A model generated the notes under the pieces. That model did not search any database, had not been told where the DNA came from, and worked only from the letters and a program-made list of their open reading frames with translations. From contig CAWCYI010000004.1 in NCBI GenBank assembly GCA_963799845.1, positions 1,344,001-1,408,000 of the forward strand: DNA of 64,000 nt. The letters run 5' to 3'. Numbering within the stretch: the first letter of the stretch is position 1; every line of letters starts with the position of its first letter. The DNA comes from an uncultured Nitrososphaerota archaeon. GTDB taxonomy: Archaea > Thermoproteota > Nitrososphaeria > Nitrososphaerales > CADDZS01. The translations under genes were made by a program, and so were the position numbers. Below are positions 1 through 64,000 of the stretch, piece after piece.

Positions 1-374
1 CATTCTACACAGAGGCGGACATAGTAGTATACACCACTGGCATAACCTTCGGATCTAATTCAACAAATGCAAACGATGCCACGGGGATCTACGACTATCA
101 GACTAACGTGCAGCAACCATACAATGCGGGGACATTCTACTATGCCGCCCCGCTGGCAATCACTTCTAGCTCGACAAGCAGTTCTACGGCACAGCCAACT
201 TCTACCGTAATACCTTCTCCTACAACAACAGCTAGTAGCACCAGCAGCAGTTCGTCCACCGCCATAACTAACTCCATTTACTTGGAGCTTGCCGTTGCCG
301 CGACTGTAATAGCTGTGACAGGAATCCTAGCCTTCTCAAGAAGGTCCAGAGGCAGCTCCCCATCTCGAAGCTGA
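1..374 (+). CDS. C-terminal part of a cell-surface protein (Ser/Thr-rich linker + C-terminal membrane anchor), 5' truncated by window edge
   Basis: Frame open from base 3; S/T-rich stalk, hydrophobic LELAVAATVIAVTGILAF, basic tail SRRSR. Confidence 0.75.
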   Translation, partial: FYTEADIVVYTTGITFGSNSTNANDATGIYDYQTNVQQPYNAGTFYYAAPLAITSSSTSSSTAQPTSTVIPSPTTTASSTSSSSSTAITNSIYLELAVAATVIAVTGILAFSRRSRGSSPSRS

Positions 375-407
375 AGCGAGAATAACAGTTAGCGTCAACT
401 TACTATC

Positions 408-429
408 GGGGGTTTTTGAAATAACCCCC
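408..429. terminator. Hairpin between convergent genes
   Basis: GGGGGTT...AACCCCC inverted repeat. Confidence 0.4.
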
Positions 430-507
430 TGACGCTTCTTTATTTCTACTTCTAAAGATGTCAATTCAAAGGGGAGCTAGAAAGAGAGTTCGTCCGAATT
501 CACCAAA

Positions 508-2553
508 TCACAGTGTGAATGTCCAGAGGGCAGGACTACCTAAGTAGTGGTCTAGGAAGTAGACCTCGTTTGGATCTGGCTTCCCTGTTCTTCCATCAAC
601 TCTCGAAGGTTGGTCCCACGGAAGCCCCTGCGCGATCAGGTTGTTCCATTCCTTCCTAGAAACATCCAGCCAGCGATTATCCCCTAGGCGGTACCTGAGG
701 CCAGAGAGAGCGAAGACCAATCTCGGCCAGGATGAGTAAGCCTGTATGCTAATCTCGGAGATCCTCATGCTCTCGTGAACGAGATTTGGAGTGCAAAATC
801 GCGACGCCTGAGCATTGATGTTAAGGAGATGTTCGTACGCCGAGTCAGACTTTTCCTTGTCGGTGATCGATTCCAAACCTAGTATGTTCGTCCACCAGTC
901 CCCGAAGAGTTGACCCATGAAGAGCAACCCCTTGTGGTCAGGCTCTCCGATCCAGGCTTCGAAGTATTTTCCATTGTAAAGCTCTGAAAAGGACCGCTTG
1001 GCCTTTGTGAGGAGCTGGTCAAGTTTCTCATTATCATCGCGCTGGAAGAGGAGCTCGCTCGATTTTTTCATTGCGAGAAGAGCTGCGATGAATACAGAAG
1101 AGACAAAGCTGTCCCGGCCGCTGTGCGGAAACGCATCAAATGAAGAGTCAGCTTGCCCCTCAAGGTCAGGCAGACCATCGGCGTCCCGATCCTGCCTCAG
1201 CTCCCATTCTATCGCCTTCATCATCTTCGGGTACATCTCTTTGAGGAACTCTAGATCATTCATCCAGCTCGCGTATCTGTAAGCGATGAGGACGAATGTT
1301 GACGGAAGATCCTTTCGACCAGGCGGGTAGGTGCTGCAACCAGTAGGGTGATCGAATGATAGTATTCCGAAGTCATGTAACACGTACCCGTCCTCTCTAA
1401 CATTCGCAGCAATTTGTTGGACGAACTTTTTCTCTAGCTCCGGGAACATTTTCAAAATAGGCAGGGAACCAGCCTCGTGTAGCAGCCCGGTTATCGATCC
1501 GACCTGCCGATCGTTTTTTGTAGCCTCGATCATGGAGAAGCGCCCCTTCTCGTCAAACCACGAACTCGCTGAAAGGATGTTGGTGCTGTTGATAATCGCG
1601 TCCCTCAGCCATTCGGGAAGATCCCTGCGGATCATCGTCCCATGCCAGACGCGGGACTGCATCCTCAGCCGGTCAAACTCGCGCAACATGTACCTTCCGA
1701 CCTCTTCAGCACTTCCGAACTTTGTGTGATAGTAGTGACCGTAGGGATAGAAAACCCACCTACCGGTGAAGTACCAGGAGAAAACATATTTGATCTCCTT
1801 CCCCGGGCTGTATTTGCTCACAACCACCCCAGCCGGATCGTCCCACTGCCCTAAGACCTCGTGTGGGTCGTCATTGAAAGATCCACCGTTGATTATCGAG
1901 AGCCAAGGTTGGTCAGATTCGTAAGTGTATTTCCAATGTTTCTCCGCTGTTGCGACTCCTGGACGAACATTGAGGTTGTACTGGGTGCATGTATTTAACA
2001 TGTCCCCGGCGAGCAGGCAGACCTCTCCTTTGGCGCCGTCATAGTCGTTTGAACGAGGATTTAGGAACTTCACCCCACCATTGATTGACTCATTCTTTCT
2101 TCCGATTTCGTTTGTCCCCGTAATGTTCGACGCTGATATCGCGACGATGCCGTCGCTACCTCCATCGACCGAGACGGACATGCCAAATGCGGGCAGGATA
2201 GAGTCGTTGAGGTTGTGGGGAATGATCGAAGAAAAGACCTCCATTGTCGCCTTGAGACTATCCTTTTTCGCTTCAATCTTGGCAAACGGATATTCGCCTG
2301 TGTACGTCATAGAATCGGGTTCATACTGGTAGAATTTCTTGATCGGCAGACCGTACTCCAGAAAGAAAGGATTCGAATCCTCCGGTTTTATCATAACGTG
2401 AAATGCTCTCATCCAAGGGATGGGCATTGACCAGTTATTCGCGATGGTGAGATTGACCAACTTGCCTTTGTTATTCAGCTCTACCTTTCCTGCGCCTATG
2501 CCTCCGAGCGGCACACCAGAAGTTAGATTATCGCCAGGACCGAGAGTGACCAT
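508..2553 (-). CDS. GH116 (GBA2/non-lysosomal glucosylceramidase-type) beta-glycosidase, paralogue 1
   Basis: N-terminal GVPLGGIGAG motif, DRDADGLPD..GQADSSFD region, about 680 aa like archaeal GH116. Confidence 0.85.
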   Translation of the reverse strand: MVTLGPGDNLTSGVPLGGIGAGKVELNNKGKLVNLTIANNWSMPIPWMRAFHVMIKPEDSNPFFLEYGLPIKKFYQYEPDSMTYTGEYPFAKIEAKKDSLKATMEVFSSIIPHNLNDSILPAFGMSVSVDGGSDGIVAISASNITGTNEIGRKNESINGGVKFLNPRSNDYDGAKGEVCLLAGDMLNTCTQYNLNVRPGVATAEKHWKYTYESDQPWLSIINGGSFNDDPHEVLGQWDDPAGVVVSKYSPGKEIKYVFSWYFTGRWVFYPYGHYYHTKFGSAEEVGRYMLREFDRLRMQSRVWHGTMIRRDLPEWLRDAIINSTNILSASSWFDEKGRFSMIEATKNDRQVGSITGLLHEAGSLPILKMFPELEKKFVQQIAANVREDGYVLHDFGILSFDHPTGCSTYPPGRKDLPSTFVLIAYRYASWMNDLEFLKEMYPKMMKAIEWELRQDRDADGLPDLEGQADSSFDAFPHSGRDSFVSSVFIAALLAMKKSSELLFQRDDNEKLDQLLTKAKRSFSELYNGKYFEAWIGEPDHKGLLFMGQLFGDWWTNILGLESITDKEKSDSAYEHLLNINAQASRFCTPNLVHESMRISEISIQAYSSWPRLVFALSGLRYRLGDNRWLDVSRKEWNNLIAQGLPWDQPSRVDGRTGKPDPNEVYFLDHYLGSPALWTFTL

Positions 2554-2684
2554 AAGTCTCCGACCGAATTCATTCTCACTCTTAAGAATTTTCTAAAAGC
2601 ACAAGAATCGAGGCTCTTCTTTTTACAACTAAAAACAGGATATATAGCGGTCGAACCACTCGAATTTCTCGAGTGAGACTATAG

Positions 2685-3581
2685 TTGTTGGAACTAAAGG
2701 GTGTCATGCCGGCTCTCGTTACCCCATTCACAAAATCTGATGAAGTTGACACGAATGGTTCACGATGGCTCTGCCGGAACGCGATTGACGGCGGGGTTCA
2801 CGCAGTCGTTTGTGCCGGCAGTTTGGGCGAATTTCCCTGTTTAACGGATGAGGAGCGCCGCGCTGTCATAAAGGCCGTAGTTGACGAAGCGAACGGTAAA
2901 GTCCCAGTTATCGCCGGGGTAGGAAGCGGCTCTACCAAAATTTCGGTGATGATTGCAAAAGAAGCCGCTGACATTGGAGTTGATGCAATCGAAGCTCTGC
3001 CCCCATATTACTTCAACATAGGCGACGACGCGGTGTATGCCCACTACGAAAAACTCGCTTCCTCCGTGAAAGTTCCGGTAATAATATACAACTTCCCAGG
3101 TACGACCAAGGTCAACATGTCTCCCGCCTTGATTGCAAGACTCGCTGACGTTCCAAATATTGTTGGAATCAAGAACAGCGTTGACAGCTTTCTGCACTTG
3201 AGGCAGATCATAAGAAGCACACGAAACTCGAAAAAACCATTCACCGTACTCGCTGGAATCGAGGATTACCTCATCCCCGGAATGTTGCTTGGAATAAAGG
3301 GGACGGTCTCCGGGTTCAGCAATTTCATTCCGAAGACGCTCGTGCAGATTTACGACTATTGCGCAAGCGGAAAGGTGAAAGAAGCTTCGGACATCTACAA
3401 CAGGATAATAACTCCGCTGAAAGAGATGGCTCCGCCTCCAGAACCAATTGGTGCCCTAAAGATCGGTGCGAGCCTTTTCGGCCCGATAAATACAATGGTC
3501 AGGTTACCCCTGCTCAATCCACCAGCGGACACCGCAGAAAAAATGCGTGCTTTCCTCAAGAGCGAGGGAATGCTTCATTGA
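2685..3581 (+). CDS. DHDPS/NAL family aldolase (KDG-aldolase-like)
   Basis: PALVTPF, GSLGE, YNFP, GIKNS Schiff-base Lys. Confidence 0.88.
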   Translation: MLELKGVMPALVTPFTKSDEVDTNGSRWLCRNAIDGGVHAVVCAGSLGEFPCLTDEERRAVIKAVVDEANGKVPVIAGVGSGSTKISVMIAKEAADIGVDAIEALPPYYFNIGDDAVYAHYEKLASSVKVPVIIYNFPGTTKVNMSPALIARLADVPNIVGIKNSVDSFLHLRQIIRSTRNSKKPFTVLAGIEDYLIPGMLLGIKGTVSGFSNFIPKTLVQIYDYCASGKVKEASDIYNRIITPLKEMAPPPEPIGALKIGASLFGPINTMVRLPLLNPPADTAEKMRAFLKSEGMLH

Positions 3582-3666
3582 ATTCATTATCCGAACTTTC
3601 ATAGGAAAAGAACACCATATTGAAAATTACCAAAGGCTAACTGATGAGGATTAGAAAAACTGCTTT

Positions 3667-3927
3667 CTACTCTTCGTCCAAAGCAAAAACCTCTATGGCT
3701 CGCTGCCTCAGATGAAACAAAGCCTCACGCCGAGTCCTGCTAGTTTCGCGACTTAGATCTGCGTTAATTAATCGGGCGAACTCGGCTGGGTTCTCGCTCT
3801 TCAGAACAAATTCTCTCGCCAAAGTTTTCAGATATTTGTAGGCTACTCCTTCATTTTCCAAATTCGGCACGAGAAGGGAAACTGCCAGATCGGGATTGTT
3901 GAAGAGGTTATTTTTAGAGTTGGCCAT
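3667..3927 (-). CDS. Small hypothetical protein
   Basis: 86-aa ATG ORF, no recognised motif. Confidence 0.45.
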   Translation of the reverse strand: MANSKNNLFNNPDLAVSLLVPNLENEGVAYKYLKTLAREFVLKSENPAEFARLINADLSRETSRTRREALFHLRQRAIEVFALDEE

Positions 3928-4050
3928 TAATCAACAAAAAGGGCAAAAATGACGCTTTTGTTTCTTTCGCCCTTGCTGCACATCAATGCTTCTAGAGAAA
4001 ATCAGTCAGAACGAGTGAATTACACGAAAGCTGTTCGAACACTGCTAAGA

Positions 4051-4126
4051 CTAATTTGTAAATTTATGCGGATCCCACATCTCACACTCGGGATTTAATA
4101 GTAAATTAGAGATGTTGGGATTTACC
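4051..4126 (+). repeat. REP-like repeat family 1, degenerate copy with an extra inverted half
   Basis: ATCCCACATCTCACACTCGGGATTTAATAGTAAATT resembles 29326-29349; ATCCCACATCTC/GAGATGTTGGGAT hairpin. Confidence 0.65.
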
Positions 4127-4161
4127 GTGTTATCAAGTACTTGGACTGATTTCGAATCATC

Positions 4162-4560
4162 TCAGTGGAGCGCGACGGGCTGTGCAGGCGAGGTGTCAGG
4201 CTCCACAACCACCGCGGTCCCGTACGCGAGAACCTCAGTCATCGATCCGCCCATTTCCGACGTGTCAAAGCCGACGGAGACGACCGCGTTTGCTCCTAGG
4301 CTCCTTGCGTGGTCGGCTAGCCGCTGTAGGGCTTGGTGGCGCACTTGTTCTAAGAGATTCGTGTACACCTTGATTTCCCCGCCACCCCAAGCCCTGAAGA
4401 AGGCAAAGATATTCTGCCCCAGCCCCCGCGACCGTACGATTAACCCAAACGTCGCACCAATCACCCGAGTCACGTGATACCCTGACACGAACGGCGTCGT
4501 AACGATGATCAGGTCAGTTGGCGGCTTGAATGGATCTTCGATAGCATCAGGAACCTTCAT
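4162..4560 (-). CDS. YbjQ/UPF0145 heavy-metal-binding domain protein
   Basis: GGEIKVYT..L...R..AL, GANAVV, EVLAYGTAV signature. Confidence 0.9.
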   Translation of the reverse strand: MKVPDAIEDPFKPPTDLIIVTTPFVSGYHVTRVIGATFGLIVRSRGLGQNIFAFFRAWGGGEIKVYTNLLEQVRHQALQRLADHARSLGANAVVSVGFDTSEMGGSMTEVLAYGTAVVVEPDTSPAQPVALH

Positions 4561-4640
4561 TCTATGATTACTCACTCTTCCGAGGGACTCCAAGTTATAT
4601 ACATCTTCGAGGATTGCAAGATTTTCAATGCTGCATAATC

Positions 4641-4676
4641 TTGATAGTAAATTGGAGTTATGATCATCACCATCTC
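4641..4676 (+). repeat. REP-like repeat family 1, degenerate partial copy
   Basis: TAGTAAATTGGAGTT matches consensus TAGTAAATTGGGGTT at 14/15, followed by CACCATCTC. Confidence 0.5.
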
Positions 4677-4727
4677 AGAACGTTCAGAATAATAGTATGA
4701 TACTTTAGAGAAAATAATCGATTCTTA

Positions 4728-5132
4728 TTGTCTGTAAGTACAGGATTAAAAATCGGCTCGGTTGTCGTAGATTGCATTAATTTCGAAAGAATGCTAGAAT
4801 TCTGGCAGGAGGCTCTCCACTACGTCCCGAGACAGCCAGCGCAGGGCGACTGGGTAGTACTCGTTGATCCCGATGGAAGAAATACGAGCGTGTCCTTGAA
4901 TAGGGTCCTGCCTTCAGAAAAACTGACGGGGAGAAACTGGTTGCACTTCGATCTTTACACCAAAGACCGAGCGAGAGAAGTAAAGCGACTTCTCAAGCTT
5001 GGTGCTAGCCGTCATCCACAAGAGTACGATCCTGAAGATGATTTTATTGTTCTTGAGGATCCTGACGGCAATTTATTTTGCGTTGTACAGTTAGGGCGAA
5101 ATTTCAGAAATACTGATCCTATTGATAAATAG
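4728..5132 (+). CDS. VOC/glyoxalase family protein
   Basis: VVDC..FW..AL, LHFDL, DPDGNLFCVV. Confidence 0.85.
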   Translation: MSVSTGLKIGSVVVDCINFERMLEFWQEALHYVPRQPAQGDWVVLVDPDGRNTSVSLNRVLPSEKLTGRNWLHFDLYTKDRAREVKRLLKLGASRHPQEYDPEDDFIVLEDPDGNLFCVVQLGRNFRNTDPIDK

Positions 5133-5401
5133 AAGACGCCCTCACATTCTACACACAAGGATATGTCTGAATCCACTCCGTCTAGTATACGTAGACTCTT
5201 TTAGTCATAGCTTTTCACTTCCGGCCATATAGTGCCCGTGAGAGATCTTATGTTGAATATGCGTGGGGTGATTTTGATTCGGTTTTTCTAAGTTTTTTTC
5301 TGTTTCTGAAACTTTCAATGTCGGATATAGGCCCTTCGATTACTGATTTGGTGGATTAATAAACCGGGGTAGTTGTTTAATGGTCCAGTCGGGAAAAATC
5401 A

Positions 5402-6016
5402 ATGGAGCACCAAAATCAACCAGAATCAGATCCATTCCTGCCTCCGATAGAAAACCCGCCGGGGGTACGGATGAAGATCGCATACTATTTTACGCGACGC
5501 CAATTTGGCAAGGTTATCACTGGAGTCAAGGTTCACTCTGCGAGACTCCCACCCGCATTCGGCCAGTTCTATGCAAAGGTTCCCTCGCTGGACAAGAAAC
5601 TCCAGCTACCTAGGGAGACCGTCATGCTAATCCGCGATCAGGTCTCACGCCTAAACGTCTGCCTCTTTTGCATGGACAGCAACAGGTGGGCAGAGATCAA
5701 AGAGTCGATGAATGAAGCAAAATTCAATTCAATAGAAGAATACAGGACGAGCCCTCTTTTCACTGAAGCGGACCGCGCAGCTCTCGACTATGTCAGCGAA
5801 CTAACGAAGGAAAAGAAGGTAGATCCTAAAACCTTTGCACGGTTGTCCAAGTATTACTCCGACCGAGAGATCTGTGAGATTGTCTGGTTAGTTTCAAGCG
5901 AGCATCTCTACAATATGACCAACATTGGCCTGAACATTCACTCGGACATACTTTGCGACCTCGTCAGGAAAAGGAAGAGTGAGATTGCTTCAACGCAAAG
6001 GAGAAAAAAGAGTTGA
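5402..6016 (+). CDS. Carboxymuconolactone decarboxylase/AhpD-like protein
   Basis: VSRLNVCLFCMD CxxC, FTEADRAAL. Confidence 0.8.
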   Translation: MEHQNQPESDPFLPPIENPPGVRMKIAYYFTRRQFGKVITGVKVHSARLPPAFGQFYAKVPSLDKKLQLPRETVMLIRDQVSRLNVCLFCMDSNRWAEIKESMNEAKFNSIEEYRTSPLFTEADRAALDYVSELTKEKKVDPKTFARLSKYYSDREICEIVWLVSSEHLYNMTNIGLNIHSDILCDLVRKRKSEIASTQRRKKS

Positions 6017-6223
6017 GACTTGGAAGTAGCCACTCGGAAACAGAACGTATGAATATTTGAAAGATATCTGATAATATAGCGATAACCAGAGCAACTCAGG
6101 TGGAATTTTTCTCATTTTCTTCGTGCATTCTCTGGCCGCGCCCAGCAAAAGGACTCTAGGTCTGGGTGTTACTAGTGATTCCTATGACTATCCTTGAAAA
6201 GACAGAATGTAAAATCGAAGGAT

Positions 6224-7264
6224 ATGTATCAACAAAATGAGGTAATCTACATAGGAGCTGACGTTCACTAAAGAGAAACTCAGCTAGCAATCTTTGAACC
6301 AAGAGGCACTCTTCTGCAGGAGGAGAGAATTCTCACAAAGGATCTTCAAAGCTTCATTCAGTCTCTGCCGGCGAAGGAGAAACATCTAGCTCTAGAATCT
6401 GTTGGATTCATCTACCCGTTGTACGATAAGCTCAGACAGATTCCAAGGTGCGAGGTTGCAGTAGCAAATCCGAAGAGGCTGAGACGAGATTCCGGTTCGA
6501 AGCAAAAACATGACAGAATAGATGCAAAACTACTTGGGGATCAAATCAGGACCAACTACCTCAAGAGATCCTACATGCCTGAAGAAGAAACTAGGGAGAA
6601 GAGGTTTCTCATCAACGACAGGGTGAAGTACGGCCTCAGGAGGGCGGAGCTGAGAGGCTCGATACGATGGCTTCTGAAGAGGAGGGGAATCGTCGTTGAT
6701 AGTCCGTTTAGTGCAGAGGGAAGAAGGAAGCTCAAAGAAGAGATTTCCCTCCAGGAGATAGATATCAGATTGCAGGAACTCGAACTCGTGGAATCAATCA
6801 CTGAGAAGCTCGACCCGCAGATTTCTCTGATCGTCGCGCATGATGAAAAGGCAAAACTCATGGACACGTTGCCTGGCGTTGCACCCTACACGGCTCTTTT
6901 TCTTTCATCGGCTCTTGACAACATCGATAGATTCCCCGACTCGAAACATGCGTGCGCCTACTTGGGTCTCGTTCCTTCCCTGCACCAGTCAGGTGATGCA
7001 TCTTTCACAGGTCACATAACGAAGGATGGAAACAAGTTTCTCCGGAGGAATCTGATCGAGTGTGCGAGAGTAGCTGTCAGAAAGGATCCTCGCCTCAAAG
7101 AGTTCTATACCAAGTTAAGGCGTACGAGGGGTGAAAGGAAAGCTTTGATCGCTGTGGCAAGGAAGATGGTTTCGTACGCCTATTGGATGCTGAAGAGGAA
7201 TCGAACCTACGAAGAGCTGAGCTCCTTGGACGAATTTATGGAGACAACAATCATCTCCGTCTAG
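6224..7264 (+). pseudogene. IS110 transposase/recombinase with in-frame TAA at codon 16
   Basis: MYQQNEVIYIGADVH*RETQL in frame with ORF 6419-7264; KHDRIDA, AYLGLVPSLHQSG, GHITKDGN, IAVARK motifs. Confidence 0.85.
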
Positions 7265-7345
7265 TGAATAGGGAACGCGTTTCGTAGAGGCGAATTGTAA
7301 GGAAAATGGGGACCTCCCCGAATAGTTGAATGCCAGCCTCTCCAG
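7222..7345 (+). ncRNA. Putative bridge RNA/seekRNA of the IS110 element
   Basis: Two stem/internal-loop/hairpin modules; guides GAATTTA and CTAGT match the reconstructed target, ATAGTTGA matches the circle junction. Confidence 0.6.
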
Positions 7346-7434
7346 AAAAAACGCTCGTGCAATTCCCAGCTAAACTTAGATAGTCATAGTTAAATTCATG
7401 TCAGAGTCCGGTATTGTGTACAAATTTGCTCAGT

Positions 7435-8535
7435 TTAGATATAATTCAAATCATCAGTCATCATCAAGGGAATCCCTAGGTTATCTTCACTGGAACCAAA
7501 GAGCCAGCTGGACATGGCTTCGTAGCTCCCGATGACTTTCTTTCCAAAAGGTCCTTCAGCCAACCATGAGCCTTTCCAGCGAAAAATTCTGGCCTTGCCA
7601 CCAAGATTTTTTTCAAACCAGGAGTGGAGTTCGGAGAAAAGATATTCCACGTTCAGCGGCCGAATCGTTCCCTGCAGCGGCTCCTCTCGAAAGTTCATTT
7701 TAAGATCATCAACATACTTCATCATTTCAACATCGGATGGAAGGACATGCAATTCCACAAACTCTGCTACATAGTGCTCCGAAATTCTTGATAAACTGGA
7801 AACCACAGCTCTGCATGATCCTGCCCACTCGATTATTCTCACGAATCTCGGTTCTGCTATCAAACTATCAATGGATGCAACGACATACCCGACAGTTTTT
7901 CCTTGATGCTTTATTTCGAAAAGCTGGCGATCAGAATACCTGCGGAGATATCCGAGCGTGCGAAGGAAGACCGCCATTTGTGAAATATTTCTTGCGTATC
8001 TGATCGGTTCATTCTCGTGAATTTCTAAAAGCTCCGTCGCATGCGATTCTCTATCTTCTGGCTTTACAAGGATTGTTTGAAAACCGTCCGATGTGACATC
8101 TCCTCTAGTACCGCGTTCGAAAATTGCAACAATCATCCTTCCGACTGAGGAACACCCGATTCTTGTGTAGATGCTCTCGTCTCCAGAAACCAGCAGCAGT
8201 GAGACCGGTTCTTGTTCCAGATCCTTGACAATTTCTCCAATGATTCTCGAAGCTAGTTTTTCACCGCGATGCTCCGGCAGTGTCCAAACATTACCCAGGG
8301 ATGCCACGTGAATTTGCAGCCCATTCAACGAGCAAACGCTCTTGCATACACCAGCCGAGCTTATCGGATTTCCCTTTTCATCCTCGATATAGTAAAGATT
8401 CTTTGAATTATCCGCCGAGTAGAAAAGCGGAAAATCATCGAGCAGTCCCGGTTCATTGCAGGGCCTGAACACCGTGTCTCCGGTCTTTGCAAGGGTTTTC
8501 GAAAGTTCGGGAGTGGCGCGTTTTACTTCGTACAA
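7435..8535 (-). CDS. GNAT (Eis-like) acetyltransferase
   Basis: LGNVWTLPEHRGEKLAS acetyl-CoA motif, IYTRIG; directly downstream of GH116 paralogue 2. Confidence 0.75.
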   Translation of the reverse strand: MYEVKRATPELSKTLAKTGDTVFRPCNEPGLLDDFPLFYSADNSKNLYYIEDEKGNPISSAGVCKSVCSLNGLQIHVASLGNVWTLPEHRGEKLASRIIGEIVKDLEQEPVSLLLVSGDESIYTRIGCSSVGRMIVAIFERGTRGDVTSDGFQTILVKPEDRESHATELLEIHENEPIRYARNISQMAVFLRTLGYLRRYSDRQLFEIKHQGKTVGYVVASIDSLIAEPRFVRIIEWAGSCRAVVSSLSRISEHYVAEFVELHVLPSDVEMMKYVDDLKMNFREEPLQGTIRPLNVEYLFSELHSWFEKNLGGKARIFRWKGSWLAEGPFGKKVIGSYEAMSSWLFGSSEDNLGIPLMMTDDLNYI

Positions 8536-8567
8536 TCAATCCGCCACTCCACTGGCGAACTTAACTC

Positions 8568-10616
8568 CTACATAGTAAAAGTCCACGGAGCTGCGCTGCC
8601 GATATAGTGGTCGAGGAAGTATACCTCAGGGTCGGGCCGTCCCGTTCTTCCGTCTATCCTTGACGGCTGGTTCCACACCAGTCCCTGCTCAACGATGTTG
8701 TCCCACTCTTTCTTTGCGACTTCGAGCCACTTCCTGTCTCCAATCCGGTACCTGTATCCTGCCAGCCCGAAGACAAGGCGGGGCCACGAAGAGTACGACT
8801 GAACGCTCAGCTCCCAGATCTTCCCGTTTTCGTTAACGAGGTTCGGAGTGGCGTACTTGGATGCCTGCGCGTTCACCTTGTACTGCCACTCAAAGGCGGA
8901 ATCAATCTTATCTTTGGGTGCAATTGATTCGAGCTCAAGCACGTGCATCCACCACTCGCCAGTGAGCTGAGCCATGAACACGTATCCCGTTGGATCCGGA
9001 TCACCCCGCCATGCTTCGAAGTACCTTCCGTTGTAGAGATCTAGAAATGAACTTCTAGCCTTGGTCAAGAGTGCATTGTACCACTCTTGGTCCTTCGGAT
9101 TGTTCAAGATCTTTGCCGTTTCTCTTAGGGCGGTCAGGCATGCTACGAAAACAGATCCACAATAGCTGTCCTTTCCCTTGATTGCAGTTGCATCAAACCC
9201 CGCATCCGCCTGCCCCTCCGCATCTGGAATCCCGTCACCATCCTTGTCCTGCTTCAGGTCCCACTGCAGAGTCTTCAACATCGCGGGATACATCTCTCGG
9301 AGGAACTGGACGTCCTTCGTAAACTTGTAGTACCGGAACACGAGTAAGATGAATGACGGGCCCAGGTCCTTCCATCCCGGAGGCGAGGTCGTTCCGTCGG
9401 TTGCATGATCAAACGAGTTCAGTCCCAGGTCATGGGGAATGTACCCGTCCGGTCTCGCAGCTTTTGCAAGCAACCCGAGGAAGGTTTTCTCGAGCTGGGG
9501 GAACATGATAAGATGGGGGAGGGATCCGCCCTCGTGGCAAAATCCGGCAATTGTTCCGAGCATCGGGTCATTTTTGGTGGCCTCAAAAATTGCAAACCTC
9601 CCCTTTTCATCGAGCCATGTCGCCGCGAATAGTGTGTATGTAGTGTTGATTATGGCATCCTTCAACCAGTCCGGCAGGTCATTTTTTATGAGAGTTTTGT
9701 GCCACGCGCGGGATTGATCTCTGAGCCGGTCGTAGTTGGAGAGAAAGTGGCGCGCGAACTGTTCAGATCCGGTAAACTTGTTGTGGTAGTAGTGCCCGTA
9801 GGGATACAGCACGCAGCGCCCAGTAAAGTACCATGAAAAGACGTACTTCACTTCTTGCTCCTCCCGGTCATACCTGCAGACGATCACACCGGCAGGATCG
9901 TCCCACTGCCCTAAGACTTCATGAGGATCGTCGGTGGGGAGCGTTCCTCCCTTTGCAATTGACAGCCAGGGTTCCTCATTTTCAAATATGTACTTCCACA
10001 CTCTCTGGGAGATCGCGACACCCGGCGGCACGTTGAGGTTGTACTGCACGATTTTCTGAGACGGATTCTCCGCGATGAGGCACAGGTCTCCTTTCGCGCC
10101 GTCGTAATCGTTACACTGCCGGTTTACAAACGCGATACCACCCTCGACTGATTCATTCACCCTTCCGATCAGGTTCGTCCCGGTAATGTTTGAGACCGAG
10201 ACTGCGATCCTGCCGCTCTTGCTTCCCTTGACCCGCACGGATATTCCGAGAGCCGGCATCGAAGACTCGTCCAGGTTCCCCGGAATGAGTGACGAGAAGA
10301 CCTCCATCGTCGCTTCGATAGTTCCCTTCTTGGCTTTTAGAGTCGCAAACGGAAATTCTCCCCTGTACGACAGTTCGTCCGGTTCGTAATCGGAGAAGTT
10401 TTTCATTGGAAGAAATTTTTCAATGAAGAATGGCGCTCCGTCATCCGGAACCACAAACACGTGAAAAGCACGCATCTTCGGAGTCGGGCTCCCCCAGTTG
10501 TGTAAAATCGTAAGATTGGACATCTTGCCTTCGTTATCGATCTCTACCTTACCGGTTCCGATTCCGCCAAAGGGAACGCCGCCCTCTAGATTTGCGTTGG
10601 GTCCATATTCTACCAT
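8568..10616 (-). CDS. GH116 beta-glycosidase, paralogue 2
   Basis: GVPFGGIGTG, PHDLG, WKDLGP, DKDGDGIPD..GQADAGFD; collinear with 508-2553. Confidence 0.88.
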   Translation of the reverse strand: MVEYGPNANLEGGVPFGGIGTGKVEIDNEGKMSNLTILHNWGSPTPKMRAFHVFVVPDDGAPFFIEKFLPMKNFSDYEPDELSYRGEFPFATLKAKKGTIEATMEVFSSLIPGNLDESSMPALGISVRVKGSKSGRIAVSVSNITGTNLIGRVNESVEGGIAFVNRQCNDYDGAKGDLCLIAENPSQKIVQYNLNVPPGVAISQRVWKYIFENEEPWLSIAKGGTLPTDDPHEVLGQWDDPAGVIVCRYDREEQEVKYVFSWYFTGRCVLYPYGHYYHNKFTGSEQFARHFLSNYDRLRDQSRAWHKTLIKNDLPDWLKDAIINTTYTLFAATWLDEKGRFAIFEATKNDPMLGTIAGFCHEGGSLPHLIMFPQLEKTFLGLLAKAARPDGYIPHDLGLNSFDHATDGTTSPPGWKDLGPSFILLVFRYYKFTKDVQFLREMYPAMLKTLQWDLKQDKDGDGIPDAEGQADAGFDATAIKGKDSYCGSVFVACLTALRETAKILNNPKDQEWYNALLTKARSSFLDLYNGRYFEAWRGDPDPTGYVFMAQLTGEWWMHVLELESIAPKDKIDSAFEWQYKVNAQASKYATPNLVNENGKIWELSVQSYSSWPRLVFGLAGYRYRIGDRKWLEVAKKEWDNIVEQGLVWNQPSRIDGRTGRPDPEVYFLDHYIGSAAPWTFTM

Positions 10617-10724
10617 GGAAATTCGGAATTTTGTCCAGAATTAAAACCATTTAGTAGAAGGTAGGATCTCGAGCTAGCCTTCCTCTAAACCAATATATCT
10701 CATCCTTCTGGGAAGGCTCACAAA

Positions 10725-11870
10725 TTGAAGATCAAGGACATTTCCGTTCATCTCGTGAACGCGGTCTGGAGAAATTTCATCATTGTGAAAGTGACCTCCG
10801 ATGACGGAATCATCGGTTATGGCGAGGGGACGCTTGCAGATTTTGAGAGAACCATCGAGGCGGCGGTCTACGATTACAAACCGTTCCTGATCGGGAAGGA
10901 AATCAACATCCCGGAGATTACCCAGTTCCTTTTCAGGCACTTTTACTGGCGCGGCGGACCAATGCTGATGAGCGCGATAAGCGCAATCGAGCAGGCGCTC
11001 TGGGATATTCTCGGCAAATCCGTAAACCGGCCAGTATATTCTCTTCTAGGGGGGAAAGCAAACAACAGAATTAGGGCATACGCGAACGGCTTTATCTCGG
11101 GCAGCGCGACTCCCGAGGAATTTGGATCGGCCGCCGCAAAAGTAGTGAAGGAAGGCTACAACGCCGTGAAGTTTGACCCCTTTGGCGCCGCAGGCCCCAG
11201 GATAACCAAGGAAGAAATGATAACCGCGATCTCGCGGATCGAGGCGATCAGAAATGCCGTCGGCGAAAACCCGGACATCCTGATCGAGGCGCACGGCCGC
11301 TTTGATTCTACTACCGCGATCAGCATCGCCGCCGAATTGAAACGATTCTCGCCGCTCTGGTTTGAGGAGCCGGTGCCGGAGGACGACATCACCTCCATGG
11401 CCGAAGTAAAGGCAAAGTCACCAGTTCCAATTGCAACCGGCGAAAGGATCGTCACGAAATACAGGTTCCAGGAGCTTCTTGCGGCGAGAGCGGCTGACAT
11501 CATCCAGCCTGACGTGTGTCACATGGGCGGTATCCGTGCCATAGAAGAGGTTGCTTCGATGGCGGAGGTCAACTACATCCCGGTTGCCCCGCACAACCCC
11601 AATGGCCCGGTAGCGACCGCCGCAACGCTCAACGCCCTAATTGCCATGCCGAACGCGCTGATAATCGAGTACTGGGTGGATGCGCAGAAGGTCAGGCGCG
11701 ATCTGATAAAGGAGTACTTCGACGTGCGGGACGGCTACATTTATCCTTCGAGCAAGCCAGGCCTGGGGATTGGGGTCAACGAATCCGCGCTTGATAGGTA
11801 CCCATACAAGAAGCTGCATCTAGAATATTTCGGGAACGATTACAAGTACCACGACACTCGGAGCAAGTGA
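10725..11870 (+). CDS. Enolase-superfamily sugar-acid dehydratase (galactonate/gluconate dehydratase-like)
   Basis: KFDPFG, EAHGR, FEEP, TGER, QPD, APHN motifs. Confidence 0.88.
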
Positions 11871-11935
11871 ACTTTGGAAAATTAGGGCATTCCGGGCGTC
11901 GTTCCGCTTCTATATTCTTTTGGAGTCTTTAATTA

Positions 11936-12159
11936 CAAGTTCTCATTGATTCATTAAGAAAAAAATTTTTCTGCGTTTCACACACGCGAGCACTTTTTGG
12001 CCGAAGAGATACGTTCGAGCTCTGTTCAATGCGTTCAGCTCGTTTCAAGATCTGTAAGCTCAGAAGAGCTCGTTTCAAGCTATTACACAGAGAGGGCCCC
12101 CTAGGGAAGCTCCGCATCCGCGCGTTTAGAGCTGGACGGAGCTTAGAAAGCTCGAAACG
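11936..12159 (+). repeat. Dispersed repeat family 2, copy 1 (phased AGCT array with long inverted repeat)
   Basis: 11936-12079 aligns with the reverse complement of 44255-44397; 12041-12071 pairs imperfectly with 12129-12159. Confidence 0.8.
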
Positions 12160-12187
12160 TTGGGTCTAAGTTGAAAAACGGGATAAA

Positions 12188-13003
12188 TCAGATCGTTTGC
12201 AGCTGGATTTCCTGCGGATCAGCCTTTCTGCTGATCAGCCGCCCGCCATCAACCACAATCGTGTTGCCCGTCATGAACGAGTTGTTGTCGCTCGCAAGGA
12301 ACGCGAGCAGCTTCGCCATCTCCGACGGCCTGCCCATCCGGCCGAGGACCGACGCGGCCCTCGAATCGAGACCCTCCGGCATCGGTTCGTCCTTGATGTA
12401 AAAGGGGCCGGGCAAAACCGCAATCGCCTGGATCCCGTAGCGGCCCAGATCCACCGCCATGCTCCGCACCATCGAGATCAAACCGCCTTTGCACGTGGCG
12501 TATGCGATAGACCGTTCGAGCGGAGACTTTGCCTGTATTGCGCTGATGATTATTATCTTCCCCTTCTTCTTCTCCGCAATCATCCGTCCCGCGGCCCATC
12601 TCGACAGCAGGAACGGCGCGGTGAGGAGCAGGCTGAGCATCCTGTCCCACTCTTCAAGCTCGACGTTCAGGATGTCGTACCGGGAATTTCTCGCCGCGTT
12701 GCTGATCAAAACGTCAACCGAGCCAAAATTTTTGTCGAGCCAGTTCACCAGATCAATCACGTCCTTCCGGTCTTCGAGATCCGCCCTGTGGAAAGTGATC
12801 CCCTTGGAGTTTGACTGGATTCGCAGGCCCCTCTCTTCATCCCTGCCCGTGATGAGAACTCGAGTCCCCAATTTTGCAAAAAGTTTCGCCGTAGCTTCAC
12901 CCAGTCCTCTGGTACCGCCGGTAATTACACAGGTCTTGTTTTCTAGGTTGTCAAAGATTCTCTCGTCGGTCAAACTGTTGTTCACGATAATTTTTGCATT
13001 CAC
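12188..13003 (-). CDS. SDR family oxidoreductase
   Basis: [21 protein letters not shown]. Confidence 0.9.
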
Positions 13004-13047
13004 AGCCTTGATATATAAGAATCAAAAATGTTCGCAGATTATCCGCT

Positions 13048-14289
13048 TTGAATAAGATCGATTCTGGAATCTTCGTGCATCCGTGGGATATAGTGCATGA
13101 GGGCGCGGAGCAGGTTCTGGAAACCATCTCCGATCTCGGAGTGTCAAGGATCAACCTCGCAACTTCCTACCACGCGGGGCGGTACATTCTACCGCGTGAT
13201 CCGGAGCAGAGAGTGTTCCACGCCGAGGAGGGCGTCGTCTATTTCAAGCCGGATATGGGCTACTTTGTACAATCTGTCCTGAAGCCGATCCGCTCGTCCA
13301 AGTTCGCTGATATCGATGTTGTCGAAATGGTGACTAGAGAATCGAAGAACTACAACCTCGGTGTCAACAGCTGGACCGTGACTTTACACAACTCCAATTT
13401 TGCAAAGAGCCACCCCGAGCTTGCGGTGGTGGACGCATTCGGCGACGTTGACCAGAATTTCATCTGCCCCAGCCACGAAGAGACGATTGAGTACGTGAAG
13501 GGGCTAGTGCAAAATCTCGCCGGGCAGTACGATCTGAATGCGATCCAGCTCGAGTCGATCGGGTACCCCTGGTCTCTGAAGCACAACGATCAGCATGAGA
13601 TATTCGGATCCCGACTGGAGCCCCTCGTTTCCGAATTGATCACCACGTGCTTTTGCGACAGCTGCACCGAGCTGATGGCAAAGTCAAACTTGGAACCGCA
13701 AGAAATGAGAAAGCTCGCCGTAAAGATTGTTGATACAAGCTTGGGGATGCCCTCGAACGTGATGCAGTCCGTTCCACCTGAGGAAATAATGCGGAACGCC
13801 TACGTCTTGTCTTCCGACATCGACCTCCTGCACGACCTCCTGGAATTCAAACACCAGTGCACGAACGAGACTCTTCAGCAGGTCAGAAACGCTCTAAAAG
13901 ATATCCGGAGCCGGAAGACGCAACTTCGTCTTTTGGCCCAGGGAGGATCGTCGATGGAGTTCTCGGTCGGAAGGGGTTGCGAGGGGATAAACTTGGGCAG
14001 CGCGAGCAAGATTCTGGACGGAATTGATCTCGTGACCTACGTCAAGGAGCCGGAGAACGTCTACTATCAAGTCCTCTGGACAAAGTTCGAGATCCAAGAG
14101 GCCTGCTCGCTGCATGCGTCACTCCGGATCAATTTTCCAATCACGACGAGCAGGGGAGCGCTTGAAGCGCAGATGAATGCTGCACTCGAAGCGGGCGCGA
14201 CTGGACTGGAGTTTTACAACTACGGCTGGACCAACATGAAGGGGCTGGAGTGGTTGAAGAAAAGTTTGAGCAACGTAGAAAATTTCTAG
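13048..14289 (+). CDS. Putative TIM-barrel glycoside-hydrolase-like protein
   Basis: HPWD, LATSYHAGR, WTVTLHN, ICPS, CFCDSC pattern typical of GHL-type hypothetical proteins. Confidence 0.55.
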   Translation: MNKIDSGIFVHPWDIVHEGAEQVLETISDLGVSRINLATSYHAGRYILPRDPEQRVFHAEEGVVYFKPDMGYFVQSVLKPIRSSKFADIDVVEMVTRESKNYNLGVNSWTVTLHNSNFAKSHPELAVVDAFGDVDQNFICPSHEETIEYVKGLVQNLAGQYDLNAIQLESIGYPWSLKHNDQHEIFGSRLEPLVSELITTCFCDSCTELMAKSNLEPQEMRKLAVKIVDTSLGMPSNVMQSVPPEEIMRNAYVLSSDIDLLHDLLEFKHQCTNETLQQVRNALKDIRSRKTQLRLLAQGGSSMEFSVGRGCEGINLGSASKILDGIDLVTYVKEPENVYYQVLWTKFEIQEACSLHASLRINFPITTSRGALEAQMNAALEAGATGLEFYNYGWTNMKGLEWLKKSLSNVENF

Positions 14290-15437
14290 CGAACGATTGA
14301 CCCGCCCTTCACGACGTGAACCGGCGCGATTATTTCGCCAGCTTTTTCGCTCTTCCCGTAAGAGTCAGTGAGCACCTTGGTCTTGTGCTGCAGCTTGAAT
14401 GCCACGACGTCAGTCTGAGTACCAATCTTGAGAGTTCCAAATTCTCCTATTTTCCCTAGGACAGAAGTAGGCTTCGAAGTCACCGCCTCGACCACCCTCT
14501 CAAGGCTCATGCCGAGGTGCAGGAATTTGGACATCGTCGTCGGAAGATCGTAGACCGGGCCGTTGACGTTCCCGACCCACAGATCGGTGCTGATCGTATC
14601 CGGCTCGAGACCTTCCTTCAGGGCAAGCCGAGCGACATCCCAGGAGAAGCTTCCCTTTCCGTGACCGACGTCGAGGACGACGCCCCGCTTTGCGGCCGAG
14701 AAAACTTCCGGATGGATCGTCTTGCAATCTTCGGTAATCCCGTCGTGCCTCTTGGTGATGCGATGGAGCGCGTAATGAAAGATGTGTGTTGCAATGTCAC
14801 CCTTTTTCAGATACTTGAGTGAGGTGGGAACGTGGCGGCTTTCGGCCATCACTTTGCATCCAAGCTCATCAGCAGTTTTTCTTGCAAGCTCCAGGAGATC
14901 CAGGCCGTGGTGAGCCCACTTTATTCCCAGAATGATCTGTTTGTTTTTTCGTATCGTTTTCTTGGTGTTTTCCAGATTCACGAACATCGGGGCCTGCGGC
15001 GAGTTCAGGAGCTGGGCCCACTCCTGGTCAGTATTTCCAGATGGAGAATCGATGAATTCAATCATCCCGAGCGACTCGATGTTGAGAAATGCAAGAATAC
15101 GGATGTTGCTTTTCTTGATTACGAAATCTCTGAAGGGTATAAAGTTCAGCTCGCCGCTTGAACCGGCATCCACTACCGTAGTAGTACCCTGCATCAGGCA
15201 GTTTTCTTCCGGGTCAATACTCAGACGGAGAACGTCGCGCGCCACGTGAGCGTGAATGTCGACAAAGCCCGGAGTCACGATCAGTCCTGAGGCGTCGATG
15301 ACTTTCAGGGCGTTCCCCGCGGAGATTCTATCTTCGATTTCTTCGATCTTTCCATTTGAGACGGCGATGTCTTTTTTCTCATGAATTCCTTGGAACGGGT
15401 CGAGAAGCGTTCCACCCCTGATGACGAGATCGTACAC
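14286..15437 (-). CDS. Amidohydrolase/deacetylase family metallohydrolase (dihydroorotase-like)
   Basis: PGFVDIHAH, GTTTVVDAGS, DVGHGKGSF, ISTD. Confidence 0.88.
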   Translation of the reverse strand: MYDLVIRGGTLLDPFQGIHEKKDIAVSNGKIEEIEDRISAGNALKVIDASGLIVTPGFVDIHAHVARDVLRLSIDPEENCLMQGTTTVVDAGSSGELNFIPFRDFVIKKSNIRILAFLNIESLGMIEFIDSPSGNTDQEWAQLLNSPQAPMFVNLENTKKTIRKNKQIILGIKWAHHGLDLLELARKTADELGCKVMAESRHVPTSLKYLKKGDIATHIFHYALHRITKRHDGITEDCKTIHPEVFSAAKRGVVLDVGHGKGSFSWDVARLALKEGLEPDTISTDLWVGNVNGPVYDLPTTMSKFLHLGMSLERVVEAVTSKPTSVLGKIGEFGTLKIGTQTDVVAFKLQHKTKVLTDSYGKSEKAGEIIAPVHVVKGGSIVR

Positions 15438-15521
15438 AATCGAACATTGGTTTTGCGGTAGGATTAAAATTGATCTTCTACGCGAAAGAATCTTGGATCA
15501 CAATCAGGTGTATCAGAAAAA

Positions 15522-16148
15522 ATGAAGCTCGCAGTTCTCGGCGCGACCGGTCTGACCGGCATGGAAATAATCAAGCAGTCCCTCGCTGGCGGGCATGAGA
15601 TCACGGCGGTCGCGCGAAATCCAACAAGGTTAGGAGAATTTCAGTCTAAACTAAGAGTGGTTCAGGGAGACGTTACTGACCCGAAGACCGTTGACGATGC
15701 AGTAGCTGGCACTGAGGCCGTCCTATCGGCGTTGGGACACGCAAAAGGTTCTCCCCCAGACCTCCTTTCAAAGTCGGCTTCAAACATTGTGACATCGATG
15801 CGCGCTCATGGAATAAAACGATTTGTAGGCTTGACGAACATCGCTGTTAAGGACGCGGGAGACAGTCCAAGACTGTACCATCGGTTTCTCCGGTTCTTGC
15901 TTAATCTAACTATGAGCGGGATGTGCAAGGACACGGCTGCTGAGGCAAGAATCATTTCTGAAAGCAGGCTTGAATGGACAATTGTCAGGGCAGTAATCTT
16001 GACTGACGGACCGGCGTCGGGAAAGTATCGAATAGGCATGCTCGATCATGGCGCTGGCACAAGAATTTCGCGCGCGGATGTTGCCAACTTTATGATTGCT
16101 TGTGCTGTCGGGTCACAGTACTTTAGAGCAAAACCGCTTATCAGTTAG
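15522..16148 (+). CDS. NAD(P)H-binding flavin/biliverdin reductase-like protein
   Basis: GATGLTG, WTIVR, ISRADVA. Confidence 0.85.
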   Translation: MKLAVLGATGLTGMEIIKQSLAGGHEITAVARNPTRLGEFQSKLRVVQGDVTDPKTVDDAVAGTEAVLSALGHAKGSPPDLLSKSASNIVTSMRAHGIKRFVGLTNIAVKDAGDSPRLYHRFLRFLLNLTMSGMCKDTAAEARIISESRLEWTIVRAVILTDGPASGKYRIGMLDHGAGTRISRADVANFMIACAVGSQYFRAKPLIS

Positions 16149-16207
16149 CGAACTGACGAAATACAGACCCTGCACTCGGCGTTCCCGCAGGGGACCAGCG
16201 GAGCAAT

Positions 16208-16435
16208 ATGCATATACCCATTCAGCTTCATACGTTGACTGGATTGTCTTCACCGCCAGACTCTACCCGATTGTTTCACTTTGCAGAATGCACGAACTGC
16301 CACCATCTCCTTCCGCTTTCTACTACAACTGAAAAGTACTTTGTAATTCTCGCCAAAGACCCTAGGAAGCCCACTGCGCTTGGGGAAAAATGCATGAGAT
16401 GCGGAGCTGACAGCTGGGTTCTCGCCAGAGACTAG
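16208..16435 (+). CDS. Small zinc-finger protein
   Basis: CTNC ... CMRC pair. Confidence 0.5.
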   Translation: MHIPIQLHTLTGLSSPPDSTRLFHFAECTNCHHLLPLSTTTEKYFVILAKDPRKPTALGEKCMRCGADSWVLARD

Positions 16436-16520
16436 TTTTCGTGGACTCACGATAATTGGGAAGGCCTTCCCATCAGGAAAATTGTTCTCACCCGGGAACG
16501 GAGAATTCTTGAGAACGCGC

Positions 16521-17456
16521 ATGGCTCTAGATCCAATTTTCATTTTTACAGACCCCGGGATAGATGATGCGCTCGCCATTGCGATGGCCACGAGTAGGAC
16601 GCTTGACCTTCGCATTATTGGTGCCTGTGGTGTGGATGGAAACGTACGAGCGAAACTCGCCGCTGCAAACTTGGCACGGCTATTCAAATTATTTGGCGCA
16701 AGTGATATTCCAGTTTTTCAGAGCAACATCGACGATCCGAAGCACGCTTATCCTTTTTCGGTTCACGGAAAAAATGGTCTGGGGAATGTAAAACTCGCGA
16801 AATCCTCATCACGCATCCGATTAAACTGCGTCGGTGATTTCTTGAAGACGAAGGGGCGGTTTCGAGTTTTGTCTCTGGGGCCACTGACCGCTGTAACCGA
16901 GTTAATCTCAAAGTCACCCGAGGTCACAAAACAGATTTCGGAGTGCGTGATAATGGGCGGGGGAATTGCGGGGGGTAACGTTACTCCGCATGCAGAGTTC
17001 AACATCTACAGCAACCCGAAAGCCGCAAACAGCATCTTTCAATCAAGTATCCCCAAAGTTCTAGTTCCCCTAGATATCACGGAAAAAGTATGTTTGTATT
17101 CTGAAGATTTGGAATTGTTGAAGAGATCCACGCGACAAGCCACGAGAAAGGTTGCACGGATGCTCGAATTTTACTTTGAGTTCCAGCGGAAGAAAAATGG
17201 ATTCTTCGGGGGATACATGCACGACCCCACGGCGCTGGTTGCGATGCTCAGACCAGAACTCTTCCGCTTCCGCCCGGCAGAGGTCCACGTTGATACGACC
17301 AAAAGAAAAACTCGTGGGAGAACGGTGGTAGAGTTCTCAAACGCCAAGCGCGCTAGCACAAAAGTTGCGATGAGCGTTAACGAAGATTCGGCGAGAGCAG
17401 TAATCATGAACGCCCTCACTAGGACTGTGATAGACGATTGCAAAGGGTTGATATGA
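16521..17456 (+). CDS. Nucleoside hydrolase (IU-NH family)
   Basis: TDPGIDDA, VHGKNGLG, AEFNIYSNP, MHDP. Confidence 0.92.
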   Translation: MALDPIFIFTDPGIDDALAIAMATSRTLDLRIIGACGVDGNVRAKLAAANLARLFKLFGASDIPVFQSNIDDPKHAYPFSVHGKNGLGNVKLAKSSSRIRLNCVGDFLKTKGRFRVLSLGPLTAVTELISKSPEVTKQISECVIMGGGIAGGNVTPHAEFNIYSNPKAANSIFQSSIPKVLVPLDITEKVCLYSEDLELLKRSTRQATRKVARMLEFYFEFQRKKNGFFGGYMHDPTALVAMLRPELFRFRPAEVHVDTTKRKTRGRTVVEFSNAKRASTKVAMSVNEDSARAVIMNALTRTVIDDCKGLI

Positions 17457-17478
17457 AAGTCCAAAAACGGAGACTATC

Positions 17479-17890
17479 ATGGCAGATCTATTTGAATTGA
17501 GCCGACGGTTTATCGATGCGGGCTTGAAGAAAGCAACGGAGCTGGGAGTGAAAGTTTCAATTGTAGTGGTCGATGTTCACGGAGACCTCATCATCCTTGA
17601 ACGGATGCGCGGAGCGGTTTCACTATCTCCAAAGATTGCGATGGGCAAAGCCTCGGCCTCGGCAATTTTCATGAGACCGACGGCTGAATTCGAGCAAAGG
17701 ATCCAGCAAAATTCGGCGTTCTGGGCTGGCGTTTCGTCGATGACGTCGGGTATCTCTCCTGTTCGGCAGGGGTGCCGTGCCGTTGAAGAAAGACGGGGAA
17801 TTTGTTGGAGCGATCGGAGTTAGTGGTGCGACTTCGGAACAAGATGAAATGATCGCGCATTTTGCGGCCGCCGAACTAGAAAAAGAGTAA
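17479..17890 (+). CDS. glcG: GlcG/HbpS heme-binding protein (frameshift near 17755)
   Basis: IVVVDVHG, IAMGKA; C-terminal FVGAIGVSGATSEQDE in another frame; upstream of malate synthase. Confidence 0.75.
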
Positions 17891-17896
17891 TGGGTT

Positions 17897-19507
17897 ATGA
17901 CGAGCCAGAGCTTGCAGGTAAAGGGAAAAACCGATCTACCTAATTTTTCTCTTGTCCTCACTGGCGAGGCTCTGGAATTCGTGGAGAAAATTCAGCGAAA
18001 ATTCTCCAGCGAGCGAAAAAGATTGCTCCAGCTTAGAACGGGGCGACAGGAGAATTTCGATCAGGGCGCTCGCCCCAACTTCCTGTCCGAGACTGAGAAT
18101 ATCAGAAAATCAGAGTGGAGGACGAGTCTGATCCCGAACGACCTCCTGGATAGGCGGGTCGAGATCACGGGCCCATCGGGCGATACGAAGATGGTGATAA
18201 ACGCGTTCAACTCGGGAGCGAACGTGTACATGGCAGATTTCGAGGATGCGCAGTCGCCGACGTGGGAAAACACGATTCAGGGACAGATTAACTTGGGCGA
18301 GGCAATCGAGAGAAAGATTGCGTTCAAGAGCCCTGAAGGCAAGGACTACAAGCTCAACGAAAAAATTTCAACCCTGATCGTGAGACCGAGGGGATGGCAC
18401 CTGCTTGAAAAACACGTCGAACTGGACGGCGAGCCCGTCTCGGCATCAATTTTTGATTTTGCGGTATTTCTGTTTCACAACGCGCGCAAGCTTATGGCGA
18501 AGGGTAGCGGGCCGTACTACTACCTGCCGAAGCTCGAGAGTCATCTGGAAGCCAAGCTGTGGAACGACGTGTTTGATTTCGCGGAGGACGAGCTCGGGCT
18601 ACCACACGGGACGATCAAAGTTACGGTGCTGATCGAGACGATCGTCGCAGCTTTTGAAATGGATGAAATCCTTTACGTCCTGAAAGATCACATCGTCGGG
18701 CTGAACTGCGGTAGGTGGGATTACATCTTCAGCTTCATCAAAAAGTTCAGAAATGATCCCTCTCTAGTACTTCCCGAGCGCTCCCAGGTAACCATGGACA
18801 AGGATTTTCTCGCAGCTTATGTTGCGCTTCTGATCAAAACGTGCCACAGGCGCGGAGCGAGCGCGATCGGCGGCATGTCGGCATTCATCCCCGTGAAAAA
18901 CGACGACAGGGCAAACCAGCTCGCTTTTGAAAATGTCAGGAAGGACAAGGAGCGGGAAGTTAGAGCAGGGCACGACGGTACATGGGTCGCGCATCCGGGG
19001 CTAGTCATGCTCGCAAAGGAAGTGTTCGACGCTGGGATGAAGGGACCAAACCAGCTCTCCAATCTGCGGAGTGATGTCAGTGCTACTCCGACCGATCTGC
19101 TTCGAGTCCACAAAGGCACGATAACCGAGAATGGCTTGCGAACCAATGTATCCGTCGGGATCCAGTACATTGAGGCGTGGCTCGGCGGCAAGGGAAGCGT
19201 TCCGATCAACAACCTGATGGAGGACGCCGCGACTGCGGAGATCTGCAGGGCGCAGCTGTGGCAGTGGATCAGACACGGCTCGAAACTTACGGACGGGCGC
19301 GTCGTGACTACGCAGCTCTGCCTTGAAATCGTCGGGGAGGAACTGGAAAAGATTCACAAGCAGCTCGGGGACAATAGGTATGACTCTGGGCATTTTGTTC
19401 TGGCGAGATCGCTGTTTGAGGAATTGATTACATCGGATACGTTCGCGGAATTCCTGACGTTGAAGGCGTATGATCAATTGCTGTCTTTAGAGAAAATGGA
19501 AAACTAA
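17897..19507 (+). CDS. aceB: Malate synthase A
   Basis: DRRVEITGP, MADFED, GLNCGRWDY, HDGTWVAHP, MEDAATAEI. Confidence 0.96.
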   Translation: MTSQSLQVKGKTDLPNFSLVLTGEALEFVEKIQRKFSSERKRLLQLRTGRQENFDQGARPNFLSETENIRKSEWRTSLIPNDLLDRRVEITGPSGDTKMVINAFNSGANVYMADFEDAQSPTWENTIQGQINLGEAIERKIAFKSPEGKDYKLNEKISTLIVRPRGWHLLEKHVELDGEPVSASIFDFAVFLFHNARKLMAKGSGPYYYLPKLESHLEAKLWNDVFDFAEDELGLPHGTIKVTVLIETIVAAFEMDEILYVLKDHIVGLNCGRWDYIFSFIKKFRNDPSLVLPERSQVTMDKDFLAAYVALLIKTCHRRGASAIGGMSAFIPVKNDDRANQLAFENVRKDKEREVRAGHDGTWVAHPGLVMLAKEVFDAGMKGPNQLSNLRSDVSATPTDLLRVHKGTITENGLRTNVSVGIQYIEAWLGGKGSVPINNLMEDAATAEICRAQLWQWIRHGSKLTDGRVVTTQLCLEIVGEELEKIHKQLGDNRYDSGHFVLARSLFEELITSDTFAEFLTLKAYDQLLSLEKMEN

Positions 19508-19529
19508 TTCCTAGATTAGGTCGTTTCTC

Positions 19530-19559
19530 CAAGGGGATCGGTCCCAGATACCGTCCCTT
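19530..19559 (+). terminator. Imperfect hairpin after aceB
   Basis: AAGGGGATCGGT...ACCGTCCCTT. Confidence 0.35.
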
Positions 19560-19654
19560 ATGACCGGATGCCTGGTAATATTCATAACCAAGTAATGCAT
19601 TATCATCGTTAAAAATGAGAGAGCAGAGGATTGTATGATTGACATACTCCTAAT

Positions 19655-20128
19655 TCATTTTCCTTGATCATTTAGGAAGAAACGTTTGAACGGGTTTTTT
19701 CGCAACTGAAACTTGAATATCGAATCGAACGGGCCGGAACATACACTGATCAAATGTTCCCGTAGCTGTTCACGCGTAAGTATTGTGCAATCAGACTTCC
19801 TGGCTTCACATAACAAAAGATCCATAAGATTCGCGCGCGCGCTTCTGTAGCCCGTCGCTGAAACAATCATGATGAAGGCCCCGAGGCCTGCGCTGAAGAT
19901 CGCAAGGATCGTAATTAGATAGTAAATGTAATTGGCGACGCCTGGGCTCGACACGGCTAGCTGGGAAAATGGGGTGCCAGTCAGGGTCTCGACAGCATTT
20001 TCGGCGCTGGTGAGGATTCCAGGAAAAAAGATAGTGACAGCCATGGAGACCAAGAAGAATAGACCCATCACGAAGGGAATTATCCAGGCATACTTTTCGT
20101 ACGCTTTCTCCTTTCGAACTACAACCAT
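19655..20128 (-). pseudogene. Membrane protein, apparently 3'-truncated
   Basis: Two TM helices up to SATGYRS, then hydrophilic read-through from about 19845. Confidence 0.45.
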
Positions 20129-20226
20129 GAAACTTAGCAACGGATGATTGTTATTTTATCCTTTGGAAAGATCTTCGGGGCAAAGAGGGACGCTTAAAGC
20201 CGAGAGCCACTAGCTTCGTTCCCGTA

Positions 20227-20721
20227 ATGCCAACTGAAGGAGTAGAATCCATCAGCGGGGTGAACGCGAATTTGGTTGTACCCAAAATAAAGATGGGTGC
20301 GATATGTCAGATTGGAATCGTTGTCAGGGATTTGCAAAAGGCAGTGGACAACTATTGGGAGAAATTGGGAATCGGCCCTTGGATAACAGTCAGAATCGAG
20401 CCACCACTCCTCAGGGATTTGACCTTGCGGGGGAAACCCGTTGAGGCCTCAATGATGGCGGCAATTGCGCAGAGTGGTAACATTCAGCTGGAACTGATAC
20501 AGCCCCTTGAAGGCCCAAGCATCTGGAAGGAGTTCCTGGAGACACGGGGTGGGGGTCTCCATCACGTCCAGTCGCTTGATCAGGACCCCAAGGCGGCGCT
20601 CGCCGCGTTTAGAGAGATGGGCGTCGACGTGCTCATGAGCGGCAGGATTGGTGACAACATATTTTACTACATGGACACTGAGCCGCTTCTAGGAACCATC
20701 TATGAGTTCATAAGACACTGA
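20227..20721 (+). CDS. VOC family (methylmalonyl-CoA epimerase-like) protein
   Basis: QIGIVVRD, LGIGPW, LELIQP, GGLHH. Confidence 0.85.
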   Translation: MPTEGVESISGVNANLVVPKIKMGAICQIGIVVRDLQKAVDNYWEKLGIGPWITVRIEPPLLRDLTLRGKPVEASMMAAIAQSGNIQLELIQPLEGPSIWKEFLETRGGGLHHVQSLDQDPKAALAAFREMGVDVLMSGRIGDNIFYYMDTEPLLGTIYEFIRH

Positions 20722-21014
20722 TTCGCGTGGGTTGTGATCGAATCCAATTAGGGCGACTCGTGTATACCCTAGAATACGCCAAGATGTTTTAGGGGTAACA
20801 AAGGCCTATCTCCGTCAAGGAGAGCCTCATTGGAAAGTGTAACATTCCCAACTTTTCCAGCCATTTAGAGCCACTTAGGAGAGTAGGAAGAGCTATTTGT
20901 TCAAACTTCGGGGAAAAATGGATGAAAGACAGGTATAGTAGTTTCACACTCTGATCACAGATAGATTTTGTCAAACCAGAATAACGAAACAATGATACCA
21001 AGGGATGCATCAGC

Positions 21015-21394
21015 TTGGGTAACCTTGCACTTCCAGGGGAAGAACAGCGACTTGGACCAACTCTCGCAAAAGATAGAGCAGGAGCTGAAAGACCGAGCAT
21101 TACAAGACCCAGTCGACGAAGGCAACCATCGGCAACGTTGTTCAGGCACAAAAAGCTGGCGTACTCCGCGGCATCGTCGATGCAAACAGGGCATTCTCGA
21201 TATTAATCGCAGGACAGCCCAACGACTTTTCAGTCAATATAGGCATCGGAAAATGGATTCAGAACCTGGGAGTTGCTGCCGTTGAAACGGTTCTCTTTGG
21301 TCCACTTGCTATAGCAGTAGATGGAGCAGAGATTCTCTGGACCACGCACGTTGAAAGCGGGTTGGCGAAGCAGATAACCCAGATTGTTGGCTAG
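21015..21394 (+). pseudogene. Probable conserved archaeal hypothetical protein, frameshifted
   Basis: VTLHFQGKNSDL.. continues in another frame as QAQKAGVLRGIVDANRAFSILIAGQPNDFSVNIGIGKWIQNL...QIVG*. Confidence 0.55.
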
Positions 21395-21573
21395 CAAATA
21401 GAGAAGATTTGAATCATAGCCGCTAGGCTGAGATCCGATTTGCAGGAAGCCCCCAGAAGGGCTTCCCCTGCGAGCTCTGGTTGAACGCTTTGTCGATGAA
21501 GAGTAAGTCAATCACAGAGTAGAAGTGGAAAATATCAATGCTAAGTGCATCCAGTCAAGTAAAGATGGATGCC

Positions 21574-22569
21574 CTAATGAAGGCGGCTGTGTACACAAAA
21601 TACGGGCCTCCAGAAGTTCTTCAACTAAAAGAGGTAGAGAAACCTACTCCCAAGGATAACGAGGTGCTGATAAAAGTACATGCGACGACGGTAAACCGAA
21701 CAGATTGTGGCTTTCTTCGGGCAAAGCCATTTTTTATCAGATTTATCAGTGGACTCGCCGGACCAAAAAGAACGATATTAGGTTGTGAGTTCGCCGGCGA
21801 AATTGAAGCGGTCGGTAAAAACGTCAAATCATTAGTGAGCGGTGACCATGTTTTTGGATATAGCGGAGTCAGTTTCGGTGCTCAGGCAGAGTACATGACC
21901 ATGCCCGAACAAGGCATGCTAACAACCGTGCCAGCGAGTATGAGTGATGAAGAAGCCGCTCCGATTACGGAAGGTGCGCACTACGCGCTAAACAATATTA
22001 GAAAAGCAAACGTTCGAGGTGGCCAAAGAGTCCTGATTAATGGGGCAACGGGTGGTATTGGTTCAGCGGCCGTCCAGCTTGTGAAATATTATGGAGCGAA
22101 CGTTACAGCGGTATGCGGTACCAAGAATGCAGAATTAGTAAAATCTCTTGGAGCCGATGAAGTAATTGATTACGCTGTAGAAGATTTTACAAAAAGTGGA
22201 AAGAAGTATGATTTTGTTTTTGACGCAGTTGGCAAAAGTTCCTTCGGTGCCTGTAAAAAATTGCTAAAACCAGGCGGGATCTATTGTTCAACCGAACTTG
22301 GTTTCATGTGGCAGAATCCCTTTTTGGCACTATGGACTTCGAAATTTGGCAGTAAAAAAGTCATATTTCCGATTCCAACAGAAGAAAAAGAAGACGCGCT
22401 CTTTTTCAAAGAGCTTATCGAGACCGGGAAATTTAGACCTGCCATAGATAGATGCTACCCGCTGGAAAAGATTGTCGATGCTTACAAGTACGTCGAAACG
22501 GGTCAAAAAACAGGAAATGTGGTCATCACCGTGGGACATAATTATCAGAACCAAAGGCAACTTTTCTGA
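21574..22569 (+). CDS. MDR family NAD(P)-dependent quinone oxidoreductase/alcohol dehydrogenase-like protein
   Basis: YGPPEVL, NGATGGIG, DAVGK, GQKTGNVV. Confidence 0.9.
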   Translation, partial: LMKAAVYTKYGPPEVLQLKEVEKPTPKDNEVLIKVHATTVNRTDCGFLRAKPFFIRFISGLAGPKRTILGCEFAGEIEAVGKNVKSLVSGDHVFGYSGVSFGAQAEYMTMPEQGMLTTVPASMSDEEAAPITEGAHYALNNIRKANVRGGQRVLINGATGGIGSAAVQLVKYYGANVTAVCGTKNAELVKSLGADEVIDYAVEDFTKSGKKYDFVFDAVGKSSFGACKKLLKPGGIYCSTELGFMWQNPFLALWTSKFGSKKVIFPIPTEEKEDALFFKELIETGKFRPAIDRCYPLEKIVDAYKYVETGQKTGNVVITVGHNYQNQRQLF

Positions 22570-22707
22570 CTTATCTATTGTGGACTAGCCCCAGGTCTTC
22601 TTAGCGAGTCTTTTCATGACTATCCAAGTCTTGTAATTATTACAGCCATCAGCACAACAGAATCGACCTGTTGACTGCGTTGTTTGATATTTATAATGAA
22701 TTAATAT

Positions 22708-23697
22708 TCATTCATTGATGACATATTGAAACATGTCGGCCACAGCTTTGTATAGATTGGGCGGATACTCCGCAATTCTTTGGCACATGTAGAGGAACCA
22801 TTCTCTTCCGTAAGGAAGGTACACTCGTGCCCGGAATCCGTCATCTTTCACTTTTTGCAAACGGTCTGGAGAAATTCCGTAGTTCATCTCGAATTCAACG
22901 GTTCCTTTGTCGACAGCGAGTTTTTTGCAAAGCTTTAGGGCGTATCCGATTATTGTTTGATCGTGTGTCGCGATTGAAACAGGGTGCCTGTTTTCGAGGA
23001 TCGTCTCGAGAAATCGACAATACTTGATTGTTAGTTCGTCGCTTTTGCGGTCGATCGCAACGTCCGGTGGTTCGCTATACGCACCCTTGACAAGTCGAAT
23101 TTTGCTTCGTTCTCGTCTTCGCATTATGGATTGAAGATCTTCTTCACTTCGGTTGAGATAAGCCTGGATCGTTATCCCGATGTTTGGAAACTCCCCAGAG
23201 AGCATGCGTTGAACTTCTAAGATTTCTGAAGTACGCTCCGACCACTCCATGTTCACTATGATCTCCACATCGTGATCAATCGCGGCCCTTCCGATTTTCC
23301 TCATGTTTTCCAGAGCTAGTTCCTTATCAATGGTCAAGCCGACGTGGGAGAGATCGAGCGAAACAGAAGAATTTAATCCGTGCTTTACGATCGTGTCAAT
23401 TACTGAAAGGAACTCGTCGGTTGTAGATTTTGCCAGATCCTCACTCCTCGTAGATTCTCCCATAAAGTCAATCGCCTGAAGGAAACCAAGATCTCTTAAC
23501 CTCTCTGCTACATGTAGACAATCGGACAACGTTTCACCACCTATGTAACGACGCGCAGCCCGAAGGGCCACATCATAAAGTCTAGTGTTCTGTAGAACGT
23601 AAGACTTTAGCTCTTCGTCCCGAGCGATATGACGCAGTGCCTCCGACATTTCGTCTGCCCAATCGGCGTCTCTTTCCATTTCGTCTTTTTCTTCCAT
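22708..23697 (-). CDS. Proline dehydrogenase family protein
   Basis: RYIGGE, QAYL, IRLVKGAY, IATHD, VYLPYG. Confidence 0.9.
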   Translation of the reverse strand: MEEKDEMERDADWADEMSEALRHIARDEELKSYVLQNTRLYDVALRAARRYIGGETLSDCLHVAERLRDLGFLQAIDFMGESTRSEDLAKSTTDEFLSVIDTIVKHGLNSSVSLDLSHVGLTIDKELALENMRKIGRAAIDHDVEIIVNMEWSERTSEILEVQRMLSGEFPNIGITIQAYLNRSEEDLQSIMRRRERSKIRLVKGAYSEPPDVAIDRKSDELTIKYCRFLETILENRHPVSIATHDQTIIGYALKLCKKLAVDKGTVEFEMNYGISPDRLQKVKDDGFRARVYLPYGREWFLYMCQRIAEYPPNLYKAVADMFQYVINE

Positions 23698-23705
23698 ATT
23701 TCTCT

Positions 23706-24329
23706 CTATCCTATCTTGCTTTGTTGCGTGACTCGTGCCAACACCATTTGCTTAGCTTCCCTCAGAAGTTCATTCATCGACAAGGAGTGATTGATGAGGA
23801 GTTGCTGAGATGCTCCCGCCAGAATGCCGATAATTTCGTGTGCGATGAGATTTGAATTGAGTTCCTTACTAAAATCGCCTGTCTTCTTTCCGCCATCTAG
23901 AATCCGTGCCACAAAACGAATTGTCTGAGTCAACATTTGTCCTATTTCAGGGGAGAATAGTTTGTCATCTTCGAGCAATGTACGTTGAATGAACAAACAT
24001 ATTTCAGGATCCTGGACGAACAACTCTTGATAACAATCAAACAGTTTCTCCAGCTTATGAAATGAAGAGCTTTCTAAAGAAACAGGGTACAGTACTATTA
24101 GCTTCCATCGTACGCGAATAGTTTCGAGAATAGCATGGAATAGCTTTTCCTTGCTATCAAAATGCCAATAAATGGCACCTTTTGTGATGCCTGCAGCACC
24201 TGCAATATCATCTATGGATGTGCTTGCAAAACCGCGCCTTGCGAAGAGCTTGAGGCAACTAGCAAGTATCGCTTCCCTTGTTTCTGCGCTGTGTTTGGCC
24301 TTCAAGGAGATTGTTTTCGGTGGCCACAT
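23706..24329 (-). CDS. TetR/AcrR family regulator
   Basis: FARRGF..TSIDDIA..AGITKGAIYWHFDSKE. Confidence 0.92.
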   Translation of the reverse strand: MWPPKTISLKAKHSAETREAILASCLKLFARRGFASTSIDDIAGAAGITKGAIYWHFDSKEKLFHAILETIRVRWKLIVLYPVSLESSSFHKLEKLFDCYQELFVQDPEICLFIQRTLLEDDKLFSPEIGQMLTQTIRFVARILDGGKKTGDFSKELNSNLIAHEIIGILAGASQQLLINHSLSMNELLREAKQMVLARVTQQSKIG

Positions 24330-24345
24330 ACCGACCGTTTAGTAT
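24328..24345. promoter_or_regulatory. Candidate TetR operator overlapping the start of tetR
   Basis: Imperfect palindrome ATACCGACCGTTTAGTAT (12/18 self-complementary). Confidence 0.4.
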
Positions 24346-24660
24346 ATTTCTCCGATTATAAGAGTTTGCCCACAATTCATCAACAATTGTTGGCAATGTT
24401 AACAGGTAATGGAATGCGATGATGAATCCGTACTAAAGAAATGGATACTTAACTGGAAGACTTGATTGAGTTCTATATTATCCGAGTATTGAATGGGATA
24501 GAGGCTGCGGCGTTAAACGAAAAAGATTCATGAAGATTGATGCGTGATCATTAAGCTGTATTCGTATTTTTTTACTTCCACCTCACGAGTATCGCCCCTC
24601 TCTCTTGAACTGTGAAATCGTCAGTTTTAAGAGGTCTATACGTACGAGTGTTGTGAGACT

Positions 24661-25305
24661 TCAGATTGCTTGAGGAGTCTGTTTCGAAGACGAGTGCATA
24701 CTTTCATGAACGCACTCCATTGCTCCCCTGGCAATTGATTGCTTCAAAGTTATACTTGGTCTGTCGAGTACCTTACCAAGGAAAGCAGTGTGAAACGTAT
24801 CGCATGTCAGTTCTGGATACTTGGTGGCTAATTTAGCAAATGGACAGTTCTTGCTAATGATCAGATCTTTGCTTCTTTCTCTCCTCAATTGGGGCTGGAA
24901 ACCCAAGTCACTCAGGACCGGGAGAAGAGAGTCCGCATTTTCTCGCCTGCCTACATTCTCTGTGAGCATCCTGGCAGCAGAAGCAAAAATGGCCTTCGTC
25001 TTTTCGGCACCTATGTCCTCTATCATAGCCGCCGTTATGAGATCGAGGATGAGATCATATTTGGCAGAGATTCTACCTCGTCCTTCGAGGGTTATAGAAT
25101 AATACTTGCTAGGCCGTCCACTGCCCGTGTTTCTGAAAGAGGAGTCAACCAATTTGTCTGCCACCATATCTTCAAGATGCCTCCTGACTACACTGAGATT
25201 CATGCCAATCTTAGATGCAAGGTCTTCAGCTGTTGTCTCTCCGCCTAGGAGAAGTACAAGTATGCAATATTTTGTTTGGCCAAGCGGAGAACGCACCTCA
25301 ATCAA
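24661..25305 (-). CDS. ArsR/SufR-like HTH regulator
   Basis: VRRHL, GRPSKYY, C-terminal NCPF..C..C. Confidence 0.8.
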   Translation of the reverse strand: MIEVRSPLGQTKYCILVLLLGGETTAEDLASKIGMNLSVVRRHLEDMVADKLVDSSFRNTGSGRPSKYYSITLEGRGRISAKYDLILDLITAAMIEDIGAEKTKAIFASAARMLTENVGRRENADSLLPVLSDLGFQPQLRRERSKDLIISKNCPFAKLATKYPELTCDTFHTAFLGKVLDRPSITLKQSIARGAMECVHESMHSSSKQTPQAI

Positions 25306-25392
25306 GAAATGTAGTGGTTTACCGAGTAAAAAGCATTGAGAGGCTTGTGTGGGTTTTATGCCATAATAACATTTAATAGGTCTGGATTTTTA

Positions 25393-25811
25393 ATGCAACT
25401 TATGACAGAGCCTAGTCTATTCGAACGTCTGGGTGGAGTATACGCAATCGCGGCTGTTGTGGATCGCTTCAGTGACCAACTTTTGAAAAATCCGAAGATC
25501 GTTAATTCAAACCCCGAACTGAAAAAGTGGCACACTGAAGAGTACAAAACTCGGTTGCCTTGTCTAAAAGTTCGGGCGGACATTGTGGATGTGCTCGGTT
25601 GCAGGCGGGCCATACCAATACACGGGTAAGCCCCTATCCGAAGCCCATTTCGCATTTCACATCCCACCAGAAGTATTCGATGGTTTCGGCCGAGCTCGGA
25701 CTCGCACTTGATTATTTCAAGGTGCCCAAGCGCGAAAAGGAGGAAGCCTTGGCTGCCTTCAATGCGCAAAAGCGCGATGTGACTTCTGGTGCCAGGCCCA
25801 CGACGGCATAG
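25393..25811 (+). CDS. Group 1 truncated hemoglobin (two frameshifts)
   Basis: SLFERLGGVYAIAAVVDRF; GGPYQYTG in a second frame; ALDYFKVP.REKEE in a third. Confidence 0.8.
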
Positions 25812-25862
25812 TGAACTTTTGACGACCTAAATCGGTACTGAGGAACAGAAACGAAGGTTCCC

Positions 25863-26192
25863 TTGGCGATCGACCTCAGTTGGCTTCTCGGTGCGGTCCT
25901 CGACTCGATCATTCCCTTCCTCGAGCTAGTGGCAGCTTTTGTTATTCTCGGTGGTGGCGTTTGGACTCTTATGATCTTCGTGCGCCGCCACGATGCCGCG
26001 CAAGCGAGGCATGAGTTCAGTCACGCTCTTCTCTTAGGCTTGGATTTCACAATTGGCGCAGATATGTTGAAACTCACCGTGGCACCTGACCTCTCGGCGG
26101 CTGCCTTGGCCGCAGGAGTTACGGCAGTCCGTATCGCCCTAACACTGACACTCCTTAGGGAGCAGCGTCAAGCGATTTCAGAAAACAAATAA
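25863..26192 (+). CDS. DUF1622 membrane protein
   Basis: LLLGLDFTIGADML..VRIAL. Confidence 0.75.
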   Translation: MAIDLSWLLGAVLDSIIPFLELVAAFVILGGGVWTLMIFVRRHDAAQARHEFSHALLLGLDFTIGADMLKLTVAPDLSAAALAAGVTAVRIALTLTLLREQRQAISENK

Positions 26193-26215
26193 CTGATGTG
26201 GTCTGGTTCAAAACA

Positions 26216-26533
26216 ATGACAAACGAATTCGTGAAGATCGCTGAGATTTCCGAGATTCCTCAAGGGACGACCAAAATTGTGAATGTAGCAGGAGTTGAAT
26301 TATTTGTAGCGAATGTCGAGGGATCATTTTACGCTCTGCCTAACAAATGCACTCATGTTGGCGGACTGCTGGGAAGAGGGAAGCTTTCTGGTAACATCAT
26401 TCAGTGTCCTTGGCACGGATCGAAATTTGATGTGAAGACTGGGGCAGTCGTTGCCGGCCCTGCACAAAGCCCAGAACCAACTTACGAGGTGAGGGTGGAA
26501 GGGTCAAGCGTCTTCGTGAAAAAACCGACCTGA
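26216..26533 (+). CDS. Rieske [2Fe-2S] ferredoxin
   Basis: CTH ... CPWHGSKFD. Confidence 0.93.
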   Translation: MTNEFVKIAEISEIPQGTTKIVNVAGVELFVANVEGSFYALPNKCTHVGGLLGRGKLSGNIIQCPWHGSKFDVKTGAVVAGPAQSPEPTYEVRVEGSSVFVKKPT

Positions 26534-26678
26534 CTTCAGTTCCTTCAGGCACGCTGTCTAAAATTTCGAATTTCATATAATTCACTGAGGAAACCAGACA
26601 CAACGACTAAAATATGACGCATAACACCTATTCCCAAAGTTCTTCGGGATAAGCTATATCCTCAGACTCGAGCCTTAA

Positions 26679-27146
26679 TTGGTGATGGTAAGGACTATGA
26701 GTTTCAGAGTAGATCACAATGAACCAATATCTGATCTCTTGACAAGATTAACAGAGGAACATGGAGAAATCAATCGAAAGCTCGAGAGGATCTCAGAAAT
26801 CTCTGCCAAAAATGACGGAGACTTGAAACTGGCAGTCAGTTTGCTGAATGCTGTGAGTACCGAGATACTTCGGCACGCTGTCGAGGAAGAGGCTAGGCTT
26901 GCACGCGTAATAATGGAATCAGATGTAACGCGTGAATCTTCAGACGAGTCAGTAAAAATTCTTCAGGAGCACAGGCGCATTAAGGAGTTTTTCGACGATG
27001 AATTGCCGTACATCTTAGATGAGAATTCTGAGAAACAAGCAAGAAAGAAAATCATCGAGTTTACCGATTTGGTAATTAGACACCATAAGGAAGAAGAGAA
27101 AGAGCTATTCCCTCTTTCTTTGAGAGCGGCAGCATCAAACGGGTAG
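26679..27146 (+). CDS. Hemerythrin domain protein
   Basis: EEH, HAVEEE, QEH, HHKEEE..LFP. Confidence 0.88.
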   Translation: MVMVRTMSFRVDHNEPISDLLTRLTEEHGEINRKLERISEISAKNDGDLKLAVSLLNAVSTEILRHAVEEEARLARVIMESDVTRESSDESVKILQEHRRIKEFFDDELPYILDENSEKQARKKIIEFTDLVIRHHKEEEKELFPLSLRAAASNG

Positions 27147-27158
27147 CGTGGTGCCTGT

Positions 27159-27554
27159 TTGGAGAAGACTGTTTCAAAGATCATTCCTTTATCAGAAGAA
27201 AGCTCGCACAGTCATCCCAGAAGCAAGCAAGAAACTCTTCCAACAGCAGAATCTATCCATCTTGTCAAATTGGCAAGCTATGAAGATGATGCAATCGTCA
27301 GCAGGACGCTGATTAATCGTAAATCTGGAACTATTACGATGTTCGCATTTGATCAGGGGCAAGGTTTGAGCGAACACACTTCACCATTCGATGCTTTTGT
27401 ACAGATTCTGGAAGGCAGCTCCGAGATTACCATTTCAGGAAAGCACTTTCCGGCGAGTGAAGGCGAAGTCGTGATCTTACCTGCAAATCAACCTCATGCA
27501 CTGAGTGCACTTTCTAAATTCAAAATGCTTCTAACCCTGATCCATTCTGAATAA
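27159..27554 (+). CDS. Cupin domain protein
   Basis: FAFDQGQGLSEHTSPFDA, PH. Confidence 0.88.
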   Translation: MEKTVSKIIPLSEESSHSHPRSKQETLPTAESIHLVKLASYEDDAIVSRTLINRKSGTITMFAFDQGQGLSEHTSPFDAFVQILEGSSEITISGKHFPASEGEVVILPANQPHALSALSKFKMLLTLIHSE

Positions 27555-27560
27555 TCTGAG

Positions 27561-27953
27561 TTGCAAAAATGGAAAAGCTCTATTACCGCGGAGGACGGAG
27601 TCGCTTTTGTGACCGCAACGATTTGCTACTTTGACTCCCCTCCAAAAAACGAATTCTTTGTATTCTTCAAAGGGACATTGCTACCAATACTAGTGCGATA
27701 TGGTGCTCCATGTCTTGCTACTTTTGTCACCGAATCCAGCCCCAATAACTATCCAAGACTAGCAGTGAGAGAAGGAGAATACGTGTTTGTCTGGTTCAGC
27801 TTATTTACAAACGGAACATCTTACGAGAATCACATTCGAGCTTTGGAAGAAAGTTCTGACTGGTTAAAGATCCAGGTTCAACTTAAGGAATTCTTGATCA
27901 AGCCGGTAGAGATCTTGAAGCTTTCACCGACTCCGCGTTCAAAGCTAATCTAA
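27561..27953 (+). pseudogene. NIPSNAP-like protein, C-terminal half only
   Basis: FVTESSPNNYPRLAVREGEYVFVWF, LSPTPRS; N-terminal half appears to be missing. Confidence 0.55.
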
Positions 27954-27962
27954 CTCTAATGC

Positions 27963-27997
27963 TATTAGTAAATACGTGCGCGAATCCCGTACCTCGC
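27963..27997 (+). repeat. REP-like repeat family 1, degenerate copy
   Basis: TATTAGTAAATACGTGCGCGAATCCCGTACCTCGC. Confidence 0.5.
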
Positions 27998-28004
27998 ATG
28001 ATCT

Positions 28005-28283
28005 TTACGTTTCATCTTTCAAAAATTCTATGAATTGACGTGTATTTTTACTAGTTAATTGGTGCGGAAGTCCCACATTCCGCGTACGAGATTTACTAGT
28101 AAGACCAAATCTTTGCGTCAGTATTTTGTGATTTCCGCGATTAACCAATCTTGTTCTTCGTGAGACAGTTATTGTTACTGTTTCGCCAATATTTACCAAT
28201 TGACGTGAAAAGTGTTGTAGTGCTCGTCTCACTTCACTCGAGGAGAGATTAGTTCTTTCTTCATACCAGTATCCGAATCCCAT
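28005..28283 (-). CDS. Small AT-rich hypothetical ORF reading through a repeat copy
   Basis: ATG ORF; 3' part overlaps the repeat. Confidence 0.3.
   Translation of the reverse strand: MGFGYWYEERTNLSSSEVRRALQHFSRQLVNIGETVTITVSRRTRLVNRGNHKILTQRFGLTSKSRTRNVGLPHQLTSKNTRQFIEFLKDET
28045..28102 (+). repeat. REP-like repeat family 1, full-length copy
   Basis: TTTTTACTAGTTAATTGG...TCCCACATTCCGC...GATTTACTAGTAA. Confidence 0.8.
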
Positions 28284-28339
28284 ACATAACTTGAATTAAT
28301 CAGCAACCTAAAACGGTCGCACATTGATTTTCAAACGAC

Positions 28340-29113
28340 CTAGGGACGTTTCTTTATTCCGGCAGTACGGCCACCGTCTACGGCTATCGTGACGCCGGTC
28401 ACATATGACGCCTCGTCAGAAGCCAGGAAAGCTGCTACGGCCGCAATCTCTTTTGGTTCAGCAAGTCTCCCCATAGGCACTATACCTATCCATGCCTCCC
28501 TTTCCGCAGGAGTCATTGAAGCCTCCATGAATGATTTGAGCAGCGGAGTTGCAGTACCTCCGGGACAGATGCAATTTGCCCTAACATTCTTGGAGCCAAA
28601 GTCCTGGGCGACCGATTTTGTCAGAGCTATGATCCCGGCCTTTGATACTTCATAGGCGGTCTGGCTCACGGGCCCAGCTTCAATTCCCGAAGCGGAACCT
28701 GTGTTGATGATGGATCCGCCGCCACCGTTAATCATAACGGGAATTGCATACTTGCACCCAAGGAAGTAACTCTTCAGGTTTACGCGCATCACGCTGTCCC
28801 AATCTTCAAGAGATGTTTCCACGCAAGTACCTACGGGATTGATTCCGACATTGTTCATAAGAATATCGAGCTTCCCGTACTTCTGAACTGTATCAGCGAT
28901 CATATGATCCACTTCTCTGACCGATGTTACATCAGTATGAACATATCCCGCTCTTTTACCATGATTTGTAATATCTTCCACTACCTTGAGCCCAGCTTCA
29001 TCATTGATGTCAGCAATTACCACCGTCGCACCCTCGACAGCAAATTTGTGTGCGCAGGCTGTGCCGATTCCCGAAGATCCGCCAGTGATGATTGCTATTT
29101 TGCCAGTTAACAT
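28340..29113 (-). CDS. SDR family oxidoreductase
   Basis: TGGSSGIG, NNVG, YEVSK, VDGG. Confidence 0.92.
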   Translation of the reverse strand: MLTGKIAIITGGSSGIGTACAHKFAVEGATVVIADINDEAGLKVVEDITNHGKRAGYVHTDVTSVREVDHMIADTVQKYGKLDILMNNVGINPVGTCVETSLEDWDSVMRVNLKSYFLGCKYAIPVMINGGGGSIINTGSASGIEAGPVSQTAYEVSKAGIIALTKSVAQDFGSKNVRANCICPGGTATPLLKSFMEASMTPAEREAWIGIVPMGRLAEPKEIAAVAAFLASDEASYVTGVTIAVDGGRTAGIKKRP

Positions 29114-29300
29114 GATGTCTGTGCATTACGCGGCTCTTTAAAAAATAAATCCCGTGTAAAGCCCGATTCCGTGAAGAGTCTTCGTTCCGACCCAAGATTC
29201 ACTGCTTTCTTGAAAAGACTGGACTCGAAGCTTAGTAAAGGGGTATCAAAACGCTCGATTGCTCCAAAATGCGAACCTTTGCTCTTTGCCTATTTGCACA

Positions 29301-29350
29301 TTTTTACTAGTAAATTGGGGTTCAAATCCCACATCTCGTACTCGGGATTA
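29301..29350 (+). repeat. REP-like repeat family 1 copy
   Basis: 34 bp identical to 30962-30995. Confidence 0.9.
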
Positions 29351-29523
29351 CGGCAAACCAGAATGGCAAAGACCATTAGTCATGAATCTTCCAATAAATA
29401 TCGCTACTGCGATGTGATCATGGTACCGAGTTTAATACCCTAAAATATCCACGTAAGCAACGGATAGATCCCTAGAATGGAGTTTTACATCCGAAATTCA
29501 AAATTTGAAGAGATAAGATTTCG

Positions 29524-29832
29524 ATGATGAACGAAGGTTATAGGCTATGCTCGGGATGCAATAGGGAGATAATGGTCTCATCCAGAGGTTTGTTTCTACC
29601 TCATAAAAACAAGAAAAAGAAAATTGTTTGTCCTATGTCTAGCAAAGCGCCTAATTATGACATATGTGATTTATGCGGAAAGAAAATTGCAAATCCTGAC
29701 AATAAAACAAGATATTGTTCAGAAGACTGTGAGAAAAGAGATTCTCGTCGTTCCTTAATGCCTGTTAATCAGGAGATCTCCAAAAGAAAAATCAAGGCGT
29801 TAAAATTTTCAAACCCTCTTTACTTTGACTGA
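29524..29832 (+). CDS. Small Cys-rich (double zinc-finger) hypothetical protein
   Basis: CSGC..H..C and CDLC..YCSEDC; AT-rich. Confidence 0.55.
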   Translation: MMNEGYRLCSGCNREIMVSSRGLFLPHKNKKKKIVCPMSSKAPNYDICDLCGKKIANPDNKTRYCSEDCEKRDSRRSLMPVNQEISKRKIKALKFSNPLYFD

Positions 29833-29881
29833 GGGCTAAAGTCGTGGAGTAGGCCGGATTCTAACCTACTTCGATTCGATA

Positions 29882-29935
29882 TTTTACCAGTAAATTCGCG
29901 CTCTAATTTAGCCAAAAGTGGCGGGATTAGTAAAA
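29882..29935 (+). repeat. REP-like repeat family 1, degenerate copy
   Basis: TTTTACCAGTAAATTC ... CGGGATTAGTAAAA. Confidence 0.5.
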
Positions 29936-30219
29936 AGTGCTCTGAACTCGATATACGAAGTATCACGTTCGCTTGCTTCTTAGTCTTAAAATCGAGTCCC
30001 TAGATAATCGGACTTAGCGCCGCAGACTTTCTGGCTCGTACCTTCGATAGGCTTCGTAGTTTCGACGCTGGGAGTTAGTACGGCATGAATCTTACTCGCT
30101 TGAAGAAGTGCAGAATATCCTCGCTTGAGGAATTTCAGTAGTCAATATTCTTCTCTTAAAGCAGCGAAGGATATAATCAAAAAAATTGAAGAAGAGGCTC
30201 CAGCAAAGCCGGTGATATT

Positions 30220-30798
30220 ATGAGAAAAATTTTCTTGTATATGACAATGACCTTCGATGGTTGCATTTCAGCACCTAATGGGGAACTTGACTGGTTTGAC
30301 CCATCAAAAGCAGACAAAGAGATGCATGATGACATAATAGGGATAGTTAGCAGTGCTGACAGCTGGATGATGGGATATCCGACAGGTCCAGGCCTGATAG
30401 CTTACTGGAAAAATGTTGAGAACGAGGGAAGGGCTGACAAATGGGAAATGGAAATTGCCACGGCGGTAAACAAGTTACGAATAATCATAATTTCAAACAA
30501 ACCAGAAAAGTCCGTAAATAGTGCAGAACTTATCGTAGCAAAAAATGACAAGGAGCTAGTCGATGCGGTCATGAAAATAAAACAGAGCAACGGGGGCGAC
30601 ATATACGTACCTGGTGGTGTGCGCACCGCGCAGAACTTCTCAAGGGTTGGACTGATAGATGAATACATCATAATGGTGCATCCGGTCGCAATAGGAGAAG
30701 GCAAGCACCTGTTTACGAACGAGAAAAAACTAGAGCTGATGAACGTAAAGCCGTACAAATCTGGGGTAGTGCAGATGCGCTACCGTCCTCGAAGCTAG
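30220..30798 (+). CDS. RibD C-terminal/dihydrofolate reductase family protein
   Basis: MTFDG.I..P.G.LDW, GG, LIDEY...VHP...GEG..LF. Confidence 0.88.
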   Translation: MRKIFLYMTMTFDGCISAPNGELDWFDPSKADKEMHDDIIGIVSSADSWMMGYPTGPGLIAYWKNVENEGRADKWEMEIATAVNKLRIIIISNKPEKSVNSAELIVAKNDKELVDAVMKIKQSNGGDIYVPGGVRTAQNFSRVGLIDEYIIMVHPVAIGEGKHLFTNEKKLELMNVKPYKSGVVQMRYRPRS

Positions 30799-30961
30799 TT
30801 ACCTTGTTGCAGTGTTCGCAACCGCAACCAATCCACTTCGGCATCATGTTCAACAGAGCGGAGGCATCTCCCATGAAGACCTGTCCGATAAAGATCGGTA
30901 GTGGCGTGTATCGATAGTCCGCTATTGAGCACATCTCTTGAAGATTTACAATCGGGTTGTA

Positions 30962-31020
30962 TTTTTACTAGTAAATTGGGGTTCAAATCCCACATTCCGC
31001 CTATGGGATTTACTAGTAAA
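30962..31020 (+). repeat. REP-like repeat family 1, best copy
   Basis: Two perfect TTTACTAGTAAA palindromes (30964-30975, 31009-31020) around an AAATCCCA/TGGGATTT hairpin. Confidence 0.92.
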
Positions 31021-31152
31021 ACCAAAGGTGTAGCTGAAGTTGTTCACACTGTCAGTAAACCAGGCGCAGACATCGCTTTAGGTTCTCTGCAGATACTAAC
31101 TTCTCTCCCTGTCTCAGTGTGCGGTCTGCGGAACATGATGGTCAGATAAAGC

Positions 31153-31888
31153 TTACTTCCACTTTGTCAATATCTCTTCTCGTTTGAAAGTGGATTTACT
31201 CACAAAAAAGAGAAGCAAATCAAAAAGCAGCACAACAACAGAAATGATCAGAAGAGTATCGATGTCGAGCGAAATAATCCCTTCCACCCCAGCAAGGAAG
31301 ACCCCCATGAATGGAATGAACATGAGGCTCCCGATCTGGTTTGCGCCTCGAACATCGTTGACCCGAGCCGATACAATTACTCCCAGTTCAATACTTAAGA
31401 TCGCTGCAAGCGGGGCTATCAGGATAAGCATCACCCCGGAATTCCAATTTGGGAAATAATAGTACGACAACAAATTGTAGGTCATGTAATCCGTTACTGC
31501 CATGAAGACAGAAGCTGCCGCCCAAATTGAAAGCATGGGTGGCAGAAATGCAGCGATGCCTTTTCCCAAGAGGATTTCATCATCCGTAATCGGAGCTGCA
31601 AGTAACGGTTCCAGGCTCTTCTCAATTTTTTCGCCCACAATGCTGTACGCCGCGATCGAGCTGGGAACGATTGCTGCCAAAACAACATAGAAGTAAGTAA
31701 GTGATTCGAGACCCAGTTGATAATTCGAGGAGATCCCCGAAGATTGCGCTATATCGCTCTTAACTACGAGTAAGAAACCGATTGACAGGAAGAAGGGAAA
31801 CAAAATTGTATAAAGAATAATACTCTTCTTTCTCCGGATCACTTTCAACTCCTTTTTCAGCTATCTTCCAAGGCATCCACATGCTCAT
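31153..31888 (-). CDS. ABC-2 type permease (frameshift near 5' end)
   Basis: SIVGEKIEKSLEPLLAAP..EILLGK; ATG overlaps the ATPase stop. Confidence 0.85.
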
Positions 31889-32818
31889 CATGCATCCTCC
31901 TTCACGAGCTTGAGATAAGCATCTTCCAAGGTACTGCCTAACACTGTGACAGTCTGGATGCGGCCTCCCGCCCCAATGATTGCGTTCACTATGTCAGGAT
32001 TCTCTTCCTCTGGATTTTCTACATCAATCGTTACCTTGTTGCCTTCTTTCGCGACGTTTTTGACCTTCAATTTTCTCAGTGAATTCAGAATCGTTTCGCT
32101 CACCTGCTTCAATTGTATTACCGTCTTTCTTCCGTGTATAGATCGTTCAAGTTCCTCCGGGGTGCCTATCGCCATGAGCTTGGTATTCAAAATGCCAATC
32201 CTATCGCAGACTCTCTGCGCCTCGTCGAGGTTGTGGGTGTTTAGAAAAATGGTCTTCTTCTCCTTCTTCAGCTCAAGGATGAATTCCCTCACCGTCTTTG
32301 CAGACTCGGGGTCGAGATTCGCTGTGGGCTCATCCATGAAAATTATCTCGGGGTCATGGATCAGGGCGCGAGCTATCGCTAGCTTTTGCTTCATCCCCTT
32401 CGAGAACGTCCCCGCTAGAGCATCTTTCTTTTCCCATAGTCCGAACAGCTTGAGGAAGTACTCGTTGCGCTCTTTCCGCTGGGAATCGGTCCGCCTGTAC
32501 AGAATTCCATAGTAGTCCAAATTCTCGTAAGCGGTCAGTGACTCGTAAAGACCCACGTTATCCGGAACGAGCCCGATGATCTTTCTGATCTTCATGGCAT
32601 CTTGCAATCGGCCAATTTCATAATCGCCAATCCTGGCGCCTCCGCTCGTCTTGGATATCAGGCAACAAAGCATCCTCACCGTGGTCGTCTTACCCGCTCC
32701 ATTTGGTCCTAGAAAGCCGAAGATTTCTCCTTCGTTCACTTTGAAAGTTACGGAATCAACCGCAGTTAGATTACCGAACTTCTTTGTGAGGTTCTCAGTC
32801 TCGATTATGATAACCCAC
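31888..32818 (-). CDS. ABC transporter ATP-binding protein
   Basis: GPNGAGKT, FSKGMKQK, MDEP; frame extends upstream to IETENLTKKFG. Confidence 0.92.
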
Positions 32819-33204
32819 CGCGATATTTCTCGGAACTAACAAAATCATCCCTTTTTTCTGGATTGCTATTGAAAGTGGCGAAAAGGAACGATGCCTGAAA
32901 AGCGGGTCGGTGAGGCTGGCAAGGATAACGTAGTGAACGGTAGTGAAAAAAGTCACGATTTCGGCGAGCTGACTCCGTAAATCGCTAGGATATTGCCTGA
33001 ACGCTGCCATGTCCGTGTGCTTAGGTAGGAACATCCACATCTGCATAGACCTTTCGTTTCACAGATCGAGGATTCATTCGAAAAGGATTTTGCGCGGACC
33101 TACTGCTAGTAGAGGGCAATCCAATCACAGACATAAAGTCAACTCGGAATATTGTGAATGTTTGGAGGTTAGGCATCCCAGTCCACGAGGATAGATTAGG
33201 TGAA

Positions 33205-33254
33205 TTTTTTACTAGTAAATCGGGGTTCAAATCCCACATTCCGCGCATGGAATC
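33205..33254 (+). repeat. REP-like repeat family 1 copy
   Basis: TTTTTTACTAGTAAATCGGGGTTCAAATCCCACATTCCGC. Confidence 0.9.
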
Positions 33255-33289
33255 ATTCGTACTTTGAATTTACTCCCATGCCGTTCTGG

Positions 33290-33742
33290 AAGAAGAGGCG
33301 TTTGCCTTCACTGTGTTGAAGTTTGCTGGTGCTGCTTATCTCACCTACCTAGGGATCCGGACATTGCTTTCCATAAGGAAGGAGAAACGCTTCACTACAG
33401 ACGAAGTAAAGATCCCAGACAAATGGTTTCACAATCGTGGGCAGGATTAATTCACCTTTCCTCCAAGGACTCTTCAGCGACGTCCTCAATCCCAAGACTG
33501 CGATCGTTTTTACCAGTCTCATAGTACAGTTCGTGACTCCAGGGCCCTTGGTCGCGATTGAGTCTGCCTCGTTAGGTGCGATCTTCTCAATCATGGCCCT
33601 CGGCTGGTTTGTGTTCTTTTCAATATCAATCGGTGCGACCGGAAAGTTGCTTACTCTCCCGCGCGTCAAGAAGGCATTGGATGCCATGACGGGTCTTGTC
33701 TTGATAGGTCTTGGCATCAAGGTACCAACAGAATCACGCTAG
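33290..33742 (+). pseudogene. LysE translocator remnant
   Basis: FTVLKFAGAAYLTYLG, then FLQGLFSDVLNPK in another frame; N-terminus missing. Confidence 0.7.
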
Positions 33743-33881
33743 CGGACGGAGAGAGTACTCACTCGAATATTACTTCTTTCTTTTAGTTAGGGCGGCGACT
33801 GGAATGATTCTTTTGGTCTTGCGTTGATATTCCGCGAACCCGGGGTATAACTTGGCTTGACGCGCGTATAGGGTGTCATGT

Positions 33882-34001
33882 TCAGGGCTTTTGATCTCTT
33901 CCGCATGCACATTCCCAGATGCCCGGCCAATAATTCGCTAAATAATAGTTGTCAGTGCGGACCTCAAAGCGGCCAGCAGGGCAAAACGCATTACCGTGCA
34001 T
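33882..34001 (-). CDS. Possible 39-aa Cys-containing small protein
   Basis: MHGNAFCP...WECACG. Confidence 0.3.
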   Translation of the reverse strand: MHGNAFCPAGRFEVRTDNYYLANYWPGIWECACGRDQKP

Positions 34002-34029
34002 GGGCGCCCGAGGAATATTTCTGACATCA

Positions 34030-35397
34030 CTAGGATGATGAGAAATATATCTGATAAGAGGCCCCTCTGATAAACTGCCACACAGCATAGCAGTGCGTGC
34101 CGAATGCGGCAATCTCTCCCGTTGCGATGTCCTGTCCGTCTCCAGCTTGAGTTCCGCTCGGGTTCTGCGAGACATTGATTCCTGGTTGCGAGGACCAAGT
34201 TATTCCTCCATCTGCGCTGTACGAGACGCGAAATATCCAAGTAACGGGACTCGCGCTTGATTCTTGTGACCAAGCAACAAACACGTTCTGTCCATCAGAT
34301 GTAGCGACGTTATACGGGAAGACGGTAACTCCGCTCAATCCGCTTAAATCGACGGGGCTGTTCCACGTAGTTCCAGCGTTCGTAGTGGTGTACACGTACA
34401 CTTGGGAGAGTTTAGTCCCCGGATGTGTGTGGTCGGCAATCCAGGCCGAGTTTCCATACGCGTTTACCATCGGCGCCCATGAATTTTTGAGAGCGGGAGA
34501 AACTGTCCTCGAAATGTTGATCTGAGGACTCCAAGTTGCTCCATAATCATTGCTGTGCAGTTCGCCAACATTACATCCTCCTGAAGGAGAGCCACAGGGG
34601 CCTTTCGTTTCCGTCACTCCGTACACATTAGGACCGGATGCCGCAATCCAAGGCTCGGAAGGACAGCAATTGGGCACACTTGCAGACACGTTTACCCAGG
34701 ACACTCCGTTGTTTTTGCTTACAGAGAGTCCCTGACCTGCGATTGCATAAACATACTGACCACCCCACGCTGCGAGCTGCGGCTCGTGGAATGTGCTGTA
34801 TTCATGCGGCGTGCTCCATGTAGCACCTGCGTCCGTGCTCACTGTCACGAATGAATGTGAGTTTGAACCATCGGCGAAAGCAACGTAAACATTGTCTCCC
34901 CACGAAGCTATGACTGGCGTAATTGCCGGAAAACTTGTTTTGATCACCACGGGGGTGTTGAAGCTAGCACCAAAATTTGTGCTAGTTGCAACGGTCGCCT
35001 GAGCAACAGTTGATCCCTTTGGTTTTTGCGACCATACGACGTAAACGTTAGAACCATTCGCCGAAATCAATGGATACGCTGCGCCTCCCTTTGCCGATAT
35101 TGTCATTGGGGGCGATGCTAGAGGCGGGCTCCAAGTGACGCCACCGTCCGGGCTTGCTCGGAACTTTACCGTATTAGCTTCAAGCCAGGCGACATAAACA
35201 TTCGTGCCAACATTGAAAACATTCGGGTAGGTCGCTTTAGCGGAATCTGCACTGATGTTCACGGGGGTACCAAATGTCGGGCCCGCCGCGGAGACAGGTC
35301 TTAAATTGGTAGTACTTAGGAAACTCGCAAGAATTAGAAACGTGCCAAGGGTGACTATGGTTTTGTTTAGTCTGAATCTTTTGTTATTCATTAACAT
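34030..35397 (-). CDS. Secreted BNR/Asp-box (sialidase-fold) beta-propeller protein
   Basis: Signal peptide; repeated SxDGGxTW boxes (SPDGGVTW, STDAGATW, SNDYGATW, SADGGITW). Confidence 0.85.
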   Translation of the reverse strand: MLMNNKRFRLNKTIVTLGTFLILASFLSTTNLRPVSAAGPTFGTPVNISADSAKATYPNVFNVGTNVYVAWLEANTVKFRASPDGGVTWSPPLASPPMTISAKGGAAYPLISANGSNVYVVWSQKPKGSTVAQATVATSTNFGASFNTPVVIKTSFPAITPVIASWGDNVYVAFADGSNSHSFVTVSTDAGATWSTPHEYSTFHEPQLAAWGGQYVYAIAGQGLSVSKNNGVSWVNVSASVPNCCPSEPWIAASGPNVYGVTETKGPCGSPSGGCNVGELHSNDYGATWSPQINISRTVSPALKNSWAPMVNAYGNSAWIADHTHPGTKLSQVYVYTTTNAGTTWNSPVDLSGLSGVTVFPYNVATSDGQNVFVAWSQESSASPVTWIFRVSYSADGGITWSSQPGINVSQNPSGTQAGDGQDIATGEIAAFGTHCYAVWQFIRGASYQIYFSSS

Positions 35398-35694
35398 GGG
35401 TTCTACGTATGGAATTTGGGACGCTATAAATAAACGATATATCGACTTTTGATATAACATTGATATATCTCATTGGCCCGTCGAAACAACCCGCTTAATT
35501 GGCCCAAGGAGATTAGGGAATTTACAATTGCTCTTTGAAAATATTCTCCAAATTTCACCCAGGTGATCATTTTGAACGAAGAACCAGATTCAAATTGTAA
35601 ATGGACCTAACAATTTGAAACAAGCTTAGTTCAGTTCGTTATCGTTTAATTTCAAGTTTTTAGCTCTCTTTTTTAAAAAATCTCAGTTCATCAC

Positions 35695-36045
35695 TCACTC
35701 GAACACTTCTATTCCCACGCTCTTCTTAATCAATGGCGAGAACTTGCCGTTGAAGGTGGTAGCCTGCACGCGCTTATCGTCGATGTAGTGATAGTTGCCG
35801 CCGCGCGGTTTTCCGAAAATTATTTTGTGGTACTTGAAGCCGTGCAACTTCAGCCACGTCTCCGTGATCTCCCGGTGCTCTTCCAGCCTTGCTGTGAAAA
35901 AGCAGATGTAATCTTTTGAATCGTAATGGGAATTTATCCACGCCTTCGCCCCTCTAATTTCTTCGGCGGTAGCCATCAAATCCGGTCTTTCGTTTTCTAC
36001 GTGGGTACAAACTACTCCGTCAATGTCGATCATGTAATTTTTCAA
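35695..36045 (-). CDS. Small HAD-superfamily phosphatase
   Basis: IDIDG, FTAR, GKPRG, YIDD. Confidence 0.8.
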   Translation of the reverse strand: MKNYMIDIDGVVCTHVENERPDLMATAEEIRGAKAWINSHYDSKDYICFFTARLEEHREITETWLKLHGFKYHKIIFGKPRGGNYHYIDDKRVQATTFNGKFSPLIKKSVGIEVFE

Positions 36046-36315
36046 TTTGCACAGAACCCCAAAAAAGCTTGACAAGGGCGTTGATTCCAGGGCTATATAC
36101 CAATCTCCCGGAAACGAAGACTTGGCTTGACAAAAAAAAGTCGACAGATAATCCCACATCACCCTCTCCTTCCAACAAAGATCATGCGTATTCTACGGTC
36201 AGACAGGCCAACCACAAAACTCCCAACTAAATTGACTTTTTTTTGTGAAATGGAAAATTGCTATACTTTTCTTCCCATAACTGCTTAATTACCGGGTGTT
36301 GCCTTTACGCAACTC

Positions 36316-36708
36316 ATGGACAGCATAGTTCACTTCGAAATTCCTGCGGACGATCCGAAGCGTGCGGGCGAGTTTTACACCAAGGCCTTTGGCTGGAATG
36401 TAATGGCAATGCCAGAGATGAATTACACAATGATTTCAACGACCCCTTCTGACGAAAATGGGATGCCGACAAAGCCAGGAGCAATCAACGGCGGGATGCC
36501 AAAACGAGGGATGGGAGTCGAGCATACCGTTGTGACAATCCAGGTGCAAAGCATCGAGGATGCGCTTACGAGGATTGAGAAACTCGGCGGGAAGAAAGTT
36601 TCCGACAAGATGCCGGTAGGGGACATGGGTTTCGCGGCGTACTTCAAGGACACCGAAGGAAACGTAGTGGGCCTCTGGCAGCCTGCGATGATGCCAGGTC
36701 AGATTTAG
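36316..36708 (+). CDS. VOC family protein
   Basis: VHFEIP, FYTKAFGW, DTEGNVVGLW. Confidence 0.9.
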   Translation: MDSIVHFEIPADDPKRAGEFYTKAFGWNVMAMPEMNYTMISTTPSDENGMPTKPGAINGGMPKRGMGVEHTVVTIQVQSIEDALTRIEKLGGKKVSDKMPVGDMGFAAYFKDTEGNVVGLWQPAMMPGQI

Positions 36709-36790
36709 ACGCCTAACTCGATCGGACTTGTTCGTAAGTTCGATCAACCTATCTTTTTTCTACTGAATTGTTTTCTCGGAGATAAATTGA

Positions 36791-37246
36791 ATGCCTGATT
36801 GGAAGGTCTCTGCCCCAAAAAGCGATGATGAATATTTTGAGCGCATGACAAAAGCCCTGTTCCAGGCCGGTCTAAACTGGAAGATGATCGATGACAAGTG
36901 GCCAAATTTTGAAAAGGCATTTGCGGGGTTTTCGATTCCCAAGGTGGCGAAATTCGGCGACAAACAAATTGGAAATCTAATGGAAAATCAAGGCATCGTC
37001 CGAAACGAAAGAAAAATCAGGTCAACGATTTACAACGCGCAACAATCGCTTCTAATCGAGAAAGAATTCGGCTCGTTCAAGGATTATTTCCGGTCGTTCG
37101 GAAAGGACCATGCAAAGCTAATGGAGGATCTCCAAACGAGATTCAAGCACTTGGGGGAATCCAGCTCGAGGACTTTTCTCTGGATGACTGGAGTTAAGCT
37201 CGAACCCACTGCTGAAGAAAAGCGGTGGATGGCGAATAACTCCTAA
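36791..37246 (+). CDS. DNA-3-methyladenine glycosylase I family protein
   Basis: FQAGLNW, GIVRNERKI, FKHLG. Confidence 0.85.
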   Translation: MPDWKVSAPKSDDEYFERMTKALFQAGLNWKMIDDKWPNFEKAFAGFSIPKVAKFGDKQIGNLMENQGIVRNERKIRSTIYNAQQSLLIEKEFGSFKDYFRSFGKDHAKLMEDLQTRFKHLGESSSRTFLWMTGVKLEPTAEEKRWMANNS

Positions 37247-37254
37247 CTAGTTTT

Positions 37255-37500
37255 TCAGCGATTTTTCCCGACAATGAGCTCGGCAAGGTCGTGCGCAGCC
37301 TTCATCGCACGCTCGTACTGGGCTTCGAGCCTTTTTGCTCGCAGTCTGGACTCGCAGAGAGGGCATACAGATGCGCTGTTAATCATCGGGTACGATATCT
37401 TTACCTTTTCTTTTTCATGTTCGAAGCACTCAAGGTACTCTAATTGAAAAGCCAAGGACTGTTCTCTCCGTTTTTCTTGACATGTTAGAAGAATACCCAA
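37255..37500 (-). CDS. Small hypothetical protein
   Basis: CFEH...CPLC. Confidence 0.45.
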   Translation of the reverse strand: MGILLTCQEKRREQSLAFQLEYLECFEHEKEKVKISYPMINSASVCPLCESRLRAKRLEAQYERAMKAAHDLAELIVGKNR

Positions 37501-37630
37501 CTATTTAGCATGTAAGCAGTAATCATACAGAATGCAGGAACGTATATCGAATTCCAGATGAGAACAGGTATGATTGACTGGGAGCTTTCTAGGAGTGGAG
37601 AAACCATCCTCCACTCCTGATTTACGATTC

Positions 37631-39665
37631 TTACTGATCCTGCCCGTTCACGAATGTTACCGTGTTGAAGATCACGGTCTCCGTCTGTCCCGTGAATAAA
37701 GGATCCAGATAGGCGTTGGCCACCACATTCTTGTCCCACACGACCGAGCCCCCTCCCAGCGGAAGTTTGATCGTGCCGAGCCATATGTAGGGAGCGTCGT
37801 TGTATATCTGCTTCTGAGCTGCGGTACAGAGCGAGATCAACGTTGAATTGGAAGCTCCATTGGTCCATGAATTGACGCACTGCTGTACAGTGGGGTTGCT
37901 ATAGATCGCATAATTGCCGGCCGCGCTCTGGTTGCTCACAAAGAGTATCCACGAGTCCGCGGGGGTTGGCTCGTCCGGCGCCCAAGTTTCCGATCCAAAC
38001 CACGTCATCTGGGCTACCTGCTGAGCAACCGGCACCGCGCCAGAATAAGCTCCTGCCGCAACATATGGTAGCGTGTATTCGCTCGAAGGCGTCACCTCGA
38101 CATTTATGTTGAGCCCGATCTGCGACAGATCGCCCTGAATTATCTCGGCGGCAGAAACGCAAAAGTTGCAACCTGCTTCTACCCTGAACTCGATGGTGGG
38201 AAGGTTTGCCGTGTTTATGCTCGCGTTCTTCAAAATCTGTTTTGCGAGCGTCACGTTATACTGGTAGGGTGGAAGGTTTCCAAGGTCGTAGTACTGCGAC
38301 TGCGAAGGATACTCGGGACCCATGAATGGTACCAGTCCGTTGAAGAAGACTTCCTGCGAAATGTTGGAGTAATTAATCGCGTGGACTATTGCCTCTCTAA
38401 CGGCAGTAATGTTCGTGGGATACCTGAGAGTATTCATCGTTGCTCCAACAAACGCCATCGAGTTGTTCGGCAGGACGGAATAGCCGTATTTGGCTGGATT
38501 AGCTTGAATCAGCGGCCAATCTTCCGTTTCGATTCCCGCAATCTGGACTGTTCCCGAAGCTAGGTCTGCATATCTCGCGACATCGTCCGTCTTTGCATAA
38601 ATGATGACGTTTTTTACGTGACCGGGATCAAGATAGGGATTTGCTTGGATTTGAGCCGGAGTTAGATTCTTACCCCAATACGTAGGATTTTGAGTAAATT
38701 CCGCATAGGCATTTTCCGCTACTCCTGACACCATGTATGGCCCAGTTCCAGGAGCGGGATTGAGGTTGAAGTAAGGGTTGACTGCGGTCGGTGTACCATA
38801 ACCCCCGTGGTCCAAAACAAATTGGGTGTCGTACAAGAGACCCGTGAAAACGACCAATGCCAATGGGAACCACTGGAAAGGAGCCGCGAGTTGGAATACA
38901 ATCTGGTTCGCATTGGGGGCGTAAATTGGCCAAGAGCTGTTGCTCATTAGGGCGATGCCCTGCGCGGAGGGAGTTGTTACGCTGCTCTGGTTCAGTAACG
39001 CAAGCGTTGCGGGCCCGAAGTCAACCGAGGACATGTTGAAGACATCGTAAGTCTGTCATCCAGTTGCTGCTGTTGCCTGAGAGATAATAGTCGGCGTACA
39101 TCTCGCCCCAGACTTGGTAGGAGTTGAATGGATCTCCGTTGGAGAACGTGGCGTTCCTCAGATTAAATGTGTACGTTTCTCCATTGGCAGAAACGGTCCA
39201 GTTTGACGCGAGCATTGGCTCGGCAACGATCGCCCCGGTTGAGTATTCCAGCGAGGCGTTATCATCGACGAGAGACTGGTACACGGTGTCGGTTTGCCAG
39301 TTCGGATAGGGTTGTCCGACGTTCAGGAGCTGGCTAAGCTCACCGAATGGCCAGGTGAGATCATCGATTGACAATGTTTGGACGATTGATCCGCTGCTCG
39401 AACTTGAGGTGGAGGAGGAAGAAGACGAAGATGATGACGACGAACTCGATGATGAGCTGGAAGAAGTTGGAGGAGTAATTGAAGAGGACGATGAAGACTG
39501 GGAGGTGGAAGATTGCGACGATGAAGACGAGGTGGTGCTGGAACCTCGCGTAGTGGCATAGGCGATACCCCCTACGGCAGCGATGATAATCACAATTATG
39601 ACTGCTATTGCAGCAGTTCTCGAAATGGCGGACACATTTTTTCTGGCAGGCAAAAAGCGATCCAA
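37631..39665 (-). CDS. ABC peptide/sugar substrate-binding protein, family 5 (frameshift near 39035)
   Basis: N-terminal TM + Ser-rich linker, YTFNLR..FSNGDP, GTGPY, VREAI..AIN. Confidence 0.85.
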
Positions 39666-39878
39666 ATAGAATCTAAAAGAAACCGCCGAAATTTGCGTTA
39701 TAAAAGAATTGGATCTCTTCTGAGCGTGAGAAATAGGTCATTTTTGGAAGATTTCAGCTCGAAAATATGAGCTCCTAGATGAGTTCAATCGTATCTAACG
39801 GATACATGCCAAAATGGTTGGCAAAGCTCAGATAAGATATTCTATAATCTTCTATGTGAAAAACAGCTTTGCAGATCA

Positions 39879-40964
39879 TTAAGGCGTGCTGCTGGCAAGG
39901 GAACTGAGAGAAGCGAAATTCACTTCTGGTGTCTCGCCTGAGGAGCTGCCATCAAATCCTCCAATGCAGTATATGTAGCCTGACGAAGAAGCGCAGTTGG
40001 TCTCCGCTGTATCGGTATAGCTCCCGACCTGTTTCCAAGCGCCAATGCCGGAGGAAGAAACGCTGGCAAAATATACGGCGTTTGAATAGGCACCCTGATT
40101 TCCCTGACCCCCTACGCAGTAGATGGAGCTGGACACGATCACGCAAGATTGACCAGACAGCTGGATCGGATAAGGCGTCGTTGCCGTCCATGACCCTACG
40201 CCACTAGAAGATAATGCCGCGTAATACACGGAGCTCACTGCGTTACCGCTGCCGTCAGCCCCGCCTAGACAGTAGATGTAGCCTTGGGACGCGTAGCAGA
40301 TGGGATAGTAAACACCTGAAGGATATGAGTTCGTAACACTCCAATTTCCAATGCCCGAAGATGTGAGGGGAGCAAACCAGGCTGAGCTGCTGCTAGCGGC
40401 GGTTGCATTCAAGCCGTTCGATTCAGTGGTCCCTCCGACACAGTAGGCGTAGCCGGAGGATGCAACGCATGCAAGGGTGTCCGCGGGAACGGGGAAGGAT
40501 GTCGTAGAGGTCCACTTCCCTACCTGTCCGTTGCTCAGGGAAGCATAATAGCTGGAAGCAATATCATCTCCAGCATCATCATAAATTCCTCCAATGCAAT
40601 AGACATTAGCGGAATAATAGACGCACGACTGCCCGTAAACGGTCTCGGGATAGACGTTCGAATCAGCCGTCCAACTGGTGATGTTTGGGGAAGAGGAGAA
40701 TAGCGAGTTGGAAGAATAAATGTCATCGCGGGGACCTTGGTTTGCATCCTGTCCCCCAATGCAATAGATGTACCCCGTACCGTTGACGCACTGCTGCCCT
40801 CCCACATCAAATGCTCCACCTACTTGAAGGGGATACTCGGGACCAGATATCCAGACAGAGCTGCTCGTTGTAGTAGTTGCGAGCAGGGCTCCCACAACGA
40901 AAAGAGCAATTAGCGCAACTACGACAATCACAACTATGATGATGATTATTCTCGAAATTTTCAC
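39879..40964 (-). CDS. Membrane-anchored Cys-rich kelch-like repeat protein
   Basis: Six CxxxxGY(I/A)YCxGG...W repeats. Confidence 0.75.
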   Translation of the reverse strand: MKISRIIIIIVVIVVVALIALFVVGALLATTTTSSSVWISGPEYPLQVGGAFDVGGQQCVNGTGYIYCIGGQDANQGPRDDIYSSNSLFSSSPNITSWTADSNVYPETVYGQSCVYYSANVYCIGGIYDDAGDDIASSYYASLSNGQVGKWTSTTSFPVPADTLACVASSGYAYCVGGTTESNGLNATAASSSSAWFAPLTSSGIGNWSVTNSYPSGVYYPICYASQGYIYCLGGADGSGNAVSSVYYAALSSSGVGSWTATTPYPIQLSGQSCVIVSSSIYCVGGQGNQGAYSNAVYFASVSSSGIGAWKQVGSYTDTAETNCASSSGYIYCIGGFDGSSSGETPEVNFASLSSLASSTP

Positions 40965-41026
40965 TTCGATTTTCCTACTTTGATACGTATTCAGGACGAA
41001 TGGAAATAATCAAAAATTTATCTTGA

Positions 41027-42148
41027 TCAGGACAAACCAATGCTGTTGATTACTCGGCCAGAGCTCGCGTCGACTACGAGGATGATTTTATTGCCGTTGT
41101 GATCGTACTTCGCGAACCAAATCGGAGCGTGTAGTAATTCTACGTCTCCAACTTCAGATTGCGTAGTCAATTGCTGGATCATGTGATACTTTGCGTGTGC
41201 TTTATCTGACTGCAGCTGATCGACAAGGGTTTTTGCCTGCGACTTTGCAACATCCTCGCCGATGTCACCGTTTAGTACCTTGACGCCTTTCGGTATTTTT
41301 GTGATGTCGAAAAGTGATCTGCCATCGAGGTTGAATTGATATTCTCGTGGCTGATAAGCTGTGAGAGCTTTTAGAGCAATGACAGGAAAGTTATAGTTCG
41401 CGTCCATCTGATCGGTTTTTCTAGCACCGCCACCGCCGCGTCCCATTCCCATTCCGTAAGCCATGATTGGTCCAAACTTGAATGCACCTGAGAACAGAGC
41501 ACTTGTACCTAAACTTCCGTTCCATAAGACACGCCTCCGTCCTCCCCCTCCGCCCCCTCTGCGTCCTCCCCCTCCGCCCCCCCCACCGAATGCACCACCT
41601 AGTAACGCGCCCATCAATGCGGCAGTTGTAGCAGTCTGAGCAATCTGTTGTGTTTCGTCAGTTGCCACAACTGTCGTCCGAGCTGAGACACTGACGATCC
41701 AGTAAGGCACGTACGAGAGACTCATTTCCTCCTGTTTCGAATTTTCTTGAAGATGTCGGTGCAAAAGTCCTTTGTCCATCATTGGTTTGATAATGGCATT
41801 GAAGGCATCGGCCGTGGTGACCTTCAAGGGAAGCATTGTCTGCTTCTGCACATTCGTCCAACCTTGGTTTCCCAGCGTGATGCCACTGCCGCAGTATTCA
41901 CAGGTTATGACCATCTCGCCGAACTTGGGCGATAGCGGGGCACCGCAATTGGGACATTTAAACGAAGTTACCCCAGAAGCAGCGACTACCTGCTCCGGCT
42001 TTTGCGTAGCTGTAGAAGTTGCACCAACCGATTGTTCGGCACTACCGCCCGACTGAGCTCCACCCGGAACCTGGCTAATCTTAAACCCACACTTGTAACA
42101 AAACGCTGCATCATCGGGAAGCTGCGTACCGCAATTAGGACAATTCAA
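41027..42148 (-). CDS. Double zinc-ribbon protein with Gly/Arg-rich insert
   Basis: CPNCG..CYKCG, CPNCG..CEYCG, YVPYW. Confidence 0.75.
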   Translation of the reverse strand: MNCPNCGTQLPDDAAFCYKCGFKISQVPGGAQSGGSAEQSVGATSTATQKPEQVVAASGVTSFKCPNCGAPLSPKFGEMVITCEYCGSGITLGNQGWTNVQKQTMLPLKVTTADAFNAIIKPMMDKGLLHRHLQENSKQEEMSLSYVPYWIVSVSARTTVVATDETQQIAQTATTAALMGALLGGAFGGGGGGGGRRGGGGGGRRRVLWNGSLGTSALFSGAFKFGPIMAYGMGMGRGGGGARKTDQMDANYNFPVIALKALTAYQPREYQFNLDGRSLFDITKIPKGVKVLNGDIGEDVAKSQAKTLVDQLQSDKAHAKYHMIQQLTTQSEVGDVELLHAPIWFAKYDHNGNKIILVVDASSGRVINSIGLS

Positions 42149-42505
42149 ATTTTACTATTCTCCTTTTTCAAAACTATTTAGAAAGTTAGTTTGATCATCA
42201 GAGGTAATAAGGGGATATACATTTTTCCATTCTAAAACAGATGACAGATTCCGTCTTACGCTCAAAAGTTAGTCTTTTTCATTCGCTGATGATTGATTTC
42301 CATCCCATCGAGAGCTGGGAGCGATCCTGTTTAGTTTCTGGGAAGGGACAGATGATCTTCACAAAACGCATGCTTTAAACGTGAACCATTTAGGGTTAAA
42401 CTAACGTCGAGTAAAGTGAGAATACAGGCAGCACGAAATACTTAATTTATTTTCAAATAAGTCTAACAACAGGAGCTACTTATGCCATCATTGACCTAGG
42501 AAGAG

Positions 42506-44218
42506 ATGAAGCAACAAACGCAATACAAATGGATAGCTCTCTCAAACACGACTCTTGGAACTCTACTGGCGGCAATTGATCTTAACATCGTTCTCATCGC
42601 TCTCCCTTCGATTTTTCGGGGAATCCAGATAAATCCGATAACGTCCTTCACATATCTCCTCTGGATATTGTTCGGATACAGTATCGTCACCGCCACTCTT
42701 CTCGTATCCTTCGGTCGAATCTCGGATATGTTGGGGCGCGTCAAACTATACAACTTGGGGTTTGCGATCTACACCGTCGGCTCGATTCTCCTTTACCTTA
42801 CTCCCAATACCGGTCAGCTCGGCGCACTGGAGCTTATTTTATTCCGCGTAGTTCAGGGAGTAGGCGCGGCGTTTCTTTTCTCCAACAGCGCCGCGATTCT
42901 TACTGACGCATTTCCCCCGAACGAGCGTGGTAAAGCCTTGGGGCTGAACCAGGTTGCCGTGCTGGCCGGCTCAGTACTGGGGCTCGTGCTTGGAGGAGTC
43001 CTCGCGACTTTCAACTGGAGGTACGTCTTCCTTGTGAGTGTCCCCTTTGGAATTATCGGAACTTTTTGGTCTCATTACCACCTCAGAGAGATAGCTACCA
43101 TCAGGAAAAACCAGAAGATCGACATCTGGGGTAATATTACGTTTGCAGCAGGCTTGATCAGTCTTTTGATTTCCCTTACGTACGGACTCGTCCCTTATGG
43201 CGATTCCCCGATGGGTTGGTCAGACCCTTTAGTCATAGTGGGTTTGCTTTCTTCATTTGCATTGCTCGCAGCGTTTCCGATCATCGAGACTCAAGTAGAA
43301 GATCCGATGTTCAGACTCGAGCTTTTCAAGCGGAGAATTTTCGCGTTTGGTAATCTCGCGGACGTTCTTGCAGCTCTGGCTCGCGGAGGAGTGACTTTGA
43401 TGCTTATTATCCTTCTCCAGGCAGTCTGGCTACCACTTCACGGAATCAGTTACCAGGATACGCCATTCTGGGCCGGGGTGTACATTATCCCGTTTTCCTT
43501 GGGATTTGTCGTGATGGGACCTCTGAGCGGGTACCTCTCCGACAAGTACGGTGCTAGAGGGTTTTCAACTCTCGGGATGGTGATCACGGGAACCGCTTTT
43601 CTTGCACTTTCAGAACTTTCCTACAATTTCTACTATCCGGATTTTGCTGCAATCGTTTTTACGATGGGGATCGGGATGGGAATGTTTTCCTCCCCCAACA
43701 TCGCTTCGATCATGAACTCTGTTCCCCCGCAGAACAGGGGCGCCGCGGCTGGGATGAGGAGCACTCTCATGAATACCGGAACGAGCATCGGTACGAGCAT
43801 ACTGTTCACAACCGTAATTCTGACTCTATCAGGCTCTCTTCCTGGCTATCTAGCCAGCGCTGCCGCAGCTGCCGGTGCTCCTCAACTAGGGGCATCCGTC
43901 TTTAGACAGATTGCGCCAACATCCGCACTGTTCGCAGCATTTCTCGGGTACAGTCCAATGCAGACTATTCTCAATTCGCTCCCCGCTAGTTTGACCTCTA
44001 CTTTGAGCGCCAGCGTTGTCGCCACGTTGACGGGAAAATCGTGGTTTCCGAATGCGTTTGCGCCGGCGTTCATGTCGTCCCTCCGCGTCGCAATCTACAT
44101 CAACGCCGCCCTGGCTTACACCGCCGCCCTCGCATCAGTCGTCAGAGGAAAGAGGTACATCTACGGCCTCGAGCCTGAGAAGGAAGAAGAACCTCAAACT
44201 AAGAAAGCGTCGAAGTAG
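42506..44218 (+). CDS. MFS (DHA2-type) transporter
   Basis: GRISDMLGR, FRVVQGVG, ERGKALG; about 14 TM segments. Confidence 0.92.
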   Translation: MKQQTQYKWIALSNTTLGTLLAAIDLNIVLIALPSIFRGIQINPITSFTYLLWILFGYSIVTATLLVSFGRISDMLGRVKLYNLGFAIYTVGSILLYLTPNTGQLGALELILFRVVQGVGAAFLFSNSAAILTDAFPPNERGKALGLNQVAVLAGSVLGLVLGGVLATFNWRYVFLVSVPFGIIGTFWSHYHLREIATIRKNQKIDIWGNITFAAGLISLLISLTYGLVPYGDSPMGWSDPLVIVGLLSSFALLAAFPIIETQVEDPMFRLELFKRRIFAFGNLADVLAALARGGVTLMLIILLQAVWLPLHGISYQDTPFWAGVYIIPFSLGFVVMGPLSGYLSDKYGARGFSTLGMVITGTAFLALSELSYNFYYPDFAAIVFTMGIGMGMFSSPNIASIMNSVPPQNRGAAAGMRSTLMNTGTSIGTSILFTTVILTLSGSLPGYLASAAAAAGAPQLGASVFRQIAPTSALFAAFLGYSPMQTILNSLPASLTSTLSASVVATLTGKSWFPNAFAPAFMSSLRVAIYINAALAYTAALASVVRGKRYIYGLEPEKEEEPQTKKASK

Positions 44219-44254
44219 GCAGTTCCTTTTCTGATACTCGCAATAAACAGGTCA

Positions 44255-44397
44255 TGAAACAAGTCTGTCCTGAGCTTAGAGAGCTTGAAACGAGCTGTCC
44301 GAATTGAACAGAGCTTGAACGTAGCTCTTCACTCAGAAAACACCTCCCCGTGTGCGAACGCAGAAATTTTTTTTCTTAATGAATCAATGGGAACTCG
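44255..44397 (-). repeat. Dispersed repeat family 2, copy 2
   Basis: Reverse complement aligns with 11936-12079 (shared CATTGATTCATTAAGAAAAAAA, GCTCTGTTCAAT, CAGCTCGTTTCAAG). Confidence 0.8.
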
Positions 44398-44617
44398 TTT
44401 ATGAACGAAAAAGAAGTCCTCCAGCAAATTCTGGATAGTTTATACAGGAGATATCAATCATTTGTCGTCTTGTTTCTTGGAAGGTGTCATCCGATGCAAG
44501 ATGTTGAAATCGAATTCCGATAGAACACTTCTTTTTCTCAACTACATCAATCAACATCCAACATCGGACGGCCTCGGAAAACCTCCGACGATGAGGCAGA
44601 ACCAATAATTACATAAC

Positions 44618-45916
44618 TTGTCGTTGATTACGAAAATGGATTTTCTTGAAACTATCGTCGCACGCAATCCGAAGCTTGTCGACGTGGCATTCGATCTTCA
44701 TCGCGAGGGTAAGATTCCGTGTGATACGTATCTCGTAGATCTTGATACCGTCAAACAAAATGCGAAGCTGATTTCGGAAGCTTCCTCCAGAGCCGGCATC
44801 AAGAATTACTACATGACAAAGCAGTTCGGAAGGAATCCCCTGATTTGCAAAGTCATAGTCGACTCCGGCATCGATAGCGCGGTCGCAATAAATCTTGACG
44901 AGACGAAAATCCTCCACAGGAACGGGTTCAAAGTAGATCACGTCGGACACTTGATTCAGATACCTTCTGGGGAGATCGATTACGTCGTTGGAAAAGTGAG
45001 ACCGGAGATCATCACAATTTATAGCTACGAGAAGGCGAAAGAGATAGATCGCGCAGCCAGAAAATTTGGAATCATTCAGAAAATAATGCTGCGACCGATC
45101 AGCTCAACCGATTCTTTCGCCGCCAATGCTGAAGGAGGAACACACGTACGAGAAATTGTAAGGGAGGTAAAGCGACTATCTGAACTGGATAACATAAGAG
45201 TGGTAGGCTTGACTTCATTCCCGTCTTTTCGATTGGATCTGAAGCAGAGAAAGATTGTAAAGACTTCCAATTTCGAATCCATGATGAATGCAAAGAATCT
45301 GATCGAATCTGAGACTGCGATCAGGATCGAACAGATCAACGCGCCTGGGAGCTCCTGCGTAGAAGGAATGAAGATTCTCGCAGAAGAAGGCGCAACACAC
45401 GCCGAACCGGGACACGCTTTTACCGGAACGACTCCCTGGCATGCTTTTGAAGATCTACCAGAAAGACCAGCCTTGGTTTACGTCACGGAAGTTTCGCACA
45501 CAAATGCCGACAGGGCGTACTCCTTCAGCGGAGGTCTGCCGCAAACCGGGTACCACGGATTTTTTACGATGAAGTATCACCAAGCTTTCCTGTATGCTCT
45601 GGCAGAAAGGGGAGGATCGCATAAGACGATTCTCGCAGAGCCACCACCACTAACGATGGACAGCCAGGCGTGGCCGGATTACTATACGGTTCTACATCAG
45701 CCCACAGAATTCTCTCTGGAAGTTGGCGATATGATACTTTTCGGCTTCAGGCCTCAAGTATACATGAGCCGTTCGAAAGTTACGATCGTCAAGGGAATCG
45801 GAACGTCTAGTATCGAAGTGCTCGGCACATTTGATCGAAATGGAAATTTGCTCGATTCTAGTGACGAAAGACCTGCTCCGAAAGAAGAGCTCGATTCTCT
45901 AATCAGTCAAGTATAG
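44618..45916 (+). CDS. YhfX-like PLP-dependent enzyme (alanine racemase fold)
   Basis: YYMTKQFGRNP, GHLIQIP, THAEPGH..TGTTP, VTEVSH. Confidence 0.85.
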   Translation: MSLITKMDFLETIVARNPKLVDVAFDLHREGKIPCDTYLVDLDTVKQNAKLISEASSRAGIKNYYMTKQFGRNPLICKVIVDSGIDSAVAINLDETKILHRNGFKVDHVGHLIQIPSGEIDYVVGKVRPEIITIYSYEKAKEIDRAARKFGIIQKIMLRPISSTDSFAANAEGGTHVREIVREVKRLSELDNIRVVGLTSFPSFRLDLKQRKIVKTSNFESMMNAKNLIESETAIRIEQINAPGSSCVEGMKILAEEGATHAEPGHAFTGTTPWHAFEDLPERPALVYVTEVSHTNADRAYSFSGGLPQTGYHGFFTMKYHQAFLYALAERGGSHKTILAEPPPLTMDSQAWPDYYTVLHQPTEFSLEVGDMILFGFRPQVYMSRSKVTIVKGIGTSSIEVLGTFDRNGNLLDSSDERPAPKEELDSLISQV

Positions 45917-45997
45917 ACCAGTTGGACTTCTCCAGTTCGAAGCGCTCACAAAACTTTATTCCCGCTGTATGATGAACCGGAAATTTAGCGCAGATCA

Positions 45998-47128
45998 ATG
46001 AAGATTACAGACATAAAGGCCATAGCTCTTCGTAACAAAGAGAGGTCTCTCTCCGCCGGTCCGGGAGTTTGCATGGTCGAAGTCCACACCAGCAACGGGC
46101 TGGTTGGAGTAGGAGAGGCATGCGCTCAAAGCGAGAATGATGAGGCAGCTCTTGCAACCGCCCTAATCCTTGAAAGGGGAATCAAACCGATTGTACTCGG
46201 GCTGGACCCTGTGAATCCAAGGACGATCTGGGAGAAACTGTATCTCGAAACGGAATGGTTTGGGCGAATGGGTACTGTGATGCATGCGATAAGCGCTCTC
46301 GATATCGCATTGTGGGATCTGATGGGCAAGTCTCTGGGAGTCTCCGTGTCAAGACTTATCGGGGGCAGATTCAGAGAATCGGTAAAGACTTACGCGAGCA
46401 TTATTTTTGACATGGAAAATTTCGCATCGATGGCAGATGAGGCGAAGATCTGGACTCGAGAAGGTTACAAAGCCGTAAAGTTCGGCTGGGGTCAGACCAG
46501 AGAAACTGCGTTCGGACTTGATGCGACTAAGGACGAGGCAGCCGTGAAATATCTTAGAGATGTGCTTGGGCCGGACATTGACATAATGGTGGATGTGGGC
46601 AGGTACGTCAACTGGACACCGGCTCATGCGCTGGAAATGGCTCGCAGGTTTTCAAAATATGGAATATACTGGCTGGAGGAGCCTCTCCCCCAAGATGACA
46701 TCGAGGGTTTCATCTGGCTGACCGAGAAGAGTCCGATCAAGATCGCGACAGGTGAAGGAGAATACAACAGATTCGGTTTCAAGCGCCTGATCACTTCACA
46801 CGCGACTGACATCATTCAGCCGGATTTGGGGAGAGCTGGAGGTTTCACCGAGGGGATGCGAATTTCAGATCTCGTACAAGCTTGGAATCTCACGCTGGTC
46901 CCGCACGGCTTCAGCTCTGCAATCAATGTTGCAGCAAACCTGCAGTGGATCTCGGCAATGCCTGCCGCGACGCTGCTGGAATTCAGGAGGACGAAGAGCC
47001 CGCTTCTCGCTGATCTCATAAAAACTCCGTTTGAAGCTAACAACGGCAATCTGGAGATCCCGGATCGGCCGGGTCTTGGAATAGAGATCAGGCAAGATAC
47101 TGTAGAGGCATGTCGCGTCACGCTCTAA
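45998..47128 (+). CDS. Mandelate racemase/enolase-superfamily enzyme
   Basis: DIALWDLMGK, KFGW, MVD, LEEP, TGE, QPD, PH. Confidence 0.9.
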   Translation: MKITDIKAIALRNKERSLSAGPGVCMVEVHTSNGLVGVGEACAQSENDEAALATALILERGIKPIVLGLDPVNPRTIWEKLYLETEWFGRMGTVMHAISALDIALWDLMGKSLGVSVSRLIGGRFRESVKTYASIIFDMENFASMADEAKIWTREGYKAVKFGWGQTRETAFGLDATKDEAAVKYLRDVLGPDIDIMVDVGRYVNWTPAHALEMARRFSKYGIYWLEEPLPQDDIEGFIWLTEKSPIKIATGEGEYNRFGFKRLITSHATDIIQPDLGRAGGFTEGMRISDLVQAWNLTLVPHGFSSAINVAANLQWISAMPAATLLEFRRTKSPLLADLIKTPFEANNGNLEIPDRPGLGIEIRQDTVEACRVTL

Positions 47129-47259
47129 CAAATAATCACTGGCCAGCAATTACTTTCTAAAACTTCTTAAACCCCAACAATAAGCACGCCGAAAACTTAC
47201 TTTTTTCTTGAGGCCCCTAGAAACCGTTATAAGAATCTGGGGAAACCGCGCTTCTCAGC

Positions 47260-48849
47260 TTGACGTCTGAGAAATCTGTTTTCCTTAGAAACGCCACCGG
47301 TCTCGTCCGAGACTTTGCAATGATCGACGCTGTTATTTTTGCGATCGGCGCAATGATCGGTCCGACATGGGTTCCAATTTTTGCTGGCGAGTGGATTAAC
47401 TTTCCAGGCGTGAGTATTCCAGCTTCGTTTGTCATTATCGGCATATTAGCAGTTGCAAATGGATTGTACTATGTTTTCATTACGGCGGTGATGCCGAGAA
47501 GCGGCGGTGGCAGCTATGTTCCGTTGAGCCGGCTAATCTCTCCGATTCTAGGAATGGGCATGACTATGATTCTTGTCGTCGCTTTTCTGCTAGACATGGG
47601 ATACATCGCTGACATCACGTTTACGGTGGGAGTCTCTGGTCCACTTGCCACCTATAGTACGATCACGAATAATTCTGGACTATCCAGTCTGGCAAGTTCA
47701 CTGAGTACTCAGACTTGGGGTATCGTTTTGGGTACCGTCATGATAATCTTGATCGGGTTGCTTGCGATTTCCGGAAACAGGTGGATAAAGCTTGCAAATA
47801 AAGTGGCGTTCGTTGTAGGCACAATCGGCATGCTTCTTATCATAGGCGTACTTGCGACTACTTCACAGGCGCAGTTCCAGACGGCGTTCAATAATTTTGC
47901 TGGCGCGGGAATGTACCAGAATATTACAGCGACCGCCCACGCAGCGGGGTATAATCCTAACGTTAACTGGCTGAGTCCGACCTCCCTCTCACTTCCACTG
48001 TCATTTTTCGCAATCGCTGGCTACGCTTTCAATACATACTACGGTGGAGAAATCAGAAGGGTCAGTCGGACGATGTCTATTGCTGTCATAGGTTCAATAA
48101 TCTTCACCGGTGCGTTCTTTTCGGTAATAGCGGCCCTTGCACAAAATGCCTTTGGTTACAACTTCATCACTGGAGCTAGTTATCTCTCTAGCATTAGCAA
48201 ATGGCCATTGGGTCCCGCCCCTTACGTGAATACGTTCGTCGCGATGGTGAATTCTAATCCGATCATCAACGCGATCGTAATTGCGAGCTTCGTCGCCTGG
48301 GGGTATCTGTTGATAATTAATTACTACTTTATCTCGTCGCGTCATTTTCTCGCCTGGTCATTTGACAGATCCGTGCCATCAATGTTTGGTTCAGTGAGCG
48401 ATAGATTGCACAGCCCGGTAGTTGCTCTGGGCATCTGCGGAATCATCGGATGGATCGCTCTAATTTTATACACATATCTTCCCGCGGAACTCGGTGCGGT
48501 CAATCTGACGTTCTTCTTTGTGATCGCTTTCTTGCTCGACGGTCTCGCGGGCATCGCTCTCTGGCGCAAGCCTGAACTTTTGCGTTCCGCCCCAGCTTTC
48601 GTCCAGAAGAAGATTGGCGGGGTTCCTGTAATTTCGCTGCTCGGATTGTATAGCGTCATTTTCATGGGATACCTATTCGTCGCTTCTCTCCAGAATCCGG
48701 GGGCAATTGGAGCGTTCGGTTACGCGACGATAGTGCCTACCATCGGAGCTTTCATAATCGGCGCCGGATCTTATTTGGCGATGAAAAGCTACTTCAAGGG
48801 ACGGGGACTAGAGATCGCGCTGGCGTACAAAGAAATCCCGCCCGAATAG
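47260..48849 (+). CDS. APC family amino-acid permease
   Basis: FLRNATGLVR, MPRSGG, GGEIR, AWSFDR. Confidence 0.9.
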   Translation: MTSEKSVFLRNATGLVRDFAMIDAVIFAIGAMIGPTWVPIFAGEWINFPGVSIPASFVIIGILAVANGLYYVFITAVMPRSGGGSYVPLSRLISPILGMGMTMILVVAFLLDMGYIADITFTVGVSGPLATYSTITNNSGLSSLASSLSTQTWGIVLGTVMIILIGLLAISGNRWIKLANKVAFVVGTIGMLLIIGVLATTSQAQFQTAFNNFAGAGMYQNITATAHAAGYNPNVNWLSPTSLSLPLSFFAIAGYAFNTYYGGEIRRVSRTMSIAVIGSIIFTGAFFSVIAALAQNAFGYNFITGASYLSSISKWPLGPAPYVNTFVAMVNSNPIINAIVIASFVAWGYLLIINYYFISSRHFLAWSFDRSVPSMFGSVSDRLHSPVVALGICGIIGWIALILYTYLPAELGAVNLTFFFVIAFLLDGLAGIALWRKPELLRSAPAFVQKKIGGVPVISLLGLYSVIFMGYLFVASLQNPGAIGAFGYATIVPTIGAFIIGAGSYLAMKSYFKGRGLEIALAYKEIPPE

Positions 48850-48866
48850 ACCGGACAATATCCTAA

Positions 48867-49534
48867 TCATAGAACGCCGTACTTGTCGTAGACTTCCTTC
48901 AACAGTTTTCCTTCCAGCAGTTCCTGCCTCGTCATTTTTTCTTTGGAGACTTTTTCGAAGGCTAATTCCAAAACTTCTTTCTCGATTTTCTTGGGCACAA
49001 CTACGACGCCATCGTAATCTCCCATCATAAGATCCCCGCTGTTGACGAGCACGCCTCCGCACTGCACAGGCACATCGTAAGCTGATGGCTCGGCCTCTAC
49101 CATTTGAATCGAGCGGAGAGATCGCGGCAGCGAAAACCGGAAAATTCAATTCAAATATCTTCTTTACGTCCCGGACACAGCTGTCAATCACGGCAGCACG
49201 AGCTCCTCTCAGCTCTGGCAGCTGTACTCATTAACTCGCCCCACGGAGCATTTCTCAGCGGCGCGTCGGTATTGGTAACGACGACATCTCCCGGCTTTAG
49301 CTTGTCCATGAATTCTATTTCTACTTGGTACGGATTCGGATCAGGGGCGAAAACATCCATCCATGACACAGTTCTTGCTCTACCTGCGAAGACAAAGTCC
49401 TCCCGAAGCGGTCTGATCCGGTAAGACATCGCACAATTTCTGTAACCAAGCGAATCGAGGGAATCAGAAATTACAGGGGTGTAAAGATCCACTTCAATTC
49501 TATCAAACATTTCGGACTCGTTAACTTCGCTCAT
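48867..49534 (-). CDS. RraA family (HMG aldolase-like) protein, two frameshifts
   Basis: AGRART, WGELMS; IDSCVRD..FPVF; GDLMMGDYDGVVVVP in successive frames. Confidence 0.82.
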
Positions 49535-49672
49535 GAATCAAAAATCAAAATTGCCCGGCATAAATAATATTCCCGAAGTTTGCTCCGGCAATATAGAAGA
49601 TTCCTCGATTACGCAGTTCCAAGTGTAACTCTCTAGAGTTATATCTCCCCGAAAATCAAGGTGCCCCGAAGA

Positions 49673-51725
49673 ATGCTCAGATTAGCTGTGGATATCGGCG
49701 GAACTTTTACCGACGCTGTTATTCTCGACGAAGAAAATCACACAGTCGAGCTTTCAAAAGTCCCTTCCACTCCCCATGATTATTCCGAGGGAGTAATCAC
49801 TTCGATCAAGCGATTGAAAGATTCCATGGCGTTGATTGAAAATTTCATTCACGGCACCACTGTCGGAACAAACGCCATTATCCAGGGAGCGTTCCGGAAC
49901 GGAGCCCTGCTCTCGACGAGAGGGTTCAAGGACGTCCTTGAAATTGGCAGGGGAAACCGTGTGGACATGTACGACCCTTTTTACAAAATGCCGGAACCGC
50001 TCATTCCGCGGGACAGACGAATCGAAATAGATGGAAGAATTGATTCAGCCGGTTCCGAGTTAATTCCTCTTGACATAGAGTCTGCAGAAAGAGCTGTCAA
50101 AGTCATTGTTGAGACTGGAGTCAATACGATAGACTGTCTGTCTGATCAATAGTTACGCAAACAACGAGCATGAAGAAAAAATCAGGCGCGTGATTAACAA
50201 GAATTATCCTTCTGTTCTGGTTTCAATTTCGACTGAAATCACAAACGAGTACAACGAGTATGAGCGTACATCGACCACGGTCGTGAACGCACTGCTGCTC
50301 AACATCATGAACCGGTACCTAGGTAAATTGGAGAAAGAAATCCGCGATCTTGGATTTCCTGGCAGATTGATGCTAATTCAGTCCAACGGCGGGTTGATGA
50401 CGGCTTCGCTCGCCCGCAAGATCCCGGTTCACACAATTAATTCGGGACTGGTGGGAGGAATACTTGCAGTCAGATCTCTTGGCAGCATGCTGGGAATCCA
50501 AAATCTGATCGGCGCGGACATGGGTGGCACCAGTTTTGACGTCGAGCTCATCATCGATGGGAAATACGAAACAACTCCCATGATGCGAATCAGGACTCCA
50601 AAATCGGGTCCTGACGGCTACCCTCTTTTGATTCCAGCGGTCGATATTCACGCGATAGGGACCGGCGGCGGAAGTATAGCGTGGATCGACCCTTCAGGAT
50701 CTCTCCATGTCGGTCCGATGAGCGCATCCGCTTTTCCCGGACCCGCTTGTTACGGGAAGGGAGGGAAAAACCCCACGGTAACAGACGCAAATCTGCTCTT
50801 GGGCAGATTGAACGCAGACGAATTCTTGGGAGGCGAAATGAAGGTCTTCCCCGAGCTCGCCCAATCTGCCCTAAAAACTATAGCTGACTACTATTCGATG
50901 GATGTTATGGAAGCAGCCGAAGGGATATTGAGAATCGCAGTGCCGAATATGGCTTCTGCCATCAGGACGATGACGATTGAGAGAGGAATTGACCCCAGAG
51001 ATTTCACGATGGTATCTTTTGGAGGAGCGGGCCCTCTCCATGCAAACCTCATTGCGTGTGAACTTCAGATTGAACGGATTCTCGTTTCGACCATGCCGGG
51101 CAACTTTTCAGCTTGGGGCATGCTAACTGCGGATTTGAGGCGCGATTATGTCCAGACGTATGTCGCGACGTTTGACAGACTGGAAATGAGGGATCTCGAA
51201 GAACGGTTTTTGAAAATGGAGGCGCAGGCCCGGCAAACGATGAATGATGAAGGAATTTCCGTCGAGAACCTGACACTGATTCGCGAGTTGGACGTGAGAT
51301 ACATTGGACAGGGGCATGCTCTGACACTAGCTGCTCCTTCGGATTTGAGCGAGAGCGACAGTTTAGAAATCCAAGACCAGTTTGATGGAATGCATCTGAA
51401 GAGATACCTGCACAATACGCCATCTCAGGCGAAGGAAGTAGTCACCCTGAGACTCGCATCTATCGGACAAATGAAAAAGGCATCTCTGTCCCATGTGAAG
51501 TCGGGTTCTGCCGAGCCAGTCGCTGATGCACTGCGCCTGTCAAGAAACGTATACCTTGACGGCGCATTTAAGATGTGCAAGATTTACGACAGATCGCGAC
51601 TGCTCGCCAAAAACGTGATCAGGGGTCCCGCACTAATCGAAGAGAAGGTTTCGACAACCCTCCTGCTCGAAGGTTACAAAGCGGAAGTAGACCAGTACGG
51701 CCACCTCGGTATTTCAGAAGAGTAG
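49673..51725 (+). CDS. Hydantoinase/oxoprolinase subunit A (frameshift near 50130)
   Basis: DIGGTFTD, HGTTVGTN, DMGGTSFD, GGGSIA, GPACYG. Confidence 0.9.
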
Positions 51726-51734
51726 TGAAGTTAG

Positions 51735-53474
51735 ATGAAAAAAGATCCAGTCATCCAGGAAGTAATCAGGAACTATCTCCACAGAGTCGCGCTGGACATG
51801 GAGACGGCACTTGTGCGCTCGGCGTACAGCATCGCGATCTACGATTCCAAAGACTTTGCTTGCGGCGTGGTTGACCCCGAGTGCAATCTGCTGTCGCAAA
51901 GCCTAGCAGGAACGCCAGTGTTTGCAAACAACCTATCAAATGCTGTTGAAGCAACTTACGAGTTGCTGGGAGATGAGAAGTTAGAACAGGAGGACGTGAT
52001 CCTCTGCAACGATCCGTACCTCGGAGGAGGAAGTCACGGCAACGATGTTACCTGCATTTACCCGGTTTTCTTCGGGAGCGGCCTAGTTGCTTTCACGGCG
52101 GTCAAGGGACACGTTCTCGACATGGGAGGATCGCATCCTTCGGGTTATCAGACCAACACTACAGAGGTTTTCCAAGAACTATTCAGGATTCCACCAGTGA
52201 AACTGTACAAGAAAGGAGAGATCAACCGGGACGTTGAGCGTCTCCTGACCACTAACGTCCGCCTGCCTGTCGAGGTCATGGGCGATATTAGGGCAATGGT
52301 AGCCGCCCTCAGGGTGGGCGGGAAGAGAATAATTGAACTCATCTCAAAATACGGACTAGAGAACTATTCCGACTATGTGAAGAACATTCTCGATCAATCG
52401 GAGCTGCAAGCCCGTATGAAATTGAAAGAGTTGCCGGCCGGAACCTACGAAGGAGAATACTTTCTAGACGGTGATGGAGATGATGAACATCCGATAAGCC
52501 AAAAACTCAGGGTTCACATGAAGGTGAGCATCAAGAGCGACGAGTTCGTTATCGACCTGAGCGATTCGTCTGATCAGAGTAAGGGACCGATGAACAGTCC
52601 CCGCTCGAACACGATCTCTTACGCAAAATATGCGTTCAAGTCCCTGATCGATCCGCTATCTCTGATAAACGACGGTTTCTTTCGACCCCTGAAAGTTGTG
52701 ACTAGAAAGGGTAGCATCTTCGATCCGATCTCTCCTGCTCCGGTAAATCTCTGGCTTGAGACGCCGCACAGTGTCGTCGATTTGTTATTCAGAGTACTTT
52801 CGCCCGTTTTACCGGAAAGGACGATCGGAGGAACGTTCGGTTCAGATGTCATCGATTTCATCTACGGAGATAACAAAGCCACCAATCGCTTCTACGTTCT
52901 GGTTGACACACTTCAGGGTGGATGGGGAGGGACTCCAAGTTCGGATGGGATAACTGCTTACGCGGTGTGCGAGGGGAATGTCTCCTACCCGATGACGGAA
53001 ATGCTGGAAGCGAACTACCCTCTGCAAGTTATCCGATGGGAGTTAATCCAGGATTCAGGCGGTCCGGGCAAGTTCAGAGGAGGCCTGGGAGTGAGAAGAG
53101 ATTACAAGATGCATTATCCTTGCCGCATAACTTTCTGTTATGAGAGGCACCGCTATTCTCCGCCGTGGGGCGTGCTGGGTGGCAAAGATGGATCAACAAA
53201 TTATGTCATCATGCGTCCGAATACCGACAGTTCTGCGATACACTCCAAATTGACTCACTACCCAATTGAACAAGACGGCGTCATTTCGTTTCGGACTGGT
53301 GGCGGAGGAGGTTATGGCGATCCTCTCGAACGTGAACCGTCTGCGGTATTCAGGGACGTCTTACTGGGATATGTTTCGGAAGAAAAAGCAAGAACTGAGT
53401 ACGGCGTCGTTCTGACTGAAGATAAACGAAATGTCGATACTAAGACCGAGACACCTAGGGCAACGATGAAATAA
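51735..53474 (+). CDS. Hydantoinase/oxoprolinase subunit B
   Basis: NDPY.GGSH.ND, KGH, SGGPGKFRGG, GGGGYGDP. Confidence 0.93.
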   Translation: MKKDPVIQEVIRNYLHRVALDMETALVRSAYSIAIYDSKDFACGVVDPECNLLSQSLAGTPVFANNLSNAVEATYELLGDEKLEQEDVILCNDPYLGGGSHGNDVTCIYPVFFGSGLVAFTAVKGHVLDMGGSHPSGYQTNTTEVFQELFRIPPVKLYKKGEINRDVERLLTTNVRLPVEVMGDIRAMVAALRVGGKRIIELISKYGLENYSDYVKNILDQSELQARMKLKELPAGTYEGEYFLDGDGDDEHPISQKLRVHMKVSIKSDEFVIDLSDSSDQSKGPMNSPRSNTISYAKYAFKSLIDPLSLINDGFFRPLKVVTRKGSIFDPISPAPVNLWLETPHSVVDLLFRVLSPVLPERTIGGTFGSDVIDFIYGDNKATNRFYVLVDTLQGGWGGTPSSDGITAYAVCEGNVSYPMTEMLEANYPLQVIRWELIQDSGGPGKFRGGLGVRRDYKMHYPCRITFCYERHRYSPPWGVLGGKDGSTNYVIMRPNTDSSAIHSKLTHYPIEQDGVISFRTGGGGGYGDPLEREPSAVFRDVLLGYVSEEKARTEYGVVLTEDKRNVDTKTETPRATMK

Positions 53475-53516
53475 TTCGAACAAGACGATATACCGCTGTT
53501 TTTTTCAACGGAGAAA

Positions 53517-53851
53517 TCATTTTGTCAAATCACTGTAGCTTGAAATACTCACTCCAAATTTCTCCCGCAGCACGCCCCTATTTCTAAGAATTCTGGAGTC
53601 TTCGGAAACCAGCTCTTCCTTCACAATAATCAAGATCTGGATTCTAGCCTTGAGGAGAGCCTGCTCCGGTCTTTTTCGAAATCCTTGGTCGTCGTCTTTG
53701 CAACCTTTTTGGAGTATAGCAGTTTGAGCAGGTCATCGTCTTTGCCCGACTGTTTCGCTGATTCTTTCACCATAGAGTCGATAACCTTTGAGATTGCCCT
53801 CGCTGTTCCGTACCTCTTGATGCTCTCATTGATGAGCCTCTTGTATGACAC
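53517..53851 (-). pseudogene. Degenerate vapBC-like toxin-antitoxin remnant
   Basis: N-truncated antitoxin-like ORF 53630-53851 overlaps a 38-aa ORF MIIV-KEELVSEDSRIL... (53517-53633) resembling PIN termini without the core. Confidence 0.45.
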
Positions 53852-53904
53852 CCGGAAATACTCATATTCAAAGAATTCGCTTCTTGAGCGTTTGAGAGCA
53901 TTCT

Positions 53905-54381
53905 ATGATCAGGTTCGAGCCTTTCGATCCAAATGAATTTAAGGCGTATGTTGAGCGCAATTTATGGCGCTATGCTGAAGAGAAAGTCAGGTCGGGCAAC
54001 TGGGAGAAGCAATCAGCCCTGATCCTGGCTGACCAGGAATTCAAAACGCTGCTACCCGATGGACTCAAAACAAAAGACCACTACATTTATTCAATCGTGG
54101 ATGAGCGCTCAAACGAAAAGGTCGGGATTATCTGGTTTGCTTCAAACGTACCTGACATCCAGAAAAACGATTTGTTCATTTATGACTTTGAGATATTTGA
54201 AAAATTCAGGAGAAAAGGTTACGCCACTAGCGCTTTGAGACTCCTAGATTCGAAGGCTCGAGAGTTAGGAAAGCAGACAGTATCTCTTCATGTATTCGGT
54301 AGTAACCATGCTGCAAGGAAACTCTACATGAAAAACGGCTTTGAAGAAACAAACGTGCTTATGAAAAAGACTCTAAACTAG
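53905..54381 (+). CDS. GNAT acetyltransferase
   Basis: FRRKGYA, LHVFGSN..ARKLY...GF. Confidence 0.88.
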   Translation: MIRFEPFDPNEFKAYVERNLWRYAEEKVRSGNWEKQSALILADQEFKTLLPDGLKTKDHYIYSIVDERSNEKVGIIWFASNVPDIQKNDLFIYDFEIFEKFRRKGYATSALRLLDSKARELGKQTVSLHVFGSNHAARKLYMKNGFEETNVLMKKTLN

Positions 54382-54613
54382 CACTAGAATATCGGAACAC
54401 CACATTCACATTACCACTGGAATCGGAGATTTAGAAAGTTGACTGACTTGCACTGATGGAGCTGACGAAAGCAATGGTCGATTTATTCTTCGCGTACTTG
54501 ACTCGTCTTTGGTATTCAAGCAAACTGGAATGTTCTGAAGACTAGAATCTTATAGCATACCTTGGTGGGCAATATAACTGAATCAAATCTTACGCTCGCC
54601 GAGTTGATGTTGG

Positions 54614-56011
54614 TTGAAATTACAGACACTCTCTCAAATTCTGAGGGTAATCGAGAGAAATATTGAAGGTGACAGAGAGACGTGGCTGTACGTCGCTGCC
54701 GGTATCTTCTTTCTACTCGGGATCTGGGAGCACGCAAACGGCAACATCTACAGCGACATCGTTGCGGTGTATCAAAACAGATTCTGCTACACCGGCACTT
54801 GTGTTATCGGCGGTCTGCCCTACATCAACTATTTTGTCGAGTACCCCGCGATAACTGGATTTTTTATGTACGCGATGGGGATGATCGGACATATCCTCCC
54901 CTACCCTGGAAAGGACTTCATTGTAAGCTACTATCTTTACTCCTCGTTATTCCTGCTCGTCCCAACGTTCCTCCTGATTTCCAACCTGCTCAAGATCACT
55001 AAACTAATCGGAGTGGGACAGAAATACAAGCGCTCTCTGATTTACCTGATTGCAACTCCCAGCTTCGTCTTCATGCTTCTTCTCAACTGGTACATTATCG
55101 GTATTTTCTTCACCGTGTGGGGCCTTCGCAAGTTCCTCGAGGGAAATATGTTCGGAAACAATACCGTCAGGAACAGGGTTTGGAGCGGAGCGCTCCTTGG
55201 TCTCTCGGCGGCCGCAAATCTTGTCACCGCCGTTCCCGCGATCGGAATGCTCACCTTCGGGACAGTGAGCTGGAAAGAGCGGACCTGGTTTCTCTTCGGG
55301 ATGTTAGCAGCTCTACTTCTCGTCTACGTCCCGTTGATTGTTGCAAATTCGTTTCCTCATTCTTACGTAAATTCCCAACACGTGATGGTGCAGTTCGGTT
55401 TTCAATTTCCAAATCTGAATGTCATCAGCGATTACCTTCGTTACCAGCACGACTGGTACGCTGAAGGATCCTGGATGCTCGCTTTCTTCAGCAGTACCAA
55501 TCCTATTCGTTACTACATCTTTGAGGGTCTTTTCGCTGTGCTGTCTGTTGCTATTGTACTAAAGGGACTGAGGCTGCAAAAAAATCGTGTATTATCTCAA
55601 CTTGATCGCGCAAACCTCGTTGTAATGACAAGCGCCCTGTTCACATTTGCATTCCTATTCTCCTCTTACGTTTGCACTCCGCAGTTGAATCTTATTTTAC
55701 TTCCATTCTTTGTCTTGATCCCCTTGATGACCAGGAACTATCCGGAGTTTCTGGCATTTGAAATCGTAAATGCCCTTGTGATTGTGTGGGGCTTTTCCGC
55801 ACCGCTTGCTTTCTTGGGGATCAACATACCGACGCCTACCCAGTTTGGATCTATCTGGGCTTCGCCGATACAATTTCTCGCAGTCCTCAGGTCTTTTTGG
55901 ATAGGAAAGTTTTTGATCTACGATGGGCTCTCCAAATGGAAATCAATCAAAACTGCGAACAACGAATCAAGAGATCTTACAGATATTATTGTCCCAAAAA
56001 GGAAGGTCTAA
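54614..56011 (+). CDS. Polytopic membrane protein, GT-C (GT87-like) glycosyltransferase
   Basis: YSDI, PY..YFVEYP, TPQ motif; many TM helices. Confidence 0.7.
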   Translation: MKLQTLSQILRVIERNIEGDRETWLYVAAGIFFLLGIWEHANGNIYSDIVAVYQNRFCYTGTCVIGGLPYINYFVEYPAITGFFMYAMGMIGHILPYPGKDFIVSYYLYSSLFLLVPTFLLISNLLKITKLIGVGQKYKRSLIYLIATPSFVFMLLLNWYIIGIFFTVWGLRKFLEGNMFGNNTVRNRVWSGALLGLSAAANLVTAVPAIGMLTFGTVSWKERTWFLFGMLAALLLVYVPLIVANSFPHSYVNSQHVMVQFGFQFPNLNVISDYLRYQHDWYAEGSWMLAFFSSTNPIRYYIFEGLFAVLSVAIVLKGLRLQKNRVLSQLDRANLVVMTSALFTFAFLFSSYVCTPQLNLILLPFFVLIPLMTRNYPEFLAFEIVNALVIVWGFSAPLAFLGINIPTPTQFGSIWASPIQFLAVLRSFWIGKFLIYDGLSKWKSIKTANNESRDLTDIIVPKRKV

Positions 56012-56038
56012 TACTCCTCCCCATCATTCCTTTACGTC

Positions 56039-56539
56039 GTGAACATCATCGAGCTCTTAATGGTGGAGCATGCTTCGTTGAGGCTTCACTTTCAGTTTGC
56101 TAGAAGAAGTGCGAATTGGGATTCGATCTACGAAGTGGAAGAATTTGTACGAAGCTGCCACGCGAAGGTTGAGGATGAAGTTGTATTCCCAAAGTTGCAG
56201 GAATCTCTCAAAGATCCAGACAGAGAGAATCATCTCAAGATTCTTTCAAGACTAGAAGCAGACCATCGGCTGATTGATACCATTGGTGAACAGATCAGAC
56301 TCAGGACCTCGCAGGGCAGCGATGAGGAGACCCTGAGGAAGCGGATCCTTCTCTATGCCACCACGGTTGAATCACACAACGCGAGCGAGGAATCGCTCAT
56401 CTTTCCATATTGGAATGTGTCTGGCAGTGACCTAAACGAAGTCATACTACCTGCAATGAAAATCATCCGAGAGTACGGCCTGAACCGCTACTACCAGCTA
56501 ACGGGTATCTCTGAAAGGCTGCTGGAATCGGTGAACTGA
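56039..56539 (+). CDS. Hemerythrin domain protein
   Basis: EH, HAKVEDEVVFP, DH, HNASEE..IFP. Confidence 0.85.
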   Translation: MNIIELLMVEHASLRLHFQFARRSANWDSIYEVEEFVRSCHAKVEDEVVFPKLQESLKDPDRENHLKILSRLEADHRLIDTIGEQIRLRTSQGSDEETLRKRILLYATTVESHNASEESLIFPYWNVSGSDLNEVILPAMKIIREYGLNRYYQLTGISERLLESVN

Positions 56540-56607
56540 ATCATTGCCATCGTGTACCTTCTGAAATCATCGTGTTTTCTCTAGTAACTAGGGATGTTTG
56601 TCATTGT

Positions 56608-57180
56608 TCAGATCATCCGGGTTATCATCGCGTCAAGATCTTTCCAACCGTAGGCAATTTCCTCGTAACTAGATCCGCCTATATCGATCTGTTGTGAGCG
56701 CAGATACTTTCCACCGAGTTTCTCGTAGAACCTACGATAAGGATTCTTGGCAAGCACCCACACAAGCATCGAGTGATGACCACGGTCTATCAATTTCTTT
56801 ACTAATGTAAGAACAAGTCTTTGTCCAATTCCCTGCCCACGGTAATCTTCGAGCAGGTAAATTGCGCCGAGCTCTCCGGTATATTCGGGATTCTTCGACC
56901 GCTCTTCTCCTCCCTTCACAAAGCCAACTATTTGCTTAGGAGATTCTGCCTCAGCTACAAACACTACCGATATTTCATTCTCAATCGCGCTCTTCCACGA
57001 GTTCTCCCTTTTGTCGTATGATAAACCAGCGAGGTAAGAATCAGGAACGATTCCCCGGTACGTGGTTCTCCAACTATCCACATGGACTCTCGCGATTGCG
57101 GCGGCATCTGGAAGAACTGCTTTCCTGGTGTAGATACTCAAGGGTCTACAATTCTTGGATATGAGTATGCATAATATCAA
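56608..57180 (-). CDS. GNAT acetyltransferase
   Basis: YRGQGIG, WVL..N..RRFYEKLGG. Confidence 0.9.
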   Translation of the reverse strand: MILCILISKNCRPLSIYTRKAVLPDAAAIARVHVDSWRTTYRGIVPDSYLAGLSYDKRENSWKSAIENEISVVFVAEAESPKQIVGFVKGGEERSKNPEYTGELGAIYLLEDYRGQGIGQRLVLTLVKKLIDRGHHSMLVWVLAKNPYRRFYEKLGGKYLRSQQIDIGGSSYEEIAYGWKDLDAMITRMI

Positions 57181-57259
57181 TGCTTCCCAAAACGAGAATG
57201 AGATCCTGGAACTGGCTCACTCAAATCCTTAATTATCGAAGGGGAATCTCGCAGACTTC

Positions 57260-58583
57260 ATGTCAAGCAACAGTCCACGCTCTTCCTACGACAAAGTATT
57301 CGTCGCCCTCGAAAATCATCACAACTGGTTTGCAAATTCAATTCCGCTGATCGCCTCCGAAAATATTCCCAGCCCGGCAGTGCGCGAAGCGATAATTTCG
57401 GACTTTGGAAACAGGTATGCCGAGGGCTGGGCTGGAGAGCGCGTCTACGCCGGTTGCATTTACATCGATCAGGTAGAGTTGATTTGCCTGGATCTAGCAA
57501 AGAGGCTTTTCGGCGCCGAGTTTGCCGATGTGAGGCCGGTGTCGGGGGTAAATGCGAACCTCACGGTCTACTCCGCGTTCACCGACCCTGGCGATACGAT
57601 GATGGCGCTCGCGATCCCCAACGGCGGTCACATTTCGGCCGCACGAAAAGAGTTCAACGGGACCGCGGGACTGGTTCACGGTCTCAATGTCGAATACTTT
57701 GCGTTCGACCGGGATAACTGGAACATCGACGTTGACAAGACGAAGGAGAAGATCAAAAAACTGGCCGATGAAGGGAAGAAACCGAAGATGGTAATGTTCG
57801 GCGGCTCACTGTTTTTGTTTCCCCACCCGGTCGATGAACTCGCCGATTTTTGCAAGAGCGAGGGCATCATCGTCTGCTACGATTCAGCTCACGTCTCCGG
57901 GCTGATCGCGGGCAAGCAGTTCCAGGCGCCGTTGAAAGAAGGCGCGGACGCCATGACACTTTCAACGCACAAAACTCTCTTCGGCCCCCAGGGCGGCACA
58001 GTTCTTTCGTGGGACAGGTACGCCGACAAGATCAAGGCAGCTGCATTTCCTGGCACTTCGTCAAATCACCACCTGCACCACGTCGCGGGAAAAGCTGTCG
58101 CGTTCGCAGAATTTCTGGAGTTCGGCGAGGAGTACGCAAAGCAGGTGATCGCAAACGCGCAGGCGCTCGCAGTTGCTTTGAACGATGAAGGAGTGGACGT
58201 ACTCGCGAGCAATCTCGGGTTCACAAAGTCCCACCAGATAGCGGTGAACATTACAAAGTTCGGGCTGGGTGGCGATCTCGAAAGGGACCTTGAAAGGGCG
58301 AACATCATTCTGAACCGGCAGCTGATTCCCGGCGACGTGCAGGCCGGCCGCCACTATCAGAATCCGGGAGGTTTGAGAATAGGCACGAGCGAGCTGAACG
58401 AGACTGGGGATGAAGAAGGAAGAGATGAAAGTGATCGCCGCTCTAATGGGACGGATTATCGTGAAGAAGGAAGACCCCGCGAAAGTGAAAAAGGAAGTCG
58501 AAGAAATGCGAAAGTCTTACCAGAACGTGCACTATGCGTTCGAGCCCAACACTCCAGCGTACAAGTACATTCACGTGAGGTAG
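57260..58583 (+). CDS. glyA: Serine hydroxymethyltransferase, archaeal type (frameshift near 58398)
   Basis: LIASEN, RYAEG, GGHIS, DSAH, STHKTLFGPQGG, GLRIGT; C-terminus TRLGMKEEEM in another frame. Confidence 0.95.
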
Positions 58584-58672
58584 TGCATTAATTTTCTCTG
58601 CGACTTTTTCCTTGCAGAACTCGGCCGATTCAAGTTCACGGAATGAGACCGTTGAGTTTAGACTCCGCCTGA

Positions 58673-59236
58673 TTAGATAATTAACTCTAATTTCGAAGTG
58701 ACTGGCCGAAGACTCGCCGGAAGATTCAATGCCTCGTCACTATGGACGCAAAATTGAGGCGAAGGACCTAAAACCATCTGCCGTCGCCACAAGTCTGTCC
58801 TTCTTTCTCCAACGCTTCTAGCCACATCTTCATAGTACGACTGATAAGATGGCCCGATTGGTTTCTCAATCCATGTGACAAAGCGGGCTTCGCGCAAATT
58901 GAGATTCCCGTTTATCGACTTGAAAATACCCCCTGCGCCTTTCATGTAGTCCTTGGCGATTGAATCATGAACTGCCAGGGTCTCGCCTGCAACCGCGGCA
59001 TCGTTGAGGGGGCCGAGAGCTGAAAAATTCTCTACGACATACCAATCTTCATAGAAATTGTCACGCTGCGGGCCCCATGGCAGGGAACCAACGCGAAAAC
59101 TCAGCGCCTCAATAAATCCAATAGGCTTCTCCAAATTCAAGGAATGTAGAAACGCCGCCAATTTCGTCTCATACGACGCCTTCGGGATTTCCGGACGGGG
59201 CCAGTGCCAAAATACATAGGCGAGCTGATCGGGCAT
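58673..59236 (-). CDS. Hypothetical protein
   Basis: LAYVFWHWP, YEDWY, LWRRQMVLGP. Confidence 0.7.
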   Translation of the reverse strand: MPDQLAYVFWHWPRPEIPKASYETKLAAFLHSLNLEKPIGFIEALSFRVGSLPWGPQRDNFYEDWYVVENFSALGPLNDAAVAGETLAVHDSIAKDYMKGAGGIFKSINGNLNLREARFVTWIEKPIGPSYQSYYEDVARSVGERRTDLWRRQMVLGPSPQFCVHSDEALNLPASLRPVTSKLELII

Positions 59237-59330
59237 GATGACTGGGAAACAAGTGCTTAGTACTAAGACTTTGTGTTACTCGAGTGGATTACATCCTCGA
59301 TAGATATCCACTCTAAAGCGAGCTTAATCT

Positions 59331-59717
59331 CTAACGATCGAAAGTGGATATCTTGACTAATGGGGTGATCTTGACCGAAGTTCTCTCATCAATTGAACCC
59401 TTACCCTTTTCTGTGAGGATCTCGGCGGTGCCACGGATTATGATAAATCGAGGGGTCCACGGGTTGGTCGAGATCAAATCATCAACCACTAGACCTACTT
59501 TATTGTTTTGTTGGATGTTCTTGAATTTCAGGCTCTTTGTAATGTAGTACCCACCAAAATAAAAGAATCCGCGTTTGAACTCGAAGCCAATTGGCACAAC
59601 GTGAGGCTGACCACTCGGAGAGACCGTCGCCAGCCTCGCCAGCTTGCTCTCTTTCAGGAATTTTACTTCTTCTTTGCTGAATGAGATCTTCTTCCGTTTC
59701 ATGTCTTTTTTTGGCAA
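59331..59717 (-). CDS. PPOX-class (pyridoxamine-oxidase-like, F420/flavin) oxidoreductase
   Basis: LARLATV...QPHVVP, KFKNI, VVDD. Confidence 0.85.
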   Translation of the reverse strand: MPKKDMKRKKISFSKEEVKFLKESKLARLATVSPSGQPHVVPIGFEFKRGFFYFGGYYITKSLKFKNIQQNNKVGLVVDDLISTNPWTPRFIIIRGTAEILTEKGKGSIDERTSVKITPLVKISTFDR

Positions 59718-59893
59718 ATTATTTCTGTGCGAAACGTGATAAAAAGTTAGAATTAATCTGTTTGCGTCCAGATACTAATTGTCCAAATTGTGCTGTAATT
59801 CTTAACTCTCTGTTTTGCATCTACGAAGGAGCAAGACATCGAGGTTGTCACATTGTAAATGTTTAAAGCTCTTGACGATAGGAATGTTGTCCC

Positions 59894-60280
59894 ATGATAG
59901 ATGGATATACGGATGTTGCCGTGGTGGTATCGGACGCTCAAAAGGCAAAAAAGTGGTATGTCGATAATCTCGGGTTCAAAGTCGTCCTTGACAGAGGGCA
60001 CGTGGTTTGCGTAAGCCCCAATGTAAAGGGTGACAGCCTTGTCCTGCACCTTTGTGGAGACGATTTTGCTCCACTGGAGCCCGGGAACACTGGAATAGGT
60101 TTCACCGCGGACGATTTTGATAAGACTTGTGAAGAATTCAGCGCAAAGGGAGTCAGGTTCTCGATCCCTCCGACCGACGAAGACGGCTTCAAATCAGCCA
60201 AGTTCCTCGACTTGGACGGGAACGAGTTCTGGTTATTTGAGAGCAGATTGGCGAAGGAAGTAATAGAAGAGAACACGTAG
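59894..60280 (+). CDS. VOC family protein
   Basis: WYVDNLGF, DLDGNEFWL. Confidence 0.85.
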   Translation: MIDGYTDVAVVVSDAQKAKKWYVDNLGFKVVLDRGHVVCVSPNVKGDSLVLHLCGDDFAPLEPGNTGIGFTADDFDKTCEEFSAKGVRFSIPPTDEDGFKSAKFLDLDGNEFWLFESRLAKEVIEENT

Positions 60281-60302
60281 TACTATAGGCACCCTTGGAA
60301 AA

Positions 60303-61638
60303 ATGACTTCTATCTTCAGAACGACCTCCGCCAAAGTCCAGGTCCTCGCCTCCTTCGTCGCGATCTCATTTGTTATTGGGCTCATCTTCCGAAACGTCCT
60401 CATTTTCGCCGGCGTCACGGTGCTGATTTACCTCGGGCTGATTTCACTCCAAAGCCAGCCGCCCAGAGAAATAAAAATCCAGAGATTAATTGAAAAAGCT
60501 CAGCTCTTCGAGGATGATGTTTCAAAGGTTCGTCTTCAAGCAACCAACAGCAGCAAAAGATCGATTGCACTCGTAACTGTGGAAGACTCTGTCCCGCAGG
60601 AGCTCAATAACGATAACCCTACAGCATTCAGCTTCTCCCTCAAACCGGGAGAAACACGAGATAATTTCTACTCAATTAAAGCAAGCACCTTCGGGGTCTT
60701 CTCTCTCGGCCCGATACGAATCAGATGCGAGGACTCTACCGGTTTGAATATCGCAAGATCGATCATCAAAGACTATTCTACGGTTGTGGTTCTCCCCAGG
60801 ACCACTGAACGCCTAACTCATTTCAAGATCAGACCGCGCAAAACAAAACCGTGGCCGGGCGAGATCGTCGCGAGGAAGGTTGGTCTGGGAATGGACAACT
60901 ACAGCATCCGCCAGTACATCCCCGGCGACACCTTCCGCCGCATCAACTGGCGGGCGTCCGCAAAGACCGAAGATAACCTTCTGCTGAACGAGCAGACGGC
61001 GGAGCTCGGCGCCGACACGATAATAGTGATCGACGCGCGCCCCGCGTCAAACCTCATCAGCTCCAGCGGGGATTCCCTCGTGAAGCACTCTCTGTGCGCA
61101 GCCATTTCAATCTCCGACAAACTGCTCCGAGATCGAAATCGCGTGGGCCTCGTGACCGTCGGACTCGAAAGCGATCGCATCCCGCCCGGCTATGGACGTC
61201 GCCAGTACCAACAGACTGGTACTGAGCCTGATTCGCGTCAAAGCTGGAGGGGTTTTCACTTTCGAAAACATTCCGAGTTATCTCAAGTACTTCTACCCGC
61301 ACCTCGCCCAGGTCGTGCTCATTTCGCCGCTCCTGGACAATGAAGCCTTCAACGCCTCAGGTGAGATCGCGAGGTCTGGCTACGAGCTCCTCATCCTTTC
61401 CCCGAACCCTGTTGACTTTAGTCCAGTGAAAACTCGCAACCGAGAGAACGAGCGAACCCTCAAGATCTCGAGAGATCTCGCCCTCCTTGCAAGGAACACA
61501 AATTTGGATCGCCTCAGTCGCGCCGGTGCTCTAATTCTCGACTGGCGGAAAGACGATCCGCTGGATTTTGCTCTCTCTAGAAATATTCGCGCGCAGGCAA
61601 GACACACTGAGCTGGCAATGAGGAGGCGTATCCCGTGA
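60303..61638 (+). CDS. DUF58 domain protein (frameshift near 61210)
   Basis: IRQY.PGD..RRINWRASAK, DRNRVGL; second half LISPL in another frame. Confidence 0.85.
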
Positions 61639-62178
61639 GCGCAAGATCTCTCGAAACCGGCGAGCTCCTGTCATTCCTCCTTGTGGCCACGACGATGCTA
61701 TCTTCAATGCTGTTCTTCCGTTCATTTTACTGGGTCTTCATTCTCTTTGCAATAATCGATGGACTTTCAACGCGCTACAGGAGCGAGTTCGTTCTCTCCT
61801 TAGATCGGATCGTCTTTGCCTTCATAATTCTGCTCCTCAGCGCCGAGTCACTGAGATTGGACGTTCCAGAGATGATTCTGGAAACAGACTGCGCTCATCG
61901 CTCTCCTGGACATCTCCTTCCTCCTCCGTCAGATCCGCCAGCACACCCAGCGCGATCTCTCAACAATTCTCTTTTCGAGACTCCGTTCGTACCTCTACAC
62001 GCTCGTCCCCGCCGTAATCTTGTCATCAGGATTGACGTACCTCGGTGCTTCATCTCTCTCCATTGCCATAAACTCCCAGTACGCGATTCTCGATCTCGGT
62101 CTCGCCTCGGTGGTCGTGTTCGCTATAATAGTGAGCGTAGCGCGCGAGCCAGAAACCTCAAATAAATTTCAAACATAG
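61635..62178 (+). CDS. Membrane protein downstream of DUF58 (frameshift near 61885)
   Basis: Hydrophobic helices continue in another frame to TAG at 62176-62178. Confidence 0.6.
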
Positions 62179-62185
62179 CCGCACC

Positions 62186-62839
62186 ATGGAATCCTCGTTT
62201 GGTCAAATCAAGACATCAACCCAGGGCGAGCTAGTCCCGGTCACAGAAGTCTCTCTGGGTCAGGGCGACAGCGTCTTCTTCGAGCACCACATTTTCCTGT
62301 GGAAAGATCCTTCAGTTACAATCACCGCGAAAGTGATGAAGGGCGTTGGAAAAAGAATTCTCGCCGGCTTACCCGTTTACGTGACAGAAGCCCACGGCCC
62401 CGGCAAGATCGCTTTCTCACGGGACTCGCCGGGTCAGGTTAAATTTTTCGATCTAAAACCCGGTTCTCCGATCCATGTTAAGGAGCATCAGTTCCTTTTC
62501 TCCACGAGCGGTGTCAACTACTCGTACTTCAGAGTCAAGGGTCTGGCCAACATGCTCTACGGCGGCACCGGCTTTTTCATCGACACCTTCGAGGGTACGG
62601 GACTCCTCGCGCTCCACGGATATGGAAATTTGTTCGAGAAAAACCTCGCAGCGGGAGAAACTATCGACCTTGAGCCCGGCGGCTTTTGCTACAAGGACGC
62701 CTCGGTCCAGATGACGACGAACAGCATGGGACTCAAGAGCGGTCTGTTCGGCGGCTTTACCTTCATGATGAACCGCTTTACCGGACCCGGCCGTTTAGGC
62801 ATTCAATCGATGCCGTTCCACCTTGCGAGCGGGGAATAA
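62186..62839 (+). CDS. AIM24 family protein
   Basis: FFEHH, GPGKIAFSRD, FTGPGRLGIQS. Confidence 0.85.
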   Translation: MESSFGQIKTSTQGELVPVTEVSLGQGDSVFFEHHIFLWKDPSVTITAKVMKGVGKRILAGLPVYVTEAHGPGKIAFSRDSPGQVKFFDLKPGSPIHVKEHQFLFSTSGVNYSYFRVKGLANMLYGGTGFFIDTFEGTGLLALHGYGNLFEKNLAAGETIDLEPGGFCYKDASVQMTTNSMGLKSGLFGGFTFMMNRFTGPGRLGIQSMPFHLASGE

Positions 62840-62842
62840 TCC

Positions 62843-63559
62843 CTACATACTTGGCGGCTGGCTCGCGCCGCAATTGGGGCAGAAACTTGCATCGTGTGCA
62901 AGACTCGCTCCACACTTTACGCAGAACTTTGTTCCCGCCATTTGTGCTCCAGGTTGAGCCGCCATCGTAGGCGATCCAGGTGGCGGTGGAGGCATCCCAG
63001 GGCCCGACGGCACCATGTCAGGAATCGAGAAGAACGCGACTATTAGCAGGATTTGAGCGATGAGTATCAAGAGTAGTCCTATGACAATGATCGTCAGGAT
63101 CGCCCCGATGAAATAAATTAGAGCAGCTGTCTTGAACATCCCCACGTTCAGCTTCGTTCCAACTTCATTGTACGCCTTGCGAAGGAAGTAGGAAGAAACG
63201 ATTAGCACAATCCATCCAATCACGAGCCCGACCACGATCCCTGCGATCAAACCGCCTAACCCAGGAGTCGAGGTAGTAACTGTCTTGCCGACAATGCTCC
63301 CCAATCCGGCGAACCGGTACACGCTCGCCGCGACGATAACACCGACTACGACAAAGCCAATGATAGAAAGCGCAACCGCGATCAGCATGTCGTTGAATAT
63401 CTTGCTGTCTTTCAGGTCATCCGAGATGTATTTGACGGCAATCAAGGTCATGATAAACCCGATTATGGCTAAAACAACACCAGCGGTCGGGATGAATACG
63501 AGCAGTACGAGAATCGAGCCTACTCCGCCCAGAGTCTTCGCTTGGGATAGAGTTCCCAT
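62843..63559 (-). CDS. DUF996 membrane protein with C-terminal zinc ribbon
   Basis: AKTLGGVGSIL, FKTAALIYFIGA, IVAFFSIP, CVKC..CPNC. Confidence 0.85.
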   Translation of the reverse strand: MGTLSQAKTLGGVGSILVLLVFIPTAGVVLAIIGFIMTLIAVKYISDDLKDSKIFNDMLIAVALSIIGFVVVGVIVAASVYRFAGLGSIVGKTVTTSTPGLGGLIAGIVVGLVIGWIVLIVSSYFLRKAYNEVGTKLNVGMFKTAALIYFIGAILTIIVIGLLLILIAQILLIVAFFSIPDMVPSGPGMPPPPPGSPTMAAQPGAQMAGTKFCVKCGASLAHDASFCPNCGASQPPSM

Positions 63560-63635
63560 GTTATTCTTCGCGGTCTGGACAAACCCCGTACTATTTATCT
63601 TAATCTTTCTGGTTTCCACTCACAGGTGATCCACG

Positions 63636-64000
63636 TTGAACTGCCCTTATTGCGGCCAGAATCTTCTCGACCCGATTCTCCCATCCTGCCCCAACTGCAG
63701 GAAGATCCTGCCTAAATCGAATGATCCACCATACGTAGACCAGCTTCAGGCCGGGTATCAGACGCGCAAGGGCCTCGGAGATCTGAGAAATGCGTTCATG
63801 CTCTATCTGGTCGGTTCCGCAATTACCCTCGTTCCGGTCATCGGCGCAATCGGCGGGATAATCTCCTTTATTGCCCTGATCTTACTCATCATCGGCTGGA
63901 GGGCTCTCGGCAGATCTTCGCTGAATGAAAGCGAAAACTACCGCTCTACCGGCAGCTGGCTCGTGTACGCAATCATCATTGCAATCGTTATCGCCATCGT
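63636..64000 (+). CDS. Zinc-ribbon + DUF973-like membrane protein, truncated by window edge
   Basis: MNCPYCG...CPNC, then GL..LRNA and TM helices. Confidence 0.65.
   Translation, partial: MNCPYCGQNLLDPILPSCPNCRKILPKSNDPPYVDQLQAGYQTRKGLGDLRNAFMLYLVGSAITLVPVIGAIGGIISFIALILLIIGWRALGRSSLNESENYRSTGSWLVYAIIIAIVIAI

Follow-up and report, generated by a model that had tools for sequence, protein, structure and literature searches.

A probable IS1111-type insertion sequence with a putative two-loop bridge RNA at the end of its recombinase gene in a Nitrososphaerota archaeon

The segment at 6176-7390 of the window (the whole 64,000-nucleotide stretch that was analysed, from a Nitrososphaerales archaeon of soil) is very probably an IS110-family element of the IS1111 type. 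It encodes a DEDD/Ser recombinase, and a putative two-loop bridge RNA (seekRNA) of ~120 nt overlaps and follows the 3' end of this gene. At the level of sequence, this reading is supported by the anatomy of the element, the protein family, the covariation of guides with flanks and of guides with element ends, a conserved fold, and a target that is repeated uninterrupted in the genome. The element appears to be an archaeal member of a known system and opens no new class. In this respect the original prediction overstated its novelty, as bridge RNA/seekRNA systems were already known from bacteria.

Boundaries of the element and state of its recombinase gene

The insertion sequence occupies 1215 bp on the plus strand (6176-7390), with 6177-7391 as an equivalent reading, one T being common to element and target. 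Its left junction (6175/6176) reads GTGTTACTAG/TGATTCC and its right junction (7390/7391) reads GTCATAGT/TAAATTC. A left terminal extension, TGATTC (6176-6181), precedes the left subterminal inverted repeat CTATGACTATC (6182-6192), whose 11 nt are 100% complementary to the right subterminal inverted repeat GATAGTCATAG (7379-7389), after which one last base of the element remains, the T at 7390. The first three bases of the extension are constant across the family: TGA starts the left ends of 15 of 15 relatives and of four of four members of a more distant group. The same genome holds a second, truncated copy, and its similarity to the query (query 27-324) begins exactly at window position 6176. 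We place the boundaries at 6176 and 7390 because of the inverted repeat, the start of the truncated copy and the recurrence of the joined flanks in the genome.

An orthologous empty allele was not found by searches with either flank: the left flank returned only the neighbouring gene in genome G004, with another downstream region, and the right flank only diverged intergenic DNA. Among the contigs of four sequencing runs, none joins 6175 to 7391 and the circle junction was not seen; the contigs break at both element ends. One variant copy in these contigs runs on from 7396 into a different flank.

The recombinase (transposase) gene lies at 6224-7264 on the plus strand (346 codons, DEDD type) and has 126 nt of non-coding sequence on its 3' side versus 48 nt on its 5' side. 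Its product matches PF02371 (Transposase_20; 80.8 bits, E 1e-22, cut-off 21.3), PF01548 (DEDD_Tnp_IS110; 36.6 bits, E 4.9e-9, cut-off 29) and NCBIfam NF033542, 'IS110 family RNA-guided transposase' (169.2 bits versus a cut-off of 140). Together with the 11-nt subterminal inverted repeat, these matches uphold the assignment to the IS110 family with IS1111 architecture. The 346-aa product also carries GLVPSLHQSG, in which the GL-P----S(t)G motif is present. Compared with the IS621 transposase 8wt6 (E 3.2e-13), the columns of the catalytic D, E, D, D and S, whose roles in the IS621 recombinase are described in PMC11208158, are conserved. The best annotated protein matches are haloarchaeal plasmid proteins labelled 'IS110 family transposase', with 34-35% identity over 93-95% of the query. 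The one IS1111-group enzyme compared, an IS5075-family transposase, is no closer to this recombinase than IS621 is: tblastn gave 28.6% identity and 59 bits in an alignment covering 43% of the query.

In the present copy, the recombinase gene is a pseudogene. An in-frame TAA at codon 16 (6269-6271, plus strand) directly follows the first catalytic Asp (GADVH*) and stands for Glu, codon 16 being GAA or GAG in 15 of 15 full-length relatives and likewise in L002 and L005. Contigs of runs X2 and X4 cover 6269-6271 without a difference. The present copy is inactivated by this nonsense codon, and a search of the host genome found no intact one. It is a relic, but its family survives elsewhere: of 16 distinct full-length elements, 11 retain an open reading frame of at least 345 aa. 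For annotation, the gene should be given as a pseudogene and the region 3' of it marked as non-coding RNA, not left blank.

Target site and target-binding loop

When the flanks at 6169-6175 and 7391-7397 are joined, they read TTACTAGTAAATTC. The host genome contains this 14-mer 14 times (0.03 expected), at the end of a ~56-nt REP-like palindromic repeat for which BLAST gave 34 hits. Since TTACTAGTAAATTC recurs uninterrupted at the repeat end, the empty site and 11-nt target, CTAGTAAATTC, put forward in the original prediction are confirmed, while the family data widen the target to ~13 nt (CTAG, T, AAATTCGT). This inference relies on the genome repeat only. Several 'spanning' hits in a BLAST search with the joined flanks were artefacts, since TGA starts the left ends as well as many of the right flanks, and that search was set aside. 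A 4-nt core, with TAGT at both ends and two Ts in the empty site, was also considered and rejected: the uninterrupted genome repeat reads CTAGTAAATTC 20 times, versus a single occurrence of the alternative two-T junction CTAGTTAAATTC in the host genome. It also counts against a 4-nt core that the left arms of other family members need not end in TAG. The subfamily of the window appears to aim at the end of a host REP-like palindromic repeat, as do some bacterial IS110-family elements. The target of IS621 is a repetitive palindromic element as well; Choi et al. are said to have reported in 2003 that it targets REP sequences.

The putative target-binding loop, module 1, lies at 7223-7274 on the plus strand. 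The comparative fold gives it a closing stem (TCCTT 7223-27 with AGGGA 7270-74) and a hairpin (GGAGA 7240-44 with TCTCC 7254-58). On the 5' side of the loop is the right-target guide ACGAATTTA (7230-7238), which includes GAATTTA at 7232-38 and is complementary in 8 of 9 positions to the right target arm TAAATTCAT (7391-7399), with which it would pair. The left-target guide, on the 3' side (7260-7267), consists of TCTAG, a T that would be the shared core, and GA, the first bases of the left end; CTAGT is found within it at 7261-65. The last 4 nt (CTAG) of the left target arm TTACTAG (6169-6175) recur in this strand, and the recombinase stop codon TAG (7262-64) sits inside the guide. All strings that the original prediction had read, in both modules and at the junctions, are present in the sequence at the positions it gave.

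Guides were compared with flanks in two groups of relatives, 40 from metagenomes and a further 15 from genomes of the same class. Across these relatives, the 5' strand of loop 1 carries 9 nt that read as the reverse complement of the element's own right flank (mean 8.4/9 for own pairs), and the 3' side copies the last 3-4 nt of the left flank. For the right arm, 21 distinct guide/flank pairs matched at a mean of 8.38/9 positions, versus 3.14/9 (n = 320, maximum 6) for mismatched pairs in which the guides differ at 3 nt or more. When each of the 9 distinct guides was represented once, none of 20000 permutations reached the observed score. In a more distant set, 13 own pairs had a mean of 6.85/9 versus 3.14 for mismatched pairs (n = 132), and 8 of the 13 reached at least 7/9, versus 0.8% of mismatched pairs. 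Left arms matched at a mean of 3.8/5 in 15 pairs versus 1.21, a score reached in 4 of 20000 permutations; the two positions adjacent to the junction, counted from the table, were matched in 15 of 15. Because guides and flanks covary across relatives, with 0/20000 permutations on the right and 4/20000 on the left, their matches are beyond chance, and the claim that the loop-1 guides match the target holds for both flanks.

These counts are subject to the following exclusions. The close-set count omits loci at contig ends for which loop 1 was not parsed or a flank was missing; L004 and L041, left unparsed by the pattern, give 9/9 and 6/9 by eye. L071 and L083, which are truncated or degenerate copies, were left out, as were the duplicates L007 (identical to L049) and L062, L074 and L084 (duplicating L053, L066 and L079). 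In the distant set, L093 (6/9 by eye) and the chimera L101 were unparsed. Besides L041, weak pairs are L061, which matches only when shifted by 1 nt, L078 (2/5 on the left arm), L091 (3/9), and L089 and L098 (5/9 each). Left arms of the group with the right end CATAGA matched at only 1-3/5 positions by eye. One further relative contig belongs to a genome labelled Bathyarchaeia.

Donor-binding loop, RNA fold and rival readings

Module 2, the candidate donor-binding loop, lies at 7286-7341 on the plus strand, with a closing stem (AGAGGC 7286-91 with GCCTCT 7336-41) and a hairpin (GGGG 7308-11 with CCCC 7316-19) in the comparative fold. The left-donor guide on its 3' side, ATAGTTGA (7322-7329), equals the last 5 nt of the element followed by its first 3 nt, that is, the circle junction. 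This layout, five arm bases and then TGA, mirrors that of loop 1. Three right-end types occur, and in 14 of 15 elements the 3' strand of loop 2 agrees with the type of its own element: ATAGTTG goes with CATAGT, ATAGATG with CATAGA and ATGGTTG with CATGGT. L101 has an ATAGATG loop together with a CATGGT end.

The original prediction had named AGGAA (7300-7304, plus strand), on the 5' side of loop 2, as a second donor guide. Here its account of the donor loop stood in part: ATAGTTGA follows the right-end type, but AGGAA is near-constant while left ends vary. The latter read TGATTCC, TGATTAC, TGAGTCC, TGACTAC, TGACTCC or TGACTGC, with a near-constant AAGGAAAAT on the 5' side of the loop, and no covariation of this strand with the left end was found across relatives. 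AGGAA was therefore rejected as an unsupported donor guide.

An RNAalifold consensus gives a two-loop RNA over the recombinase stop, in agreement with what had been predicted. In 24 sequences, 95.0% and 97.6% of the stem cells were paired, versus 40-64% with slid partners. In a wider set 94.4% were paired and 6 pairs had changed on both sides, a number reached by 16 of 500 shuffles; this wider alignment was fitted to the model, so that its pair counts lean toward the structure. Stem covariation in the close family amounts to one event, of 2 pairs in 5 sequences. A single-sequence fold of 7215-7345 gave -33.3 kcal/mol (z = -0.20), and 77 of 200 shuffles were at least as stable. The expected two-loop fold was thus recovered in comparative data, whereas its single-sequence stability was no better than that of shuffles; support for the fold is comparative, not thermodynamic. 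Replacing the closing stem of module 2 by a competing hairpin (7278-83 with 7287-92) is possible, but this hairpin is less well paired (87.5% versus 95.8% for 7286-91 with 7336-41). An Rfam search over 5800-7800 returned two chance-level matches only (E 7.3 and 9.7), neither of them on the RNA.

On the reading that we favour, the region would be transcribed into a bridge RNA that overlaps the 3' end of the recombinase gene, continues downstream and binds the recombinase. Loop 1 would pick the target and loop 2 would read the joined ends of the element, its 3' strand being ATAGT, T and GA. Recombination would take place at a shared core of a single T between a circular intermediate (...GTCATAGT/TGATTCC...) and the site CTAG/TAAATTCGT, which is the end of the host's REP-like palindromic repeat. 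The GA after the core may serve as a handshake-like guide.

Rather less probably, only module 1 acts as a guide, as a short seekRNA, while module 2 is a structural or protein-binding scaffold and the protein reads the element ends via the subterminal repeats. The near-invariance of AAGGAAAAT on the 5' side of loop 2, with left ends that vary, and the 87.5% pairing of the hairpin at 7278-83/7287-92 would suit such an arrangement. In PMC11187229, moreover, IS1111 seekRNAs that copurify with the transposase are 82-96 nt long, and end recognition is suggested to differ possibly between the two groups. What argues against a mere scaffold is the 3' strand of the same loop: its 8 nt are those of the right end followed by the left end, it follows the right end through two independent base changes in 14 of the 15 elements, and it shares the layout of loop 1. 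For 93% of IS1111 elements, Durrant et al. (PMC11208160) also predict a right-end bridge RNA that has a donor loop.

It is very improbable that the matches are not RNA guides at all, and instead act at the level of DNA or protein, for instance through a target-reading recombinase tail, or are due to chance. The 9-nt right-arm guide does lie inside the coding sequence, so that a new target also brings new C-terminal residues. However, at least 9 guide classes show exact reverse complementarity of 8-9 nt, which base pairing predicts and a tail of three residues does not, and the left-arm guide, which lies beyond the stop codon in most relatives, still covaries; chance is excluded by the permutation controls.

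Relation to known systems and significance

Among the closest known systems are the IS1111-group elements with a seekRNA or right-end bridge RNA (ISEc11, ISKpn4 and ISPa11), described by Siddiquee et al. 2024 (PMC11187229) and Durrant et al. 2024 (PMC11208160). As in those elements, the putative RNA lies downstream of the recombinase gene. The complement of the top strand stands 5' of the bottom-strand match, which is the order given in PMC11187229, and guides are naturally re-programmed between close relatives. The subterminal repeat of 11 bp lies in the usual range of 11-13 bp; the recombinase of 346 aa falls within 330-350 aa and has the GL-P----SG motif, and the longer non-coding region is downstream, in line with the group criteria in PMC11187229. 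In contrast to the IS1111 group, the left extension measures 6 bp and the right one 1 bp, where the same source gives 7 and 3, or 6 and 3. The right-arm guide falls within the coding sequence, as does, in the present copy, all of the 5' half of loop 1, the stop codon being located in the loop; the demonstrably shared core of target and donor is a single T only. The host is also an archaeon, and over 43% of its length the protein is 28.6% identical to an IS5075-family transposase.

With IS621, of the IS110 group (PDB 8wt6; PMC11208160 and PMC11208158), the element has in common the two loops, each with one strand per DNA strand, a core within the pairings, loop-1 bases after the core that match the donor, like handshake guides, and the conserved catalytic D, E, D, D and S. 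Unlike here, the IS621 RNA lies 5' of the gene and the order of its loop strands is reversed (PMC11208160), its core is a CT dinucleotide, and it has no long subterminal repeats. The IS110-family transposases of haloarchaea (Haloarcula, Natrinema, Halorubrum and others, on plasmids) show low similarity, and the likeness to them is at the protein level.

A literature search found no paper devoted to archaeal bridge RNAs; the supplementary tables of PMC11208160 may already list some. As far as sequence evidence goes, the bridge-RNA/seekRNA logic, which was described in 2024 for bacteria, extends to archaea of the class Nitrososphaeria. The family offers a natural experiment: it is tight, yet its close set contains at least 9 different right-arm guides and the wider set adds more, each matched by its own flanks. 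It also indicates that a guide can overlap a gene, as it sits here over the end of the recombinase gene. We regard it as a tentative and somewhat doubtful proposal that these elements form a distinct archaeal IS1111-like RNA-guided lineage, characterized by a single-base core, inverted repeats that lie 7 bp apart at the circle junction, a guide in the last codons and stop, a C-terminus altered with each re-targeting, at least 12 natural re-programmings and homing to REP-like repeats. If this were true, the lineage would offer programmable recombination a new and compact scaffold, and the proposed IS110-Nop5 link could be compared with a live system in archaea.

Boundaries, recombinase and relatives of the element

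The IS110-family element runs on the forward strand from 6176 (TGATTCC...) to 7390 (...GTCATAGT), its ends being read from the sequence, and it carries a perfect subterminal inverted repeat of 11 nt (6182-6192/7379-7389). All motifs and coordinates of the original prediction were found in the sequence as given. The recombinase reading frame (6224-7264, forward strand) is broken by a TAA at 6269-71. This stop codon was read as X, and the resulting 346-residue product was used for domain searches. The product matched PF02371, PF01548 and the NCBIfam model NF033542 ('IS110 family RNA-guided transposase'; 169.2 bits, cut-off 140). In an alignment with the IS621 transposase (PDB 8wt6, E 3.2e-13), the columns of the five catalytic residues (Asp, Glu, Asp, Asp and Ser) are conserved; the roles of these residues in that enzyme are described in the available text of PMC11208158.

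When the flanks were joined, they formed the 14-mer TTACTAGTAAATTC, which occurs 14 times in assembly G000 (0.03 expected); CTAGTAAATTC occurs 20 times (2.2 expected) and the two-T junction once. Since the 14-mer is repeated while the two-T form is found only once, the predicted empty site and circle junction (GTCATAGT|TGATTCC) are the consistent reading, in which one T would be common to target and donor. Left ends start with TGA in 15/15 relatives and in 4/4 of a more distant group, and right flanks start with T at 43/43 parsed right junctions and 15/15 in the wider set. For classes with a right flank starting with TGA, the overlap could extend up to 3 nt.

The 4.6-Mb assembly contains one full copy, one truncated copy and one weak 50-nt match. 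The truncated copy (L002, C6:1741266-1741560) is 81% identical over 298 nt; it begins precisely at the equivalent of window 6176, has a left flank (GAATCTC) unlike that of the window copy, and is broken off after ∼300 nt at ...GCAAATCCGA|CTAGTTGGATG. Near relatives returned by a peptide scan of species genomes numbered three, two at contig ends in the same-genus genome G004 and the third on a contig from a genome labelled Bathyarchaeia, and the scan also gave one distant, bacterial match; an additional 3' end of the element was found in G004. In metagenomes, 40 stretches were matched by an exact 19-nt loop-2 pattern, and a covariance model built on 24 distinct 3' regions added 15 copies, which belong to two further families and are spread over 9 of 150 other same-class genomes. 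Separately, G000 holds other IS110-family genes (C6:927921, C6:959902, C6:1073031, C4:1233987 and others), four of which are near-identical to one another, with ORFs of 394-415 aa and 25-31% identity to the element's recombinase.

At the position of the TAA, the truncated G000 copy, the G004 copy and 15/15 full-length metagenomic relatives all have GAA or GAG, and the window copy therefore has a nonsense mutation. Contigs from two sequencing runs (X2 and X4) span this site and are identical to the window there. Among 16 distinct full-length elements, the ORF is at least 345 aa in 11 and broken in 5, including the window copy, which is dead. A contig from X1, the probable source run, departs from the window (7021-7030 and 7219) by four base differences and by one base missing at 7219, which points either to another variant, nearly identical to the window, or to a difference in assembly.

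Fold and guides of the putative bridge RNA

RNAalifold on 24 sequences recovered the two predicted modules, the target-binding loop 1 (7223-7274) and the donor-binding loop 2 (7286-7341). Pairing amounted to 95.0% for the predicted pairs and to 97.6% for an extended version of them; after the partners had been slid by 1-3 columns it was 40-64%. Two-sided changes in the close set were confined to the loop-1 hairpin (2 pairs in 5 sequences, amounting to one event). A wider, model-fitted alignment was 94.4% paired and had two-sided changes in 6 pairs, at least one per helix, a number that 16 of 500 shuffles reached. The energy of the single-sequence fold was ordinary (z = -0.20), and no Rfam model matched the RNA region.

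In all elements of the set, 12 nt separate the closing stem of module 1 from its hairpin, with a variable 9-mer at their 3' end. The right flank is the reverse complement of this 9-mer, as in the guide/flank pairs ACGAATTTA/TAAATTCGT, ACCAATTTA/TAATTTGGT, GACGGTTCA/TGAACCGTC, ATCGCTTCG/TGAAGCGAT, ATCGCATCG/TGATGCGAT, ACACACACA/TGTGTGTGT and AAAGTTCCG/TGGAACTAT, while guide ACCGGCCCC needs a one-base shift to match flank GGGGCCGGT. Over 21 distinct pairs, this right-arm guide (window 7230-7238) matched its own flank at a mean of 8.38/9 (8/9 in the window copy), compared with 3.14/9 (maximum 6, n=320) for flanks of elements whose guide differs by at least 3 nt. With one representative for each of 9 guides, the observed sum was reached in 0/20000 permutations; guides and right flanks covary among the relatives. 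In the wider set, the better of two registers gave a mean of 6.85/9 (13 pairs) against 3.14 (n=132), with at least 7/9 in 8/13 pairs but in 0.8% of mismatched pairs; the cases in which guide and flank mismatch are real. In one G004 element (L041, G004:C233), the right flank TGATTTGATGG matches the guide at only 6/9 and starts with TGATT, like the element's own left end; the copy may have inserted off target or beside an end that had become degraded.

The 3' strand of loop 1, containing the left-arm guide (window 7260-7267), follows the pattern G, five variable bases, TGA(A/G/C)T. On average, 3.8/5 of these bases agreed with the left flank (15 pairs) versus 1.21 when mismatched, and the observed sum was reached in 4/20000 permutations. 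Matches per position, counted by eye outward from the junction, were 15, 15, 13, 10 and 4 of 15; in effect, the left-arm guide consists of 3-4 nt and the core. Behind the five arm bases comes a TGA identical to the element's start, and the left junction formed by recombination would pair without a break with this strand. We infer that this TGA may be the counterpart of the IS621 handshake guides described in the available text of PMC11208158.

The 3' strand of loop 2 is arranged like that of loop 1, with the element's last five bases followed by TGA (ATAGT + TGA in the window). In the close family this strand could not vary, being part of the search string. In the model-found set, 7 elements with right end CATAGA have the loop ATAGATG and 7 with CATGGT or TATGGT have ATGGTTG. 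The only discordant element (L101, G151:C108) combines loop 2 and a proximal 3' region of the CATAGA type with a distal right end and flank of the CATGGT type, and seems to be chimeric. The proposal of AGGAA as a donor guide is unsupported because the loop-2 5' strand AAGGAAAAT does not track left-end variation.

In the window, the right-arm guide doubles as the tail codons Asp-Glu-Phe, the loop-1 hairpin is also coding, and the stop TAG (7262-64) sits within the left-arm guide; in most relatives a TGA serves as the stop, its T being constant and its other two bases opening the hairpin. Since the guide overlaps the 3' end of the gene, the last residues of the recombinase vary with the target. 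No mention of this overlap was found in the available text of PMC11187229.

A REP-like repeat as predicted target

The 14-mer makes up the left end of a ∼56-nt palindromic, REP-like repeat that starts TTTTTACTAG|TAAATTCGTGCGG, ends TTTACTAGTAA and is bounded on both sides by TTACTAGTAA. This repeat folds into a hairpin (-23 kcal/mol) and gave 34 BLAST hits in G000, 16 of at least 55 nt, with copies clustering in IS-rich parts of contigs C4, C6 and C7. Copies in the window lie at 28044-28102 and 30961-31019, exact TTACTAGTAA is also present at 29304 and 33209, and away from the insertion site the window has five exact occurrences of it, compared with 0.03 expected. The left end of this repeat is the predicted target of the window's IS subfamily. 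Guide ACCAATTTA of a sister subfamily fits repeat variants with TAAATTGGT. The window's insertion site itself is a degraded repeat copy (32 identities in 52 columns in a local alignment of the joined flanks with a natural copy). In many elements of the TGAACCGTC and TGTGTGTG classes (L047, L054, L056, L065 and other loci), similar DNA lies farther downstream, with ...GGTAGGCTGGTGCGC... recurring, which suggests that these elements, too, target sequences that are repeated in their hosts.

Relation to known RNA-guided elements

RNA-guided IS110/IS1111 elements are already established (available text of PMC11208160 and PMC11187229), IS1111-family elements occur in abundance among bacteria and archaea according to the discussion of the latter, and the accessible part of a 2024 preprint (bioRxiv 10.1101/2024.06.21.599552) catalogues 662 archaeal IS110 recombinases. 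By its architecture, the element agrees with the IS1111 group in all but the lengths of its terminal extensions (6 and 1 bp versus 7 or 6 and 3 bp). Its guide order, with the top-strand complement first, is that of IS1111 seekRNAs (PMC11187229, text as available) and opposite to that of IS621 (PMC11208160, likewise). Among annotated records, the closest proteins to the recombinase are haloarchaeal IS110-family transposases (34-35%). The match to an IS5075-family enzyme, at 28.6% over 43% of the query, is no closer than that to IS621. Overall, the original finding was real and correctly read. On sequence grounds, the element is a putative new archaeal example of an established RNA-guided kind, and its worth lies in a clean natural covariation set, a REP-like target and a guide that overlaps the gene.

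Follow-up and report, generated by a model that had tools for sequence, protein, structure and literature searches.

An archaeal IS1111-type insertion sequence probably directed by its own RNA to the palindrome of a host intergenic repeat

RNA-guided (bridge or seek RNA) recombinases are under development as genome-writing tools, and to our knowledge those characterised so far come from bacteria. The element reported here was found in a 64,000-nucleotide stretch of archaeal DNA (the window, meaning the whole stretch that was analysed), and its closest described counterparts are bacterial members of the IS110 family that target REP sequences, namely IS621 of E. coli, ISPpu9 and ISPpu10 of Pseudomonas putida and ISPa11 of P. 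aeruginosa. According to the available parts of PMC11208160, PMC11187229, PMC12288879 and PMC1525189, these elements have a DEDD transposase with a Transposase_20 domain, insert into multi-copy palindromic repeats between genes, always at one position and in one orientation, possess a short common core without target duplication, and read the target with two short RNA segments in an internal loop. The window element shares these features, with the RNA segments being predicted here; it differs in its archaeal host, in a target loop that overlaps the end of the transposase reading frame, and in its core, T(G/A) instead of the CT of IS621, and it is known from sequence alone. The IS1111 group with seekRNAs (ISEc11, ISKpn4, ISPst6 and ISPa11; Siddiquee et al. 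2024) is similar in further respects: in the portion of PMC11187229 consulted, its members are described with sub-terminal inverted repeats of 11-13 bp, a non-coding region 3' of the transposase gene, and seekRNAs in which the top-strand complement lies 5' of the bottom-strand complement, the two overlapping at the cut, all as in the window element; the terminal extensions given there are 7 (or 6) bp on the left and 3 bp on the right, against about 4-6 and 1-3 bp here. In the IS1111-attC group (ISPa21, ISKpn4, ISPst6), as here, a structured repeat that separates single genes in arrays is parasitised; unlike the attC sites of integron cassettes that this group targets, the repeat described below failed the attC and integron tests. 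Our literature search found no paper on an archaeal IS110/IS1111 element targeting a host repeat; further cases may be present in PMC11208160 and in bioRxiv supplements. A catalogue of archaeal IS110 proteins is given in 10.1101/2024.06.21.599552, and supplementary file 2 of PMC11208160 has, among the proteins listed, at least one archaeal IS110 protein labelled Thaumarchaeota.

With a probability of roughly 0.85, we read the locus as an IS1111-type insertion sequence of the IS110 family, now decayed, which, judging from complementarities in the DNA, was guided by a non-coding RNA of its own when it integrated into one palindrome of a host repeat. The genome comprises 4.6 Mb in 9 contigs, and all features given below are on the plus strand unless stated otherwise. 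The element spans about 6176-7390 (1215 bp counting one core copy). Its body was assigned to 6178..7390 from the ends common to relatives and from blastn against the genome, in which the matching copy or fragment starts at 6176; a metagenome contig of 1216 nt covers positions 6180-7396. The left sub-terminal inverted repeat CTATGACTATC (6182..6192) is the reverse complement of the right one, GATAGTCATAG (7379..7389), at 11/11 positions, and both sit a few bases inside the element ends. Beyond them, the terminal extensions measure 4-6 bp (left) and 1-3 bp (right), varying with the core assignment, as the ends were not fixed by an empty site. The transposase pseudogene (6224..7264; ATG at 6224, stop codon at 7262-7264) leaves about 126 nt of non-coding sequence 3' of the stop, compared with about 46 nt 5' of the ATG. 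It matched Pfam PF02371 (Transposase_20) with 80.8 bits (cut-off 21.3) and PF01548 (DEDD_Tnp_IS110) with 28.2 bits, slightly below the cut-off of 29 because the query begins past an internal stop. This stop is an in-frame TAA at 6269-6271, transposase codon 16, where GAA is found in the relative L002 and in a fragment on contig C6. The nonsense codon indicates that the window copy is dead, and family membership is unaffected by it. The lineage is represented in this genome by the window copy and one left-end fragment of 295 nt (C6:1741266-1741560, blastn, 81% identical). The nearest public records belong to a Nitrososphaerales archaeon and a Bathyarchaeia archaeon, and the protein has little identity to bacterial members (28% to a Francisella locus). 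The features typical of the IS1111 group, that is, the domains, inverted repeats and 3' non-coding region described in the parts of PMC11187229 and PMC11208160 seen, are all present in the window element, which structurally is a member of the IS110 family, IS1111 group; the domains and nearest records bear out the classification as an archaeal IS110 element given in a preliminary description of this DNA. Note that the IS region is bracketed by a pair of paralogous minus-strand genes (508-2553 and 8568-10616), each encoding about 680 aa, at a spacing of 8057-8060 nt (repeat families D2, D4 and D9), and that inverted repeat pairs (75 nt at 83% and 35 nt at 91%) connect 11935-12081 with 44265-44398, 32 kb apart.

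The repeat unit, about 60 nt long, begins and ends with TTTACTAGTAAA, a perfect 12-nt palindrome, and has TCCCAC...GGGATTT as its conserved interior; it is often preceded by a variant half-unit, about 45 nt away on the upstream side. With a profile made from the genome copies, 63 loci were detected in the genome at E < 0.001, none of which (0/63) lies inside an ORF of 150 aa or more. Forty-four of the 63 are grouped, at spacings of 0.7-5 kb, into 11 arrays, 9 of which are co-oriented. Copies in the window include an unoccupied one 2 kb upstream of the IS (4058..4106, nhmmer E = 1.2e-6), a composite (27959..28106) of a variant half-unit (27959-27998) followed by a full unit (28042-28106), a full copy with both palindromes (30957..31023, E = 2.4e-19), and the copies at 29300..29349 (E = 1.6e-13) and 33207..33253 (E = 2.1e-12). 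RNAalifold with 33 near-full-length rows of 59 aligned copies gave no consensus structure. The sub-type with GGGGTTCAAATCCC (29300-29349 and 30957-31023) has a 14-nt T-arm motif identical to that of the genome's tRNA-Arg and tRNA-Ala, and the likeness stops before the acceptor stem; the reading of the repeats as tRNA-derived att remnants was dropped after ARAGORN found no tRNA in the window, in a run that yielded only 9 tRNAs genome-wide.

The boxes R'' and R' of integron attC sites have the form RYYYAAC ... GTTRRRY. The unit ends TTTACTAGTAAA are unlike either box, the four weak PF00589 hits in the genome are all far from the arrays, and the ORFs between repeat units have no orientation bias relative to the repeat (11 same, 15 opposite), so that the readings as attC site, integron and integron cassette were rejected. 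Mobilisation of the RAYT/REP kind was likewise rejected, as neither of the two Y1_Tnp genes of the genome (C4:750843 and C6:729242) adjoins a repeat, the nearest one being about 15 kb away. Since neither an integrase nor a Y1 transposase occurs near the arrays, the repeat is considered neither an attC site nor a RAYT-linked REP. The term "REP-like" in the preliminary description therefore fits loosely: REP are short, imperfect intergenic palindromes in high copy number, and the present repeat is a 60-nt composite with two perfect 12-nt palindromes, forms co-oriented arrays and has no RAYT link. Its 63 loci are fewer than the more than 100 copies typical of REP according to PMC2817692. As regards the surroundings, the repeat arrays are IS-rich islands, and an element of 1.13 kb (G000:C6:966841-967972) has at least 18 near-identical copies on contigs C1, C4 and C6.

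In the arrays, units are separated by one or two accessory genes, and the arrays might be the recombination sites of an as yet unrecognised archaeal gene-shuffling platform, or of repeat-to-repeat shuffling by a bridge-type recombinase. The duplicated units that end at repeats favour this: a gene-sized unit at 27607-27962 of the window matches G000:C7:21832-22187 with 99.4% identity over 356 nt, the identity ending exactly at the repeat unit, and other matches between arrays (C4:1957881 with C6:1747469; C6:900539 with C4:1971720) also begin at repeats. It is favoured, too, by the arrays being hot spots for two IS110 lineages (see below). However, it is weakened by the lack of a nearby integrase and of any orientation bias among the ORFs, and we consider gene shuffling doubtful, with a small probability. 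That the IS drives rearrangement between repeat copies, as the preliminary description proposed, is a conjecture: the units shared between arrays show no link to the recombinase.

The target of the window element was reconstructed from its two junctions. The left half of the target, the palindrome remnant TGTTACTAG (6167..6175), is followed by a core copy TG (6176..6177); the right-junction core copy is TA (7391..7392; TG in relatives), and the right portion of a diverged repeat copy (AATTCATGTCAGAGTCCGGTAT...) occupies 7393..7426. The order in relatives is left flank, TG, left end on one side (in 8 relatives whose left junction could be read, TG precedes the left end), and right end, T-TG, right flank on the other. 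Because TG stands on both sides, it was taken as the common core, as CT is in IS621. The junctions of the window element and of L001/L002, a copy in a sister genome, read CTAG-TG-ATTCC on the left and CATAGT-TA-AATTC on the right. This gives CTAG-TA-AATTC as the target, a sequence identical to the repeat consensus. An insertion at CTAG|TAAATT had been proposed earlier; the motif is the same, and the cut is moved 1-2 nt further right by the TG core of the relatives. An empty orthologous site was found neither in the genus nor, as a contig joining across the IS, in 4 metagenome runs, and the exact cut was thus inferred. Two contig ends of genome G063 were considered as the orthologous site and rejected: their flanks match an unoccupied unit of the present genome (G000) over only 53 nt, so that the loci are not orthologous.

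The rebuilt empty-site 34-mer (6167-6176 joined to 7392-7415) aligns without gaps to repeat copies, as the preliminary description had stated, with 23/34 matches to the copy at 28046-28079 and 22, 23 and 22 of 34 to those at 29302, 30963 and 33207. The predicted target of 11 nt, CTAGTAAATTC, does match three repeat copies of the window at 10/11: allowing at most one mismatch, it occurs at 29307, 29887, 30968 and, on the minus strand, 31006. The window has these 4 occurrences where 1.06 are expected, and a count of 4 is attained in 5 of 100 shuffles; the enrichment within the window alone is marginal. Joined with one T, the rebuilt site scored 15.1 bits against the repeat profile (E = 0.037, calculated for a whole-genome search, where a single pre-specified site was actually tested) and ranks 75 among the 193 genome hits of the profile; joined with two T's, it scored 7.5 bits (E = 8.7). 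The best fit is to the repeat sub-type that runs on into GTGTCCGAATCCCGTA (32/44 positions). The position of the IS in a multi-copy intergenic repeat, also put forward previously, is borne out, the window site taken alone being a marginal repeat hit, and the window copy is regarded as an old insertion into an already diverged repeat unit.

Inspection of the flanks of related copies had been proposed as a check, and the one other copy seen with the same guides, as well as a near-identical metagenome copy, do adjoin repeats. L001/L002 share both guide segments of the window element (see below); their junctions are TTTATACTAG-TG... on the left and ...TA-AATTCGTGCG on the right, the right flank running TAAATTCGTGCG..., and further repeat units lie 1.7 and 2.7 kb off on the same contigs. 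A soil-metagenome contig (99 nt, one run) has a right end almost identical to that of the window element (over 98 nt, 3 letters differ and 1 gap occurs), which continues into GTGCGGGGGTCCCACATTCCGCG, a canonical repeat unit unlike both other flanks. The right junctions of the sister-genome and metagenome copies enter their repeat copies at the same position as that of the window element. Exact right-end scans turned up 13 metagenome and 5 genome stretches, of which 17 are chance matches and one is the known L001 copy.

A guide RNA with two internal loops was predicted at the 3' end of the element. The predicted target-binding loop (7223..7274) has a basal stem (7223-7228 / 7269-7274) and an apical hairpin (7240-7258). 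Its 5' guide segment ACGAAUUUA (7230-7238) would pair with the top strand right of the cut; it is complementary at 9/9 positions to the repeat consensus TAAATTCGT and at 8/9 to the mutated flank of the window element itself. Its 3' guide segment CUAGUG (7261-7266), which overlaps the stop codon at 7262-7264, supplies CTAG and the core. The two segments overlap at the core, one being complementary to each target strand, and together they read CTAG-T(G/A)-AATTCGT. The corresponding 13-mer CTAGTRAATTCGT has 13 sites in the genome against a naive expectation of 0.27, and 12 of them lie within repeat hits. All 12 are unoccupied. The earlier suggestion of a multi-copy safe harbour is plausible only: 63/63 repeat loci are outside long ORFs, yet the genome holds one dead copy and a fragment, with the 12 sites empty. 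The predicted donor-binding loop (7286..7341) has a stem (7286-7291 / 7336-7341) and a hairpin (7308-7319); AUAGUUG on its 3' side (7322-7328) equals the right end plus the core, and the 3 nt that follow (AAU) match the right flank. No convincing candidate was found for a donor guide to the left end. Rfam gave no match in the whole window at gathering cut-offs and none for 6100-7500 at E up to 1, and the fold predicted for 7215-7392 as a single sequence did not surpass those of shuffled sequences (z = -0.54). The 5' side of the second loop and the variable stretch 7342-7378, which contains AATTCCCA, were also considered for the target guides and dropped because they do not covary with flanks.

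Covariation between guides and flanks was examined in relatives. A DNA search gave matches in 18 of the 401 genomes of the order, this genome counted, and together with public records about 18 elements with readable ends were obtained. Their two variable segments directly flank the small stop-codon hairpin. With the register fixed, 13 of 17 elements have a 5' segment whose 7 non-core bases complement their own right flank at 6/7 positions or more, compared with a mean of 2.5 of 7 for non-cognate pairs. When each of the 9 guide classes was represented by a single element, the sum over cognate pairs was 38, a value reached by only 11 of 100000 permutations. Right flanks matched by their own 5' segments include TGAACCGTC, TGGGTTCGA, TGCATAGA, TGCACTTT and the TG(G/T)NAACTT group. 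Among the low scorers, G365, G263 and G269 match after a 1-nt register shift and G323 has no match; G006, which the anchor search missed and which is outside the 17-element count, has a right flank unlike its 5' segment. Of 10 elements whose left junction could be read, 8 have a 3' segment equal to the left flank adjoining the core, the exceptions being G131 and G323. The second-loop segment varies in step with the right end (ATAGTTG, ATGGTTG, ATAGATG, AAAGTTG), and the basal stem of the first loop has one covarying pair (UG in 5, CG in 5 and UA in 5). The claim that the element is programmed for the repeat is supported by these data, in which the predicted guides spell the repeat consensus and guide and flank covary. 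Relatives in another genus apparently aim at another multi-copy motif, GGTTCTGKNAASTTG, of which two genomes have 17 and 16 copies; its reversed control has 1 and 5 copies in the same genomes. Two relics whose guides are lost lie at other sequences: a 26-nt left-end relic in G108 beside ...ATAATAC, and the 81%-identical C6 fragment mentioned above, which adjoins ...GAATCTC. As separate observations, loci L044-L053 (G131, G191, G233 and G278) show a clustered repeat belonging to another genus of the order and targeted by the IS relatives, in which a CTGTTAAG..CGGTTG-like motif occurs twice at an interval of about 40 nt, and L029 1375-1610 (G233:C5) and L080 (G063:C123) are miniature derivatives of the two IS lineages, reduced to the ends and a portion of the guide-RNA region.

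The genome has 11 Transposase_20 matches. Among them, a second lineage (group B1, B2, F), whose protein is 26% (N-terminal part) and 38% (C-terminal part) identical to that of the window element, uses the same palindrome. Its guides AAUUUACU and UUUACUAGG lie around a hairpin in the layout of the window element. With the copies in two sister genomes included, 7/7 left junctions end in TTACTAG and 5/5 right junctions begin with TAAA. The insertions are in either palindrome and in either orientation, and the insertion point is 2 nt left of the core of the window element. A 67%-identical relative of this lineage has other guides, which match its own flanks. Two further IS110 lineages in the genome (2 and 4 copies) are not in repeats. 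It thus appears from the junctions and guides that two distant IS110 lineages converge on one palindrome. The second-lineage copies in this genome are all broken, by frameshifts or by a group II intron; the copy at G000:C4:1954607-1957756 (L038 4100-7260) is split by an intron RT/maturase gene (RVT_1 132 bits, GIIM 52.5 bits).

That the transposase protein itself reads the palindrome TTTACTAGTAAA or its hairpin, the RNA complementarity being incidental, is improbable in our judgement. Such a perfect 12-nt palindrome is a type of site that proteins often read, two unrelated IS lineages match it, and the guide RNA is known here as a prediction whose single-sequence fold is not significant. However, very similar proteins are found at different sites (TGAACCGTC, TGGGTTCGA, TGCATAGA and TG(G/T)NAACTT) with the RNA segment altered to match, the second lineage behaves alike in its 67%-identical relative with other guides, and RNA guidance has been shown experimentally for the family, as reported in the sections of PMC11187229 and PMC11208160 seen.

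Under the preferred reading, guidance by the element's own RNA, the steps of integration can be proposed from the published mechanism of the family, with the complementarities being those present in the DNA. The IS would excise as a circle joining ...CATAGT-TG-ATTCC..., and an RNA from its 3' end would fold with two internal loops. The 5' segment ACGAAUUUA of the first loop would then pair with the top strand TAAATTCGT right of the cut, and AUAGUUG of the second loop with the element's own right end and core. Exchange at the 2-nt core would place the element within TTTACTAG-TA-AATTC, where a wobble or mismatch step is assumed for the right-junction TA, as the donor loop specifies TG. The observed junctions (CTAG-TG-ATTCC and CATAGT-TA-AATTC) agree with this proposal. 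Against the preferred reading stand the single full copy of the lineage, a pseudogene, beside 12 empty matching sites, the relatives whose flanks depart from their guides, and the two relics at other sequences.

A common origin in place of targeting, in which the repeat-like flanks are part of the mobile element or the repeats are miniatures or footprints of the IS, is very improbable. IS-derived pieces are indeed known, namely the mini-element of about 220 nt in G233 (L029), end relics of 26 to 120 nt and the truncated derivative on G063 C123, and the repeats do cluster in IS-rich islands; but neither lineage has ends or sub-terminal repeats that share sequence with the repeat units, the three junction sets have flanks that are unlike each other beyond the repeat motif, and unoccupied units run uninterrupted across the insertion point. 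It is hardly credible that the flanks resemble the repeat by chance after landing in an AT-rich intergenic spot, since the marginal 11-mer test in the window and the mere 15.1 bits of the rebuilt site are outweighed by an E value that covers a whole-genome search for one pre-specified site, by the 32/44 match to one sub-type, by two more right junctions of this IS type that run into repeat units, and by the near limitation of the guide 13-mer to repeats (12/13 sites).

The element thus seems to work like the bacterial REP- and attC-targeting IS110/IS1111 elements; what is new is that the host is an archaeon, that the repeat family had not been described and that two lineages converge on one palindrome. 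The locus and its relatives provide about 18 natural guide-target pairs, as predicted here, from archaea of the order Nitrososphaerales, in which a target loop straddling the stop codon, handshake-like bases and a TG core make up a readable layout. A new archaeal repeat family is defined as well, and the bacterial habit of aiming at host repeats would recur in archaea.

Follow-up and report, generated by a model that had tools for sequence, protein, structure and literature searches.

Candidate attachment sites of tRNA-targeting integrative elements at the joints of small accessory-gene segments in a soil Nitrososphaerales archaeon

Short palindrome-flanked repeats in the genome of a soil Nitrososphaerales archaeon are probably, at roughly 60%, attachment (att) sites belonging to one family of integrative elements, which insert at tRNA gene 3' ends by means of a Xer-like tyrosine integrase. 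They came from a stretch of 64,000 nt (here called the window) where, judging from their sequence context, they look like the joints between small accessory-gene segments shuffled among related genomes. Our verdict is that the sites form accretion or cassette arrays and are neither REP/MITE elements nor integron attC sites. The original prediction had proposed either REP/MITE-like elements or a cassette-like gene-capture system analogous to attC or pdif arrays. The former proposal is not supported: the Y1/HUH genes are unlinked, no autonomous partner was found and the copies are confined to clusters. The latter survived in kind, through orientation, clustering, homology breaks and the presence of the palindrome at tRNA/integrase junctions, but not as homology to attC or pdif, which is ruled out by the tRNA-3'-derived core and the Xer-like integrase of an integrative element.

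Sequence comparison within the window placed the copies at 28045, 29301, 30962 and 33205 in one direct-repeat family. The profile built from them gave 43 matches at E<=1e-3 in the genome (G000, a 4.6-Mb MAG, assembly 86.7% complete) and, after two iterations, 60 at the same threshold (42 of them at E<=1e-6), so the family announced by the original prediction is real. In a full repeat, two copies of a 12-bp palindrome, P (TTTACTAGTAAA), enclose a core like a tRNA 3' end and, after it, a short tail. The 12-mer occurs 40 times in the genome, against 0-4 times for each of 29 other palindromes with the same half-site composition. Among 59 matches, 23 are P-core-P, 20 have the core with the left P only, 10 with the right P only and 6 with neither. 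The T-loop-equivalent region is the most variable part of the alignment, lying between strongly conserved blocks. Single strands fold into strong hairpins (z -4 to -6.4) whose main stem is P paired with P; the AAATCCC/GGGATTT hairpin described before is found in the T-loop-like core subtype only and is not the main stem. No Rfam family matched anywhere in the window.

Across the whole genome, nearly all matches lie in intergenic DNA; they are strongly clustered and share their orientation within a cluster, as the original prediction had expected of a non-random distribution. With one C8 copy (inside a duplicate of C7) dropped and tandem modules merged, 53 sites were kept for the clustering statistic, and 21 pairs of neighbours lay <5 kb apart, compared with 2.9 expected and a maximum of 9 in 2000 random placements; the two members share their orientation in 20 of the 21 close pairs. 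More than 50 sites are spread over at least 8 clusters. Convergent gaps hold 27 of the 56 matches between ORFs, while they make up 19% of all gaps, a context statistic that rests on crude ORF calls (longest ORFs, no gene finder). Of 12 relatives from the same taxonomic family, 8 have the repeat family, with 0 control matches, and across 185,579 species genomes it was confirmed only in Nitrososphaerales-type records and two short, otherwise-labelled records. Its sequence is kept across two genera, down to identical 25-mers. The sites and genes in the window are as follows.

4058..4105, + strand: half site of the core-tail-P type (nhmmer E 4.7e-7 over 4058-4100)
~6176..7390, + strand: IS110-family insertion sequence (Transposase_20 5.8e-23 and a partial DEDD_Tnp_IS110, ORF 6419-7261)
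27964..27999, + strand: module 1, a P-like palindrome followed by the tRNA-Gly(CCC) 3' end (CGAATCCCGTACCTCGCA) (nhmmer E 6e-5)
28045..28103, + strand: full site P-core-tail-P (nhmmer E 4.7e-13; single-strand DNA fold z -4.0)
28340..29113, - strand: segment 1 gene, short-chain dehydrogenase (Pfam adh_short_C2 4e-69)
29301..29351, + strand: P-core-tail site (nhmmer E 2.8e-13)
29524..29832, + strand: segment 2 gene, small zinc-ribbon protein (weak Pfam match only)
29881..29935, + strand: degenerate site with eroded core (P with one mismatch at 29883-29894; nhmmer not significant)
30220..30798, + strand: segment 3 gene, RibD_C-like reductase (Pfam RibD_C 1.4e-17)
30962..31020, + strand: full site P-core-tail-P with T-loop-like core (nhmmer E 3e-14; fold z -4.7)
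31153..32739, - strand: segment 4 genes, ABC-2 permease and ABC ATPase pair (Pfam)
33205..33273, + strand: long-tail site variant (nhmmer E 7e-12)

The two full sites carry P at 28047-28058 and 28092-28103, and at 30964-30975 and 31009-31020, respectively. The site at 29301 keeps only the left half of its right palindrome, which breaks off at the centre, just after GGGATTAC. The copy listed earlier at 4051 was recovered at 4058-4100; its left palindrome is cut at the centre, just before TAAAT, with the left half gone, and a P-like palindrome closes it on the right (4094-4105). The proposed copy at 4641 gave nothing in the profile search at E<=10, and that at 29882 is a degenerate P with a weak right end that does not reach E<=0.1. 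The copy at 27963 is significant and belongs to a different module, in which an 18-mer is identical to the 3' end of the tRNA-Gly(CCC) gene of the same genome (C7:113855-113947); from its sequence, module 1 is best described as an attR-like hybrid of an element arm and a tRNA end.

Comparison with relatives bore out that synteny breaks at the repeats, with shared homology blocks stopping there. The zinc-ribbon unit is 93% identical in two relatives, over 29302-29884 in G003:C333 and over 29469-29907 in G002:C177; in neither relative are the outer flanks related. The site at 29301 is the left end of this common segment, where the G003:C333 homology begins, and the degenerate site at 29881..29935 is its right boundary, where homology to both G003 and G002 stops. 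A RibD_C homologue lies between two repeats in G002:C28, in the opposite orientation relative to them. In G003:C253, two repeats join blocks that are found separately on C6 and C4 in G000, and in G003:C291 the order is tRNA-Gly, P and a luciferase-like gene, the same gene that ends the G000 array at C4:927-935k. Duplicates inside G000 also begin or end at repeats. One isolated copy was compared with relative G004, which has there an ordinary intergenic gap, empty and with no att-like sequence. The segments measure 0.6-3 kb and often hold one gene or gene fragment; gene orientation inside them is mixed, and several of the genes are truncated.

In the A subtype, the core is a T-stem/T-loop-like sequence (GGTTCAAATCCCAC) followed by a 7-nt acceptor-like stretch; the B core (GTGCGGGGGTCCCAC) no longer has the T-loop and can be traced to a tRNA only through intermediates. 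Three records of relatives (G011:C18, G003:C98 and metagenome contig L067) contain an intact tRNA, then P within 1-4 nt, then a conserved ORF of ~170-200 aa and finally a tyrosine integrase of 320-333 aa. This tRNA-P-ORF-integrase order holds in 3 of the 3 such integrase loci with the tRNA side covered; a fourth locus, L066, covers only the ORF end and the integrase. On Pfam Phage_integrase these integrases reach 91-100 bits; with the NCBIfam archaeal XerA model they reach 136-168 bits, short of its cut-off of 220. The G011 element is 7 kb long, and at its far end there is a P-like palindrome and then a tRNA fragment sharing 17 nt with the tRNA. When the window repeat was aligned with these ends, its left half matched attR and its right half attL (the site at 30962 was the one aligned to both). 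With P after tRNA and before integrase, and P plus a tRNA fragment at the far end, the layout of the window repeat is therefore that of an attP or of a joint between tandem elements. As a control, the G000 copies of the same class II tRNA (C3:18004, C8:15718) and the G000 tRNA-Gly have no P downstream; P is therefore contributed by the element and does not belong to the tRNA genes.

The absence of a cognate integrase from the window, already remarked in the original prediction, extends to the assembly, in which no intact integrase was found; Phage_integrase gave just three matches there, all weak, and such integrase fragments as were seen are broken. Neither the integrase of the relatives nor its neighbour ORF has a homologue in this 86.7% complete assembly. 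The suggested search for a linked recombinase succeeded for a Xer-like tyrosine integrase, at P in relatives, and failed for RAYT. Only two Y1/HUH genes were found in the genome, both >14 kb from any repeat and both adjoining stretches that match a multi-copy element of ~1.2 kb, which is likely an IS200/605-type unit. No tRNA with an acceptor stem matching the commonest core, and no array beginning at an intact tRNA, was found in G000, nor was excision seen.

The arrays could have arisen as follows. The layout of a full copy, with P on either side of the tRNA-3'-like core and its tail, is that of attP, and it is also what would be left between two elements integrated in tandem at one site; copies with the left P only resemble attR, and those with the right P only attL. 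If elements integrated one after another into existing sites, and decay and recombination between sites followed, the outcome would be arrays of uniform orientation in which each joint separates a short accessory segment, often single-gene or truncated. Such segments might then behave as units in excision, relocation or loss, much as cis-mobilizable elements or integron cassettes do, relying on an integrase provided in trans. We infer the action of the integrase on the sites, the place of strand crossover and the independent movement of single segments. The mixed orientation and truncated genes of the segments fit decay or rearrangement as well as active capture.

To judge from the insertions, IS110-family insertion sequences also use P as a specific target. 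The IS110 element of the window apparently sits at the centre of a degenerate P site; by eye, its flanks are 6167-6175 (ending in TTACTAG) on the left and TAAATTCATG from 7391 on the right, which makes the earlier idea of its empty site as a repeat copy plausible. Three copies of IS-C, another IS110-type element elsewhere in the genome, are inserted between TTTACTAG and TAAA; all IS-C copies seen are degenerate, with ORFs of 126-137 aa. The right palindrome of the site at 33205..33273 stops at its centre, where ~9 nt that match the end of IS-C take over, and the same junction at C6:904964 adjoins a full IS-C. IS110 elements target REP sequences, and IS110/IS1111-type elements that target integron recombination sites are known.

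In several half sites the break lies in the middle of P and not in the core; crossover at P, or events mediated by IS110, would explain this at least as well as core crossover. It is unlikely, all the same, that P is the crossover site of a Xer/dif-like or IS110-type bridge recombinase, with the tRNA-like core as a passenger in pdif-like modules. P has a 6-bp centre, ACTAGT, with A/T-rich arms; without IS remnants, the right P is cut after TTTAC in at least 4 copies and the left P before TAAAT in at least 2. Solo P with outer palindromic flanks and no core exists at C6:1021888 and C7:25875, one P is common to tRNA-Gly and a Gly-like fragment in G003, and the IS-C copies and (by eye) the window IS110 use the same point. 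A palindromic centre would also permit inversion, which fits the mixed gene orientation and the inverted RibD_C homologue in G002. However, the 17-nt direct repeat that bounds the G011 element lies inside the tRNA, a classical sign of core crossover, the core is as strongly conserved as P, and every IS-C copy seen is degenerate.

Distinctly unlikely is a REP/MITE, that is, a selfish palindromic unit that transposes between genes, preferring gene 3' ends, and later causes synteny breaks as a substrate of homologous recombination. The short unit bounded by inverted repeats, its ~60 nearly all intergenic copies, the enrichment in convergent gaps, the hairpin, the IS110 insertions at P and the isolated copy in a gap empty in G004 would all suit it. 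Against it, RAYT-type genes are lacking, the Y1_Tnp genes adjoin stretches matching the ~1.2-kb element, and no target-site duplication was apparent in those flanks that were inspected. Neither clustering seven-fold over chance with such uniform orientation, nor half copies of two classes that match attL and attR instead of random truncations, nor the palindrome at tRNA/integrase junctions is what it would produce, and identical 25-mers across two genera are unexpected for a neutral burst. A regulatory role, with P as a dimeric transcription-factor operator or a bidirectional terminator useful to neighbouring genes, is highly improbable. It would account for the perfect palindrome with T-runs on both outer sides, the convergent gaps and the recurring neighbour types (TetR regulators, ABC-2 exporters, SDR, glyoxalase), but leaves unexplained the tRNA-derived core, the half sites, co-orientation regardless of gene direction, the homology breaks and the tRNA/integrase junctions, and the window has no Rfam match.

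Among known systems, REP/BIME elements with RAYT are likewise short, palindromic and intergenic; they often lie at the 3' ends of genes, sometimes form tandem pairs, and are used as targets by IS110-family elements. Here, in contrast, RAYT genes are absent, the copies lie in clusters with a common orientation instead of being dispersed, the core is tRNA derived and the half sites are of two defined kinds. Integron attC sites carry a GTTRRRY-type box and conserve structure; the repeats have no such box and conserve sequence. They also differ in the tRNA-derived core and in genes that run in either direction, and the Xer-like integrase of the relatives scores 50.8 bits on integron-integrase models (cut-off 265). 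What integron cassette arrays and CALINs, archaeal integrons included, share with the arrays, as far as the passages of PMC9668308 drawn on here go, is co-oriented sites <4 kb apart separating mostly single accessory genes, most arrays without a nearby integrase, and sites that fold as imperfect hairpins. The integrated elements of Thaumarchaeota are from the same phylum, with tRNA targets (57% of placed elements in tRNA genes) and tyrosine integrases, and their median att of 17 bp fits the 17-18 nt identities found here (Krupovic et al. 2019, PMC6563490, in the portions used). That survey of 21 genomes covers other lineages and elements of 2.6-98 kb, each with an integrase; those portions mention arrays from re-use of one integration site and describe no multi-copy palindrome-flanked att module or single-gene-segment arrays. 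From the streptococcal ICE/IME islands, which show tandem accretion at tRNA genes and cis-mobilizable elements (CIMEs), our arrays differ in their very short segments, in having >50 sites in at least 8 clusters instead of one island, in that no array begins at an intact tRNA and the assembly yielded no intact integrase, and in the two identical 12-bp palindromes per site. In common with them, according to the parts of PMC5704250 considered, they have tRNA-3'-derived att sites, attP-like joints between neighbours, segments that retain att sites without an integrase, and co-oriented sites within each array.

The best four copies of the repeat in the window (28045, 29301, 30962 and 33205) belong to a single direct-repeat family. 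A profile made from them found 43 places at E ≤ 1e-3 in the genome studied (G000, assembled into 4.6 Mb in 9 contigs, with 47% G+C and an estimated completeness of 86.7%), and after two iterations 60 matches at E ≤ 1e-3, 42 of them at E ≤ 1e-6. Among the other copies listed in the original prediction, the one at 4051 was recovered by the profile search, that at 29882 is a degenerate palindrome and nothing more, and the one at 4641 found no support; the copy at 27963 was significant but is a different module. A full copy consists of a 12-bp palindrome (P, TTTACTAGTAAA), a T, a core, ACAT, a short CGC-containing stretch, a tail ending in GGGA, and a second P. The exact P occurs 40 times in the genome; 29 other palindromes with its half-site composition occur 0 to 4 times each. 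The core comes in two main subtypes, A with the T-loop-like GGTTCAAATCCCAC and B with GTGCGGGGGTCCCAC, and a long variant of the site has ca. 17 additional bases ahead of the right P. Conservation peaks in the left P and TCCC and is weakest over the 6 to 8 bases equivalent to the tRNA T-loop. Some 75 to 110 nt upstream of many copies there is a further unit (module 1), in which a P-like palindrome is followed by a match to the T-loop and 3' T-stem of tRNA-Gly(CCC), with 18 nt in common with that tRNA of the same genome; in some copies the match spans the whole tRNA 3' end (CGAATCCCGTACCTCGCA). Folded as single-stranded DNA, the unit gives a long hairpin closed by P-P pairing (z -4.0 to -6.4). 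The inner pairing is unlike in the A and B subtypes, with no inner stem common to both, and a conserved hairpin is therefore thought not to be the functional form. A tRNA-like minihelix or another RNA gene was rejected as well, given the variable inner pairing and the missing 5' acceptor strand. No Rfam family reached its gathering score anywhere in the window, and ARAGORN found no tRNA there.

Merging tandem modules and omitting the copy on contig C8, part of a duplicated C7 stretch of 7.8 kb, left 53 sites. Their clustering is strong, with 21 adjacent pairs less than 5 kb apart versus 2.9 expected (maximum of 9 in 2000 random placements). Orientation is uniform in 20 of these 21 pairs, and in 16 of the 17 closer than 3 kb. 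The clusters are as follows.

C4 927-935k, cluster of sites
Window, cluster of sites
C4 1743-1749k, cluster of sites
C4 1919-1973k, cluster with a change of orientation between 1952k and 1957k
C6 899-1035k, cluster with a change of orientation between 947k and 961k
C6 1591k and 1747k, clusters of sites
C7 12-26k, cluster of sites

At both changes of orientation (C6:947k-961k and C4:1952k-1957k), a run of minus-strand sites meets a run of plus-strand sites, so that the arrays face outward from an IS-rich center; inversions between sites or IS copies could account for this, or two arrays growing from one origin. By crude ORF calls, 56 of the 60 profile matches are intergenic, and convergent gaps hold 27 of these 56, compared with 19% among all gaps. 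The genes between sites are of small accessory types, read in either direction, and the same families return in different clusters (SDR, RibD_C, ABC-2 pairs, glyoxalases, DUF1801, TetR, MFS and methyltransferases). Several are fragments, such as a truncated ABC ATPase at C4:734594, and window positions 27607-27990 duplicate, at 99%, the 3' portion of a longer C7 gene. These truncations favor much decay among the segments. The genome as a whole is very rich in IS, with one 1.13-kb element in at least 17 near-identical copies and several others of 1.1 to 1.7 kb; many copies lie inside the repeat clusters, one of them 27 nt from the site at C6:967997. Elsewhere in the window, two paralogous GH116 glycoside hydrolase genes (508-2550 and 8568-10613, both on the minus strand) lie 8 kb apart, share 75% identity over a 75-nt stretch and have an IS110 element and a GNAT gene between them. 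A gene for a family-5 solute-binding protein (37631-39662) is seemingly broken up into overlapping ORFs of 466 and 213 aa; either a frameshift in a pseudogene or an error of assembly may be the cause.

The original prediction proposed a search for a linked tyrosine recombinase, and one was found in relatives but not in G000 itself. On contig C18 of the related genome G011, an intact class II tRNA and, 2 nt beyond it, P precede an ORF of ca. 200 aa and a 333-aa tyrosine integrase, with V4R, HTH_10 and MFS genes as cargo farther on. About 7.1 kb from the tRNA, a P-like palindrome precedes a tRNA fragment that has 17 nt in common with the tRNA. At a different tRNA, contig C98 of G003 has the same series (tRNA, P-like palindrome, 174-aa ORF and 320-aa integrase), and metagenome contig L067 starts in the same way, so that the tRNA/P/integrase junction is present in 3/3 such integrase loci with the tRNA side visible. 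A metagenome scan with the G011 integrase yielded two short contigs, one of them informative. The integrases are Xer-like, scoring 136 to 168 bits on the archaeal XerA model without reaching its cut-off of 220, and they also match PHROG integrases. As controls, an unlike 426-aa integrase adjoining a tRNA on G011:C112 has no P, and neither do the downstream regions of the G000 copies of the G011-type class II tRNA and of tRNA-Gly. The putative integrated element of G011 is bounded by a 17-nt direct repeat, and G000 has the same tRNAs without P. A search for its empty site in five genomes of the family (four of genus g2, one of g3) gave only paralogue-level matches (65 to 78%), and no matching empty flank was found in them. 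The ORF of ca. 170 to 200 aa is always located between P and the integrase (G011:C18 27.7-28.3k, G003:C98 [L063:9105-9629] and L067); it has no match in Pfam, NCBIfam or PHROG and may act as a directionality factor or as a partner that binds DNA. Two Cas1-like C-terminal fragments of 175 and 196 aa (G000:C6:1748380-1748904, extracted as L023:5380-5904, and G003:C98, L063:2816-3406) are found near repeat sites or within an integrase-bearing element, and may have been left behind by casposons or some other element that uses Cas1.

If the tRNA end plus P is attL, and P plus the tRNA fragment is attR, then attP should read P, tRNA-like core, P. Judged from sequence, this predicted attP layout is the architecture of the window repeat, and in the alignment the left half of the repeat resembles attR and the right half attL. 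The A core matches the T-arm of class II tRNAs, and the B core does so through intermediates only. The same layout would also arise where a single site has received two elements in tandem, and such tyrosine-integrase arrays are known (PMC6563490, PMC5704250). Of 59 matches typed, 23 are full sites and 6 have neither P; a single P is present on the left in 20 and on the right in 10. Recombination of full sites with P-less partners would be expected to give such a mix. Four half sites of G000 without a left P (C4:927479, C6:911800, C6:1035220 and C6:1746648), and one on G004:C299, have in common a different left flank, a short sequence (..TTTCCATG or one like it) that abuts GTGCGGGGGTCCCAC, which suggests a second recurrent partner arm. 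For tRNA-Gly(CCC), three configurations were recovered: the bare gene (G000 C7:113855), the gene with P behind it after a short spacer (G003:C291), and P-linked copies of the 3' end with one of two right flanks (G000 and G002). Since the flank matches are short (4 to 10 nt), we do not press the assignment of each as attP or attR.

Comparison with relatives bore out the expectation that homology would break at the repeats, in both G003 and G002. Window positions 29302-29884, a site with its zinc-ribbon gene, are 93% identical in G003:C333, and positions 29469-29907 are 93% identical in G002:C177. The outer DNA is unrelated in both, with homology ending at the P edges. G006 has the zinc-ribbon gene alone in common (88%), with no repeat nearby. 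The shared unit is far less similar in its P-core-tail part than in the remainder, and therefore the true junction may lie inside the site. On G003:C253, a block 95% identical to C6:479-480k is joined through two repeats to one 97% identical to C4:1938-1939k. G003:C291 has the order tRNA-Gly, P, Gly-like fragment, ca. 400 nt and a luciferase-like gene (96%), which in G000 is found at the right end of the C4:927-935k array, directly after a Gly-type module. On G002:C28 a RibD_C homologue lies between two repeats, inverted relative to them, and duplicated segments inside G000 also begin or end at repeats. Around two isolated copies, C4:735k and C6:1591k, the relatives have diverged too far (64 to 80%), and the C4:735k gap alone is comparable; here G000 has an extra 1.2 kb, consisting of the truncated ABC ATPase and sites. 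Public sequencing runs were also consulted (six with parts of the window, four compared) through Logan contigs, which end at repeats. The single apparent joint in them, 27990->30954, is the paralogous composite site C7:22188-22262 and not a deletion.

A strict-pattern scan of one genome for each of 185,579 species matched 10 stretches. Six come from records titled Nitrososphaerales or Thaumarchaeota MAGs, one titled Bathyarchaeota has two co-oriented copies, and one titled Dormiibacterota is a 5-kb contig; the profile failed to confirm the two bacterial matches. With a looser pattern, sites were found in 9 of 13 genomes of the GTDB family including G000, and in none of the controls (one relative, G001, was counted in the tallies only). 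There were 20 in G000 and 1 to 4 in each of the other positive genomes, counts that are probably too low because these relatives are short-read MAGs of 110 to 470 contigs. Even so, co-oriented groups of three sites are found on G011:C53 and on G007:C61. In viral contigs, two stretches matched by a first pattern were unrelated AT-rich DNA, and six matched by a second were unrelated repeats without a profile match.

Within G000, the best match to the relatives' integrases by tblastn and genome search was a broken gene at 22% identity. The ORF that neighbors them has no homologue in this assembly (86.7% complete). There are three weak matches to Pfam Phage_integrase, several broken integrase fragments and no match to Pfam Resolvase (serine recombinases). 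No array starts at an intact tRNA, and no intact tRNA has an acceptor stem matching the repeat core, all 30 candidates being known tRNAs or chance. One integrase fragment (C4:2115513) sits 45 nt from a P-like site; its paralogous fragments, three of them in G000 and two in relatives, lack a P in their vicinity, and we take the proximity as coincidence or decay. ARAGORN reported 9 tRNAs in G000 without intron search and 35 with it, introns being present in nearly every tRNA gene; several calls with introns of ca. 1 kb or longer seem spurious.

P is also a target of insertion sequences. There are 11 Transposase_20 matches in G000, belonging to at least three types of IS110-type element. All three copies of IS-C, a degenerate element of ca. 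1.2 kb, sit within a P site, between its TTTACTAG and TAAA, with AG on both sides, as expected for IS110-type insertion at a two-base core. The insertions of IS-A (four copies) and IS-B (two copies) are not at this point. The IS110 element of the window has P-like half sites on both flanks and, by eye, the same insertion point as IS-C, and window copy 33205 terminates in bases matching the IS-C terminus. One IS-C in a P site (G000:C4:1954607-1957756) carries a nested insert of ca. 1.95 kb, a group II intron encoding a reverse transcriptase/maturase (RVT_1 + GIIM, 398 aa). Targeting of repeated recombination sites or REPs is known in the IS110 family, so that insertion at P does not decide between the readings.

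A bolder proposal is that of a second gene-cassette system, unrelated to integrons. Each single-gene segment would bear an attP-like site derived from a tRNA and flanked by palindromes; capture, excision and reshuffling of the segments would be the work of a Xer-like integrase, which an element elsewhere in the population would provide in trans; and the variable stretch equivalent to the T-loop would be the overlap determining which sites pair. Taken together, these steps make a proposal that we consider tentative and rather unlikely. If true, soil Thaumarchaeota would have built an integron-like platform from tRNA attachment sites, exploited as a target by IS110. To our knowledge, the large-genome soil Thaumarchaeota that do not oxidize ammonia are little studied, their route of accessory-gene gain included. 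Should the sites function in the proposed way, a large share of this lineage's flexible genome would consist of short segments bounded by one searchable site (SDRs, glyoxalases, ABC-2 exporters, TetR regulators, DUF1801 and RibD_C proteins are among the genes seen in them). The site would then serve as a marker for mobile DNA in fragmentary MAGs. With its integrase it would form a defined pair from a mesophilic archaeon, open to bench tests and perhaps of use as a genetic tool, and accretion in tandem at att sites of tRNAs would have been carried as far as integron-like arrays. There would also be a natural archaeal example of IS110-type elements homing to a putative recombination site.

Several known systems share part of this picture. 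As in integrons and CALINs, two or more co-oriented sites lie less than 4 kb apart, but the direction of the genes is mixed. Integron attC sites have R''/L''-L'/R' boxes and a conserved GTTRRRY crossover box, which is absent from every repeat copy inspected, and the family described here differs from them in being conserved in sequence. No IntI-type integrase was found in G000, and the relatives' integrases score at most 50.8 bits on integron-integrase models with cut-offs of 265 to 435. The repeats were consequently rejected as integron attC sites. The suggestion of REP-like elements mobilized by an HUH/RAYT gene fared no better. The two Y1_Tnp matches of G000 (C4:750843 and C6:729242) each adjoin a match to a multi-copy element of ca. 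1.2 kb, neither has a repeat within 14 kb, and no Y1 (HUH) RAYT gene is flanked by repeats. As to MITEs, one might regard the inverted copies of P as terminal repeats; a target-site duplication is not apparent in the flanks inspected by eye, none of the three IS110 types with inspected ends shares those of the repeat, and that the sites are MITEs is not shown.

A live rival is a crossover at P, by a Xer-like enzyme or via IS110 events, and it remains so because several half sites end at the center of P, not in the core, and solo P sites occur. P does have a 6-bp palindromic center, with weakly inverted outer flanks. In pdif modules, 28-bp sites with 11-bp arms and a 6-bp center alternate, whereas here the orientation is uniform. 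In the available portions of a survey of thaumarchaeal mobile elements (PMC6563490) and of a paper on archaeal integrons (PMC9668308), we found no description of such a module. On the comparison of sequences and gene order, the sites would work in the manner of the att sites used by integrative elements that target tRNA genes, and three of the five features defining that class place them in it. What is unusual is the number of sites (more than 50), the short segments, the paired identical palindromes and the absence of an integrase. Among known arrangements, the one nearest to these arrays is tandem accretion with cis-mobilizable remnants.
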